From Kiritimatiellia bacterium (GTDB lineage: Bacteria > Verrucomicrobiota > Kiritimatiellia > CAIVKH01): a stretch of DNA of 35,539 nt. The stretch is from positions 1 to 35,539 of the forward strand of contig JBMTVS010000001.1 in the NCBI GenBank assembly GCA_049451655.1, read 5' to 3'. The notes under the pieces were generated by a model, which searched no databases, was not told the origin of the DNA, and saw only the letters and a program-made list of their open reading frames with translations. Position 1 is the first letter of the stretch. Every line of letters starts with the position of its first letter. This document shows positions 1 through 35,539 of this stretch, piece after piece. A program made the position numbers and the translations under genes.

Positions 1-1427
1 ATTATGCCGGGGGCGCGACCCTAATCGAGAGCTTGTACCAGTCCATCCGGTCGCCGCTGCAGATTTTGCTGGTCGGCGATGCGCTTTGCGCGCCATGGGC
101 GCGGCCGCCGGCGATTACGCTGGTGAGCATGGAGGATGATGACCGGTTAAGTGGCACGGCGGAATTTGTCACCTCGGCTTGGGGCAACCTCAATCTGCGC
201 TCCATGATGATCATGTATATACTAGACGGAAAACCTATTCTGCTCCCGGGACAGCGCGGCGGGGTATTGAAACTCGACACCAAACCCGTCACTGATGGTT
301 ACCATTCATTACGGGCCATCGCCTACGACGTCGGCAATCCGGTTCGTCATCAAGGCGTGAGCGATATTGATTTTATGCTCTGCAATCGCGATCGCTTCGT
401 GGCGTTGAACGGTCCCGAACAAAATAGCCGGGTCGATGCGAAACGCCCGTTCACCTTGACCATGACCGCCACCGGCACGCCCGAGCGCGCGGCGATTGTG
501 GTGCAGGAGCGGTTACTGATGACCGCTGCGTTTAGCAACGGCATGACCTTCGTCATCAACCCGCAAACCATCGGCCCCGGGCCGGTTGATGTGCAAGCTA
601 TCGCGGTTTATCCGGATCGCGAGGCGGTGCGCAGCAAGCCATTGCGCCTCAACCTCGGTGTCGTCAATGAGCCGCCGCGCATCATCGATATCAAGGCGCG
701 CGAGCCCGACGCCAACGGGATGATCCTGTTGCGGAGCTTGGTAGAAGATCCGGACGGTGATGAAGTCAGCCAGACCTGGCATTACGCGCCGGTCATTGAT
801 GAGGAAGTTGCGGTCGCCGGGTCGCCCGATAAGGCGAAGCAATTCGCGCCGGACGAGGACACGCTGCGCATGGCGGCGGCGGTGCAATCAGTCAGCGCGA
901 CCTTTGCGCTCGAACAGCCTAACCGGTTGCGCGCGATCGATGTGACCTGCCGCTGGGAGGAGAGCGGTCTGCCGTTTGACCGGCATCAGGGCGGCATCGT
1001 GTTCAACGCGATGGACGAGAACAACTATCTCTATTGGGGACTCGATGGCCGACTCAGCGCCTGGGCCTTGAAGCGGGTGGTGGATGGTCGCGAAGAAAAT
1101 GTGCTGACCCGCGGCGCCCCGGTGCGCATGGAGGAAACCTATCGTTTGCGCATCGCTTTTAAAGGCGGCAAGACCATGCAGTTTATCGTCAACGATCGCG
1201 TCGAGGCGGAGGCGGACATCGACTTCGGCCCCGGCCGCGTGGGCGTGCGCGCAGGCACGTCGCCGGTTAATTTCAGCGACCTGTACGTTTCGCCACCATC
1301 CGCTGCGAAATCCTTTTTTAACGAGGAAGGCGACGTTATCTTTTTTCCCGCCGCCGAGGAAAGTACCGCGAAAAAACTACACGTCATCGCAAGGGATTTG
1401 CATAGCAGCACATCAAAAGCCTACTGA
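1..1427 (+). CDS. 5'-truncated large exported protein with C-terminal concanavalin A-like (LamG/DUF1080-type) lectin-fold domain; function unknown
   Basis: Frame 3 is open from the window edge through the TTG at 33 (no stop in 3..32), so the CDS very likely begins upstream of the window. The last ~170 aa (GGIVFNAMDENNYLYWGLDG...YRLRIAFKGGKTMQFIVNDRVEAE...GRVGVRAGTSPVNFSDLYV) show the strand pattern of LamG-type jelly rolls. The preceding part looks like beta-sandwich repeats. Family not recognised. Confidence 0.55.
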   Translation, partial: YAGGATLIESLYQSIRSPLQILLVGDALCAPWARPPAITLVSMEDDDRLSGTAEFVTSAWGNLNLRSMMIMYILDGKPILLPGQRGGVLKLDTKPVTDGYHSLRAIAYDVGNPVRHQGVSDIDFMLCNRDRFVALNGPEQNSRVDAKRPFTLTMTATGTPERAAIVVQERLLMTAAFSNGMTFVINPQTIGPGPVDVQAIAVYPDREAVRSKPLRLNLGVVNEPPRIIDIKAREPDANGMILLRSLVEDPDGDEVSQTWHYAPVIDEEVAVAGSPDKAKQFAPDEDTLRMAAAVQSVSATFALEQPNRLRAIDVTCRWEESGLPFDRHQGGIVFNAMDENNYLYWGLDGRLSAWALKRVVDGREENVLTRGAPVRMEETYRLRIAFKGGKTMQFIVNDRVEAEADIDFGPGRVGVRAGTSPVNFSDLYVSPPSAAKSFFNEEGDVIFFPAAEESTAKKLHVIARDLHSSTSKAY

Positions 1428-1444
1428 AGGCTGCACGACGGGGT

Positions 1445-2719
1445 TTAAGAGCGTGAACCCTGACGAGCGGCCGCCTCATACACAGCGCGCGGGTTAACGC
1501 CAGCTTTAGCGGCCAAGCGGCGACAGTCATCCATTTCCGGCGCGCGGGTAATGTCTTCACCTTGCCAGGAACCAATTTTTACGCGGACTTCACCAAAGGG
1601 CGTGGTCACAGTTTCAAAGCGCCGCTGTAATTTTGTTCGCCTGACTGGAGTCTCGCGTACCCCGAAGGTCGTGCTGCCGCGAAAGATAATATCCAGCATG
1701 CGTTCCCGGTCACCGGGATGGCACAGCACGGAAAACACCATGCCCGAGCGTTGCTTTTTCATGGTGACCGGCGCGCAGGTGACATCGAGGGCGCCCGCCG
1801 CCAACACATCATCCATGAGCGCGCCAACCAACTCCGGCGTGGTGTCATCCAGGTTGCAGGCCAGTAACAGGGCTGTATCGGATGTTTCGCCCGCATGGTC
1901 CTCAACGTCATAAAGCGATGCTCGCAGCAGGTTGGGCCGGTGGTGAAGTTTACGTTGGCCCATGCTGTAAGCGATTTTCTTAACGACCGAACCGGCAGGG
2001 GGAGCCTCTGCATTACGCCATGTTGCAATCAGCGCAGCGCCCGTGGGCGTGACCAGTTCGAAAGGTTCATCGGTTTGCGTTACGGGAAGTCCGGCGGTAA
2101 GGGCGAGGGTGGCAGGGGCAGGATTGGGATAAACACCATGGGCGCAACGAATGGTTCCTTGTCCTTGAGGAATGGGCGAAACGGAGATCGAATCAACACC
2201 CAGCGCATGAAGCGCCCAACAACTTCCGACAATGTCCAGAATCGAATCGTCTGCGCCCACCTCGTGAAAATGAATATCATCCACCGGCACGCCGTGAATC
2301 GACGCCTCGGCTTCACCCAGTCGCTGAAAAACCGCGAGGCTGGCGCTTTTGACCGGACCGGGCAAATCCGCACGCGCAATCAGTTCCTTGATGCTGGATA
2401 ATGACCTGTGATCATGGTGGTGATGATGGTCGTGATGTCCATCCTCTGCTGACTCATGATGATGGTGTGCGTGATCATGAGTATGATCATGTGGATGGGC
2501 AGGCTGGGCGGCTTGCTCCTGCCCTTCTATCTCAACCCGCATGCGAACGCCGGTAATCCCCATGCTTTCTGCATGTGTAAGCTCAAGCTTGAAGGGCGCG
2601 GTACCGAGTTTTTTGAGCGCGTTAGTCAACTCGTCAAGCGGTGCCCCCAACTCCACCAGCGCACCCAGCATCATGTCGCCGCTGGCTCCGCCCACGCATT
2701 CGATGCGCAGGTGTTTCAT
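1445..2719 (-). CDS. larC: Nickel-pincer cofactor biosynthesis protein LarC (DUF111/UPF0272 nickel insertion protein)
   Basis: N-terminus MKHLRIECVGGASGDMMLGALVELGAP is the LarC/DUF111 signature. An internal His-rich tract (HPHDHTHDHAHHHHESAEDGHHDHHHHHDH) fits nickel handling. Single uninterrupted 424-aa ORF. 4-nt start/stop overlap with larB (2716-2719). Confidence 0.85.
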   Translation of the reverse strand: MKHLRIECVGGASGDMMLGALVELGAPLDELTNALKKLGTAPFKLELTHAESMGITGVRMRVEIEGQEQAAQPAHPHDHTHDHAHHHHESAEDGHHDHHHHHDHRSLSSIKELIARADLPGPVKSASLAVFQRLGEAEASIHGVPVDDIHFHEVGADDSILDIVGSCWALHALGVDSISVSPIPQGQGTIRCAHGVYPNPAPATLALTAGLPVTQTDEPFELVTPTGAALIATWRNAEAPPAGSVVKKIAYSMGQRKLHHRPNLLRASLYDVEDHAGETSDTALLLACNLDDTTPELVGALMDDVLAAGALDVTCAPVTMKKQRSGMVFSVLCHPGDRERMLDIIFRGSTTFGVRETPVRRTKLQRRFETVTTPFGEVRVKIGSWQGEDITRAPEMDDCRRLAAKAGVNPRAVYEAAARQGSRS

Positions 2720-3474
2720 GTTCCTCGCACTTCCTCGGCGGCACGGTTGATAATCGCGGCGGCAATTCCAGCGCCAAAACCATTATCAATATTCACCACC
2801 GAAATGCCGGCGGCACAGGAATTGAGCATGGCCATCAGGGGGGCAATGCCGCCCAGGTTGATGCCGTAACCGACGCTGGTCGGCACCGCAATAAGGGGAC
2901 GATCAAGCATTCCGCCCAGCACCGAGGGCAGGGCTCCTTCCATCCCGGCCACACAAATGACCGCGCGGCAGGTTCGCAGCATCTCGATGTGGGGCATCAA
3001 CCGGTGCAGGCCGGCCACCCCGCAATCGCTCACCCGCGACACATGCGCACCCGCCCACTCGGCGGTAAGCGCGGCTTCATCCGCTACCGGAAGGTCTGCA
3101 GTTCCCGCGCTCACCACCGCGACATGACCGATGCGCTGGTCGGCTGGTTTCATGGCGGCCGTAATGCAACGGGCACGATGATGATACACCGCATCCGGAT
3201 GCGCGGCCTTGACCACCTCATACACATGCGGCTCGGCCCGCGTGGCCAACACCGGTTCACCGGTCTCTTTTAGCACGCCAAATATATGCGCGACCTGCTC
3301 CGGGGTTTTGCTTGGACAATAAATGACTTCCGGAAAAGCACGACGCCGCGATCGATCGGTATCAATGCGCGCGAAACCAAGATCGCGAAACGCATCTTTT
3401 TTCATGTGGGCGGCCGCATCAGCGGGCGTCAGTTCACCCTTAGCCACTTGTTCGAGTATTTCTTCCAGCTTCAT
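2716..3474 (-). CDS. larB: Pyridinium-3,5-biscarboxylic acid mononucleotide synthase LarB (PurE-like)
   Basis: Motifs RRAFPEVIYCPSKT, VVSAGTADLPVADEA, CGVAGLHRL, AGMEGALPSV, PTSVGYG and NSCAAGISVVNIDNGFGAG match the LarB/NCAIR-mutase-like family. Adjacent to and overlapping larC. Confidence 0.85.
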   Translation of the reverse strand: MKLEEILEQVAKGELTPADAAAHMKKDAFRDLGFARIDTDRSRRRAFPEVIYCPSKTPEQVAHIFGVLKETGEPVLATRAEPHVYEVVKAAHPDAVYHHRARCITAAMKPADQRIGHVAVVSAGTADLPVADEAALTAEWAGAHVSRVSDCGVAGLHRLMPHIEMLRTCRAVICVAGMEGALPSVLGGMLDRPLIAVPTSVGYGINLGGIAPLMAMLNSCAAGISVVNIDNGFGAGIAAAIINRAAEEVRGT

Positions 3475-4556
3475 GGGGCGGCGGTCCGGGAAGGTACATC
3501 TGGAAAACGTTCGGCCAGAAGTTGCCGGAACTCCGGGTGCGAGCGTATGGGATCGAGATCAGGATCGGATAAATAGGCCTGCAACTGGGAGAGGGTTGCA
3601 TGACCAGCGCCGCGACGCAGCCAGTCGAGCGCCGTGGCGTCCTCGCCATCCATCACGTAGGTGATGGCGATATTAAAATAGGCAGTCGCCCGCGTGGGAT
3701 CCTCGGCGATAAGGTTGTTGAGGTGGCGCCGCCCGCCTTCCAAATCCCCCATCCGGATCAAGGATACCGCCAGGTTATTTATAACGGCAGGATTGCCCGG
3801 CATTTGTCGTAACCCCAATTCGAAATTTTCTGCAGCGAGATCGAAACGATTCATCCGCAGGTTCACGAAACCAAGGTTCATGTGGGCGACTGAATAGTCG
3901 GGACGAATTTGCAGGGCGGTAATGAGCAATTCTTCCGCCTTACCCATCATGCCTTTTTGCATATAGTTAATGGATAGATTATTCAGCGTCTCGGCGCTGA
4001 ACGGTTCGCGCTCGAGCGATTTCTCGAGCAGGGTGATGGCTTCGTCGAATTGCCCGCGTTGGGTATAAATAGAGCCAAGCAGGCGTATTGCGATGTTCAT
4101 ATCGGGCCAAACGACCAATGCTTTTCCCACTTCACGCTCGGCGGCCTCCATATCGCGATCACGGACATATTGCTGCGCCGAACGCACATGCCCCATCGCT
4201 TCGGCCATTTTCTGCGGCGAGAGGTTGGTGATTTGAGGTTGATCGCGACCACCCAGATCGGTGAATAACGACTCGATGGCAGCATATTCAGGCGGGGTGG
4301 CATTGGTTGCGGCTGCGTTGGTTGAGGTCGCATCGGCATCGCGCAAAAACAAGCCGCCTTCCGTGGAAAACTCCGGTTCTTCCTGTTGATAAAAGATCAG
4401 GGCGACCGCACCCATCAGCAATACCATGCCAATAAGAATGGCGATGGCTTTGCGATGCGGCGGACCTTCCGGTTTGCGGACCGGGGCATCCTGATCTGCA
4501 TAAACCGGCTCGGCGGTTTTTTTATCGACCTTGTAAATATCTCTATCGTCTGCCAT
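3471..4556 (-). CDS. Membrane-anchored tetratricopeptide (TPR) repeat protein
   Basis: N-terminal cytoplasmic segment, then one hydrophobic helix (AIAILIGMVLLMGAVALIFY), then several 34-aa TPR-like units (e.g. AIRLLGSIYTQRGQFDEAITLLEKSLEREP, TLNNLSINYMQKGMMGKAEELLITALQIRPD). Stop overlaps the larB start by 4 nt. Confidence 0.7.
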   Translation of the reverse strand: MADDRDIYKVDKKTAEPVYADQDAPVRKPEGPPHRKAIAILIGMVLLMGAVALIFYQQEEPEFSTEGGLFLRDADATSTNAAATNATPPEYAAIESLFTDLGGRDQPQITNLSPQKMAEAMGHVRSAQQYVRDRDMEAAEREVGKALVVWPDMNIAIRLLGSIYTQRGQFDEAITLLEKSLEREPFSAETLNNLSINYMQKGMMGKAEELLITALQIRPDYSVAHMNLGFVNLRMNRFDLAAENFELGLRQMPGNPAVINNLAVSLIRMGDLEGGRRHLNNLIAEDPTRATAYFNIAITYVMDGEDATALDWLRRGAGHATLSQLQAYLSDPDLDPIRSHPEFRQLLAERFPDVPSRTAAP

Positions 4557-4563
4557 GGGGCGG

Positions 4564-4572
4564 AATATAGCA
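4564..4572 (-). promoter_or_regulatory. Extended -10-like element TGCTATATT 7 nt upstream of the TPR gene ATG
   Basis: Minus strand reads aatgTGCTATATTccgccccATG (ATG at 4556-4554). Same TGCTATAnTCC core as upstream of ftsK and larE. Confidence 0.4.
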
Positions 4573-4626
4573 CATTCTAGATGCGTTAGGGACAGACAAA
4601 TTCAATTCCGGCGAACAGGAATACGC

Positions 4627-5430
4627 TTACGATTCGGCGAGATAACGGACTGCATTGCTGAAAATTTTCAGTCCGTCACCATGCTCGGGTGGCAAGGAGC
4701 CACGCGGATGAAATGACCACTGCGGATGCTGCTCGGGAAATAAAAAGGCCTCGGGGTGCGGCATTAACCCGAATACTCGTCCGGTCGGATCGCACAAACC
4801 GGCGATCGCATTGACGGAACCATTCGGATTGTGAGGAAAATCCTGCGCCGGATCACCTGAGGCCGGGTCCGCATACCGGCAGGGGACGCAACCGGCGGCC
4901 TCGATTTGATCCAAGGTTGCCCGGTCGATGACATGTACCTTGCCCTCGCCATGGCGGATAGGTAAATCCATAGGTCCGAGACCGCGGGTAAATATGCAGG
5001 GGGAATCCGGTTCGAAACTGAGTCGTGTCCAGAAATTCTGAAATGACCCGCAATCATTTTGAACCAGAGACACCGCAGGTTTGAAATAATCGCCCCCCAG
5101 GCCAGGCACCAGTCCGAGCTTGGTCATGATTTGGAAACCATTGCAGACACCCAGGATGATTCCGCCTTCCGCAATAAAGGTTTGCAGTTCTCCCTGAAGA
5201 TGGTGTCGCAGGCGGTGGGCGAAAACATGGCCGGACGTCATGTGGTCGCCAAACGAGAACCCGCCGATAAACATCAAGCCGGCGAATTTGTGTAGCTGGT
5301 CCGGCTGCTCGATGAGGTCGTTAACATGCATCAACTCGGGCACGGCGCCGGCTTGCTCCCAGGCGAATTTGGACTCGGCCTCGCAATTCAGGCCATAGCC
5401 CGTGATGATCAAGATGGGTGGACGGCTCAT
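4627..5430 (-). CDS. purQ: Phosphoribosylformylglycinamidine synthase, glutamine amidotransferase subunit PurQ
   Basis: Class-I amidotransferase motifs: nucleophile elbow GVCNGFQ and C-terminal MPHPE. N-terminus ILIITGYGLNCE. Lies 3 nt downstream of purL on the same strand. Confidence 0.85.
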   Translation of the reverse strand: MSRPPILIITGYGLNCEAESKFAWEQAGAVPELMHVNDLIEQPDQLHKFAGLMFIGGFSFGDHMTSGHVFAHRLRHHLQGELQTFIAEGGIILGVCNGFQIMTKLGLVPGLGGDYFKPAVSLVQNDCGSFQNFWTRLSFEPDSPCIFTRGLGPMDLPIRHGEGKVHVIDRATLDQIEAAGCVPCRYADPASGDPAQDFPHNPNGSVNAIAGLCDPTGRVFGLMPHPEAFLFPEQHPQWSFHPRGSLPPEHGDGLKIFSNAVRYLAES

Positions 5431-5433
5431 CGC

Positions 5434-8409
5434 TTATATACCCCACAATGTTTTGCGATACGAGTTCCGCAAAGACTCGACCCCGGCTTGCGCCAGAACA
5501 TGCTGATCGCGGCCGCGAATAATCAGGGTGGAGGTTGCGGCAATCTCGCCGACGCGCAACAAGGGTTGACCCTGAAAATGAGCCTCCACGTGCGCAGTAT
5601 CCGCCGGGTCGCAGGAGATAATGAACCTGCTGTTTGATTCACCGAACAAAACGCCGTCATCGCTCAACCCCTTCTGATACAGCGGCGCGAGGTCGATTTC
5701 GGCGCCCGTATCGCCGCCCATGCAGCATAAGGCGAGTCCGACCGCCAGTCCGCCCAGGGTTGGCGTATGGCAGGAAGCAATCATCCCGTCTTCCATAGCG
5801 AGGTGCAACCGCTCATACAGGGCCATGGCTTTTTCTGCATCAACATGCGGAAGCTTTCCGCCGATGTGATCCGGTTTTTTTTGCTGGCGGGCGAGCCAAC
5901 GGTGAAATTCGGATGCACCAAGTTCCTCGAAGGTTTCGCCCAGCACGTAGATAATGTCACCGGCATGCTTGAAAGGCATGGTAACGGATTTGCGGACATC
6001 ATCGATAATGCCAATGGCAGAGAACAGCAAGGTGGGCGGAATGGAAATCTTGCGTCCACCGCGTTGGGTATCATTTTTCATGCTGTCCTTACCGGAGATC
6101 AGCGGGACCTTGAACGCGGTGCAAAAGTCGTAGAGCGCCTGATTCGAACGCACGAGTTGGGCCATCTTGTAATGGCCATCAGGCGTGGAGGCGGATTGTA
6201 CCGGATCAGGCCAGCAGAAGTTGTCCAGCCCGGCGATTGAATCAGGCTTTCCGCCTGCACTGACGATACGACGGATAGCTTCGTCCATTACGCTGGCGGT
6301 CATCCAGTAGGTATCGAGATCAGAGTAGAACGGGTTGATGCCCTCCGCCATGATCACGCCTTGTTGCGAGCCGTGCTCCACACGGCATACGGTGGCATCG
6401 GCGGGCACATCGGCGCGGCGGCCAACGAACGGCTTGACCACGCTCAACCCTTTCACCTCGCTGTCGTACATGCGTGCTTTGTATTCGCGCGAGCATACGT
6501 TCAGCCCCGCGAGCAGTTGAAGCAACTGCTTGGTACGATCAGCCATGCGGGACCGGCGCGGCGCGGGAACGTCGGGTTTTTGCCAGACCGCCTCGATGCG
6601 CATGCGTGGGCAACCATCATGCAGAAACGAGAGCGGTAGACGTCCCATTATGCGGCCGTCATACAGCACGGTGAGGTTCCCGTCATCGGTGAATTCGCCC
6701 AAATCGCTGATCTCGACATCGCGCCGTCGGGCCAGGTCACGCAGCTCGCTAAACTTGCCCGGCGGCACCGCCAGCGACATGCGTTCCTGGGCTTCGGAAA
6801 GAAAAATCTCCCACGGTTGCAGACCCGCGTATTTCAGGGGCGCCCTGAGTAATTCGAGCTCGACGCCGCCGCTCATTTGGCACATCTCGCCGATCGAGCT
6901 GCTGAGTCCGCCGGCGCCATTGTCAGTGATCGCGCGATAAAGACCAAGGTCACGCGCCTCCATGAGAAACTCGTACATCTTGCGCTGCGTGATGGGATCG
7001 CCAATCTGCACCGCCTGCGCGGGCGATTCGCCATGCAACGCTTCGGAGGAAAACGTGGCGCCATGAATGCCATCCTTGCCAATGCGCCCGCCCACCATGA
7101 CCACGCGGTCGCCCGGGCGGATGGATTTTTCCTCGGCTGGCTTTCCGTTAATGGTTACCGGCAAGCGGCCAAGCGTGCCACAAAACACTAGCGGCTTGCC
7201 GATGAAGCGTTCGTCGAAACGCTCAAAGCCGCGCGTCCAGGGAATCCCACTCTGGTTGCCACCGTCGATGACACCATGATGCACGCCATCGCGAATCCGC
7301 CGCGGATGCATCAGTCCCTCCGGAAGATCACCATCAAAGAAGGGCGAGCCGAGGCAGTATCCCCATGTATTAAATAGCAGTTCACTACCGATTCCGGTGC
7401 CCATGGGGTCGCGGTTCACACCCACGATGCCGGTGATGGAGCCGCCATAGGGATCCAATGCAGATGGACTGTTGTGCGTTTCAACTTTGTAAACCAGGTG
7501 AAAGCGCTCGTTAAACCGGATCACGCCCGCGTTGTCGGAAAAAACCGAGACCAGCCAGTCGCGCGACTTGGCCACCTCGGCGGTGGCGGCCTTGATGAAG
7601 GTTTTATACAGCGACTGGTATTCATGTGTTTTGCCCTTTTCGTCCCGGTAAATGACGTCCGCGGCAAAGATCTTGTGCTTGCAATGCTCCGACCAGGTCT
7701 GGGCGATGCACTCGAGTTCCAAGTCGGTAGGTTGCGGTGGCAAACCGGTGCGCTCACGTTTGCGCCTGGTTTCGGGGTCCGCATAATACGCCCGTATCGC
7801 CTGCATCTCCTCTAGCGACAAGGAGAGTGTTCCCTCGCGACTGATGCGCATCAACTCCTCGTCGGAGCCGGACAAATCGATGGTCCGGGCTTCGATCCGG
7901 ACTTTTGCAGGCACTTCCGGCGGGGCAACCTCAAGCGACTCAACCGCCCACTGCTCCGGCGTGTAGATCTTCGCATCCTGAATCAGCCGGTTCGCCAACA
8001 GGTCCCACGCGATGTGTTCCACCTGTTGCCGCTCCAGACCGGAAGCCTTCAGAAAATATTGAACGCCGGAACGAACCGGAACAAACCGGCCGGTTAAATC
8101 CGCCACCAGCGAGGAGGCGGTACGACCGACGTTATCGGTAACACCGGGCTTGAAACTCACCTCGATGAGCCAGTCGAAGGGTGGCGGTGGAAGGCGCCCG
8201 GTGGCGGAACGGCAGGCCACCGGATCGGTAAAGGCCCGCATGATGGCCCGTTGTCTGGTCGCGGGAAAATCGGCGTCCACGATGTAGACATCCCGCGTCG
8301 AACAACCGCGCATTTTGATACCCAAAAAGTCGCGGGAACGCTGTGTGACGCCAAGACCTCGTGGGTCGCGCAGGCCTTTTTTCAGGCCAATTTCGATGCG
8401 GAATGACAT
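5434..8409 (-). CDS. purL: Phosphoribosylformylglycinamidine synthase subunit PurL with fused N-terminal PurS-like region (PurSL)
   Basis: PurL motifs WSEHCKHKIF, VETHNSPSALDPYGGSITG and duplicated AIR-synthase-like halves. The extra ~220 aa at the N-terminus (MSFRIEIGLKKGLRDPRG...) resemble tandem PurS modules. No separate purS ORF nearby. Confidence 0.85.
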   Translation of the reverse strand: MSFRIEIGLKKGLRDPRGLGVTQRSRDFLGIKMRGCSTRDVYIVDADFPATRQRAIMRAFTDPVACRSATGRLPPPPFDWLIEVSFKPGVTDNVGRTASSLVADLTGRFVPVRSGVQYFLKASGLERQQVEHIAWDLLANRLIQDAKIYTPEQWAVESLEVAPPEVPAKVRIEARTIDLSGSDEELMRISREGTLSLSLEEMQAIRAYYADPETRRKRERTGLPPQPTDLELECIAQTWSEHCKHKIFAADVIYRDEKGKTHEYQSLYKTFIKAATAEVAKSRDWLVSVFSDNAGVIRFNERFHLVYKVETHNSPSALDPYGGSITGIVGVNRDPMGTGIGSELLFNTWGYCLGSPFFDGDLPEGLMHPRRIRDGVHHGVIDGGNQSGIPWTRGFERFDERFIGKPLVFCGTLGRLPVTINGKPAEEKSIRPGDRVVMVGGRIGKDGIHGATFSSEALHGESPAQAVQIGDPITQRKMYEFLMEARDLGLYRAITDNGAGGLSSSIGEMCQMSGGVELELLRAPLKYAGLQPWEIFLSEAQERMSLAVPPGKFSELRDLARRRDVEISDLGEFTDDGNLTVLYDGRIMGRLPLSFLHDGCPRMRIEAVWQKPDVPAPRRSRMADRTKQLLQLLAGLNVCSREYKARMYDSEVKGLSVVKPFVGRRADVPADATVCRVEHGSQQGVIMAEGINPFYSDLDTYWMTASVMDEAIRRIVSAGGKPDSIAGLDNFCWPDPVQSASTPDGHYKMAQLVRSNQALYDFCTAFKVPLISGKDSMKNDTQRGGRKISIPPTLLFSAIGIIDDVRKSVTMPFKHAGDIIYVLGETFEELGASEFHRWLARQQKKPDHIGGKLPHVDAEKAMALYERLHLAMEDGMIASCHTPTLGGLAVGLALCCMGGDTGAEIDLAPLYQKGLSDDGVLFGESNSRFIISCDPADTAHVEAHFQGQPLLRVGEIAATSTLIIRGRDQHVLAQAGVESLRNSYRKTLWGI

Positions 8410-8421
8410 GATGAGCTACAA

Positions 8422-8450
8422 ACTATAGAGAGGAAGGGGTGGCAATTCAA
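8422..8450 (-). promoter_or_regulatory. Sigma70-type promoter candidate for purL (TTGAAT-N17-TATAGT)
   Basis: Minus strand reads TTGAATtgccaccccttcctctcTATAGTttgtagctcatcATG. The spacer is exactly 17 nt. The -10 ends 12 nt before the ATG, predicting a ~5-nt leader. Confidence 0.45.
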
Positions 8451-8564
8451 TCCGGGATTCATAGCGCGGCACACCACGCTTCGCGGTGGCGGCGCTTTAT
8501 GGGCTTCTTGCCCGGGCTAGTCCTCCCGTGCTAGCTTGCCCGGCAAACACAAAGGATGTGACAT

Positions 8565-9440
8565 ATGAAGGGTATCATTTTAGCGGGCGGATCGGGTACT
8601 CGGCTTTATCCGATTACGCGGGTGGTCAGCAAGCAGTTGCTGCCGGTTTACGACAAGCCGATGATTTATTATCCGCTTTCGGTGCTCATGCTGGCCGGCA
8701 TCCGGGAAATTTTGATTATCTCGACCCCGGAGGATTTGCCGCGTTTCGAGCAGTTGCTGGGCGATGGCTCACAGTTTGGCTTGGCGTTGTCCTATGCCGT
8801 ACAACCCCGGCCGGAAGGTCTGGCTCAGGCTTTCATTATCGGCGCCCCATTTATCGGTAACGATTCGGCCGCGCTAATCCTGGGCGACAACATCTTCTTC
8901 GGACACAACCTCTCGAACATTCTTAAGCAAGCTGGACAATTGGAACGTGGTGGTCTCATTTTCGGATATTTGGTGAAAGATCCGGAGCGATACGGCGTGG
9001 TTTCGTTCGACACCGAAGGCAAGGTGCTAGACATTGAGGAAAAACCGGCCAAACCGAAGTCACGTTACGCTGTTCCCGGTCTATATTTTTACGACAACGA
9101 CGTGGTGAAGATTGCCGCGGATTTGAAACCCTCACCGCGCGGCGAGCTCGAAATAACAGATCTGAACCGCGTTTATTTGGAGCGGGGTGATTTGCGCGTG
9201 GAATTGCTAGGTCGCGGATTCGCCTGGCTGGACACGGGCACCCACGAATCGCTTTTGCAGGCGTCGAACTACGTGCAGACCATCGAGGAGCGCCAGGGGT
9301 TAAAGATATCCTGTATCGAGGAGATTGCCTTTCGCAAGGGATGGATCAATGCCGAACAGGTGCGTGAATTAGCCCAACCACTGGCCAAAAATGATTACGG
9401 CAAGTATCTGCTGCAGATTGCCGATCATCCGGAGTTGTAA
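8565..9440 (+). CDS. rfbA: Glucose-1-phosphate thymidylyltransferase
   Basis: [39 protein letters not shown] is the canonical RmlA N-terminus. AAGGA Shine-Dalgarno upstream. Confidence 0.93.
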
Positions 9441-9442
9441 CT

Positions 9443-10006
9443 ATGAGTACCCTGGAAACCGAGGCAGGAAAGCTGGGCGGCGTGGTGCTGGTAAAGCCCA
9501 AGTCATTTCCCGATCCACGCGGCTATTTCACCGAGAGCTATCACCTTGAAAAATATGCCGCGGCCGGTATCACCAAACCTTTCGTGCAGGACAACTACTC
9601 TTTCTCCAAGAAACACGTGCTGCGCGGTTTGCACAGTCAGATCAAACAGCCGCAGGGCAAGTTGGTTTACGTGCTTCAGGGCGAAATTTTTGACGTGGCG
9701 GTGGATATTCGCCGTGGATCGCCGACCTTTGGAAAGTGGGAGGGGCATCTTCTTTCCTCTGATAACTTCCACCAGTTGTTTATCCCGGAAGGCTTTGCTC
9801 ACGGATTTGTCGTGCTTAGCGAGACGGCGTTGGTCAGCTATAAATGCACGGATCTTTATGCGCCTGGTGACGAGCAGGGCATTGCCTGGAATGATCCGGG
9901 TATCGGTATCGAATGGCCGGTGAGCGATCCGGTGCTCGGCGAAAAAGACAAAGCTTTGCCTCGCTTAAGCGAACTCGGCGAAGACCGCCTGCCGTCGATG
10001 CGTTAA
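9443..10006 (+). CDS. rfbC: dTDP-4-dehydrorhamnose 3,5-epimerase
   Basis: RmlC motifs FPDPRGYFTESY, VLRGLHSQ, GEIFDVAVDIRRGSPTFGKW, PEGFAHGF. Starts 2 nt after rfbA. Confidence 0.92.
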   Translation: MSTLETEAGKLGGVVLVKPKSFPDPRGYFTESYHLEKYAAAGITKPFVQDNYSFSKKHVLRGLHSQIKQPQGKLVYVLQGEIFDVAVDIRRGSPTFGKWEGHLLSSDNFHQLFIPEGFAHGFVVLSETALVSYKCTDLYAPGDEQGIAWNDPGIGIEWPVSDPVLGEKDKALPRLSELGEDRLPSMR

Positions 10007-10023
10007 GGCATCATCCGCGGTTG

Positions 10024-11904
10024 CTAGATATCCACGCTCGCCCATGAGTCGGGGGCTTCGCGCTTGAGCCCGACAATCCAGTGCATGATGTCGCGATCGC
10101 CGGGGATGTTTAATTTATATTGCTGGTTAGATCCATCCGGGTTCATCGCAACCATGTAGGAATGGGCAGGATGCTTGAGGTTTAACACGATATGATAATC
10201 GGGCGTTTGGCCAAGTCCCATGAAAGACACGGAAGCAATGCCATCGGGTGATAAGCGGTAGGAGAACGGATACGGCAGTGCGATCTTGTTTTTATTGAAA
10301 GTGGTAAATCTACCCTCCATCAAATTCACATGGGTCATGTTGCCGCGATGGAGAATGGTGTGGGTCATCTTGCCCGATTTGTGCACTGCCACCATGCCGC
10401 TGGCCGGGCCGGATAGTCCGCTGAGGTCGACGCCAAAAAAGTGCGGGGTGAAGATGGCGAACTGCACGCGCTCAACCGGATCCTCGGGTAGGTGTTGATC
10501 TTTATAGGGCACCGGACGGGCGGTGGCATCGATGGCAAACAGGGCAACGTTCTTGACCAGATCCTGAAAGGTTTGGCCCGGCTCTGAACTCATCACGTTC
10601 AGCCGGCACATTTCAAGCAATCCGGCGAGGTAATCGGGGCAAACGGACGGAATCTCAACTTCATGCAGCTTTTCGCCAATCAGTACCTGTCCCTGAATTT
10701 TCTGCGTGGAACTGAAGAATACGTCGTCCATGGCAATTAGACGGCCTTGACCATCAGAGGTGATCAACAAGCGGGAACGGGCGCCATCCCACATGATTGA
10801 TTCAACATTTTCGTGTAGGTCGAAGACTTCCTGCGCCACATTATCCTGGGGATCGATGCGAAAGATCTTTCCCCCCTCGGAGACCACCACGGCGGCACCA
10901 TCGGGCATCGCAGCCACGCCCTCGGGTGATTCGATCGTGGCGTCGGCGTACCACGCCTTGAACACCCGCGAGCGCAGGTCAAAACAGCCGGCATACCCCA
11001 TCACTTCGCTGATGAAATAGGCGTTTTCGCCACGGACGTCGAAGCAGGCACCGGAAAACCCATCGAGTTCCCTGAAAACAGGCATCCACCAGGAGCCTTC
11101 CGGATCGCGGTAAAGGATGGCCCCTGAATAGGTTTCCGCGATGGATCGATCGGCAAGAAAACCTTCGAGATTTGAACCGGCAAGCAGCATGGCGCCGGCG
11201 GGATTGATCGCCACAGACTCCCAGGCATAACCAGGCGCGGGAGCAGGCACCTGTTCAACGAGACCAAAGATCTCGCCATCTTGATGGTATTCGGGCAGCT
11301 CGAAATAAATTACGCGCCCACCGGGTATGTCCTCCACGACATACAGACGACCATTTGTTGAATCGAATGCCAGACCTTCGGGCGAGCGCAAACCGGCGAC
11401 CCGCTTCATGTCGTGCCCGTTGCGCTCGTAAACCGGGGTTTGAGGATCCGCCAGAATCTTTTGCACGCCGTCCAGATCGTAGCGGAGAATCACCGCCCGG
11501 TTTTCCTCGCTTATGAAAATTGTGCCGCTGAGTGGATCTGAAGCGAGACCGTCAGGGCTTTCAAGGTTCTTTAAGAGGGCTTTCATGCGCAAATTCGAGT
11601 CGCGCAAGTCGGGTTGATAGTCGGACGTGAAGGAGGCCATGGCGAAAGAGTCATCCGCCAAAAGGGTAGGCTCATTTACATCCAATTCATCGTCCGACCA
11701 GGGATGAGCAAAAATAGCGGCGACCAACGAAGTGGAGATCAAGGCGAGTAATACCCGAACCCCCTTGATAAATCTCTTGTGCGACCATAATCGACTAATC
11801 AGCGGACGAGTCCGGAAAATGGTTTTTCCATTCCGGCTGCCAACTGCATCAAATATATGGAGCAAGTCGTGTAGCATGGTAATGCGTGGGCAGAACAAAG
11901 GCAC
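10024..11904 (-). CDS. Membrane-anchored beta-propeller repeat protein (NHL/SdiA-regulated-like blades) with unrecognised C-terminal domain
   Basis: N-terminal hydrophobic helix (VRVLLALISTSLVAAIFA). Repeated blade motifs ESPDGLASDP...IFISE, RSPEGLAFDS...LYVVED, ESPEGVAAMPDG...VVSEGG. The last ~230 aa are not recognised. The start is ambiguous: GTG at 11904 or ATG at 11877. Confidence 0.5.
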   Translation of the reverse strand: MPLFCPRITMLHDLLHIFDAVGSRNGKTIFRTRPLISRLWSHKRFIKGVRVLLALISTSLVAAIFAHPWSDDELDVNEPTLLADDSFAMASFTSDYQPDLRDSNLRMKALLKNLESPDGLASDPLSGTIFISEENRAVILRYDLDGVQKILADPQTPVYERNGHDMKRVAGLRSPEGLAFDSTNGRLYVVEDIPGGRVIYFELPEYHQDGEIFGLVEQVPAPAPGYAWESVAINPAGAMLLAGSNLEGFLADRSIAETYSGAILYRDPEGSWWMPVFRELDGFSGACFDVRGENAYFISEVMGYAGCFDLRSRVFKAWYADATIESPEGVAAMPDGAAVVVSEGGKIFRIDPQDNVAQEVFDLHENVESIMWDGARSRLLITSDGQGRLIAMDDVFFSSTQKIQGQVLIGEKLHEVEIPSVCPDYLAGLLEMCRLNVMSSEPGQTFQDLVKNVALFAIDATARPVPYKDQHLPEDPVERVQFAIFTPHFFGVDLSGLSGPASGMVAVHKSGKMTHTILHRGNMTHVNLMEGRFTTFNKNKIALPYPFSYRLSPDGIASVSFMGLGQTPDYHIVLNLKHPAHSYMVAMNPDGSNQQYKLNIPGDRDIMHWIVGLKREAPDSWASVDI

Positions 11905-12155
11905 CCCCGAGCCCGTTCAAACCGTTGAACGTTTGGTCTTGTTGCTTAAACGTTACACGATTTTACTAAAAAGATAAAATTTTGATTCAGTAAAAATGCC
12001 CAATAACGAGGTTTTTTAACCCTAGCCTTGGGGACATAGACGCTATGCTCATGTCGCAAAACCAATAAATGCTGATGGTTTGCGTGATAATTTGCAGTAA
12101 TCATCCCGGTTTGGTGTAAAGATGGGATATTCTATGTCCCCGCCTCGCTGGCGCC

Positions 12156-14696
12156 TTATGGCCAGGCGTGCTTCGGGTATTTACGCTGCAATTCTTGCTT
12201 AACCCGAGGGTAGTGATCGCGCCAGAAGCCGGCGAGATCGCGGGTGATTTGGACGGGACGGTGACTGGGAGCAAGAATATGGATGAGCACCGGGATGCGC
12301 CCATCGGCGATGGTGATCGACTTATCGACGCCGAAGAGCTCCTGGATGCGGAGCGATATAAAGGGGTCCTCGCTCGTGTAGGTAACCTTGGCCTTCCGGC
12401 CATTCGGCAAATTGACACGTTCCGGACAAAATCGATCCAAAAGCTGCTGTTGCTGATAATTCAGCCAGTCCCTTACCACGGGAGCGACTTCCCGCTCCTT
12501 AATGTCCTTGTAGCTAACTGCCCCATAGCAAATCTGGGCGACCATGGTCCGGCGATCCGCCTCGGTAATGGCGGAAATACCCAGTTCCGGACACCACGCG
12601 GCGAGGTTGTTTACCCGCTGAATCCATTGCTCCACCCCATGATCCCAGCGCTTTAGATTGAGTGTCCCTTTAACCACCTCGGCGGCAAGCAACTCCGCGG
12701 CGGCATCCAGCGGCGGGGTATCCAGCCGCTTGCTTTCCAAGACCAGGTCGCGAAAACGAATCTCCTGCTCAGCCTCGACCCGCTTGGACGCCGGATCGTA
12801 AACGACCCCTACCCCCTCGTTAAAATGCCCGGGAAACATCTCCCGCAACCAGGCCGGTTCTACCGCCGTGCACAGACTTAGCAGCACATTGACCTCCCGC
12901 CCCTCGATCTCCTGCACTTCGGCAGCAACCACCAGCGGATGATCTTTGATCACGCTTTCCCGGGCAATCTGCCCGCGCCGGTTGTGCACCATACGCACCC
13001 GAAGCGTTCCTTCGTCGAGGCGGCGGGCAAGGTGATCCGAAAATCCGCTCAATATGCATTTCTGCACCAGCTCGTCATCCACCGGACGCGGCTCGACGGA
13101 TAATCCCTGCTGTTTGGCGATACGCAGAAAATGCTCGAACATGGGCTTCACCTGGCGGGCGGATTGCGCGTGAATGCCCAGTCGTTTGCAGGCATCCAGT
13201 CGATAACCATTCTTGTCGGCATAGTTCCAGGCTCTGACCAGGCGGAAAAAGTCGGATACCGCCGACTCGCCCAGCAAATCATCGCGCTTATCGCCGACCG
13301 ACCCGCCCTGCCTGCGTAATAAAATATCCCGCCCCTGGGTCAGGGCGGCGAGCAGGCAGGCCTGATAAACACAACCATATTCCTGCCCGGCCAACATCAT
13401 GCGCGCGTAACGGGGGTGGACGGGAAATGCCACCATACGCCGCCCAAGACCGGTTATGGCTCCCTCTTCATTCAGCTCTTTGGTCACTTCCAAAGCGCCG
13501 AGGTCGGTCAGTAGTTGCAGCGCTCGCGCGAGGGACTTTTCCTCCGGCGGCTCCATCCAACGGAACGAGCCTACATGCTCGATTCCGGAAGCCTTGAGGG
13601 TAAGCACCACCTCGGCGAGATCGAGTCGGCGAATCTCCGGCAGCTCTTGAGCCGGACGCTCGCGTTGCTCGCGCTCAGTCCAAAGCCTGTAGCATACGCC
13701 CGGAGCGGTGCGTCCGGCTCGCCCCGCCCGCTGATCGGCAGAAGCCCGGCTGATTTTCTCCACCAACAACGTGTTAATCCCGCGGTAGGGATCGTAGCGG
13801 GGAATGCGGGCTAGTCCGGCATCAATAACCAACCTGACACCGTCGATGGTGAGGGAGGTCTCCGCGACGTTGGTCGAGACCACGACCTTTCGTTGATCAT
13901 AACGCGCCACCGCGGCATCTTGATCGCGGGGATTCAGTTCGCCGTGCAATGGAAGAATACGGCATCCGCGCGCGGCGGCCGACTGCTCAAGCGCTTGCAC
14001 GGTCCGGCTGATTTCATAGGCACCTGGCATGAAGATCAGCGCATCGCCCTCCGCCCCGGCGCGAACCAACTCGTCGAAAGCTTCCGCGGCGCGGTCCCAA
14101 ACCGGCAGATCTGACGTCTTGGGTGCATAACGAATATCAACCGGATAGGCGCGGCCTTGCGATTCCAACACCTCGCACGGGTCGAGATAAGCTCGAACCT
14201 GCTCCACCGCAAGGGTGGCGGACATCACGATAATGTTGAGATCAGGCCGGAGACTCGACTGAATTTCCAGCGCGCGGCCGAGGGTGATATCGCCATAAAG
14301 GTGACGTTCATGAAACTCGTCGAACACCAGGGTCGATATGCCTGCCAAAGCAGGATCGGAAAGCATGGAACGAAGCAGTATACCTTCGGTGACGTACTTG
14401 ATACGGGTGGCGGATCCACTCACATTTTCGAGTCGGATCTGGTAACCGACCTCTTCGCCGAGCTTGCCGTTCCGCTCCTCCGCCACGCGCGCCGCCAGCA
14501 TGCGGGTGGCGAGGCGTCGCGGCTGAAGAACCACGACCTGACCATCACCCAACAGGCCGCCATCGAGTAGCATTTGTGGGATCTGAGTGGATTTTCCGGA
14601 ACCGGTGGGGGCCACCACCACCAACCGGCGATGGGCCATCAGCGCGGCGGGAAGCGCAGACTGGAGTTCATAAATCGGTAGCTTGGCGGTGATCAT
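12156..14696 (-). CDS. hrpB: ATP-dependent RNA helicase HrpB (DEAH-box)
   Basis: LPIYE...VVVAPTGSGKSTQIPQMLL (Walker A), DEFHER (DEAH-type motif II), SATL, TNVAETSLTIDGV, QRAGRAGR. At 846 aa with a C-terminal extension, it fits HrpB rather than HrpA. Confidence 0.9.
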   Translation of the reverse strand: MITAKLPIYELQSALPAALMAHRRLVVVAPTGSGKSTQIPQMLLDGGLLGDGQVVVLQPRRLATRMLAARVAEERNGKLGEEVGYQIRLENVSGSATRIKYVTEGILLRSMLSDPALAGISTLVFDEFHERHLYGDITLGRALEIQSSLRPDLNIIVMSATLAVEQVRAYLDPCEVLESQGRAYPVDIRYAPKTSDLPVWDRAAEAFDELVRAGAEGDALIFMPGAYEISRTVQALEQSAAARGCRILPLHGELNPRDQDAAVARYDQRKVVVSTNVAETSLTIDGVRLVIDAGLARIPRYDPYRGINTLLVEKISRASADQRAGRAGRTAPGVCYRLWTEREQRERPAQELPEIRRLDLAEVVLTLKASGIEHVGSFRWMEPPEEKSLARALQLLTDLGALEVTKELNEEGAITGLGRRMVAFPVHPRYARMMLAGQEYGCVYQACLLAALTQGRDILLRRQGGSVGDKRDDLLGESAVSDFFRLVRAWNYADKNGYRLDACKRLGIHAQSARQVKPMFEHFLRIAKQQGLSVEPRPVDDELVQKCILSGFSDHLARRLDEGTLRVRMVHNRRGQIARESVIKDHPLVVAAEVQEIEGREVNVLLSLCTAVEPAWLREMFPGHFNEGVGVVYDPASKRVEAEQEIRFRDLVLESKRLDTPPLDAAAELLAAEVVKGTLNLKRWDHGVEQWIQRVNNLAAWCPELGISAITEADRRTMVAQICYGAVSYKDIKEREVAPVVRDWLNYQQQQLLDRFCPERVNLPNGRKAKVTYTSEDPFISLRIQELFGVDKSITIADGRIPVLIHILAPSHRPVQITRDLAGFWRDHYPRVKQELQRKYPKHAWP

Positions 14697-14786
14697 GTCG
14701 TTGAGGTTGATACTGGAAGGTCGCGCTACGCGGAAGATGAAAAATCAGGCAGACGCTTAATCGGAATTCCGGCGTCGCCCAAATTA

Positions 14787-15656
14787 CTAATGGGTCGACC
14801 CGCTCCACTGAAGCTTGTTACGCAACACGGAGAAATAGTGATAGTGGTCAAGGTGCACAAGGTGGAAGGAACGGGCTGACTTACGAACCGTGATTGTGTC
14901 GCCGCAACCGAGCGCATCTGCGTCCTGACCATCAACCGAGAGTAGCAAATCCTTGCCCGATTGAGCCACGGTGATGCTGATCCGGGCATCTTCGGGCATC
15001 ACCAGCGGCCTCGCGCTCAGGGTGTGCGGACAAATGACATTCATAAGTAATGCATTTGTGTCAGGATGAAGAATGGGCCCCCCGGCAGAAAGCGAATGTC
15101 CGGTAGAGCCGGTAGGCGTGGACACAATAATACCATCGCAGCGATAGGTGGTAACCGCTTCATCGTTGATCGTAACATCAAGTGCTATGATGCGGGTAGA
15201 CTGCCCCCACCCCAGGACGATATCGTTCAAGGCGAATAAACGTCGCGAAGAACCAGTGGTTGGTGTTGCTCGATTCAAGAATGCTTCCAGCATTACGCGC
15301 TTGCTGGTTTGATAGTGGCCTGACACCAATGCCCGCAATCCGGTTTCCAATTGCGCCTCAGTGGCGCTGGTTAAAAATCCCAACCGTCCCAGGTTCACGC
15401 CCAGAACCGGGATCTCCTTGCCTTTCAGCAAGCGGGCCGCCTGAAGCAAGGTTCCATCGCCGCCCAACGTGACCAGCGCCTCAATCCCGCTTTCGAATTG
15501 ATCCTCAGCAACCACGCGCCAACCAGAGGGTACAGGTTCTATGCGCTGACAGGTCGACAACTCAACCCCCAGACGTTCTGCCTCCGCAGAAAGTCGCGGG
15601 AGCAAGTCTGTGACCTGTTCCTTGCCGGTATTCATCAGGATGCCGATGGATTTCAT
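14787..15656 (-). CDS. nadK: NAD+ kinase
   Basis: GGDGTLL motif, NDIV..., STPTGSTGHSLSAGGPI. Typical length of 289 aa. Confidence 0.9.
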   Translation of the reverse strand: MKSIGILMNTGKEQVTDLLPRLSAEAERLGVELSTCQRIEPVPSGWRVVAEDQFESGIEALVTLGGDGTLLQAARLLKGKEIPVLGVNLGRLGFLTSATEAQLETGLRALVSGHYQTSKRVMLEAFLNRATPTTGSSRRLFALNDIVLGWGQSTRIIALDVTINDEAVTTYRCDGIIVSTPTGSTGHSLSAGGPILHPDTNALLMNVICPHTLSARPLVMPEDARISITVAQSGKDLLLSVDGQDADALGCGDTITVRKSARSFHLVHLDHYHYFSVLRNKLQWSGSTH

Positions 15657-15664
15657 GTCGGTGA

Positions 15665-16282
15665 TTAGTTAGCACCAGAATTGGCAAAAGCGCAAGAGCG
15701 CCAAGATTCCGGCGTATTCATGTTATTCAATATCGCCGGGTCATCCACCGGCATGGTTGCCTGGTAAGTTCGCAGCCAGTCATCCAGTCGAAATTCCTCG
15801 CTGGATACCAGTCTCAGTATTTTTTTGGTTAGAGCACTGTGCAACCAGACTAGATGCCCCGGTTTATTTTGAAAGATCGGGCGCAAAGCTCCGGGTAGTG
15901 CCTGCTGCTCCGCCGCCATGAGCAATGAAGCGAGCATTTCCACTCTTATGCCAACAGTATCCACGGGTAGCACGAGCACCCCATACATCTCGCGCATCTC
16001 GCGCAAACCGGTTTGCAACGAACCGAGCCTGCCTTGACGCCAGTGCTCGTTGACTACGACCTCGAAACTCGAGTGCCGCATGGCCGGAATGATGCGGTCG
16101 GCATCGCACCCGCAAACCACCACCACCCTGGATGCGCCGGCCGCGCGAAGCAGCCCGGCCTGATGCGCAGCAAGCGGAAGGCCACCTGGACCCGACAACA
16201 GCGCTTTGGGTTGGCCCATGCGCAGAGAGGCGCCAGCGGCCAGCACGATGCCACCATGTTTATGTTGCAGCTTCACGGTCAT
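15665..16282 (-). CDS. MobA/MocA-like nucleotidyltransferase family protein
   Basis: N-terminal GGIVLAAGASLRMGQPKALL matches the MobA-like NTP-transferase signature. ~200 aa. Specific substrate not assignable. Confidence 0.6.
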   Translation of the reverse strand: MTVKLQHKHGGIVLAAGASLRMGQPKALLSGPGGLPLAAHQAGLLRAAGASRVVVVCGCDADRIIPAMRHSSFEVVVNEHWRQGRLGSLQTGLREMREMYGVLVLPVDTVGIRVEMLASLLMAAEQQALPGALRPIFQNKPGHLVWLHSALTKKILRLVSSEEFRLDDWLRTYQATMPVDDPAILNNMNTPESWRSCAFANSGAN

Positions 16283-16301
16283 GCTTTAGTGTATCTCCGC
16301 C

Positions 16302-16904
16302 ATGAGCAATACGCCAAACCTCAAAAGCGCACGACTTATTCTGGCAAGTGCGTCGCCGCGTCGCCGTGAATTACTCGCTGGTTTAGAGCGGCCTTTCGAG
16401 GTGATCGTTCCGGATATTGATGAAACCCCGCGCCCGCGCGAGGCACCCGCATCCTATGTGTTGCGCATGGCATTCGAAAAAGCGCAGGCCGTGTTCGCTG
16501 GTCTGCAGCCTGATGTGCAGGAACTTTGTTTGATTGCCGCAGACACCACAGTTGTGCTGGGCGATCGCATGTTGGGCAAGCCGGCAGATGTGGATGAAGC
16601 CACCGTAATGCTGCAATCCCTCTCGGGAAACACGCACAACGTCATCACCGGTTTGTGCGTATGGACGAAGGACGAATCAGGCGAGCACATTCGCGGGGAG
16701 GCCGTTAGCACAAGTGTGACCTTCAGAAAAGTCAGCGAGGCGGAAATTCATCACTATGCACATAGTGGTGAACCCATGGACAAGGCGGGCGCCTATGCTA
16801 TCCAGGGCGGCGCGGCTGGCATGGTCGACCATCTTGATGGTTCGTATACAAATGTTGTAGGCCTACCAATGGAAACGCTGATCCGGCTGCTCGGCGAGCG
16901 CTAA
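16302..16904 (+). CDS. maf: Maf-like nucleoside triphosphate pyrophosphatase (septum formation protein Maf)
   Basis: LILASASPRRRELL near the N-terminus, KAGAYAIQG and NVVGLP near the C-terminus. Confidence 0.9.
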   Translation: MSNTPNLKSARLILASASPRRRELLAGLERPFEVIVPDIDETPRPREAPASYVLRMAFEKAQAVFAGLQPDVQELCLIAADTTVVLGDRMLGKPADVDEATVMLQSLSGNTHNVITGLCVWTKDESGEHIRGEAVSTSVTFRKVSEAEIHHYAHSGEPMDKAGAYAIQGGAAGMVDHLDGSYTNVVGLPMETLIRLLGER

Positions 16905-17182
16905 ATCATTTCCACCATGATATCCATCAACACAACTTGCGGGTTCGCGCGAATAAAATCGCTCACATCGGCGATGCGTTGCTCGACGATATGTTTCTCG
17001 GCGGCCACGGTGACGACGGCCAGGCGCGATGACTTCCAGATGTCCTGATGATCTACTTCGGCAATGCTGACGTTCATTTTATTCAGCATGCGATCCTTCA
17101 AACTGCGCAAAACCATGCGTTTTTCCTTCAGCGATGTTGCGTCGGGAATACTGATTTTCGCCTGCAGACAGCCGATGACCAT
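16901..17182 (-). CDS. DUF503 (YlxP-like) family protein
   Basis: 93 aa. IPDATSLKEKRMVLRSLKDRMLNKMNVSIAEVDHQDIW matches the DUF503 pattern. Its stop codon overlaps the maf stop (convergent). Confidence 0.7.
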   Translation of the reverse strand: MVIGCLQAKISIPDATSLKEKRMVLRSLKDRMLNKMNVSIAEVDHQDIWKSSRLAVVTVAAEKHIVEQRIADVSDFIRANPQVVLMDIMVEMI

Positions 17183-17184
17183 AA

Positions 17185-17847
17185 CTAGAAGTGGTAGTGT
17201 AAACCAAACGAGAAGACCGGGTACACGGTGAACAAATCGAGCACATCATTGATATCTGACTGGGTATCCGAGGGCGGGGCGGCGCTATAACCAACACTGT
17301 AATCTTGCAGCAACAGCCCCATATCAAAGGTGAACGTTAAGGCCGCGTCCGGTTGAACCGGATTGGCCCACCCGATACCGATGTAAGGCGCAATACTGTC
17401 GTAGTCGGCTTTACCTCGATATGATCCTCCGGAAATGCCCGCCGAGTGATCATTCAAGCCGGCACCGGCCGCAATGCGAAAACTGCGTTGCTGACCGGGG
17501 TAAAAATCGAGGGTAAGGATGATGCCCGTCCAATCCAAATCCAGCTTGTAGTCGACACCATCAAATGTGTCCTTGTAGGTCAGATCAAACAAATGGAATG
17601 AGCCGCGAACATTGACCCAATCGAACAAATAATAGGTCACTTCGCTACCGTAGCCCAAGGTGCCGATGGTCGCTCCGAGCGAAAGTCCGGTCCATTCAAA
17701 GGCATCAGGGTTTGGCCGTCCATAGGCATCGTAGGCCTGCGGAGCACCACCACTCACAGGTCCAAGCGGCTGTGCTACAACGGGAAAACTAAACATTGTT
17801 ACTACAATAAATGAGGCACAAACAAATAAAGCTGGGCGTGTTTTCAT
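17185..17847 (-). CDS. Outer-membrane beta-barrel protein (OmpA-beta-barrel/OmpW-like porin family)
   Basis: Signal peptide MKTRPALFVCASFIVVTMFSFPVVAQP. Alternating amphipathic strands rich in G/Y/D. Terminal aromatic residue (...GLHYHF) typical of BAM substrates. Confidence 0.7.
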   Translation of the reverse strand: MKTRPALFVCASFIVVTMFSFPVVAQPLGPVSGGAPQAYDAYGRPNPDAFEWTGLSLGATIGTLGYGSEVTYYLFDWVNVRGSFHLFDLTYKDTFDGVDYKLDLDWTGIILTLDFYPGQQRSFRIAAGAGLNDHSAGISGGSYRGKADYDSIAPYIGIGWANPVQPDAALTFTFDMGLLLQDYSVGYSAAPPSDTQSDINDVLDLFTVYPVFSFGLHYHF

Positions 17848-17940
17848 GCCTATACGCTATGCGTTGTGACCGTGCTGGTCAAGATGGAGCGAGGCCAGCG
17901 GGAAGATCGAGACCGGTGAGCCGAAAATCATGCAGGCTCA

Positions 17941-17969
17941 TTGACAAATCCCGGCCTGTTTACTAGGTT
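17941..17969 (+). promoter_or_regulatory. Sigma70-type promoter candidate for the tRNA (TTGACA-N17-TAGGTT)
   Basis: Perfect -35 TTGACA at 17941-17946, 17-nt spacer, -10 TAGGTT at 17964-17969. The mature tRNA 5' end lies 15 nt downstream of the -10. Confidence 0.4.
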
Positions 17970-17984
17970 CCACACTCTTCATTC

Positions 17985-18061
<77 letters not shown>

Positions 18062-18078
18062 TAACCATTTCTCCCTGT

Positions 18079-19491
18079 CTAGTAGGCGTTACTACGGGCA
18101 AAAAATGTCCGGGCTATGATTTTGAAGTCGAGGGAGAGCGACCAGTTCTCCAGGTAGTACAAATCATAGTTCACCCGGTCGCTGATACTGGTATTACCAC
18201 GGAGGCCGTTTACTTGCGCCCATCCCGTGACCCCGGGTCGCGAAAAATGCCGCCACATGTAGCGACTGATATCCTCCTTGAACTGCTCGACGAAATGCGG
18301 ACGCTCCGGTCGAGGCCCGACAAGGCTCATGTCACCTTTCAGCACGTTCCAAAATTGCGGCAACTCGTCGATATTGTGCGCGCGCAGGAACGCTCCGATC
18401 CGGGTGCGGCGCGGATCATTTTCAACGGCCCAAACCGGACCGGTTTTGTCCTCGGCATCGATACGCATGGTGCGCAGCTTGTAGATGTTGAAGCGGCGAC
18501 CCTTTTCACCGCAACGCTCCTGCTTAAAGAAAATTGGACCGGGAGATGTGATCTTGATCAGCAAGGCGGCTACCGCAATGACCGGTGCGGAGAATAAGAG
18601 TCCAGCAGCGCTGCCTACAATGTCCTCCATCCGCTTGGCCACGCGGTTCCAGAATAGATCCAGCGGCCACTTGGCGGTGCCAAGAATAGGGATGCCGTCG
18701 ACATTCTGCACTTCCATGTTAATCGTCAGCAGCCGGAAAAGATCGGGTACGAAATTGAACGCGATCATGGATCGCTCGCATTCCAGGATGATCTCCGCCA
18801 TGCGGTTGTGTGGTAAATTTCCGGGACTGGAAAGAATGACCTGATTGACTTGGCCGCCCTGAATCACACGATTCAAATCATACACCGAACCCTGGATAAG
18901 TTCGCCGGGGATTTCAGGGTCGCTCGTCCCATCACCCATGCTCAAAAAGGCGACTACCCGCGTGCGGAGTCGTGGTTCGTTTTCTAACGCATCACGTAGA
19001 CGTGCCGAGACTGTATCCGCACCAAGGATGACAACATGATTTGAGATGCGCTTACCTCGAGCGAGTAGAATTTCCACCCGGAACAAGATGGCCCGGACGA
19101 TCAACAAGAAAACCGAAATCGTTACAAAAGAAAGGGCGATGGTGGTACGTGACAGCGGGGGGGTTGTGCCAATCGCGAAGGCGAGGGCGGTGGCGAGAAG
19201 TATGCCGAGTCCGGTCGCTCTGATCAGTCGCGGAATGCGTTCGCTGAAGGTGCCGAGCTGAGGTCGTGTGTAAAGTCCCAGGGATTGAAAAATGAAGCAA
19301 AAAAGTAACGTCATCACGATGCCGGCATAAACGTAAAGATCGGCCGGGGGAAGCGTTTCGTCCTTGAGAGGAATCCACCCGCTGTGAAAGCGAATCCAGA
19401 CCGCCAGCTCAAAACCGGTGAAAACCGCGAGGGCATCGCCCGCGAGCCCCAGGAGCCCGCACATCACATCAAATGTGTCGCGTCTTTTCAT
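18079..19491 (-). CDS. Undecaprenyl-phosphate hexose-1-phosphate transferase (WbaP/EpsB-type exopolysaccharide priming glycosyltransferase)
   Basis: Four to five N-terminal TM helices and a central Rossmann-like segment ([13 protein letters not shown]). C-terminal bacterial sugar-transferase domain has motifs [57 protein letters not shown]. Confidence 0.85.
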
Positions 19492-19508
19492 CCAACCTTA
19501 ACAAGGCA

Positions 19509-20432
19509 TCAGCCTTGACTCGCCAGAAACCGCTCCGCTTCCAGCGCGGCCATACAACCGGTGCCGGCGGCGGTGATGGCTTGCCGGTAATGAGGGTCCT
19601 GTACGTCGCCCGCAGCATATACGCCCGGAATAGTGGTTTTGGTGTGATGGGTAACCAGGTAGCCGCTTTCGTTCATTTCGAGTTGGCCCTCGAAGGGCTT
19701 GGTGTTGGGCTGGTGACCAATGGCCACGAACAGCGCTTTGACGTCCAGATCGGAAAGCTCGCCGGTTTGCGTGTTCTTTAATCGCAACCCGGTGACTTCG
19801 TTTTGTTCAACGCCGAGCACCTCATCGACCGTGGTGTTCCAATGAATCTTTATTTTCGGATGATTCATAACGCGGTCAGCCATGATTTTAGAGGCGCGAA
19901 AGGCATCGCGACGGTGGAGAATATGCACGGTAGAGGCAAAGCGGGTGAGAAAGATCGACTCCTCCATGGCGGTGTCACCACCACCGACTACCGCGACGGG
20001 AACATTACGATAAAAAGCGCCGTCACAGGTAGCGCACGAGGTTACGCCACGCCCGATCAACTTTTGCTCCGAAGGGATACCAAGATACTTCGCGCTGGCT
20101 CCGGTGGCGATAATCAGGGTGCGGGTTTCCATGGTGTTACCGTCGTCGGTGGTAATCTTTATTGGATTTGAACTAAAATCGGCCTTTTCGACCATGGCAT
20201 AGGCGAAACGGGTACCAAAACGCTCGGCTTGCTTACGCATACGGTCCATCAGTTCCGTGCCGTCCACGCCTTCGGCAAAGCCCGGGAAGTTTTCCACTTC
20301 GGTGGTGGTGGTGAGTTGTCCGCCCGGCTGCAGGCCCTCCAGCACCAGCGGATTCAGGTTGGCGCGTGCGGTGTAAATGGCAGCGGTCAATCCCGCTGCT
20401 CCGGTACCAAGAATAATCACGTTTTCGGTCAT
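19509..20432 (-). CDS. trxB: Thioredoxin-disulfide reductase
   Basis: MTENVIILGTGAAGLTAAIY (FAD GxGxxG), redox-active CATCDG, NADPH site VVGGGDTAMEE. I use the ATG at 20432, which is preceded by GAGGAAAG. The 40-codon upstream extension in the ORF track (to 20552) has no homology logic. Confidence 0.9.
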   Translation of the reverse strand: MTENVIILGTGAAGLTAAIYTARANLNPLVLEGLQPGGQLTTTTEVENFPGFAEGVDGTELMDRMRKQAERFGTRFAYAMVEKADFSSNPIKITTDDGNTMETRTLIIATGASAKYLGIPSEQKLIGRGVTSCATCDGAFYRNVPVAVVGGGDTAMEESIFLTRFASTVHILHRRDAFRASKIMADRVMNHPKIKIHWNTTVDEVLGVEQNEVTGLRLKNTQTGELSDLDVKALFVAIGHQPNTKPFEGQLEMNESGYLVTHHTKTTIPGVYAAGDVQDPHYRQAITAAGTGCMAALEAERFLASQG

Positions 20433-20640
20433 GTCTTTCCTCGTTGAATCAGGCGTGTAATGTAATCGGCCTGGCTTATATCGTCCAGCTAACCCTGCTG
20501 TTTTCAGGACGTCAATTTTTGCGGGTAACGAGATGACCAGACTTGATTGCAATTCAACTACCTAAAGGACTTGACCCGGCCATCTGATGTTCGCAGTCTT
20601 TTTCCGGGCCAGTGCTTCAGCAAAGCTGAGTTGATGGCTC

Positions 20641-20788
20641 GATCAACCTAACGGAAGTCCGTGAGAATCGGACGCGGTCGCGCCGCTGTATACGGTTACG
20701 ACCTCCCGCAATGTCACTTCGCGCCGGTCGCGCGGGGGAAGACAAGGGAGGAAGATTTGAAGCCGTGAGCCAGAAGACGAGGTTGATC
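20641..20788 (+). promoter_or_regulatory. Cobalamin (B12) riboswitch aptamer
   Basis: P1 is a 9-bp helix, GATCAACCT (20641-49) with AGGTTGATC (20780-88). Core is AACGGAAGTCCGTGAGAATCGGACGCGGTCGCGCCGCTGTA (consensus GGGAA..GGTG.GAA.CC...GCGG.CCCGCCACTGT). It also has GTCACT...GGGGAAGAC (consensus CCACTG...GGGAAGGC) and the B12 box GAGCCAGAAGACGAGG (consensus AGCCAGGAGACCTGCC). It lies 49 nt upstream of the 20838 ATG on the same strand. Confidence 0.8.
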
Positions 20789-20837
20789 AAGAACGATAAC
20801 CTGAAAGCTCCCGCGTAAGGGGCAGAGAGAAGAAGGC

Positions 20838-21455
20838 ATGAAAAAGCAATTTCTAGCCGCCGCGCTTGCGGTCGGCGTCACCACCGGATCGCACCTCCAC
20901 GCCATGATTACCGATTGGGCCAATTTAGATGCCTCTTTCGGCACGGGAGCCAATCGGTCCGCGTTGATCATCGACTGGAATGATGGCAGCGCTCAAGACA
21001 CCTTGTATTGGGGGTTTTTCTGGGACACAGCCCCCGGGGGCGGCACCGTCGCGGATTTGATTACGGCGGTCTCCGCCGCGGATGGACGCCTTACCTTCAA
21101 CCTGACGGATTTCGGTAGCGGCTTGGGTTTGTTTGTGGACGGCATCGGATTTGATGCCGGGCAGAATTCTAGTTATGCAGATCCGGGAGATCACTACCAG
21201 GACCGCAACGGGGGCTGGACAGATACTTTTGTAAGTTGGGAGGGACACAGCACAAGCGGCACCTGGGCTACTTCAGCCAGCGGCATCTCCAGCACGGCAA
21301 TACAGCATGATTACGCCTACGGCTTCAGTTGGAACAACAGCGGAAGCTGGCCCGGTGATGCGCCAGGGGTTGTGCCCGAGCCGGCTTCCCTGGCCTTGAT
21401 GGGTCTTGGTTTGGGGTTGTTCTCGGCGCGACGTTTAATGCGGAAAACCGCTTAA
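20838..21455 (+). CDS. Secreted PEP-CTERM-anchored protein of unknown function, under cobalamin-riboswitch control
   Basis: Signal peptide MKKQFLAAALAVGVTTGSHLHA. C-terminal VPEPASLALMGLGLGLFSARRLMRK is a PEP motif plus TM helix plus basic tail (PEP-CTERM sorting signal). GAAGAAGG Shine-Dalgarno. The mature ~150-aa Gly/Trp/Ser-rich domain is not recognised with certainty. Confidence 0.8.
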   Translation: MKKQFLAAALAVGVTTGSHLHAMITDWANLDASFGTGANRSALIIDWNDGSAQDTLYWGFFWDTAPGGGTVADLITAVSAADGRLTFNLTDFGSGLGLFVDGIGFDAGQNSSYADPGDHYQDRNGGWTDTFVSWEGHSTSGTWATSASGISSTAIQHDYAYGFSWNNSGSWPGDAPGVVPEPASLALMGLGLGLFSARRLMRKTA

Positions 21456-22240
21456 TTCGCGGGCGCCTCGAAGCGTTCGCGCTCTGCAACATCGCGAACG
21501 CGCAGGAGGGTTTTGGTTTTCTCCGGGTAGCGCAGAAATTCCAGATCCTTGATCACCCAACGATCGTCGATTTTTTTAAAGCTTTTCACGTCCATCCGGC
21601 GCAATCGATCGCCCTCGCGGCTGTAGCCTTCGGCGCGCAGGACAATGCCGATCTTGCTGTCGACCCATAACTGCATGGTGTCGAAAGCGGATGCCTGACC
21701 TTCGGGTGCGGGCAGTTCGATGATATCGCAATGGCGGCCACGCACTTTTTCCTCGCCGGTCTTTTTTCCGCCCGGCCACCAAAGGAACGACAGACTCAAG
21801 TCCAGCCAGGTGACGTCGGTTTCCTGGATGGCCTGATGCAGCGGCGGCAGCGGCGCGGAGCGCAGGGGGTCGCCGGCGAGGTAGTTGTAGTCGGGCCGGG
21901 CAGGATCGTTCCAGGTGATAGCGAGGTGTTCGAGCGGCGCGCCGAAGGCATCACGGATGGTGTAGCGGGCGGTAGCGACCTCGGCCTTCCAGTCGAGCAC
22001 CATCTCGACGCGGAAGGTTTGCTCGACGCGCCCGCGCTCGTCGAGGCGTTGCAGGTCGCCCTGAATGACCAGCGGAATATCCGGCAACGCGGCAATGACG
22101 GGCTCGAGAAGGGTAGCCGCGTTCGAAAGGGGCGCGAAGGTGAGGAACAGCAGCCAAGCCGCCTGCGCGAAGTGGAGGGCTCCGCTCTGTCGGAGCCGTG
22201 AACATGGCGAGAACATGAACCGCGCGAAGCTCCTCATCAT
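21452..22240 (-). CDS. LolA-like outer-membrane lipoprotein-sorting family protein (periplasmic)
   Basis: Signal peptide (AAWLLFLTFAPLSNA). The C-terminal half (GEEKVRGRHCDIIELPAPEG...MQLWVDSKIGIVLRAEGYSREGDRLRRMDVKSFKKIDDRWVIKDLEF...KTKTLLRVRDV) follows the LolA_like family pattern. Start overlaps the lon stop by 4 nt. Confidence 0.55.
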   Translation of the reverse strand: MMRSFARFMFSPCSRLRQSGALHFAQAAWLLFLTFAPLSNAATLLEPVIAALPDIPLVIQGDLQRLDERGRVEQTFRVEMVLDWKAEVATARYTIRDAFGAPLEHLAITWNDPARPDYNYLAGDPLRSAPLPPLHQAIQETDVTWLDLSLSFLWWPGGKKTGEEKVRGRHCDIIELPAPEGQASAFDTMQLWVDSKIGIVLRAEGYSREGDRLRRMDVKSFKKIDDRWVIKDLEFLRYPEKTKTLLRVRDVAERERFEAPAN

Positions 22241-24693
22241 GACCTCCGTCCCGGCGAGCGAACCAGCAGCGGCGCGGCCTGCTCGACTTTTTCGACGAAG
22301 GTGAACTTGATCTTCTTGCGGATCTCCTCCGGAATTTCCTCGAAATGGCGCTCATTGCCCTTGGGCAGGATGATCTGCTTGATGCCAGCCCGGGCCGCCG
22401 CGAGGACCTTCTCCTTGATCCCGCCCACCGGCATTACCTTGCCGCGCAGGGTGATCTCGCCGGTCATGGCGAGGTCGGCGGGCACCCGCTGACCGCCGAA
22501 CAACGACAACATGGCCATGGTCATGGCTAGACCGGCGGATGGACCGTCCTTGGGAATCGATCCCGCCGGCACATGCACGTGCAAATCCTGTTTGTCGCCA
22601 AGCGGGATTTCCAAATCGAACCGGTCCGCATTGGCCTGCAGGAAGCTTAACGCCGCCCGCGCCGACTCCTTCATGACATCACCAAGCGATCCGGTAAGAA
22701 TGAGGTTGCCTTTGCCAGGCATGCGGGTGGCTTCAATGAAGAGAATGTCTCCGCCAACCGGGGTCCAGGCCAGTCCGGTGGCCACCCCGGGCTCGAGCGA
22801 TTTCTCAGCGACTTCGGCATCAAACTTGACCGGTCCCAGCCAGTCTTTGAGTTGATTCGCCTGCACCACGATCTTGCCTTTGTGTCCTTCGACGATCTTG
22901 CGCGCGGCCTTACGGCAGATATTGGCGATTTCGCGATCGAGGTTGCGCACCCCTGCCTCGCGCGTGTAGTCGCTGATGATGCGAGCAATGGTTGCAGGTG
23001 GTAGCTGCACCTGTCTCGCGGTGAGTCCGTGCTCCCCAACCTGGTGCTTAACGAGGTGCCGCCGGGCAATCTGGATTTTTTCCTCCTGGGTGTAGCCCGG
23101 CAGCTCGATGATTTCCATCCGGTCGCGTAGCGGCAAGGGGATGGTGTCGAGAATGTTGGCGGTGGCAATGAAGAGTACGGAGGACAAGTCGAAAGGCACG
23201 TCGAGGTAATGATCGGTGAAGGTGTGGTTCTGTTCCGGATCGAGCACCTCAAGCAGCGCCGAGGCGGGGTCTCCGCGGAAATCCGTACCGACCTTGTCGA
23301 TCTCGTCGAGCATGAATACCGGATTACGGGTGCCCGCCTTGCGAATGTTCTGGATGATCCGCCCCGGCATGGCCCCGATATATGTGCGGCGATGCCCGCG
23401 GATCTCGGCCTCGTCGCGCATACCACCAAGCGACATGCGAATAAATTTTCGCCCGAGCGCATGGGCGATGGACTGCCCGAGCGAGGTTTTGCCCACCCCG
23501 GGCGGTCCGGTGAAACAGAGGATCGGCCCCTTCATGTTGCGTTTGAGCTTCAACACGGAGAGGTATTCAAGGATTCGCTCCTTGATCTTCACAAGATCGT
23601 AATGTTCGCGATCGAGAATGGCTCGCGCGTCAGCAATGACCATATGGTCCTCGGTCATGGTATGCCAGGGCAGGTCGGCTAAAAGCTCAAGGTACGTGCG
23701 AATCACCCCGTGCTCGGGTGAGACCGGCGGTATGTTATTGAGGCGTTCCCTCTCTTTGTTGGCGACCTTTTCAACCTCGGGCGGCATTTTCGCACGCTTT
23801 ATCTTTTCCTCGAGGTCGGCCTGACTTTGATCTTGATCGCCAAGTTCCTTGCGGATGGCGTTCATCTGCTCCCGCAGGAAATGCTCGCGCTGGTTCCGGG
23901 TAATGGACTGGGTCACCTGTGACTGAATTTCCAACCCCAGCCGCAGCACCTCGCGTTCACGGGTAAGTAAAGGCAGCAGCATGTCGAGCCGGGCCTTGGG
24001 GCTAATTTCCTCCAATAATTTCTGCCGCTCTTCCAATGGCATATTCAAGTTCGCGGCAATGAGGTCGGACAACCGGCCAGGCTCCTCGGTATTGATCACC
24101 GCGACCTTCAATTCCTCGGGCAAGGTCGGCGAGAGGGTCACGATTTCCTGAAATGCTTGCGAAACACTGCGGGTAATCGCGGCAAGCTCGAGCGATTCCT
24201 CGGAGTTTTCAGGTTCGCTGTGATAGAGACCGGAAATGTAAGGATGCTCCGCTGTAACCTCGCCCAGCGTAGCCCGGGAGACGCCCTGCACGAGAACGCG
24301 GATGGTCTCGTCGGGAAACTTGAGCATCTTGATAAGGCGACCCACGCATCCCTCTTGATAAAGATCCGCCGAGGTGACCTTGTCGTCGGGAATATCCTTG
24401 TTGCGAATAAGAAGGCCTAGAAAGAACCGGTTACCCGAGGCGGTCGCATCGATCATCCGTACGGTCCGCGCATTGTTGATGATGAGCGGAACGATCATGC
24501 CAGGAAACAACACAAGATCAGCCAGCGGTAGAACCGGCAAGACCGGCGGCATTTGATCTTGCTCAGACTTCAAGAGTGAGAACACCTCGTTAAATTCGTC
24601 GGCAATGGAAGGTAGCGGGGGAGGCGTTTTTTTGGAAACACGTGATCGTTTTTTGCGGGGCGAACGTTTTGTTTTGGAGGATTGATCTACCAT
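22237..24693 (-). CDS. lon: ATP-dependent Lon protease (LonA, endopeptidase La)
   Basis: LPVLPLADLVLFPGMIVPL N-domain, Walker A GPPGVGKTS, Walker B FMLDEIDK, protease Ser motif PKDGPSAGLAM. The lysine-rich 47-aa N-terminal extension is uncertain. An alternative start is the ATG at 24552. Confidence 0.92.
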   Translation of the reverse strand: MVDQSSKTKRSPRKKRSRVSKKTPPPLPSIADEFNEVFSLLKSEQDQMPPVLPVLPLADLVLFPGMIVPLIINNARTVRMIDATASGNRFFLGLLIRNKDIPDDKVTSADLYQEGCVGRLIKMLKFPDETIRVLVQGVSRATLGEVTAEHPYISGLYHSEPENSEESLELAAITRSVSQAFQEIVTLSPTLPEELKVAVINTEEPGRLSDLIAANLNMPLEERQKLLEEISPKARLDMLLPLLTREREVLRLGLEIQSQVTQSITRNQREHFLREQMNAIRKELGDQDQSQADLEEKIKRAKMPPEVEKVANKERERLNNIPPVSPEHGVIRTYLELLADLPWHTMTEDHMVIADARAILDREHYDLVKIKERILEYLSVLKLKRNMKGPILCFTGPPGVGKTSLGQSIAHALGRKFIRMSLGGMRDEAEIRGHRRTYIGAMPGRIIQNIRKAGTRNPVFMLDEIDKVGTDFRGDPASALLEVLDPEQNHTFTDHYLDVPFDLSSVLFIATANILDTIPLPLRDRMEIIELPGYTQEEKIQIARRHLVKHQVGEHGLTARQVQLPPATIARIISDYTREAGVRNLDREIANICRKAARKIVEGHKGKIVVQANQLKDWLGPVKFDAEVAEKSLEPGVATGLAWTPVGGDILFIEATRMPGKGNLILTGSLGDVMKESARAALSFLQANADRFDLEIPLGDKQDLHVHVPAGSIPKDGPSAGLAMTMAMLSLFGGQRVPADLAMTGEITLRGKVMPVGGIKEKVLAAARAGIKQIILPKGNERHFEEIPEEIRKKIKFTFVEKVEQAAPLLVRSPGRRS

Positions 24694-25118
24694 TTTAGCT
24701 TTATCACCTTTTTCGGGTTGGACTCGCCACGACCCCGCGGGAGTTCAATTTCAAGGAGGCCCTGAACCATGCGCGCCCGGGCTTTTTGCTGATCCACCGG
24801 AAAGGGCAGCGGCAACACGCGCTCAAATGGTCCATATTCTATTTCCATCTGACGAAACCGATACTCCGGCGATACCCCGGCCGCATCGGGATTCTTGCGC
24901 TGGCCATGCACAACCAGCGCACCTGCGGTAGCGGTCAACTGCACGCTTCCGGGATCCACGCCCGCGAGCTCAAGTCGCACCACCAGGCCACCGGCATGCT
25001 CGATAACATCGGCGTTGGGCGCCCAGTCAGCGTCCATTTCGCCCTGCATCAGCGGATGATGAAAGCCGGCGATTTTCTTCTGGATTTCAATCCAGGTACG
25101 ATGACGGGTATGGGGCAT
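24687..25118 (-). CDS. Hsp20/alpha-crystallin family small heat-shock protein
   Basis: Alpha-crystallin domain pattern: DVIEHAGGLVVRLELAGVDPGSVQLTA...LVVHGQRK...FERVLPLPFPVDQQKARARMVQGLLEIELP. Overlaps the lon start by 7 nt. Confidence 0.85.
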   Translation of the reverse strand: MPHTRHRTWIEIQKKIAGFHHPLMQGEMDADWAPNADVIEHAGGLVVRLELAGVDPGSVQLTATAGALVVHGQRKNPDAAGVSPEYRFRQMEIEYGPFERVLPLPFPVDQQKARARMVQGLLEIELPRGRGESNPKKVIKLKW

Positions 25119-25204
25119 TGGAGACCTACTAAACCATACCGCCCATTTTTCGTCATCGATATTTAACGTCGTGCCAACCTATTGCATAACCTGTCCAAAT
25201 GTGG

Positions 25205-25213
25205 TGCTATACT
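25205..25213 (+). promoter_or_regulatory. Extended -10-like element TGCTATACT 7 nt upstream of the ftsK ATG
   Basis: gtggTGCTATACTcccccatATG with the ATG at 25221. No Shine-Dalgarno between the element and the ATG. Confidence 0.4.
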
Positions 25214-25220
25214 CCCCCAT

Positions 25221-27599
25221 ATGGCAGTTAAGAAAGAGGTGATGAGATCCGGCTGGCAGGAAGCGGGCGCGCTGGCATTGATAGCGACAGGTGTACTGCT
25301 CTTGTTGAGTATGTTTTCCTACGACTGGCGGGATATTTCTGCCCTGAATACGCCACCCAACGACCCGCCGGTCAACTTCATTGGACCGGTTGGCGCTTGG
25401 TGCTCCTACCTGCTTTTTTTCAGCTTTGGCATGTCCGCCTACATTCTACCGGTGGGCTTCATTTATGTAGGCATTTTCATGCTGCTTAAGCCCGGCACCG
25501 GAGCGGGAAGACGCCTGGGCTGGTTGCTGGGCTTATCGGTGGCGGCCATATTGTTCATGACGCTGGATCAGCAAAACTGGCGCAATGCTTGCGAAAGACT
25601 CAACATCGCCTTTGCAGGGGGATTATTCGGGGAGTTGCTGGGAAATGGCCTGTTGGTCAAGCTCATCGGCGCTGTGGGCACCGGCATTTTAGCCACTACC
25701 CTGCTGCTGGTAAGCCTGATCATGCTGGCAGAGGTTCACCCATTGGTAATGTGGGCCCAACTTAACAAAGCCGCCGCCCAGCTAGCCGGACGTATCACCG
25801 CGTGGCGACAAAGCCGGATGGATCAAAAAGCCCTGATCGAGGACGAGGAAAAACGCCTGGCCAAGATGCGCCGCAAACTGGAACAATCCATGCAAGTTCC
25901 GGAAAAGCCCAAACGGGCAATTACCCGGGTCAAGGAACCACCGGTTGAGGAGGAGGAGGACGAAGATTTGCCCGAAGAGGAAGTCTTTGCGGCGCCCCCG
26001 CCCAAGCCTAAACCGAAACCAAAGCCCACGCCCGAAAAGGCCGAAGCCCCGGAGGTTCCTTTCGCGCCACCTGCGCTCCCTGAAAACATAAGTGGCTATC
26101 AGTTGCCGCCGGTAACCATGCTCGACGCCCTGCCTCCCGCCTCGGAGCGCGAGGTTGCCGGTGAAGGCTCAGACAGCGGTCAGTTGCTTAAGGAAACACT
26201 GGCCGAATTCGGCATCGAAGTGGAAGTGACCAACGTGGAGCGCGGCCCCGTGGTCACCAGCTATGAACTGCTCCCGGCGGCGGGCGTGCGGGTGGAGCGC
26301 ATCACCGGCCTCAGCAACAATATCGCCCTGGCCATGAAGGCCGAGAGCATCCGCGTGCAAGCCCCGATTCCCGGCAAGGGCGTAGTCGGTATTGAGATCC
26401 CCAACGCTACCACCACCACCGTCTATTTCCGCGAAATCGTGGAAAGCCCTAAATGGCAGAGTGGCAAAGCAGCCCTGCCGCTGGCCCTGGGCAAGGATGT
26501 GAGCGGTCACGTGCTGGTTCCGGACCTCGCCGAAATGCCCCACATGCTGATCGCCGGTGCCACCGGGGCAGGCAAGACGGTATGTATGAATTCCATTCTC
26601 ACCGGATTACTCATGGCCCGCACGCCGGATCAGATGAAGCTGATGCTAGTCGATCCGAAGATCGTGGAATTTTCCAACTACAACACCTTGCCGCATCTGA
26701 TTGTCCCGGTAATCACGGACCCCAAAAAAGTCGCTCATGGCCTGCGCTGGGCGATCAGCGAAATGGAGCGCCGCTACAAACTCTTCGCCAAGGCCGGGGT
26801 GCGTAACATAAAGGGTTTCAATAACCGGCCCATCGCGAAACAAGAGGAACTCTTCGGCGCGGATGATCCGGGTGTCACCCCGCCACCACAAGAGGACAAG
26901 TTGCCGGACCGGGTGCCTTACATCGTGATCGTTATCGACGAATTAGCGGACCTGATGATGGTCGCGCAAGCTGAGATCGAGGGTTATATCGCCCGACTCG
27001 CCCAGCTTTCGCGTGCCACCGGCATCCACATGATTATCGCAACGCAGCGTCCCTCCGTAAACGTCATCACCGGCACCATTAAGGCCAACTTTCCCTCGCG
27101 TATCTCCTTCCAGGTCGCGCAAAAGGTCGACAGCCGCACCATCCTCGATGCCTCCGGCGCGGACAAGTTGCTCGGCAAGGGCGACATGCTTTTCCTCTCG
27201 CCGGGCAGCGGTAAGCTCATCCGCGCACAGGGCACCTACACCAGCGACAACGAGATCCACAGCGTGGTCGACTTCATCAAGGAGCAGGGCCACGCGCCGG
27301 TGTTCGAACAGGAGGTCCAGAAGAAGATCGAGAACACAGGCGCCGAGTTGCCCGAGCTCGATGACAGCGATGATTTGCTCGAAGCGGCGGTGGAAATCAT
27401 CCGGCAAACCCGCCGCGCCTCAACCTCTTCATTGCAACGGCGTTTACGCATAGGGTATACACGGGCAGCCCGTATCATGGATATTTTGGAACAGCGGGGC
27501 ATTGTCGGTCCGGCCCAGGGGGCAGATCCGCGCGAGATTCTAATCGATCTCGACGGTGAAGTGCCATCGCATCCAGATCAACAGCAGGAACCAATGTAA
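25221..27599 (+). CDS. ftsK: DNA translocase FtsK
   Basis: Four N-terminal TM helices and a Pro/Lys/Glu-rich linker (PPPKPKPKPKPTPEKAEAPE). Motor domain has Walker A GATGAGKT and Walker B VIVIDELADL. Winged-helix gamma domain ASTSSLQRRLRIGYTRAARIMDILEQRGIVGP. Start chosen at the first ATG. TTG at 25182 or ATG at 25242 are alternatives. Confidence 0.92.
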   Translation: MAVKKEVMRSGWQEAGALALIATGVLLLLSMFSYDWRDISALNTPPNDPPVNFIGPVGAWCSYLLFFSFGMSAYILPVGFIYVGIFMLLKPGTGAGRRLGWLLGLSVAAILFMTLDQQNWRNACERLNIAFAGGLFGELLGNGLLVKLIGAVGTGILATTLLLVSLIMLAEVHPLVMWAQLNKAAAQLAGRITAWRQSRMDQKALIEDEEKRLAKMRRKLEQSMQVPEKPKRAITRVKEPPVEEEEDEDLPEEEVFAAPPPKPKPKPKPTPEKAEAPEVPFAPPALPENISGYQLPPVTMLDALPPASEREVAGEGSDSGQLLKETLAEFGIEVEVTNVERGPVVTSYELLPAAGVRVERITGLSNNIALAMKAESIRVQAPIPGKGVVGIEIPNATTTTVYFREIVESPKWQSGKAALPLALGKDVSGHVLVPDLAEMPHMLIAGATGAGKTVCMNSILTGLLMARTPDQMKLMLVDPKIVEFSNYNTLPHLIVPVITDPKKVAHGLRWAISEMERRYKLFAKAGVRNIKGFNNRPIAKQEELFGADDPGVTPPPQEDKLPDRVPYIVIVIDELADLMMVAQAEIEGYIARLAQLSRATGIHMIIATQRPSVNVITGTIKANFPSRISFQVAQKVDSRTILDASGADKLLGKGDMLFLSPGSGKLIRAQGTYTSDNEIHSVVDFIKEQGHAPVFEQEVQKKIENTGAELPELDDSDDLLEAAVEIIRQTRRASTSSLQRRLRIGYTRAARIMDILEQRGIVGPAQGADPREILIDLDGEVPSHPDQQQEPM

Positions 27600-27611
27600 A
27601 CACCCGTTATC

Positions 27612-28253
27612 ATGGCCATCATCGGACAGAGCTTGCGCTTGGCGCGCGAGAAAAAGGGGATCGACCTCTCCAGGGCGGCGGCGCAGACCCATATTCTGCT
27701 CAAGCATCTGGAGATGATGGAGCGTGATGATTTCTCCCGCATGCCGGCACCCATGTATGCCAAGGGATTCATCCGGATTTACGCCGAATTTCTCGGGGTC
27801 GACCCGGCCCCCTTAATTCAGGAGTACATCGAAGTTCATCTTGGCGAATCCCCCGAACGGCCACCAGCGACACCCGTGACCAAGCATGATGCGCGCGACA
27901 TTTTGCTGTCCGATTCAGAGCAGGAAGAGCCGGCTCGTAAAAAAGAAAAACGTAAACACAAACCCTTCAAGAATCCGCTCAAGCAGGCCTGGGGCGCCCT
28001 ATCCGGCGCGCTCAAACCGCTGTTCGGCCGTATTCGCGAAAGCCTGCAAAATCTTTTGCCTTATCTGCCCGGCATGGTTCTTCTTGCCCTGTTGGCCTTG
28101 ATCGTGGTGCTGATTGGGCGTTGCGCAGCAGGTCGATCTGGCGCAAAAGACGAGGCCGCCGGGAGCGCGACCTTACAATCCGGGGCCTTGATGCAAGAGC
28201 CTCCGGTCCGTTATCTTGATATTCCTGTCGTCGAAGAGGAGAACCAACCTTGA
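27612..28253 (+). CDS. RodZ-like helix-turn-helix membrane protein (short form lacking the periplasmic domain)
   Basis: N-terminal HTH IGQSLRLAREKKGIDLSRAAAQTHILLKHLEMMERDDFSRMPAPMYAKGFIRIYAEFLGVD matches the RodZ/HTH_25 pattern. It has a basic linker, one TM helix (MVLLALLALIVVLIG) and only ~45 aa beyond it. Confidence 0.65.
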   Translation: MAIIGQSLRLAREKKGIDLSRAAAQTHILLKHLEMMERDDFSRMPAPMYAKGFIRIYAEFLGVDPAPLIQEYIEVHLGESPERPPATPVTKHDARDILLSDSEQEEPARKKEKRKHKPFKNPLKQAWGALSGALKPLFGRIRESLQNLLPYLPGMVLLALLALIVVLIGRCAAGRSGAKDEAAGSATLQSGALMQEPPVRYLDIPVVEEENQP

Positions 28254-28897
28254 ATCTGCCCAATATTTTGACCGTGAGCCGGCTCGGCATGGCCGCGATT
28301 ATCATGGCCCTGCTGTCGCTACCCATCCCGTTTGGAAAAACCCTGGCGTTACTTGTTTTTGCAATTGCGGGTCTCACGGACTACTACGACGGGTACCTCG
28401 CTCGAAAAAATGGCATGATCACCGCTTTCGGGCAATTGATGGATCCACTCACCGACAAGGTGATGGTATGTGCGTTATTCGTAGGTTTTGTCGAAATATC
28501 CATGGCACATGGCGGGACTTTTCTCCACAAAGGTGCCTGGGTGGGCGGGGTCAAGATCGTTCCTTTGGTGCCGGCTTGGATTGTGGTGATCATCGTGGCC
28601 CGCGAGTTTCTCGTGACTGGACTGCGCTTGCTCGCCGTCAATCGCGGCGTGGTGATTTCCGCCGGCAAGTGGGGTAAGCACAAGACCGTCTGGCAGATCG
28701 TCGCGATCGTTATTTTACTGATCGGCTTGTCGTTCCGCTACGACTTGGCACCCTTGTTTGGCAGCGAAGTGAGGAAGAACTTTGACTTTATCTTTCCTTA
28801 TGCTGCCCACGCCATCTCGCTGGCAGTGGCCATCGTAACGGTAGCTTCGGGCTATCTCTACTTTGCCCAGCACCGTGAAGTCATCACCCGCATGTAG
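28250..28897 (+). CDS. pgsA: CDP-diacylglycerol--glycerol-3-phosphate 3-phosphatidyltransferase
   Basis: MNLPNILTVSRL N-terminus and the CDP-alcohol phosphatidyltransferase motif DYYDGYLARKNGMITAFGQLMDPLTDK. TTG start overlaps the rodZ-like stop. Confidence 0.85.
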   Translation: MNLPNILTVSRLGMAAIIMALLSLPIPFGKTLALLVFAIAGLTDYYDGYLARKNGMITAFGQLMDPLTDKVMVCALFVGFVEISMAHGGTFLHKGAWVGGVKIVPLVPAWIVVIIVAREFLVTGLRLLAVNRGVVISAGKWGKHKTVWQIVAIVILLIGLSFRYDLAPLFGSEVRKNFDFIFPYAAHAISLAVAIVTVASGYLYFAQHREVITRM

Positions 28898-28912
28898 CGT
28901 CGGAGCCGGAAC

Positions 28913-29422
28913 ATGAGTCAGGACTGGGTTATCAAAGGCCGGGCGCATGCGTGCGCCATCAGCGGGCAGCCATTCGTGGACGGTGCTACCATTTATTCGT
29001 GTTTACGGCGGGGCACCGAGGAATTCGAAAGAATCGATATCTGTGAAGATCAATGGTCAAACTTACCGAAAGAGGATTTGATCAGTTTCTGGAAGTCTAT
29101 CTATCAGGCTCCGCCGCCGCCTGCCGAGGAACCCCTGAAGAAGGAAACGGTGGAGACCCTCCTGCGGCAATACATGTCCAAAGAGGACTTCTCGCGACTT
29201 AACGTCATCTATATTCTTGCTGTGATGCTTGAGCGCAAACGCATTCTCATTGAGCGCGACGTACAGCGACGGGAAGATGGCGGCAAGCTGCGTATTTACG
29301 AACACCGCCAAACCGGCGAGATGTTCACCATTCCCGACCCCGAACTACGACTCGATCAGATCGCCGAAGTTCAGGAAGAGGTCAATCAGTTGCTGGGAAT
29401 TCCTTCGCCACCCAAGCCATAA
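28913..29422 (+). CDS. Hypothetical protein (169 aa), family not recognised
   Basis: GGAG Shine-Dalgarno 7 nt upstream of the ATG. Coding-like composition. N-terminal Cys/His-containing segment (HACAISGQPF...YSCL...DICED), Pro-rich linker (QAPPPPAEEP), helical C-terminal half. Confidence 0.6.
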   Translation: MSQDWVIKGRAHACAISGQPFVDGATIYSCLRRGTEEFERIDICEDQWSNLPKEDLISFWKSIYQAPPPPAEEPLKKETVETLLRQYMSKEDFSRLNVIYILAVMLERKRILIERDVQRREDGGKLRIYEHRQTGEMFTIPDPELRLDQIAEVQEEVNQLLGIPSPPKP

Positions 29423-29620
29423 TCATTGCGGCAGCATTAGAACGGTGGGCGTATCTCGCCATCATTTGAGGGCATTAGCGGAATGGTTACAGCGGTTTTC
29501 GGACCACGAAAAAACCGTCCTGCGCTTGCTCTTTTTTGTTGCGCGCAGGCGGCGGCCTGAACATTAAAATATCGTCAGCGGCAGGCCATGCGTGGCCAAG
29601 CCTGATGATGGAGAAAAAAC

Positions 29621-30073
29621 ATGATGTTTTATAATCAAGACGACGAAGAAGAAGGCTACGGCGGCGACGAAATGTATCAAGAATGCGAGGTCTGTCACCA
29701 GGAGTACCGGGGATTCTGCCCGATAAACTCCGCGGACTGTCCTTATGATGAAGACGAGGACGACGACTTTGGTTTTGACGATGACGATGAGGAAATCGAG
29801 GGGTTGCTCGGCGACGACGAGGAAATCGAAAAGATCATCGACAGCGATGACGAGATCCCGGTTGAGGACTTGATGGATGGGGCGGAACCCTCCGGCGAAG
29901 AGGAAGAGGAAGAAGGGCCCAGCAAGACCATTGAGGAAATTGAAGCTGAGGAGGCGGAGGCCGCTGCGGCAGCCAGGAAGAAAAAAAAGTCCGCTGGAAA
30001 AAAGGACGACACATCCGGGAAAGCGTCAAAGCAACCCGCCAAGAGTAAGTCGACTGCAAAAACGAAGAAGTAG
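29621..30073 (+). CDS. Charge-segregated small protein: N-terminal Cys4 knuckle, poly-acidic core, Lys/Ala/Ser-rich histone-H1-like tail
   Basis: GGAGA Shine-Dalgarno 6 nt upstream. CEVCHQEYRGFCPINSADC gives C-x2-C-x8-C-x6-C. About 90 aa are dominated by D/E. The tail is ARKKKKSAGKKDDTSGKASKQPAKSKSTAKTKK. Confidence 0.6.
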   Translation: MMFYNQDDEEEGYGGDEMYQECEVCHQEYRGFCPINSADCPYDEDEDDDFGFDDDDEEIEGLLGDDEEIEKIIDSDDEIPVEDLMDGAEPSGEEEEEEGPSKTIEEIEAEEAEAAAAARKKKKSAGKKDDTSGKASKQPAKSKSTAKTKK

Positions 30074-30089
30074 CCGCCTCAGCGGTGAA

Positions 30090-30869
30090 TTAACCGACTA
30101 CCAACGGCAGCATGAACATAAATGCCGCACCCGGCCCGGTATCGGGCTGATAGAATATGCGACCGCCGAGATGGCGAATCGTTCTGTAGGTCTGGCTGAG
30201 ACCCAAGCCGCGCCCCTCGCCTCGCACCGTGGTGACAAAAGGCTCGAACAAGTTCTCGCGGACATGCTCATCCACCCCCGGCCCGGTATCACGGACCTCA
30301 AGACGAAGGTAGTCGCCGGGAATCAGGCCCATTCGGGCGAACGCATCGTCTTTGTCGACCTTACACGGTTCAACCAACGTAACCAGCGTACCGCCTGTCT
30401 GCTTCATGGCCTCGTAGGCGTTCACGCACAAATTTCGAATCGCGAAATACAAGGCATCCTCGGGACCTTCAATCACACATGGCGATGAGCTGGTTTTTAA
30501 GTCAACGGTGATGGGCTTTTCGGTCGGATACTGTTCGTATACCTCTGCCAGCACCAACTGGCTCAAGGCGACCAGATTGACCCGGGTCGGGGTTCCTTCG
30601 TTGCCATGGCAAAGTTGGATCAGGTTATTGTTCACTTCCACCAACCGGTCGGCGGCGATTTCCATATTCGAAAGTAATCCCACGGCCGAAGAATCCTCAG
30701 GTAATCGCCCCAAAATCAAACGGGGATACTCACGTAACGGCATCAGGATATTCGACATCGCGTGGGTCAGCCCCATGAGCACCTGATTAATCGCCGCAAA
30801 CGAGCTGTCTTCCAGCGAGGGACAATCCACAAGGCGATAGTTATCAGGAAGTATTTCTTGGTCTGACAT
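30090..30869 (-). CDS. Soluble histidine kinase (DHp + HATPase_c only, no sensor or TM domain)
   Basis: H-box-like LTHAMSNILMPL, N-box AIRNLCVNAYEAM, G1 RDTGPGV, F-box FEPFVTT, G2 GRGLGLS. Start taken at the ATG at 30869. The ORF track's TTG at 30905 is the alternative. Confidence 0.75.
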   Translation of the reverse strand: MSDQEILPDNYRLVDCPSLEDSSFAAINQVLMGLTHAMSNILMPLREYPRLILGRLPEDSSAVGLLSNMEIAADRLVEVNNNLIQLCHGNEGTPTRVNLVALSQLVLAEVYEQYPTEKPITVDLKTSSSPCVIEGPEDALYFAIRNLCVNAYEAMKQTGGTLVTLVEPCKVDKDDAFARMGLIPGDYLRLEVRDTGPGVDEHVRENLFEPFVTTVRGEGRGLGLSQTYRTIRHLGGRIFYQPDTGPGAAFMFMLPLVVG

Positions 30870-30921
30870 GTGCGCAACTATCCGCGCGCCAACCGTTACT
30901 GTCAAACCTCGAAGTGCTGAA

Positions 30922-31896
30922 TTATCCGCCGCCCAGCCACCAGCCGGTTACCTCGACCTGATTACTTACAGCGGAAGGCCCCACGATTTTCTCGTAGGCG
31001 TTGGTGCGGTAATCGAAGGTGCCGGAAGCACCATTCAAATCGATTTCGCCATCCGCCATCATGGTGCCCCAGATGTTAAAGGTGGAAGAGCCGTTAGCCC
31101 GGATGTCGCCGGTGACATAAAGAATGCCGTTGATGTTGCGGGTGCCGGAACCACGGAACTCTACATCACCGTGAACAATGGTAAAGGTATTGCTGTTGGG
31201 GGCTTCGTTTCGTTTGTAAACGATGTCGCCATAATGTTCGATTAAAAGGCCCTGATCCACGGCCGCATCCCGCAAGATCTGGAATTCGGGGCTGTCCAGG
31301 GTGGGGAAAGGCTTCAATTCCCAGGTGATGACCTGACCCGATGGTAGATTCTCCTCGATATCGGACTGATTTAAAGCGGAAATCGCCCCGTCGATACTTC
31401 CCCAACTTCCATTCACAACAAAATTGTTGTTGGCGTGAAGCGTTGCACTTTCGTTGATGGTCGGTGTGCCGGACAAGACGATTGTTCCGTCGGTGAACAT
31501 ACTGAACTCTGACCAATTCGGAAGGTTTGACCGAACAGCATCCCGCAACCCAACACCGATCGTAGCGCTGCTATCTTCGTAAACACCCACGACGGACAAG
31601 GTGCAGCGATTGCTATTATTATTCACGCTGATCGTATAAGTCCCGCCCCCGAAATTTGCTTCTTCACCGTCCATGGTCAGTCGCTCGTCGAAATCAGCGA
31701 TCAATCGCTGAATAGCCTGATTCGCACCCGCCTCGGCAATGGCCCGGGCGCGAATGGCATCGGTCATGGTTTCGGATTGCCGGAGCATGTTGGCCGAAAA
31801 GGCATAGAACCCCCCGGTGGTAAGCGAGACGATGAAGATGATGATCATCACGGTCACCAGGGCCGACCCGGATTGTTGGATGTTGGATGCTCTCAT
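30922..31896 (-). CDS. PilX/GspK-like minor pseudopilin (PilX_N-type N-terminus without Glu+5)
   Basis: QQSGSALVTVMIIIFIVSLTTGGFYAFSANMLRQSETMTDAIRARAIAEAGANQAIQRL matches the PilX N-terminal domain pattern. The C-terminal part is Gly/Asn/Thr-rich and beta-helix-like (GDVEFRGSGTRNINGILYVTGDIRANGSSTFNIWG). Confidence 0.6.
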   Translation of the reverse strand: MRASNIQQSGSALVTVMIIIFIVSLTTGGFYAFSANMLRQSETMTDAIRARAIAEAGANQAIQRLIADFDERLTMDGEEANFGGGTYTISVNNNSNRCTLSVVGVYEDSSATIGVGLRDAVRSNLPNWSEFSMFTDGTIVLSGTPTINESATLHANNNFVVNGSWGSIDGAISALNQSDIEENLPSGQVITWELKPFPTLDSPEFQILRDAAVDQGLLIEHYGDIVYKRNEAPNSNTFTIVHGDVEFRGSGTRNINGILYVTGDIRANGSSTFNIWGTMMADGEIDLNGASGTFDYRTNAYEKIVGPSAVSNQVEVTGWWLGGG

Positions 31897-31911
31897 GATG
31901 CTGCTCCTTAC

Positions 31912-34002
31912 TTAATTACGCGGAATAATTTCCGTAAACGCCGAAGCGGTGATGCGCTTGGGGCTGCCAATGCCCATCGCCACATCCTTGTAGACCGTCA
32001 AATCAATGGTGACGCCTTTCATGAGCGGAGCGTCATTAACCAGAACCTCGTAGACGCCCTGGGATGGTCCCGTCTGAAATTTTCCGGTTATCGGGGCAAA
32101 GCGCTCAGCGCCCTCCCACGCCATGATGATGTCGTGCAACTCGGGCGTTGCCGTCTCTTTATTACCTGCATTTACGCCCACACCCAAAGTTGCCTTGACC
32201 TGAAAATAGCGCCCGTCGATTAGTGGAGTGCTGTTATTCATCACATCCACCCAAACAATACCGTTCAGATTATTACTGGAGCCGGCCCTGGCCTGAACTT
32301 GCAAGGTTGGGCTGGGCGTAGTAAATCCTGTGGGTATCGTTCGCGTCCATTTGATCGACGAATAGTCCGGAGAAAGTCCCGTGTCGATAACCGGCGACAC
32401 ATAGACACCTTGCGGTGCATGGCCCGCGCGGACGTGCTTAAGCGCGTAAACCGCGTTTGTTCTCACCCAGCTACTTCCGTCGTAGACATACATATCCCGG
32501 GCGGATGTGATTTCATCATTGGTCCATGCACGGACAGACAGATTCGTCGTGTCTTCAATTTCAAATCCAATGATGTATGTATTGGTGCGCTCAATTAAAT
32601 AGCCCAGCGGCTCGCTGATCTTGGTGCCGGTAAACCAACCCGTGTCATCATCCCACCCGTCAAAACGAAAGTCGCGCTTGGTGCCGGAAATATATTCATA
32701 GGGATTGGCGCCTGGATCAGCAGAGAGTCTGCTCATGGCGATGTATGCATTTTTAATCTGGGCCTGTTTATTACTGGCAGCCTCAAATGTTGCCCAGACA
32801 TTCGTACCGGTAAACCTGATCCAGCCCCCGTCAAAATTATTGGTTAAATCGTCTCCCCGCAATATGACACGAACATCGGTCTCGGTGAGCATGCTGATAT
32901 AGGCGGGTGAATCAACATGGCGGGTTTGTTCTTCCGCCTGCCAGATGAGACCATTTCCCTCAAGTTCCAAACCGAAAGTGCTGGCGGTATAGTCGTCAAC
33001 GAGGATGCGCTCCAAGCGTTCAAGCGAGTCCGCGGTTCCGTTGAAATTTCTTTCCTCCCAGCTGTCATTCTGGAAATTCAGGGTAAACGTCTGCGCGGCG
33101 GCATTGGCTGGAAAATTCAGCCGCGAATTTCCACTCCAGGTTTCGTTACTTCCCATATTTTGAGCCGCCGGCGTGGCTCCGGAACTGGATTCAATCGCCA
33201 TCCACTCCGCTTCGAGACGGTTTCCAGACGGGGTCAAATTGAACCAGTCGGCCGCCAGTTGATAGCGCCCAATGTCGCCACCAGCGGAGGTGAATGTGAT
33301 GGTGTTGGTGCCGGTGAGTATGCGGGCGGAACCCAGATAGATTTCTTCGATGCTTTCCGATGCCGCGCCAAAGTCGACCGTGTTCGTGGTGATGTTAATT
33401 TGCCAGTCGACCAGGTTGGAGATGAGGGTGCGGGTGGCGCTGGTGTCGCCGTTGGACGCGGATGCCCCGTCGCCATCCTCGGAAACATCGGCGAGCTGCT
33501 GCTGGCGGGTGGTGTCGTTATCGACCCATGATGAGAATTCCGTGCGACGCACCTCGAACTGGTCGTTGGTCCAGAAGTGATAGACCACGGTGGTATCCCA
33601 CTCGATCTCGCCATCGGCATTGATGGCGTCTGCGCCACCTGAAATCACCGGAAAGCTGATTGCGGTATAGGGCGGGTTGTCGGGAGGGTGCAGTAGAATG
33701 CGTTCGCGCGAGGTTTGCCAGAGGTCGTGCCGCAAGCGGTCGAGCAGGATGCGGGCGTCCATATCCAGTTCATTCTGATTGGTGATCAGGCGGTCTGCGC
33801 GCAGCATGTAGGCGAATCCTGAAACCGCCGCGCTGGTTACAATGCCCAGCAGAGCGGTGGCGGCTAACATCTCGATCAGGCTAAATCCTCCAACCATCTT
33901 TTTCTTTGCATTTCGTGGCTCACCGAAATGCTTGCGGGAACGTAAATTTCCGTCGTGCCCTCGCGCAAATCGACCTCGCCCGCTGCTCAATAACCCGGTC
34001 AT
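31912..34002 (-). CDS. Giant (696-aa) prepilin-type protein, GspJ/PilW-like N-terminal module with large C-terminal extension
   Basis: Prepilin cleavage/methylation motif GGFSLIEMLAATALLGIVTSAAVSGFAY. A following segment (LDMDARILLDRLRHDLWQTS...TTVVYHFW...EVRR) resembles GspJ/PilW. A further ~500 aa of beta-rich sequence includes a CBM-like stretch (RLEAEWMAIESSSG...TFTLNFQNDSW). The ATG at 34002 overlaps the upstream gene's stop (ATGA). ATG at 33897 is an alternative that gives a very short leader. Confidence 0.65.
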   Translation of the reverse strand: MTGLLSSGRGRFARGHDGNLRSRKHFGEPRNAKKKMVGGFSLIEMLAATALLGIVTSAAVSGFAYMLRADRLITNQNELDMDARILLDRLRHDLWQTSRERILLHPPDNPPYTAISFPVISGGADAINADGEIEWDTTVVYHFWTNDQFEVRRTEFSSWVDNDTTRQQQLADVSEDGDGASASNGDTSATRTLISNLVDWQINITTNTVDFGAASESIEEIYLGSARILTGTNTITFTSAGGDIGRYQLAADWFNLTPSGNRLEAEWMAIESSSGATPAAQNMGSNETWSGNSRLNFPANAAAQTFTLNFQNDSWEERNFNGTADSLERLERILVDDYTASTFGLELEGNGLIWQAEEQTRHVDSPAYISMLTETDVRVILRGDDLTNNFDGGWIRFTGTNVWATFEAASNKQAQIKNAYIAMSRLSADPGANPYEYISGTKRDFRFDGWDDDTGWFTGTKISEPLGYLIERTNTYIIGFEIEDTTNLSVRAWTNDEITSARDMYVYDGSSWVRTNAVYALKHVRAGHAPQGVYVSPVIDTGLSPDYSSIKWTRTIPTGFTTPSPTLQVQARAGSSNNLNGIVWVDVMNNSTPLIDGRYFQVKATLGVGVNAGNKETATPELHDIIMAWEGAERFAPITGKFQTGPSQGVYEVLVNDAPLMKGVTIDLTVYKDVAMGIGSPKRITASAFTEIIPRN

Positions 34003-34421
34003 GGTTCGATCTCCCTTAACAGTGTCGAAACCGTGGTCGTCGAGAATCCGGCTTGCCGCGGCAAGGGCACACCTACCATCACGTCAATTTTGGCCACGCT
34101 CGCTATGCTGTTCCAATTCGTCTCCAGCACCGTGGTCCTGCGAAAACGCAACGTGCCAGCCCCCGTGCCCAATTCATCCACTTGCGTTTCGGATTCAACC
34201 AAGCTGCCAACCTGGGATAACGGGAGGTTTTTGGCTCGCTCGATTTGGTTATTCGCAATCAAGGTCCCCACGTAGTTGTCGTGAGCATACTTGCGCATCT
34301 GCATCGACATACTGATCGCTGAATATCCCCCGGCCAAACCGATGGCGAGTAACGTCATGGCAACCACGACTTCGACCAGCGTCATGCCAGAGCAGGCTGA
34401 ATTTGTGTTGAATCGCTTCAT
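33999..34421 (-). CDS. Small prepilin-type minor pseudopilin (GspI/PilV-like, 140 aa)
   Basis: MKRFNTNSACSGMTLVEVVVAMTLLAIGLAGG is a basic leader plus G|MTLVE methylation motif plus hydrophobic helix. I start it at the ATG at 34421. The upstream part of the 235-aa ORF (to 34706) has no coding logic and overlaps larE. Confidence 0.7.
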   Translation of the reverse strand: MKRFNTNSACSGMTLVEVVVAMTLLAIGLAGGYSAISMSMQMRKYAHDNYVGTLIANNQIERAKNLPLSQVGSLVESETQVDELGTGAGTLRFRRTTVLETNWNSIASVAKIDVMVGVPLPRQAGFSTTTVSTLLREIEP

Positions 34422-34512
34422 CTGTATGTTTGAGCAGCAGAAAGCATGCCTTGTCTTCAAAGTGCCGAAGTTCAACATAAATAAATACCAAAACAGCTCA
34501 ATTCCCGCAATC

Positions 34513-34541
34513 ACGCGAAAATGTTTCGCAAAAACGCGAAA
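34513..34541. promoter_or_regulatory. Operator-like repeat cluster ACGCGAAA-atg-TTTCGC-aaaa-ACGCGAAA
   Basis: GCGAAA (34515-20), its inverted copy TTTCGC (34524-29) and GCGAAA (34536-41). The two ACGCGAAA direct copies are 21 bp apart (two helical turns). The cluster lies in the 170-bp divergent region between the pseudopilin operon and larE. Confidence 0.35.
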
Positions 34542-34576
34542 CGCTATGCCTTCCCTCTGGTTGATTCGCCATTTCA

Positions 34577-34585
34577 TGCTATAGT
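34577..34585 (+). promoter_or_regulatory. Extended -10-like element TGCTATAGT 6 nt upstream of the larE ATG
   Basis: ttcaTGCTATAGTcccgcgATG with the ATG at 34592. No Shine-Dalgarno in between. Confidence 0.4.
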
Positions 34586-34591
34586 CCCGCG

Positions 34592-35449
34592 ATGGATAAA
34601 GACGTAGACAATGCGTTAACCGCCGTGGAATGGCCACCCGGCCCCGCCGAAAAAATGGCGGCACTGGAACAGCGTTTTGCCGGTATGGGCTCGGTGATTG
34701 TGGCATTCAGTGCCGGGGTGGACAGCACCTTTCTCGCCGCCATGGCGCACAAGGTGTTGGGCGACAAAGCGTTAATTGTTACCGCAACCTCGCCCTCCTT
34801 CCCTGCGCGCGAGCTCGAGGAAGCCGTCGAGCTGGCCCGCTCACTGGGCCTGAACCACCGCGTGATTCAATCCAACGAGTTGGCCAATCCCGACTACGCG
34901 AACAATCCCGACAGCCGCTGCTACCACTGCAAGACCGAGCTCTACGGCCTGCTGCGAGATATTGCCGACCGCGAGGAATATGCCCGCATCGTGGATGGCA
35001 CCAATGTCGATGATATGAACGATTATCGGCCCGGTGCCCTGGCCGCCCGCGAGAAACGGGTCGAGAGCCCGCTGCAGGAGCTCGGCTTCACCAAGGCCGA
35101 CATCCGCGAAGCCTCACGCCTGCTCGGACTCAAGACCCACGACAAACCTGCTTTCTCGTGCCTCGCCTCCCGCTTTCCCTACGGCATCGAAATCACCCGC
35201 GAGGCCCTCAGCCAGGTCGAGCGCGCCGAGGATGGCCTGCGCGAACTTGGGTTCAGCGAATTGCGCGTGCGGGCCCATCAAGACGTCGCCCGCATCGAAC
35301 TGCCCGCCGACCAGATTGCCCGCGCCGCCGCGCCTGAGATGCGCGATAAAATCTCCACCCTGCTCAAGGGCTGCGGCTTCCGCTACGTCTCGCTCGATCT
35401 GCAGGGTTACCGCCGCGGGAGTTTAAACGAAGTTTTTAAGCGGGTGTAA
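34592..35449 (+). CDS. larE: NPN-cofactor sulfur transferase LarE (PP-loop ATP pyrophosphatase family)
   Basis: PP-loop VAFSAGVDST, and conserved SRCYHCKTELY and AFSCLASRFPYG motifs typical of LarE. ~280 aa. ATG at 34655 (MAALEQRF...) is an alternative start. Confidence 0.8.
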   Translation: MDKDVDNALTAVEWPPGPAEKMAALEQRFAGMGSVIVAFSAGVDSTFLAAMAHKVLGDKALIVTATSPSFPARELEEAVELARSLGLNHRVIQSNELANPDYANNPDSRCYHCKTELYGLLRDIADREEYARIVDGTNVDDMNDYRPGALAAREKRVESPLQELGFTKADIREASRLLGLKTHDKPAFSCLASRFPYGIEITREALSQVERAEDGLRELGFSELRVRAHQDVARIELPADQIARAAAPEMRDKISTLLKGCGFRYVSLDLQGYRRGSLNEVFKRV

Positions 35450-35539
35450 GCGCACCTGGTGTTGCAACCGGTTACGAAGAGATTGGGGTGTACGAGTATG
35501 TGTAAGAGTAAGTGTAAAATCAGTCCTTACTCGTACACA

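Follow-up and report, generated by a model that had tools for sequence, protein, structure and literature searches.

A cobalamin riboswitch precedes a candidate B12-capture surface protein with a predicted transcobalamin beta-domain-like fold in a Kiritimatiellia bacterium

Most microbes need vitamin B12 and few make it, and capture systems therefore shape microbial communities. To our knowledge, the accessory surface binders of B12 characterised to date come almost exclusively from gut Bacteroidota (BtuG, BtuH, BtuJ and BtuK). The window analysed here, a 35,539-nt stretch of DNA from a Kiritimatiellia bacterium, contains a cobalamin riboswitch followed by a gene for a 205-aa protein with a PEP-CTERM tail, and it raises the question of what such a protein does when B12 is scarce. 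The original prediction was that it is a surface-anchored corrinoid binder. The locus is organized as follows.

19509-20432 (-): trxB (TIGR01292, 405 bits), divergent from the 205-aa ORF
20607-20798 (+): cobalamin riboswitch aptamer RF00174 (cmscan, full-length model, positions 1-189)
20807-20837 (+): putative expression platform, consisting of a conserved hairpin and a purine-rich SD stretch
20838-20903 (+): signal peptide MKKQFLAAALAVGVTTGSHLHA, residues 1-22, followed by M (read from the sequence)
20904-21368 (+): mature domain, residues 23-177, the proposed corrinoid-binding module (AlphaFold, Foldseek and family comparison)
21369-21455 (+): PEP-CTERM sorting signal VPEPASLALMGLGLGLFSARRLMRKTA and stop codon (PF07589, TIGR02595)
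21452-22240 (-): LolA_like gene, convergent, its stop codon overlapping that of the 205-aa ORF

Comparison with Rfam using cmscan assigned the aptamer to RF00174 with a score of 68.4 bits (E 5e-15), well above the gathering score of 31.5, and both the conserved core and the B12 box are present. The predicted cobalamin riboswitch was thus borne out by the covariance model. The 148-nt element described originally corresponds to the P1-to-P1' core (20641-20788), to which the Rfam model adds a 5' hairpin. In the centroid fold, P1 is formed by pairing of GAUCAACCU (20641-20649) with AGGUUGAUC (20780-20788); GAGCCAGAAGAC, the B12 box, occupies about 20768-20779, and the other riboswitch blocks quoted before are also in the sequence. 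The aptamer ends (20798) 39 nt before the ORF, and the earlier figure of 49 nt is correct for the gap between the P1 3' strand and the ATG. The Rfam scan identified no second riboswitch in the window. Downstream of the aptamer, the hairpin GCUCC-CGCGUAA-GGGGC (20807-20823) is directly followed by the SD stretch AGAGAGAAGAAGG (20824-20836), and the hairpin stem and a GAAGGA-type SD stretch were kept in all five clade leaders compared. Since no intrinsic terminator was found between the aptamer and the ATG, transcription termination was rejected as the mode of control. From what is known of cobalamin riboswitches, we infer that control of the ORF is translational and exerted via an L5-L13 kissing loop.

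The translation of the ORF (20838-21455, + strand) matches that quoted in the original prediction. The signal peptide lacks a lipobox cysteine, and its cleavage site is placed by prediction. The C-terminus combines the PEP-CTERM motif, a hydrophobic helix and a basic tail expected of an exosortase substrate, and it scored above the curated cut-offs of both PF07589 (26.0 bits, threshold 20.7) and TIGR02595 (24.5 bits, threshold 16), in agreement with the signal peptide and anchor described earlier. No exosortase gene was recognised among the window ORFs read by eye or scanned. The gene arrangement was also as described, with trxB divergent and the LolA_like gene convergent with overlapping stops. 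A by-eye reading of the translated window ORFs recognised no btuB, btuFCD or cob/cbi genes, as had been noted, and no BtuB, BtuFCD or ECF-type transporter was seen in the window or in the few related loci that were annotated.

A word-indexed search with the mature domain returned five clusters only. The large family to which it belongs emerged from a profile search, and the reading of the product as an orphan protein was dropped. The family comprises 884 clusters at 50% identity, with 515 hits in GTDB species genomes; in the GTDB scan an alignment of the narrow clade found no relatives and one of 49 sequences was too diverse for patterns, while a 10-sequence alignment worked. The PEP-CTERM motif was found in 86 of 94 family members. 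A Pfam search of these 94 members detected nothing beyond PEP-CTERM at E values up to 10. The mature-domain family is covered by no Pfam or NCBIfam model, except that PF28005, precomputed on the relative P0203, may already describe the domain.

The association with the riboswitch extends through the family. All close homologues (P0002-P0005, four clusters; loci L001-L006) have RF00174 upstream with a conserved aptamer, in genomic contexts that otherwise differ. A chance match was ruled out by the E-value of the riboswitch and by the finding of the riboswitch-gene pair at all homologous loci. In the wider family (L007-L085, from Armatimonadota, Planctomycetota, Verrucomicrobiota, Kiritimatiellia, Desulfobacterota, Cloacimonadota and others), a riboswitch of the cobalamin clan was located upstream, on the same strand and within 2.5 kb, at 60 of the 79 loci, and at none was one found on the opposite strand. 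For the first 60 loci, the upstream same-strand region makes up 21.8% of the sequence space scanned. The upstream riboswitch was missing within the flank fetched at the other 19 loci; one apparent negative, L012, showed a riboswitch of 113.6 bits once the flank was widened. The check on orthologues therefore supported the original prediction. Some Desulfobacterota loci also have a c-di-GMP riboswitch beside the family gene, a possible sign of a connection with surface or biofilm physiology.

The original prediction had also noted a resemblance of the mature domain to DUF4430 and the transcobalamin beta-domain. The AlphaFold model of the protein (pLDDT 88.1, pTM 0.76) begins with a helix of lower pLDDT (residues 2-15), followed by strands at 39-46 and 55-62, a helix at 71-81, a hairpin at 85-91/98-105 and three further strands. 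This predicted structure, as distinct from a solved one, is a beta-grasp whose single helix is followed by an inserted beta-hairpin. The first 19 Foldseek matches in the PDB were the beta-domains of intrinsic factor, transcobalamin and haptocorrin together with 3u7z, a bacterial protein that we take to be of DUF4430 type. Their probabilities were 0.93-1.00, with modest E-values (0.009-0.2), and the target-normalised TM-score against the isolated transcobalamin beta-domain was 0.66-0.69. The succession of strands and helix agrees with that of the transcobalamin-like clade in the soluble-ligand-binding beta-grasp (SLBB) superfamily as defined by Burroughs et al. 2007 (PMC1796856); polysaccharides and DNA are among the other ligands that the SLBB fold binds (PMC1796856). 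At the sequence level the resemblance was not detected. Pfam matched the window protein to PEP-CTERM only, with no DUF4430 or DUF4465 at E values up to 10; NCBIfam gave no link to known B12 binders; phmmer and profile hmmsearch against PDB sequences had no match; and hhalign against the human and bovine transcobalamin beta-domains gave a probability of 0.25%. The local hhalign alignment paired TVADLI with STVEDVL and FVSW with FWQLL, as expected by eye. If the by-eye pairing holds, the conserved segments DFG..LGLFVDGIGFD and W..TF..W would be expected to face the ligand, like their counterparts in transcobalamin. Judged from the model, the likeness to transcobalamin and DUF4430 is a match of fold, as opposed to demonstrated family membership. 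The comparison with BtuH that had been suggested was not productive: neither the BtuH fold (7BIZ) nor the BtuG/BtuK propeller was among the fold matches, and a propeller was seen solely in the relative P0038, fused to the domain. Assignment to BtuJ (DUF4465, PF14717) was likewise contradicted by the lack of a Pfam match, the beta-grasp model and the absence of BtuJ from the top 50 fold matches.

The gene is alone in this genome, as originally described, but its relatives are normally found in cassettes of two to four genes, usually together with a jelly-roll protein and a pseudopilin of DUF1559 type. A paralogue whose C-terminal module (C-module, about 300 aa) is conserved was present at 41 of the 79 loci and a prepilin-type H-X9-DG/DUF1559 protein at 56 of them. 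The C-module was modelled confidently as a beta-sandwich (pLDDT 93.6) with weak CBM32/discoidin and FN3 matches, and its interpretation as a toroid like the transcobalamin alpha-domain was rejected on that basis. No homologue of the partner gene or of the pseudopilin was detected in the window at E values up to 10, and the pseudopilin cluster of the window (30922-34706) did not match the cassette pseudopilin at the same limit. Several relatives carry the domain in fusions. P0038 has two copies joined to a DUF5074 propeller, for which the BtuK1-CNCbl structure 9S6C is a match (E 2.6e-18; PMC13616437). P0010 joins two copies to an alpha/alpha toroid of SCO2321/SQHop_cyclase type (E 1.5e-18 to NF053823, 'SCO2321 family membrane protein'), a layout of beta-like domains plus toroid that is the two-domain logic of transcobalamin. 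Three multi-copy members, P0028 (E 2.4e-17), P0010 (2.5e-5) and P0045 (2.7e-3), match NF040672, the 'SCO2322 family protein', on the motif W-x-Y-W...G..R.L.DGD.DGW, all below its curated cut-off of 85 bits; the window protein has no match to it. In the literature that could be searched, nothing was documented on the function of the SCO2322 family, and nothing relevant was found on DUF5074, or on DUF1559 in combination with a riboswitch.

The computational checks suggested with the original prediction largely support its interpretation. With its riboswitch, its predicted fold and relatives that are usually preceded by a cobalamin riboswitch too, the window protein is a strong candidate for a new bacterial B12-capture protein. 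As an explanation of the locus as a whole, a one-gene response to B12 limitation based on surface corrinoid capture appears to us the probable one. According to this model, intracellular cobalamin at high levels would be bound by the riboswitch, and the conserved hairpin next to the SD stretch would be stabilised, probably via the L5-L13 kissing loop, blocking translation initiation. Under B12 scarcity, the 205-aa protein would be made and exported by Sec, and exosortase would cut it at the PEP-CTERM signal, leaving it at the cell surface. The mature domain, with its divergent transcobalamin-beta-like fold, may then capture extracellular corrinoids and hand them to an uptake route encoded outside the window. 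The original prediction considered that a B12-regulated, exosortase-sorted binder had not been described. Literature searches combining transcobalamin-like proteins with riboswitches, or PEP-CTERM with cobalamin riboswitches, found nothing relevant, but the idea is less unprecedented than it seemed. Secreted bacterial transcobalamin-like SLBB proteins, with planctomycetes among the carriers, were predicted to scavenge B12 (PMC1796856), DUF4465/BtuJ binders from Verrucomicrobiota and Planctomycetota have been shown to bind it (PMC13398666), and in Poriferisphaera corsica KS4 the family gene KS4_03300 adjoins a second riboswitch operon that encodes a PEP-CTERM-tailed DUF4465/BtuJ-type protein.

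The predicted surface location, the riboswitch and the cassette could also be reconciled with a protein that binds no corrinoid itself and is instead a B12-regulated structural, docking or adaptor part of an uptake apparatus that includes the C-module and the DUF1559-type pseudopilin, where it might, for instance, anchor the actual binder or interact with the exopolysaccharide layer. The frequency of both partners at the family loci is in line with such a role, as are an exopolysaccharide-priming glycosyltransferase gene located 1.1 kb upstream of the window riboswitch and the SLBB domains of Wza and ComEA, which are thought to bind polysaccharide (PMC1796856). However, the best fold matches are in the cobalamin-carrier branch of SLBB and not in Wza or ComEA, and the domain is directly fused to known or suspected B12-binding domains. 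Furthermore, the window gene is partnerless yet retains its own riboswitch, which argues for a function of its own. We regard the adaptor role as unlikely. The coincidental placement of an unrelated PEP-CTERM gene behind a riboswitch that is an orphan, or that acts on the divergent trxB, is far less credible still. The riboswitch and trxB share the 405-nt intergenic region that separates trxB from the 205-aa ORF, but the aptamer shares its strand with the ORF and trxB is on the other one; regulation of trxB was rejected for this reason. The riboswitch-gene pair also recurs in loci without trxB and, among distant family members, at 60 of 79 loci, and the comparative data effectively refuted this explanation.

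Cobalamin riboswitches also govern cobalt transport and B12-independent isozymes, and the protein could accordingly be a B12-sparing factor that binds another ligand needed when B12 is scarce, such as cobalt, a corrinoid precursor, a lower ligand (e.g., DMB) or some other metabolite. In support of such a ligand, some archaeal transcobalamin-like SLBB proteins were suggested to scavenge a distinct metabolite (Burroughs et al., PMC1796856), and 3u7z entered the PDB under the description 'putative metal binding protein'. On the other hand, a reading of the mature domain showed no metal-binding motif, no cysteine and few histidines, and the family co-occurs with BtuK-like and BtuJ-like B12 binders, not with cobalt transporters. 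The binding of another ligand is, in our opinion, improbable, more so than the adaptor role, and corrinoid capture remains the preferred reading.

More tentatively, the window gene could be the minimal form of an unrecognised B12-acquisition system in which riboswitch-controlled, exosortase-sorted surface proteins act with DUF1559/H-X9-DG pseudopilins. This is possible, if on balance doubtful. Such a system would include transcobalamin-beta-like binders, the new jelly-roll C-module family and, in some genomes, DUF4465 proteins; it would range over Planctomycetota, Verrucomicrobiota, Kiritimatiellia, Armatimonadota, Desulfobacterota and Cloacimonadota, and would work in place of, or ahead of, the BtuB-BtuG complex. 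If true, it would provide the first function for part of the very large DUF1559 family and make the transcobalamin beta-domain fold an ancient, widespread bacterial B12 binder not confined to Firmicutes. Of the loci sampled, about three quarters are coupled to cobalamin riboswitches, in environmental phyla whose B12 uptake is poorly understood, and the predicted fold links the family to the B12 carriers of animals. The co-regulated partners, the jelly-roll module and the DUF1559 pseudopilins, could reveal a new uptake route. The domain is short, soluble and directly testable, and culturable hosts include Poriferisphaera corsica KS4, Pirellulimonas nuda, Desulfosarcina cetonica and Limisphaera.

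The known proteins closest in predicted fold are transcobalamin, intrinsic factor, haptocorrin and DUF4430, all with a beta-grasp and a hairpin after the helix, but sequence similarity of the window protein to DUF4430 or transcobalamin is not detectable and its family's domain is larger (about 150 aa versus about 100). The transcobalamin-like SLBB clade is secreted or surface-located, as is predicted for this family, and like it has paralogues paired within operons; the two kinds of fusion found here, with an alpha/alpha toroid and with a beta-propeller, were already described for the clade. The two differ in their anchors (PEP-CTERM, dockerin or T9SS tail here, LPXTG in the clade), in their hosts, which here are Gram-negative environmental phyla, and in their gene partners, which are jelly-roll and pseudopilin genes here and CbiO/CbiQ-like (ECF-type) transporter genes in the reports on the clade. 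Cobalamin-riboswitch control further sets the family apart from transcobalamin/DUF4430 systems. In that respect it approaches the Bacteroides surface binders BtuG, BtuH, BtuJ (DUF4465) and BtuK (PMC13616437, PMC8941943, PMC13398666). [quoted passage not shown] Nonetheless, both groups consist of accessory proteins for B12 limitation that are riboswitch-repressed and surface-exposed (by prediction here), with several paralogous binders (candidate binders here) per locus. They meet in P. corsica, where the BtuJ-type gene lies in the operon neighbouring a family gene, and the fusion of a small domain to a propeller is found in BtuGH of Bacteroides as well as in P0038.

A cmscan of the whole window recovered the cobalamin riboswitch as an end-to-end match to the RF00174 model at 20607-20798 on the forward strand, scoring 68.4 bits (gathering score 31.5, E 5e-15); it is one of two Rfam matches above threshold. 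In the centroid fold, 20641-20649 is paired to 20780-20788, and the 148-nt element originally proposed at 20641-20788 corresponds to the P1 to P1' core of this match. The features around it are as follows.

17985-18058 (+): tRNA gene (Rfam RF00005, 68.2 bits)
18079-19491 (-): exopolysaccharide-priming polyprenyl glycosylphosphotransferase (TIGR03025, 435 bits), adjoining the tRNA gene
20807-20823 (+): leader hairpin, conserved in clade leaders
20824-20836 (+): GAAGGA-type Shine-Dalgarno stretch, directly after the hairpin
20838-21455 (+): window ORF, 205 aa, next ORF after the riboswitch

The ORF translates to the same 205 amino acids as in the original prediction. It begins with what reads as a Sec signal peptide lacking a lipobox, and its PEP-CTERM C-terminus passed the curated thresholds in both Pfam and NCBIfam. 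The neighbors were also as described: trxB (19509-20432, TIGR01292 at 405 bits) is divergent, and the convergent gene, whose stop codon overlaps that of the ORF, is LolA_like. Therefore, the gene stands alone behind the riboswitch. Two JGI metagenome contigs coding for an identical protein keep the order trxB, gene, LolA-like gene. No BtuB, BtuFCD or ECF genes were seen in the window, where the other ORFs were mostly read by eye and in part HMM-scanned, in agreement with the claim that no btuB or btuFCD lies nearby, nor were any seen among the few related loci annotated. Polyprenyl glycosylphosphotransferases like the one listed are often linked to PEP-CTERM/exosortase systems. Elsewhere in the window, LarC- and LarB-looking translations for nickel-pincer cofactor synthesis were noticed by eye at 1445-3474 (-), as was a LarE-like ATP-dependent sulfur transferase near the opposite end, at 34592-35449 (+).

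No terminator was found between the aptamer and the ATG. A hairpin of the form GCYCY-CGCRNRA-GGGGC is common to all five clade leaders compared, each followed directly by a GAAGGA-type Shine-Dalgarno stretch, and the CGCG loop of the window hairpin is complementary to a CGCG in L5. In characterized cobalamin riboswitch structures, the ligand stabilizes an L5-L13 hairpin kissing loop that masks the ribosome-binding site. Taken together, these features led us to propose that B12 would repress the window gene at the level of translation.

A word-indexed search of 5.8 billion proteins identified four other clusters with 52-79% identity to the window protein. RF00174 matches (38-75 bits) lie directly upstream of the homologue at all close-relative loci, L001 to L006 (L003 is cut at the contig end), and the flanking genes differ between contigs. 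Two neighbors recur at these loci. One, of about 565 aa, matches nothing in Pfam; the other, hereafter the pseudopilin, is prepilin-type (N_methyl, DUF1559, H-X9-DG) and about 238 aa long. They are located downstream of the homologue on the same strand in L002 and L004-L006, and form a convergent operon with a separate cobalamin riboswitch in L001 and L003. The N-terminus of the 565-aa protein is a copy of the window protein's domain (L003 copy against the window ORF, phmmer E 1e-10).

The family extends well beyond these relatives. A profile of the five close sequences, run exhaustively against 1.84 billion cluster representatives, matched 884 clusters at an E threshold of 1e-3, of which 251 also reach 1e-10, and a GTDB scan with one genome per species yielded 515 confirmed relatives. 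In most members, which are 190-250 aa long, the domain sits between a signal peptide and a PEP-CTERM tail, and PF07589 was the sole Pfam domain in 86 of 94 sampled members; others carry a dockerin or T9SS tail, or two to five domain copies. Source databases name them, if at all, 'hypothetical protein' or 'PEP-CTERM sorting domain-containing protein'. One member, P0203, has a precomputed match to PF28005.1, an accession newer than the local Pfam copy, and PF28005 may be a recent model already covering the domain. The 79 loci kept from the scan come from Armatimonadota, Planctomycetota, Verrucomicrobiota, Kiritimatiellia, Desulfobacterota, Cloacimonadota, Hydrogenedentota, Marinimicrobia and others.

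Rfam scans of these loci, with flanks up to 2.5 kb, placed a cobalamin-clan riboswitch (RF00174 or RF01689) on the strand of the family gene and upstream of it in 60 of 79 (15/20, 16/20, 19/20 and 10/19 by batch), downstream on that strand in L073 and L075, and on the opposite strand in none. In the first 60 loci, 21.8% of the scanned sequence space lay upstream on the same strand, yet this portion held all 50 riboswitch matches; the aptamer ended less than 500 nt from the family gene in 25 loci, and elsewhere a gene for the pseudopilin or for the larger partner (C-module protein) intervenes. Some negative loci reflect short flanks: L012 had no match within 2.5 kb, and a wider flank revealed a riboswitch of 113.6 bits heading an operon of a pseudopilin, a 493-aa C-module protein, the family gene and a second family gene. 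The expectation that orthologues lie behind B12 riboswitches thus held, distant paralogues included, and the link to B12 extends across the family.

As a separate observation, the family gene has a c-di-GMP-I riboswitch beside it in some loci of Desulfobacterota and Thermodesulfobacteriota. Two of these, L073 and L075, carry a tandem in which the c-di-GMP riboswitch immediately precedes a cobalamin riboswitch, an arrangement that suggests combined control by B12 and c-di-GMP.

L017 2072-2194: c-di-GMP-I site
L057 1856-1977: c-di-GMP-I site
L085 1-59: c-di-GMP-I site
L073 3904-3988 and 4079-4320: tandem
L075 1180-1306, 3646-3738 and 3820-4076: sites including the tandem

The cassette partners are candidates for a downstream corrinoid acceptor. 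The conserved C-terminal module of about 300 aa of the larger partner (C-module) defines a family of 442 proteins (E cut-off 1e-5), each annotated as 'hypothetical', for which there is no Pfam or NCBIfam model; where precomputed Pfam annotation shows an anchor, it is PEP-CTERM or dockerin. Its AlphaFold model is very confident (pLDDT 93.6) but matched CBM32/discoidin jelly rolls and FN3 domains only weakly. Of the 79 loci, 41 have a C-module and 56 a pseudopilin within 2.5 kb of the family gene. A Kiritimatiellia MAG, L043, contains the nearest homologues of the partners. In Planctomycetota and Verrucomicrobiota, DUF1559 forms a very large paralogous family with no assigned function. It was also observed that the C-module family shares cobalamin-riboswitch control with the window protein's family, and that the pseudopilin genes of those 56 loci are inside cobalamin-riboswitch operons. 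Representative genes are listed by locus.

L001 5670-7367 (-): C-module
L004 1106-2815 (+): C-module
L022 1185-2468 (+): C-module
L089 4503-5984 (+): C-module
L001 4961-5677 (-): pseudopilin
L002 6437-7147 (+): pseudopilin
L037 1444-2415 (+): pseudopilin
L088 8827-9645 and 13277-14107 (+): pseudopilins
L089 3642-4481 (+): pseudopilin

Three pseudopilin-like genes cluster in the window itself at 30922-34706 (-). One product is PilV/GspI-like, one is GspK-like, and one is 696 aa long and has a prepilin N-terminus; none matched the cassette pseudopilin, even with E allowed up to 10.

The confident AlphaFold2 model of the window protein (94-sequence alignment; pLDDT 88.1, pTM 0.76) places, after the signal helix, strands 32-35, 39-46 and 55-62, a single helix 71-81, a hairpin 85-91/98-105 and three strands. 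Foldseek ranks 1-19 against the PDB were solely intrinsic factor, transcobalamin and haptocorrin, plus 3u7z, with probabilities of 0.93-1.00 and modest E-values of 0.009-0.2; from rank 20, probabilities fell below 0.2. Compared with 3u7z and with the human transcobalamin beta-domain in isolation (5NP4, 5NO0), target-normalized TM-scores were 0.66-0.69; 3u7z comes from Ruminococcus gnavus, carries the deposition title 'putative metal binding protein', and is taken here to be DUF4430-type. A beta-hairpin inserted after the helix characterizes the transcobalamin-like clade of the SLBB (soluble-ligand-binding beta-grasp) superfamily (Burroughs et al. 2007, PMC1796856), and the modeled topology is that of this clade. 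Sequence methods gave no confirmation of homology to transcobalamin or DUF4430. Multi-copy members matched NCBIfam NF040672 (SCO2322 family) below its curated cut-off (P0028, E 2.4e-17; P0010, 2.5e-5; P0045, 2.7e-3) on the conserved W-x-Y-W...DGD-x-DGW motif, a weak bridge. The proposed resemblance is therefore retained for the predicted fold, and DUF4430 membership is not claimed.

Domain and gene context is a further pointer to B12. In the T9SS protein P0038, two domain copies are followed by a DUF5074 propeller that matches PDB 9S6C (E 2.6e-18), which is BtuK1 with bound cyanocobalamin (PMC13616437). PF16819 propellers co-locate with 40% of about 900 DUF4465 proteins, the main genomic cluster of that family, and B12 binding by DUF4465 (BtuJ) proteins from several phyla was shown experimentally (PMC13398666). 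In P0010, two domain copies precede an alpha/alpha toroid (SQHop_cyclase_C; SCO2321 family, E 1.5e-18), the same pairing that sandwiches B12 in transcobalamin and one already known for bacterial members of the clade (Burroughs et al., PMC1796856). The complete genome of Poriferisphaera corsica KS4, a cultured planctomycete (L088, CP036425.1 6668-14378), has two adjacent riboswitch-headed operons with a total of five PEP-CTERM proteins and two pseudopilins. One encodes a 257-aa PEP-CTERM protein with a weak C-module profile match (E 9e-8), the family protein KS4_03300 and a pseudopilin; the other encodes PEP-CTERM proteins of 364 and 333 aa, the latter with a weak C-module match (E 2e-8), a DUF4465 protein with a PEP-CTERM tail, a pseudopilin and a Fer2_BFD protein. 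This strain is a culturable organism where the system could be tested. Separately, two riboswitch operons of planctomycetes were noticed to encode, after the family gene, 535-aa PQQ_2/BamB-like beta-propellers that recall those of BtuG and BtuK (L013 3170-4777 and L025 2466-4073, both +).

The feature is real, and B12 capture is its candidate role: when B12 is in short supply, the protein would undergo export and exosortase sorting, and would capture corrinoids at the surface. New aspects are a divergent subfamily missed by current models, its anchoring through PEP-CTERM, dockerin or T9SS in environmental phyla that are Gram-negative, riboswitch control across the family, and the jelly-roll and pseudopilin cassette; we found no literature description of any of these. 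The transcobalamin-like group was predicted in 2007 to include bacterial B12 scavengers, planctomycetes among them (PMC1796856). In putative function, the window protein is similar to the riboswitch-repressed surface-binder relay of Bacteroides (BtuG, BtuH, BtuJ and BtuK), but it differs from those proteins in fold and anchor; its likeness in predicted fold is to the transcobalamin/DUF4430 beta-domain.

Follow-up and report, generated by a model that had tools for sequence, protein, structure and literature searches.

Tip pilins described so far

Three adjacent, co-oriented and translationally coupled prepilin genes, coding for a small, a middle and a Glu5-less protein, make up the GspI-GspJ-GspK set, which forms the pseudopilus tip in type II secretion, and its type IVa counterpart, PilV-PilW-PilX. 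Modular type IV pilins, regarded as tip adhesins, include PilB (vWA) and PilC (lectin module) of Streptococcus sanguinis and CofB of ETEC; they are predicted to be tip-exposed, and the modules known to be grafted onto them include carbohydrate-binding ones (PMC8179133, PMC9934059). ComZ of Thermus thermophilus (6QVI, with PilA2) is a tip-located pilin for which two relatives were reported, a GspK-type pilin and an ice-binding-protein solenoid; its pilin domain is GspK-like, and it was argued to fit the pilus tip only, where it binds DNA (PMC6561018). Caldicellulosiruptor tapirins (6N2C/6N2B) are beta-helix proteins of a polysaccharide degrader, with genes next to those of its type IV pilus.

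In this study, a 35,539-nt stretch of Kiritimatiellia bacterium DNA (GCA_049451655.1, contig JBMTVS010000001.1), here called the window, was analysed. A trio of genes in it, g1, g2 and g3, most likely specifies the minor pilins that make up the tip complex of a Kiritimatiellia type IV pilus.

Gene layout, promoter and kinase

An ORF check found g1, g2 and g3 on the minus strand, tightly packed and where the initial annotation had placed three co-oriented prepilin-like genes (Table 1). The ATG of g2 and the g1 stop share 4 nt (ATGA), as had been noted, the same overlap occurs in the related loci L001, L003 and L005, and g3 starts 15 nt past the g2 stop. These are real genes, not chance ORFs, since g2 homologues cover 95% of its length and the trio was found again at 69 genome loci. 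The order of the three pilin-like proteins agrees with I-J-K or V-W-X, as first proposed; no GspH/FimU equivalent was found, the minor pilins present being these three only, and a PilY1 partner is likewise missing here, in which the locus differs from the GspI-J-K and PilV-W-X systems.

Table 1 Features of the locus, with positions in the window
Feature	Position	Strand	Description or basis
g1	33999..34421	-	140-aa minor pilin, GspI/PilV-like; N_methyl match
g2	31912..34002	-	696-aa modular minor pilin, GspJ/PilW gene position
g2 leader peptide, residues 1-38	33889..34002	-	unusually long; alignment and pLDDT
g2 pilin module, ~residues 39-200	33403..33888	-	DSSP on AF2 model
g2 extension, ~residues 201-696	31915..33402	-	AF2 model, Foldseek, composition
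g2 xanthan-module-like segment, residues 206-258	33229..33387	-	PDB profile search
g2 C-terminal motif E-x-x-P-R-N (EIIPRN)	31915..31932	-	invariant in 30-sequence alignment
g3	30922..31896	-	324-aa ComZ-like tip pilin; N-terminus GspK/PilX-type without Glu5
Soluble histidine kinase, 271 aa	30090..30905	-	HATPase_c match; last gene of unit
Predicted sigma-54-type -24/-12 promoter element, GGCATGCTTTCTGCT	34436..34450	-	pattern match, conserved in relatives

All large ORFs of the window were scanned against Pfam and NCBIfam, and no ATPase, platform protein, secretin, prepilin peptidase or major pilin was detected among them; tblastn with references for PilB, PilC, PilM, PilN, PilO, PilP, PilQ, PilA and the sigma-54 response regulator (RR54) was also empty in the window. 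Both results bear out the earlier statement that the 35.5 kb holds no pilus or secretion machinery, which must be encoded elsewhere. The window reaches only ~1.1 kb past g1; therefore, absence of machinery on that side rests on the syntenic relatives L007 and L009.

Upstream of g1, 14 nt from its ATG, lies a predicted sigma-54 promoter, the single exact match to GGCAYG-N5-TGCW in the whole window. Of 71 related loci, 32 carry the same pattern directly before g1, where ~0.015 per locus would be expected. The element is conserved in L009, L007 and L001, and instances with a prepilin ORF no more than 60 nt downstream numbered 32, PilA-like genes among them. The element implies a 5′ untranslated region of only ~4 nt before the g1 ATG, which is unusual.

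The initial annotation had described a three-gene unit; the trio was confirmed but the gene count was not, a co-oriented histidine kinase gene being the fourth member. Its product (HATPase_c, E 5.8e-17) consists of DHp and HATPase_c without a transmembrane or sensor domain; the TTG start is uncertain, and an ATG is found at 30869. A kinase of the same kind is found next to the trio in L001, L005, L007, L009, L012 and L015, with a sigma-54 response regulator adjacent in L001, L005 and L012, and the window kinase would probably partner such a regulator encoded elsewhere. The four genes probably form one sigma-54-dependent operon, running from 34450 to 30090 on the minus strand.

The small pilin g1 and the N-terminal part of g2

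The signal sequences of g1 and g2 are of class III (prepilin) and include Glu5. In g1, the leader MKRFNTNSACSG precedes MTLVE in the motif SG/MTLVEVVVAM, with Glu at +5 and a Pfam N_methyl match of E 5.9e-8, in keeping with the 140-aa protein with a classic prepilin motif first annotated. Matches to NCBIfam PilV (E 2.8e-7) and GspI (TIGR01707, E 7.7e-7, positions 1-91 of 101, thus nearly the whole model) were both below the curated cut-offs. In most related loci g1 is directly upstream of g2.

The motif of g2 is GG/FSLIEMLAA, again with Glu at +5, and N_methyl matches residues 36-59 (E 8.4e-5). Its first 38 residues are lineage-specific and without conservation among homologues, with pLDDT below 50 throughout, and homologue leaders in the alignment have roughly 10–25 residues; M1 as the start is supported by the ATGA overlap kept in relatives. 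The AF2 model (mean pLDDT 80.6), on which the domain boundaries are approximate, has a pilin module with a long alpha1 helix at 42-95, a small beta-sheet and a helix at 163-176. Comparison with E. coli GspJ by hhalign gave a probability of 74%, over residues 35-108 only, and past alpha1 no GspJ/PilW similarity was detected; the GspJ/PilW-like segment of the initial annotation is thus undetectable beyond the N-terminal helix. At 3–4 times the size of the usual middle subunit, g2 shows no similarity to the core of GspJ or PilW past that helix.

Sequence comparison places g2 in a large family without a name, conserved along the full length and present in Kiritimatiellia, Pontiella and Lentisphaerae. 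Full-length homologues (n = 35) share 28–97% identity across 95% of g2, and the family holds at least 320 clusters at 50% identity (E ≤ 1e-30), most members having ~690 aa. In a 30-sequence alignment, mean column identity was 45%, and Glu5, E691, P694, R695 and N696 were invariant.

The g2 extension and its likeness to carbohydrate-binding modules

The ~500-residue extension is all-beta, Trp-rich and Cys-free, and was modelled as beta-sandwich domains; mature g2 contains no cysteine at all. No internal repeats were found in it and no Pfam or InterPro-type signature matched, so it would be invisible to the published modular-pilin survey. Compared with the known modular type IV pilins, the extension is ~500 residues long with several beta-sandwich domains, and g2, which takes the J/W position and is paired with a second modular pilin, g3, represents a family from the diderm PVC clade.

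One g2 domain was matched by Foldseek to the CBM-like domain of acetylxylan esterases 7toh/7toj/7tok (probability 1.0; TM 0.74 on 7TOK), a domain itself devoid of a classical binding pocket (PMC9105624). In a profile search of PDB sequences, g2 residues 206-258 (profile positions 180-236) proved homologous to the C-terminal half, residues 80-134, of MiXBM (PDB 7EHG, E 2.9e-7), a xanthan-binding module (PMC10881899); only half of that module aligns with g2. The likeness to carbohydrate-binding modules thus appears as a fold-level match plus half-domain sequence homology to one module. Of the large beta-rich, CBM-like head proposed before, the beta-rich extension and the CBM-like parts were borne out, but the exact stretch named (residues 262-315) adjoins the segment of demonstrable homology and does not coincide with it. 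Two ~980-aa relatives have FG-GAP repeats after the conserved first 400–460 profile positions, which suggests that distal modules are swapped among family members.

The Glu5-less pilin g3

The g3 motif is SG/SALVTVMIII, its hydrophobic segment lacking Glu5. The absence of Glu5 had been noted correctly; membership of PilX_N or GspK was not reached at family thresholds, NCBIfam GspK matching the N-terminus only (E 2e-4, far under the cut-off), and all three proteins of the trio fall below the cut-offs of the Gsp and Pil families. The AF2 model (pLDDT 74.9) shows a small pilin sheet and a beta-solenoid, the latter in place of the GspK alpha-domain. The best Foldseek match was ComZ (6qvi, E 2.6e-7, probability 1.0, 11–12% identity), and DUF3494 ice-binding beta-solenoids were also matched; profile matches to tapirin (E 0.014) and ComZ were weak. 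As modelled, g3 resembles the ComZ architecture, a GspK-type pilin bearing an ice-binding-protein-type beta-solenoid, although with 324 aa against ~550 aa in ComZ. Tapirins are not pilins, and their Foldseek match to g3 was insignificant (rank 34, probability 0.06).

Relatives of the trio and their pilus machinery

All 69 loci belong to Kiritimatiellia, Pontiella, Lentisphaerae or Victivallales, the cultured Pontiella sulfatireligans F21 included. The trio is kept as a block across this clade and in many genomes is physically linked to pilus machinery: it often stands beside PilB, PilC, PilM-N-O-P-Q, a PilA-like major pilin and a sigma-54 response regulator, and, of the loci with flanking DNA, about half have it no more than 10 kb from a type IVa-like pilus cluster. 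The order is PilB-PilC-RR54-g1-g2-g3-kinase in L001, g1-g2-g3-PilM-N-O in L003 and many others, and kinase, small membrane protein, g1-g2-g3, PilQ-P-O-N-M, PilA, RR54, PilC, PilB in L005 and L012, Wzy_C being detected in L005 alone. Therefore, the trio is regarded as a resident minor-pilin operon of a type IVa-like pilus, and linkage to a PilB/PilC/PilMNOPQ machine is shared with PilV-W-X.

An unlikely alternative is a part in type II secretion, where the trio would be the GspI-J-K tip of the pseudopilus and cap a piston that exports the clade's many glycoside hydrolases and sulfatases, instead of serving at the tip of an adhesive pilus. GspI is the fullest-length match of g1, although the PilV E-value is slightly better, the GspK N-terminus is the only family match of g3, mature g2 is Cys-free as pseudopilins are, and a 97%-identical g2 homologue is labelled 'PulJ/GspJ family' by NCBI. 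The linked ATPase scores nearly alike against PilB (TIGR02538, 634 bits) and GspE (609 bits), the platform protein is best matched by GspF, and the related loci examined yielded no PilT-type retraction ATPase. However, the linked machinery, with PilQ, PilM and PilA identified, is of the PilM/N/O/P/PilQ type and not GspC/L/M/D, and its PilA-like pilin is governed by a sigma-54 regulator. An array of beta-sandwiches 500 residues long and a beta-solenoid fit a periplasmic piston poorly; for both, the closest analogues occur in tip pilins exposed at the surface, namely ComZ and the modular pilins (PMC6561018, PMC8179133).

Since ComZ, which binds DNA at the pilus tip (PMC6561018), is the top structural match of g3 and is pointed to by a weak sequence-profile match as well, a competence-pilus DNA receptor with g1 and g2 as partners of g3 was considered; we hold it to be improbable. 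The likeness is at fold level and g3 is ~200 residues shorter, the additional g2 modules are CBM-like and not DNA-binding, and the locus has no link to competence, ComEA, ComEC and DprA not being noted among the Pfam-annotated genes of the inspected neighbourhoods.

Equally improbable is the initial picture, in which a stand-alone tip cassette, mobile or exchangeable, would be one choice among several for a distant machine to load. The module is detached here and in several Pontiella loci, distal modules vary within the g2 family, and one 2.16-Mb MAG contig holds two paralogous modules (L038, L044). In other genomes, by a pattern-based scan, the trio is single-copy, and its frequent place in or beside the pilus cluster and the sigma-54 promoter in many loci argue against a stand-alone unit. 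No mobility genes or repeats flank the window trio, its composition is not anomalous (GC 0.54 vs 0.54–0.60), and housekeeping-gene synteny is stable down to 75% protein identity: L009 (75% identity) shares the window's gene order from LarE to Lon, with the module, kinase, PgsA and FtsK between them, and L007 (81% identity) shares the LarE-side flank, module, kinase and Lon/FtsK. That the trio, detached from its machinery and with g2 called at a shortened 518–522 aa in L007 and L008, is a decaying remnant that lost its function on separation is very improbable, with the window ORFs all intact, the invariant family residues and C-terminal motif retained, the sigma-54 element and ATGA coupling conserved, and the full 696-aa g2 gene kept in L009.

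Proposed role of the operon

The g1-g2-g3-kinase operon probably encodes the minor-pilin set of a Kiritimatiellia/Lentisphaerae type IVa-like pilus, detached in the window yet functional. Detachment from the machinery is seen only in the window's lineage and some Pontiella loci, and in the former a rearrangement would have separated the operon from the machinery genes without inactivation. A prepilin peptidase encoded elsewhere would cleave g1, g2 and g3, which, by analogy to GspI-J-K, are predicted to form a heterotrimer in the inner membrane. The heterotrimer would serve as the primer from which the distant PilB/PilC/PilMNOPQ machine builds the filament, and would end as the pilus cap. The operon and the major pilin gene may be under joint control of the small kinase and a PilR-like sigma-54 activator. 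The beta-sandwich array of g2, together with the beta-solenoid of g3, would form a head at the tip for a ligand, most likely a polysaccharide or a polysaccharide-coated particle.

Organization of the trio and its surroundings

Three consecutive minus-strand genes, designated g1, g2 and g3, encode pilin-like proteins and are followed in the same orientation by a gene for a soluble histidine kinase. The position that the initial annotation had given for the three co-oriented genes was borne out, as was its observation that they lie in 35 kb without assembly machinery, by the ORF coordinates and by Pfam and NCBIfam scans. The stop codon of g1 is overlapped by the ATG of g2 (ATGA). No pilus or secretion machinery was detected in the window by these scans or by tblastn with reference proteins, and no prepilin peptidase gene was found there. 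The other genes of the window are housekeeping genes, including those for LarB, LarC, LarE, PurL, PurQ, RmlA, RmlC, HrpB, NAD kinase and Maf, together with thioredoxin reductase, Lon, Hsp20, FtsK, a RodZ-like protein, PgsA and a PEP-CTERM protein. A composition check for horizontal transfer of the trio revealed no anomaly.

Features of the window discussed in the text (a slash follows the leader)
Feature	Position	Strand	Description
sigma-54-type element	34436-34450	minus	GGCATGCTTTCTGCT; 14 nt ahead of the g1 ATG
g1	34421..33999	minus	140 aa; N-terminus MKRFNTNSACSG/MTLVEVVVAM
g2	34002..31912	minus	696 aa; KKKMVGG/FSLIEMLAA at residues 33-47
g2 C-terminal motif	31915-31932	minus	E-x-x-P-R-N, residues 691-696
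g3	31896..30922	minus	324 aa; N-terminus QQSG/SALVTVMIIIFIV; 15 nt past the g2 stop
kinase gene	30905..30090	minus	271 aa; 16-nt gap after g3; HATPase_c (Pfam)
acidic protein gene	29621-30073	plus	150 aa; convergent with the kinase gene
PEP-CTERM protein gene	20838-21455	plus	205 aa; adjoins a LolA-like gene
ORF	17185-17847	minus	220 aa; no Pfam match; N-terminus signal-peptide-like
ORF	33-1427	plus	464 aa; no Pfam match
LarC (Ni_insertion) and LarB-like AIR carboxylase genes	1445-3474	minus	at one end of the window
LarE gene	34592-35449	plus	TIGR00268, E 8e-100; at the opposite end, divergent from g1

Several features outside the trio were recorded. The nickel-pincer cofactor genes are split between the two ends of the window. 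The unannotated ORFs (464, 220, 169 and 150 aa), the first two of which are sizeable, showed no similarity to pilus-locus accessory proteins of L001 and L003, two of the loci of related genomes that carry g2 homologues (all such loci are designated L). The 150-aa protein is extremely acidic, with runs of Asp/Glu, a CxxC...C motif near the N-terminus and a tail rich in Lys; its sole Pfam match was a spurious, low-complexity one, and counterparts occupy the corresponding place in L009 and L010 (150 aa) and L007 (149 aa). The PEP-CTERM protein, whose gene is located beside a LolA-like gene, fits a PVC/Verrucomicrobiota origin of the window and points to an exosortase system encoded at another place in the genome.

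Pilin signatures and subunit assignment

A class III signal peptide, i.e. a short, polar leader with a terminal Gly ahead of a hydrophobic alpha1N that has Glu at +5, is present in g1 (SG/MTLVE) and g2 (GG/FSLIE), and by this signature both would be members of the type IV pilin/pseudopilin superfamily. Pfam N_methyl was matched over its gathering score (21.2 bits) by g1 (32.4 bits, E 5.9e-8) and g2 (22.4 bits, E 8.4e-5); the leader of g2, 38 aa, is atypically long. Since the curated thresholds for GspI, GspJ, GspK and PilX were not reached, role assignments within the trio rest on position, motif and fold.

For g1, NCBIfam returned PilV TIGR02523 (31.1 bits, E 2.8e-7) and GspI TIGR01707 (29.5 bits, E 7.7e-7, covering model positions 1-91 of 101), under the respective curated cut-offs of 52.2 and 44.35, and BLASTP gave no match between g1 and GspI of E. 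coli K-12. By its position and size g1 probably works like an I/V subunit, yet it lacks formal GspI/PilV membership.

NCBIfam matches of g2 were to the N-terminal pilin motif alone, and no GspJ/PilW match on the window protein was found in Pfam or NCBIfam. GspJ models matched weakly 8/30 and 2/30 of the g2 homologues (best E 0.011 and 0.002, respectively), and hhalign aligned g2 with E. coli GspJ at a probability of 74% over residues 35-108 only. GspJ/PilW structures were not among the top 50 Foldseek matches of g2, a whole-chain query dominated by the extension. The likeness of g2 to GspJ thus appears confined to alpha1, with no sign of the J/W core.

The hydrophobic N-terminus of g3 lacks Glu5 (SG/SALVTVM, with Thr at +5); G10, S11, L13 and M17 are invariant in 7 g3 homologues. 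The Pfam scan gave no match on g3, and none to PilX_N at E<=0.1, while the GspK model NF037980 scored 20.9 bits against a cut-off of 130 (E 2e-4) over its first 65 positions only, and hhalign with E. coli GspK gave a probability of 0.6%. Models of the Verru_Chthon cassette proteins A-D (TIGR02596-TIGR02600) matched none of the three proteins at E<=0.1; against the g2 homologues they produced weak N-terminal matches in 2/30 only.

Predicted structures of g2 and g3

The g2 model (mean pLDDT 80.6) has a helix at residues 42-95, a small sheet to about 160, a second helix at 163-176 and then strands to 696. A pilin module (39 to about 200) is thus joined to an all-beta region reaching residue 696, the arrangement of a modular pilin sensu Raynaud et al. 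(2021). Foldseek matched g2 to the CBM-like domain of acetylxylan esterases (7toh and 7toj, probability 1.0), which is described in PMC9105624 and is unclassified; the isolated domain 7tok gave a target-normalised TM-score of 0.74, and a polyvinyl-alcohol esterase carries the same domain. In a profile search of PDB chains, residues 206-258 were aligned with residues 80-134, a half-module, of 7EHG (E 2.9e-7), which is MiXBM, a xanthan-binding module from a xanthan lyase of Microbacterium (PMC10881899). No Pfam CBM family was matched in g2. The initial annotation had regarded residues 262-315 as CBM-like; g2 does contain CBM-like parts, but that stretch only adjoins the homologous segment at 206-258.

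Mature g2 is Cys-free with 2.9% Trp, and hhalign between seven slices of the protein detected no internal repeats. A likeness to viral structures was considered and rejected, the Foldseek matches being only generic ones of the multi-beta-sandwich tail or receptor-binding type. In two relatives of about 980 aa, P0183 and P0186, the first 400-460 profile positions of the g2 family are kept and are followed by FG-GAP (integrin-like beta-propeller) repeats, indicating that distal modules are exchangeable over evolutionary time.

The g3 model, of moderate confidence (pLDDT 74.9) owing to its shallow alignment of 7 sequences, comprises N-terminal helices, a four-stranded sheet and a beta-solenoid with a flanking helix, and lacks the alpha-helical insertion domain of GspK. 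ComZ of Thermus thermophilus (6qvi) was the top Foldseek match (E 2.6e-7, probability 1.0), followed by a series of DUF3494 ice-binding proteins including FfIBP. The pilin domain of ComZ was reported to be closest to GspK and its solenoid to FfIBP, and its authors argued that such a subunit fits at the pilus tip only (PMC6561018); the structural relatives of g3 match those published for ComZ. As modelled, g3 would therefore share with ComZ-type tip pilins a pilin scaffold combined with an ice-binding-protein-type beta-solenoid.

The g2 family

The exact g2 protein had no record in the assembly index. A word-indexed search yielded 35 homologues with 28-97% identity over 95% of the length, and a search with the A1 profile recovered the same 35 proteins and added none. 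Their database names included a single functional one, 'PulJ/GspJ family protein [Kiritimatiellia bacterium]', and two 'hypothetical protein' entries. An exhaustive profile search extended the family to at least 320 clusters at E<=1e-30 (clustering at 50% identity) and to 795 at E<=1e-10, most of them about 690 aa in length and aligned end to end. No consistent domain beyond the N-terminal pilin motif was found in 30 members searched against Pfam and NCBIfam (E<=1).

In the alignment of 30 sequences, Glu5 and many Trp, Gly and Pro residues are invariant, whereas residues 1-38 of the window protein, the leader, are not conserved. The C-terminal motif E-x-x-P-R-N is likewise invariant in 30/30 members; it could act as a strand for docking or as a signal for processing or sorting. 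In about half of these members PRN is the very terminus, and the more distant members run on as PRNTG[KR].

A taxon scan with one genome per species gave 69 loci, all from Kiritimatiellia, Kiritimatiellales, Pontiella or Lentisphaerae/Victivallales and including the cultured Pontiella sulfatireligans F21 (L037). One MAG, the sole two-copy genome in the scan, has two paralogous g2 modules (L038 and L044) about 215 kb apart on the 2.16-Mb contig CAVUUJ010000002.1, each near PilB-like ATPase matches. The g2 genes of L007 (8421-9989) and L008 (8433-9989) were called at just 518-522 aa, with tblastn similarity starting from 8514, and in L007 the pilin region at the N-terminus may have been disrupted or have diverged strongly.

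Genomic context in relatives

In a tblastn tally of all loci, the g1-g2 pair was found nearly everywhere, and g3 was detected unless too diverged. Machinery genes were located within 10 kb of the trio in roughly half of the loci having flanks. A search covering PilB, PilC, PilM-N-O-P-Q and PilA placed these genes beside the orthologous trio in L001, L003, L005, L012, L018, L022, L055, L060, L069 and others. L001 (65% identity) carries, in this order, PilB (MshEN and T2SSE), PilC (T2SSF), a sigma-54 response regulator, g1, g2, g3 and the kinase. L005 and L012 have the kinase, a small membrane protein, g1, g2 and g3, with convergent genes for PilQ, PilP, PilO, PilN, PilM, a PilA-like pilin and a sigma-54 regulator, the last followed in L012 by PilC and PilB; in L003 and many other loci the trio is followed by PilM, PilN and PilO. 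The module is thus not intrinsically stand-alone.

Two further genes of L005 deserve mention. The 185-aa gene ahead of g1 was considered as a fourth pilin and rejected, its product being a small membrane protein with several passes. Flanked by the PilM and PilA-like pilin genes is a Wzy_C (O-antigen-ligase-like) gene (18317-19699, minus strand), which recalls the TfpO/PilO pilin glycosyltransferases, an analogy which suggests that the pilin may be glycosylated in that lineage.

The window order is kept in L009 (from GCA_046766235.1; 75% identity by g3) from LarE via the module, kinase, PgsA and FtsK to Lon, and the closest relative, L007 (81% identity by g3), has in common with the window the LarE-side flank, the module with the kinase, and Lon/FtsK. 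A TRAP transporter is found beyond LarE in both. This synteny indicates that detachment from the machine is a stable lineage trait and no assembly artefact.

A sigma-54-type element ahead of the trio

The strict pattern GGCAYG-N5-TGCW has a single exact match in the window, the element before g1, and this element is kept in L009, L007 and L001. In the 2.6 Mb of strand sequence that the retrieved loci comprise, 60 occurrences of the pattern were counted; 32 of the 71 loci have it directly before g1, at a distance of 460-654 nt upstream from the pilin motif of g2, with approximately 0.015 expected per locus. A prepilin ORF was present within 60 nt downstream in 32 instances, including the PilA-like genes in L055 and L060. 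Only the strict pattern with its positional conservation was informative: a looser pattern (two mismatches) occurred at chance level, and scans for sigma-70 promoters and intrinsic terminators did not exceed shuffled expectation.

Judged from sequence, the element is a putative promoter. Its closeness to the g1 ATG (element and gap together at 34422-34450, minus strand) implies a near-leaderless transcript, with a 5' untranslated region of about 4 nt and no Shine-Dalgarno sequence; elsewhere the spacing from element to ATG is about 3 to 57 nt. The elements, together with the adjacent sigma-54 activator and small kinase in relatives, argue for co-regulation of the trio and the major pilin by a PilS/PilR-like pair.

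Proposed role and significance

The most likely interpretation of the trio is a complex of minor pilins that primes and tips a type IVa-like pilus, in which g1 would be the I/V-like subunit, g2 a modular pilin in the J/W position and g3 a ComZ-type K/X subunit. The proposal of the initial annotation, a stand-alone pseudopilin tip cassette with a giant member, is supported in part: the three proteins are pilin-like and g2 has CBM-like parts, but the module is not intrinsically stand-alone, because machinery adjoins the trio in relatives. The trio might instead form the tip of a type II secretion pseudopilus or a ComZ-like DNA receptor, or represent an exchangeable cassette or a decaying remnant. 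Each of these retains some probability; evidence against them comes from the PilMNOPQ, PilA and sigma-54 surroundings, from the modules of CBM-like type, from synteny that is conserved in single copy, and from a sequence that is both intact and conserved.

The concept of modular pilins that expose an adhesive or lectin module at the tip of a pilus is established (PMC8179133, PMC9934059), and the trio, with g2, is a widespread, unannotated new form of this theme. The family comprises modular pilins of about 700 aa with no Pfam or NCBIfam signature past the prepilin motif, and is tied to a type IVa-like pilus under presumptive sigma-54 control. It was missed by the published domain-based survey because it has no annotated extra domain; surveys of modular pilins that depend on annotated domains overlook whole families. 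Kiritimatiellia, Pontiella and Lentisphaerae are major anaerobes in the breakdown of sulfated and algal polysaccharides (PMC7356697, PMC10880615), and no description of pili in them was found in the literature. For the minor-pilin tip complex, the most economical guess at the ligand would be a polysaccharide, since parts of g2 are CBM-like, aromatic residues are conserved and the clade lives by degrading polysaccharides (PMC7356697, PMC10880615). The cultured P. sulfatireligans F21 would allow a role as tip adhesin or in glycan capture to be tested.

A further-reaching proposal, which we put forward as speculative and rather improbable, is that the clade-wide g1-g2-g3 complex forms a pilus tip for glycan capture of a kind hitherto unrecognised. 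It would unite a giant pilin, bearing an array of CBM-like beta-sandwiches whose distal modules can be swapped, with a beta-solenoid pilin of the ComZ type, and Kiritimatiellia and Lentisphaerae would use it to tether themselves to sulfated or algal polysaccharides and to particles, or to reel these in. If this were true, type IV pili would be part of the polysaccharide-foraging apparatus in PVC bacteria, a functional analogue of the SusD/CBM-based capture in Bacteroidota.
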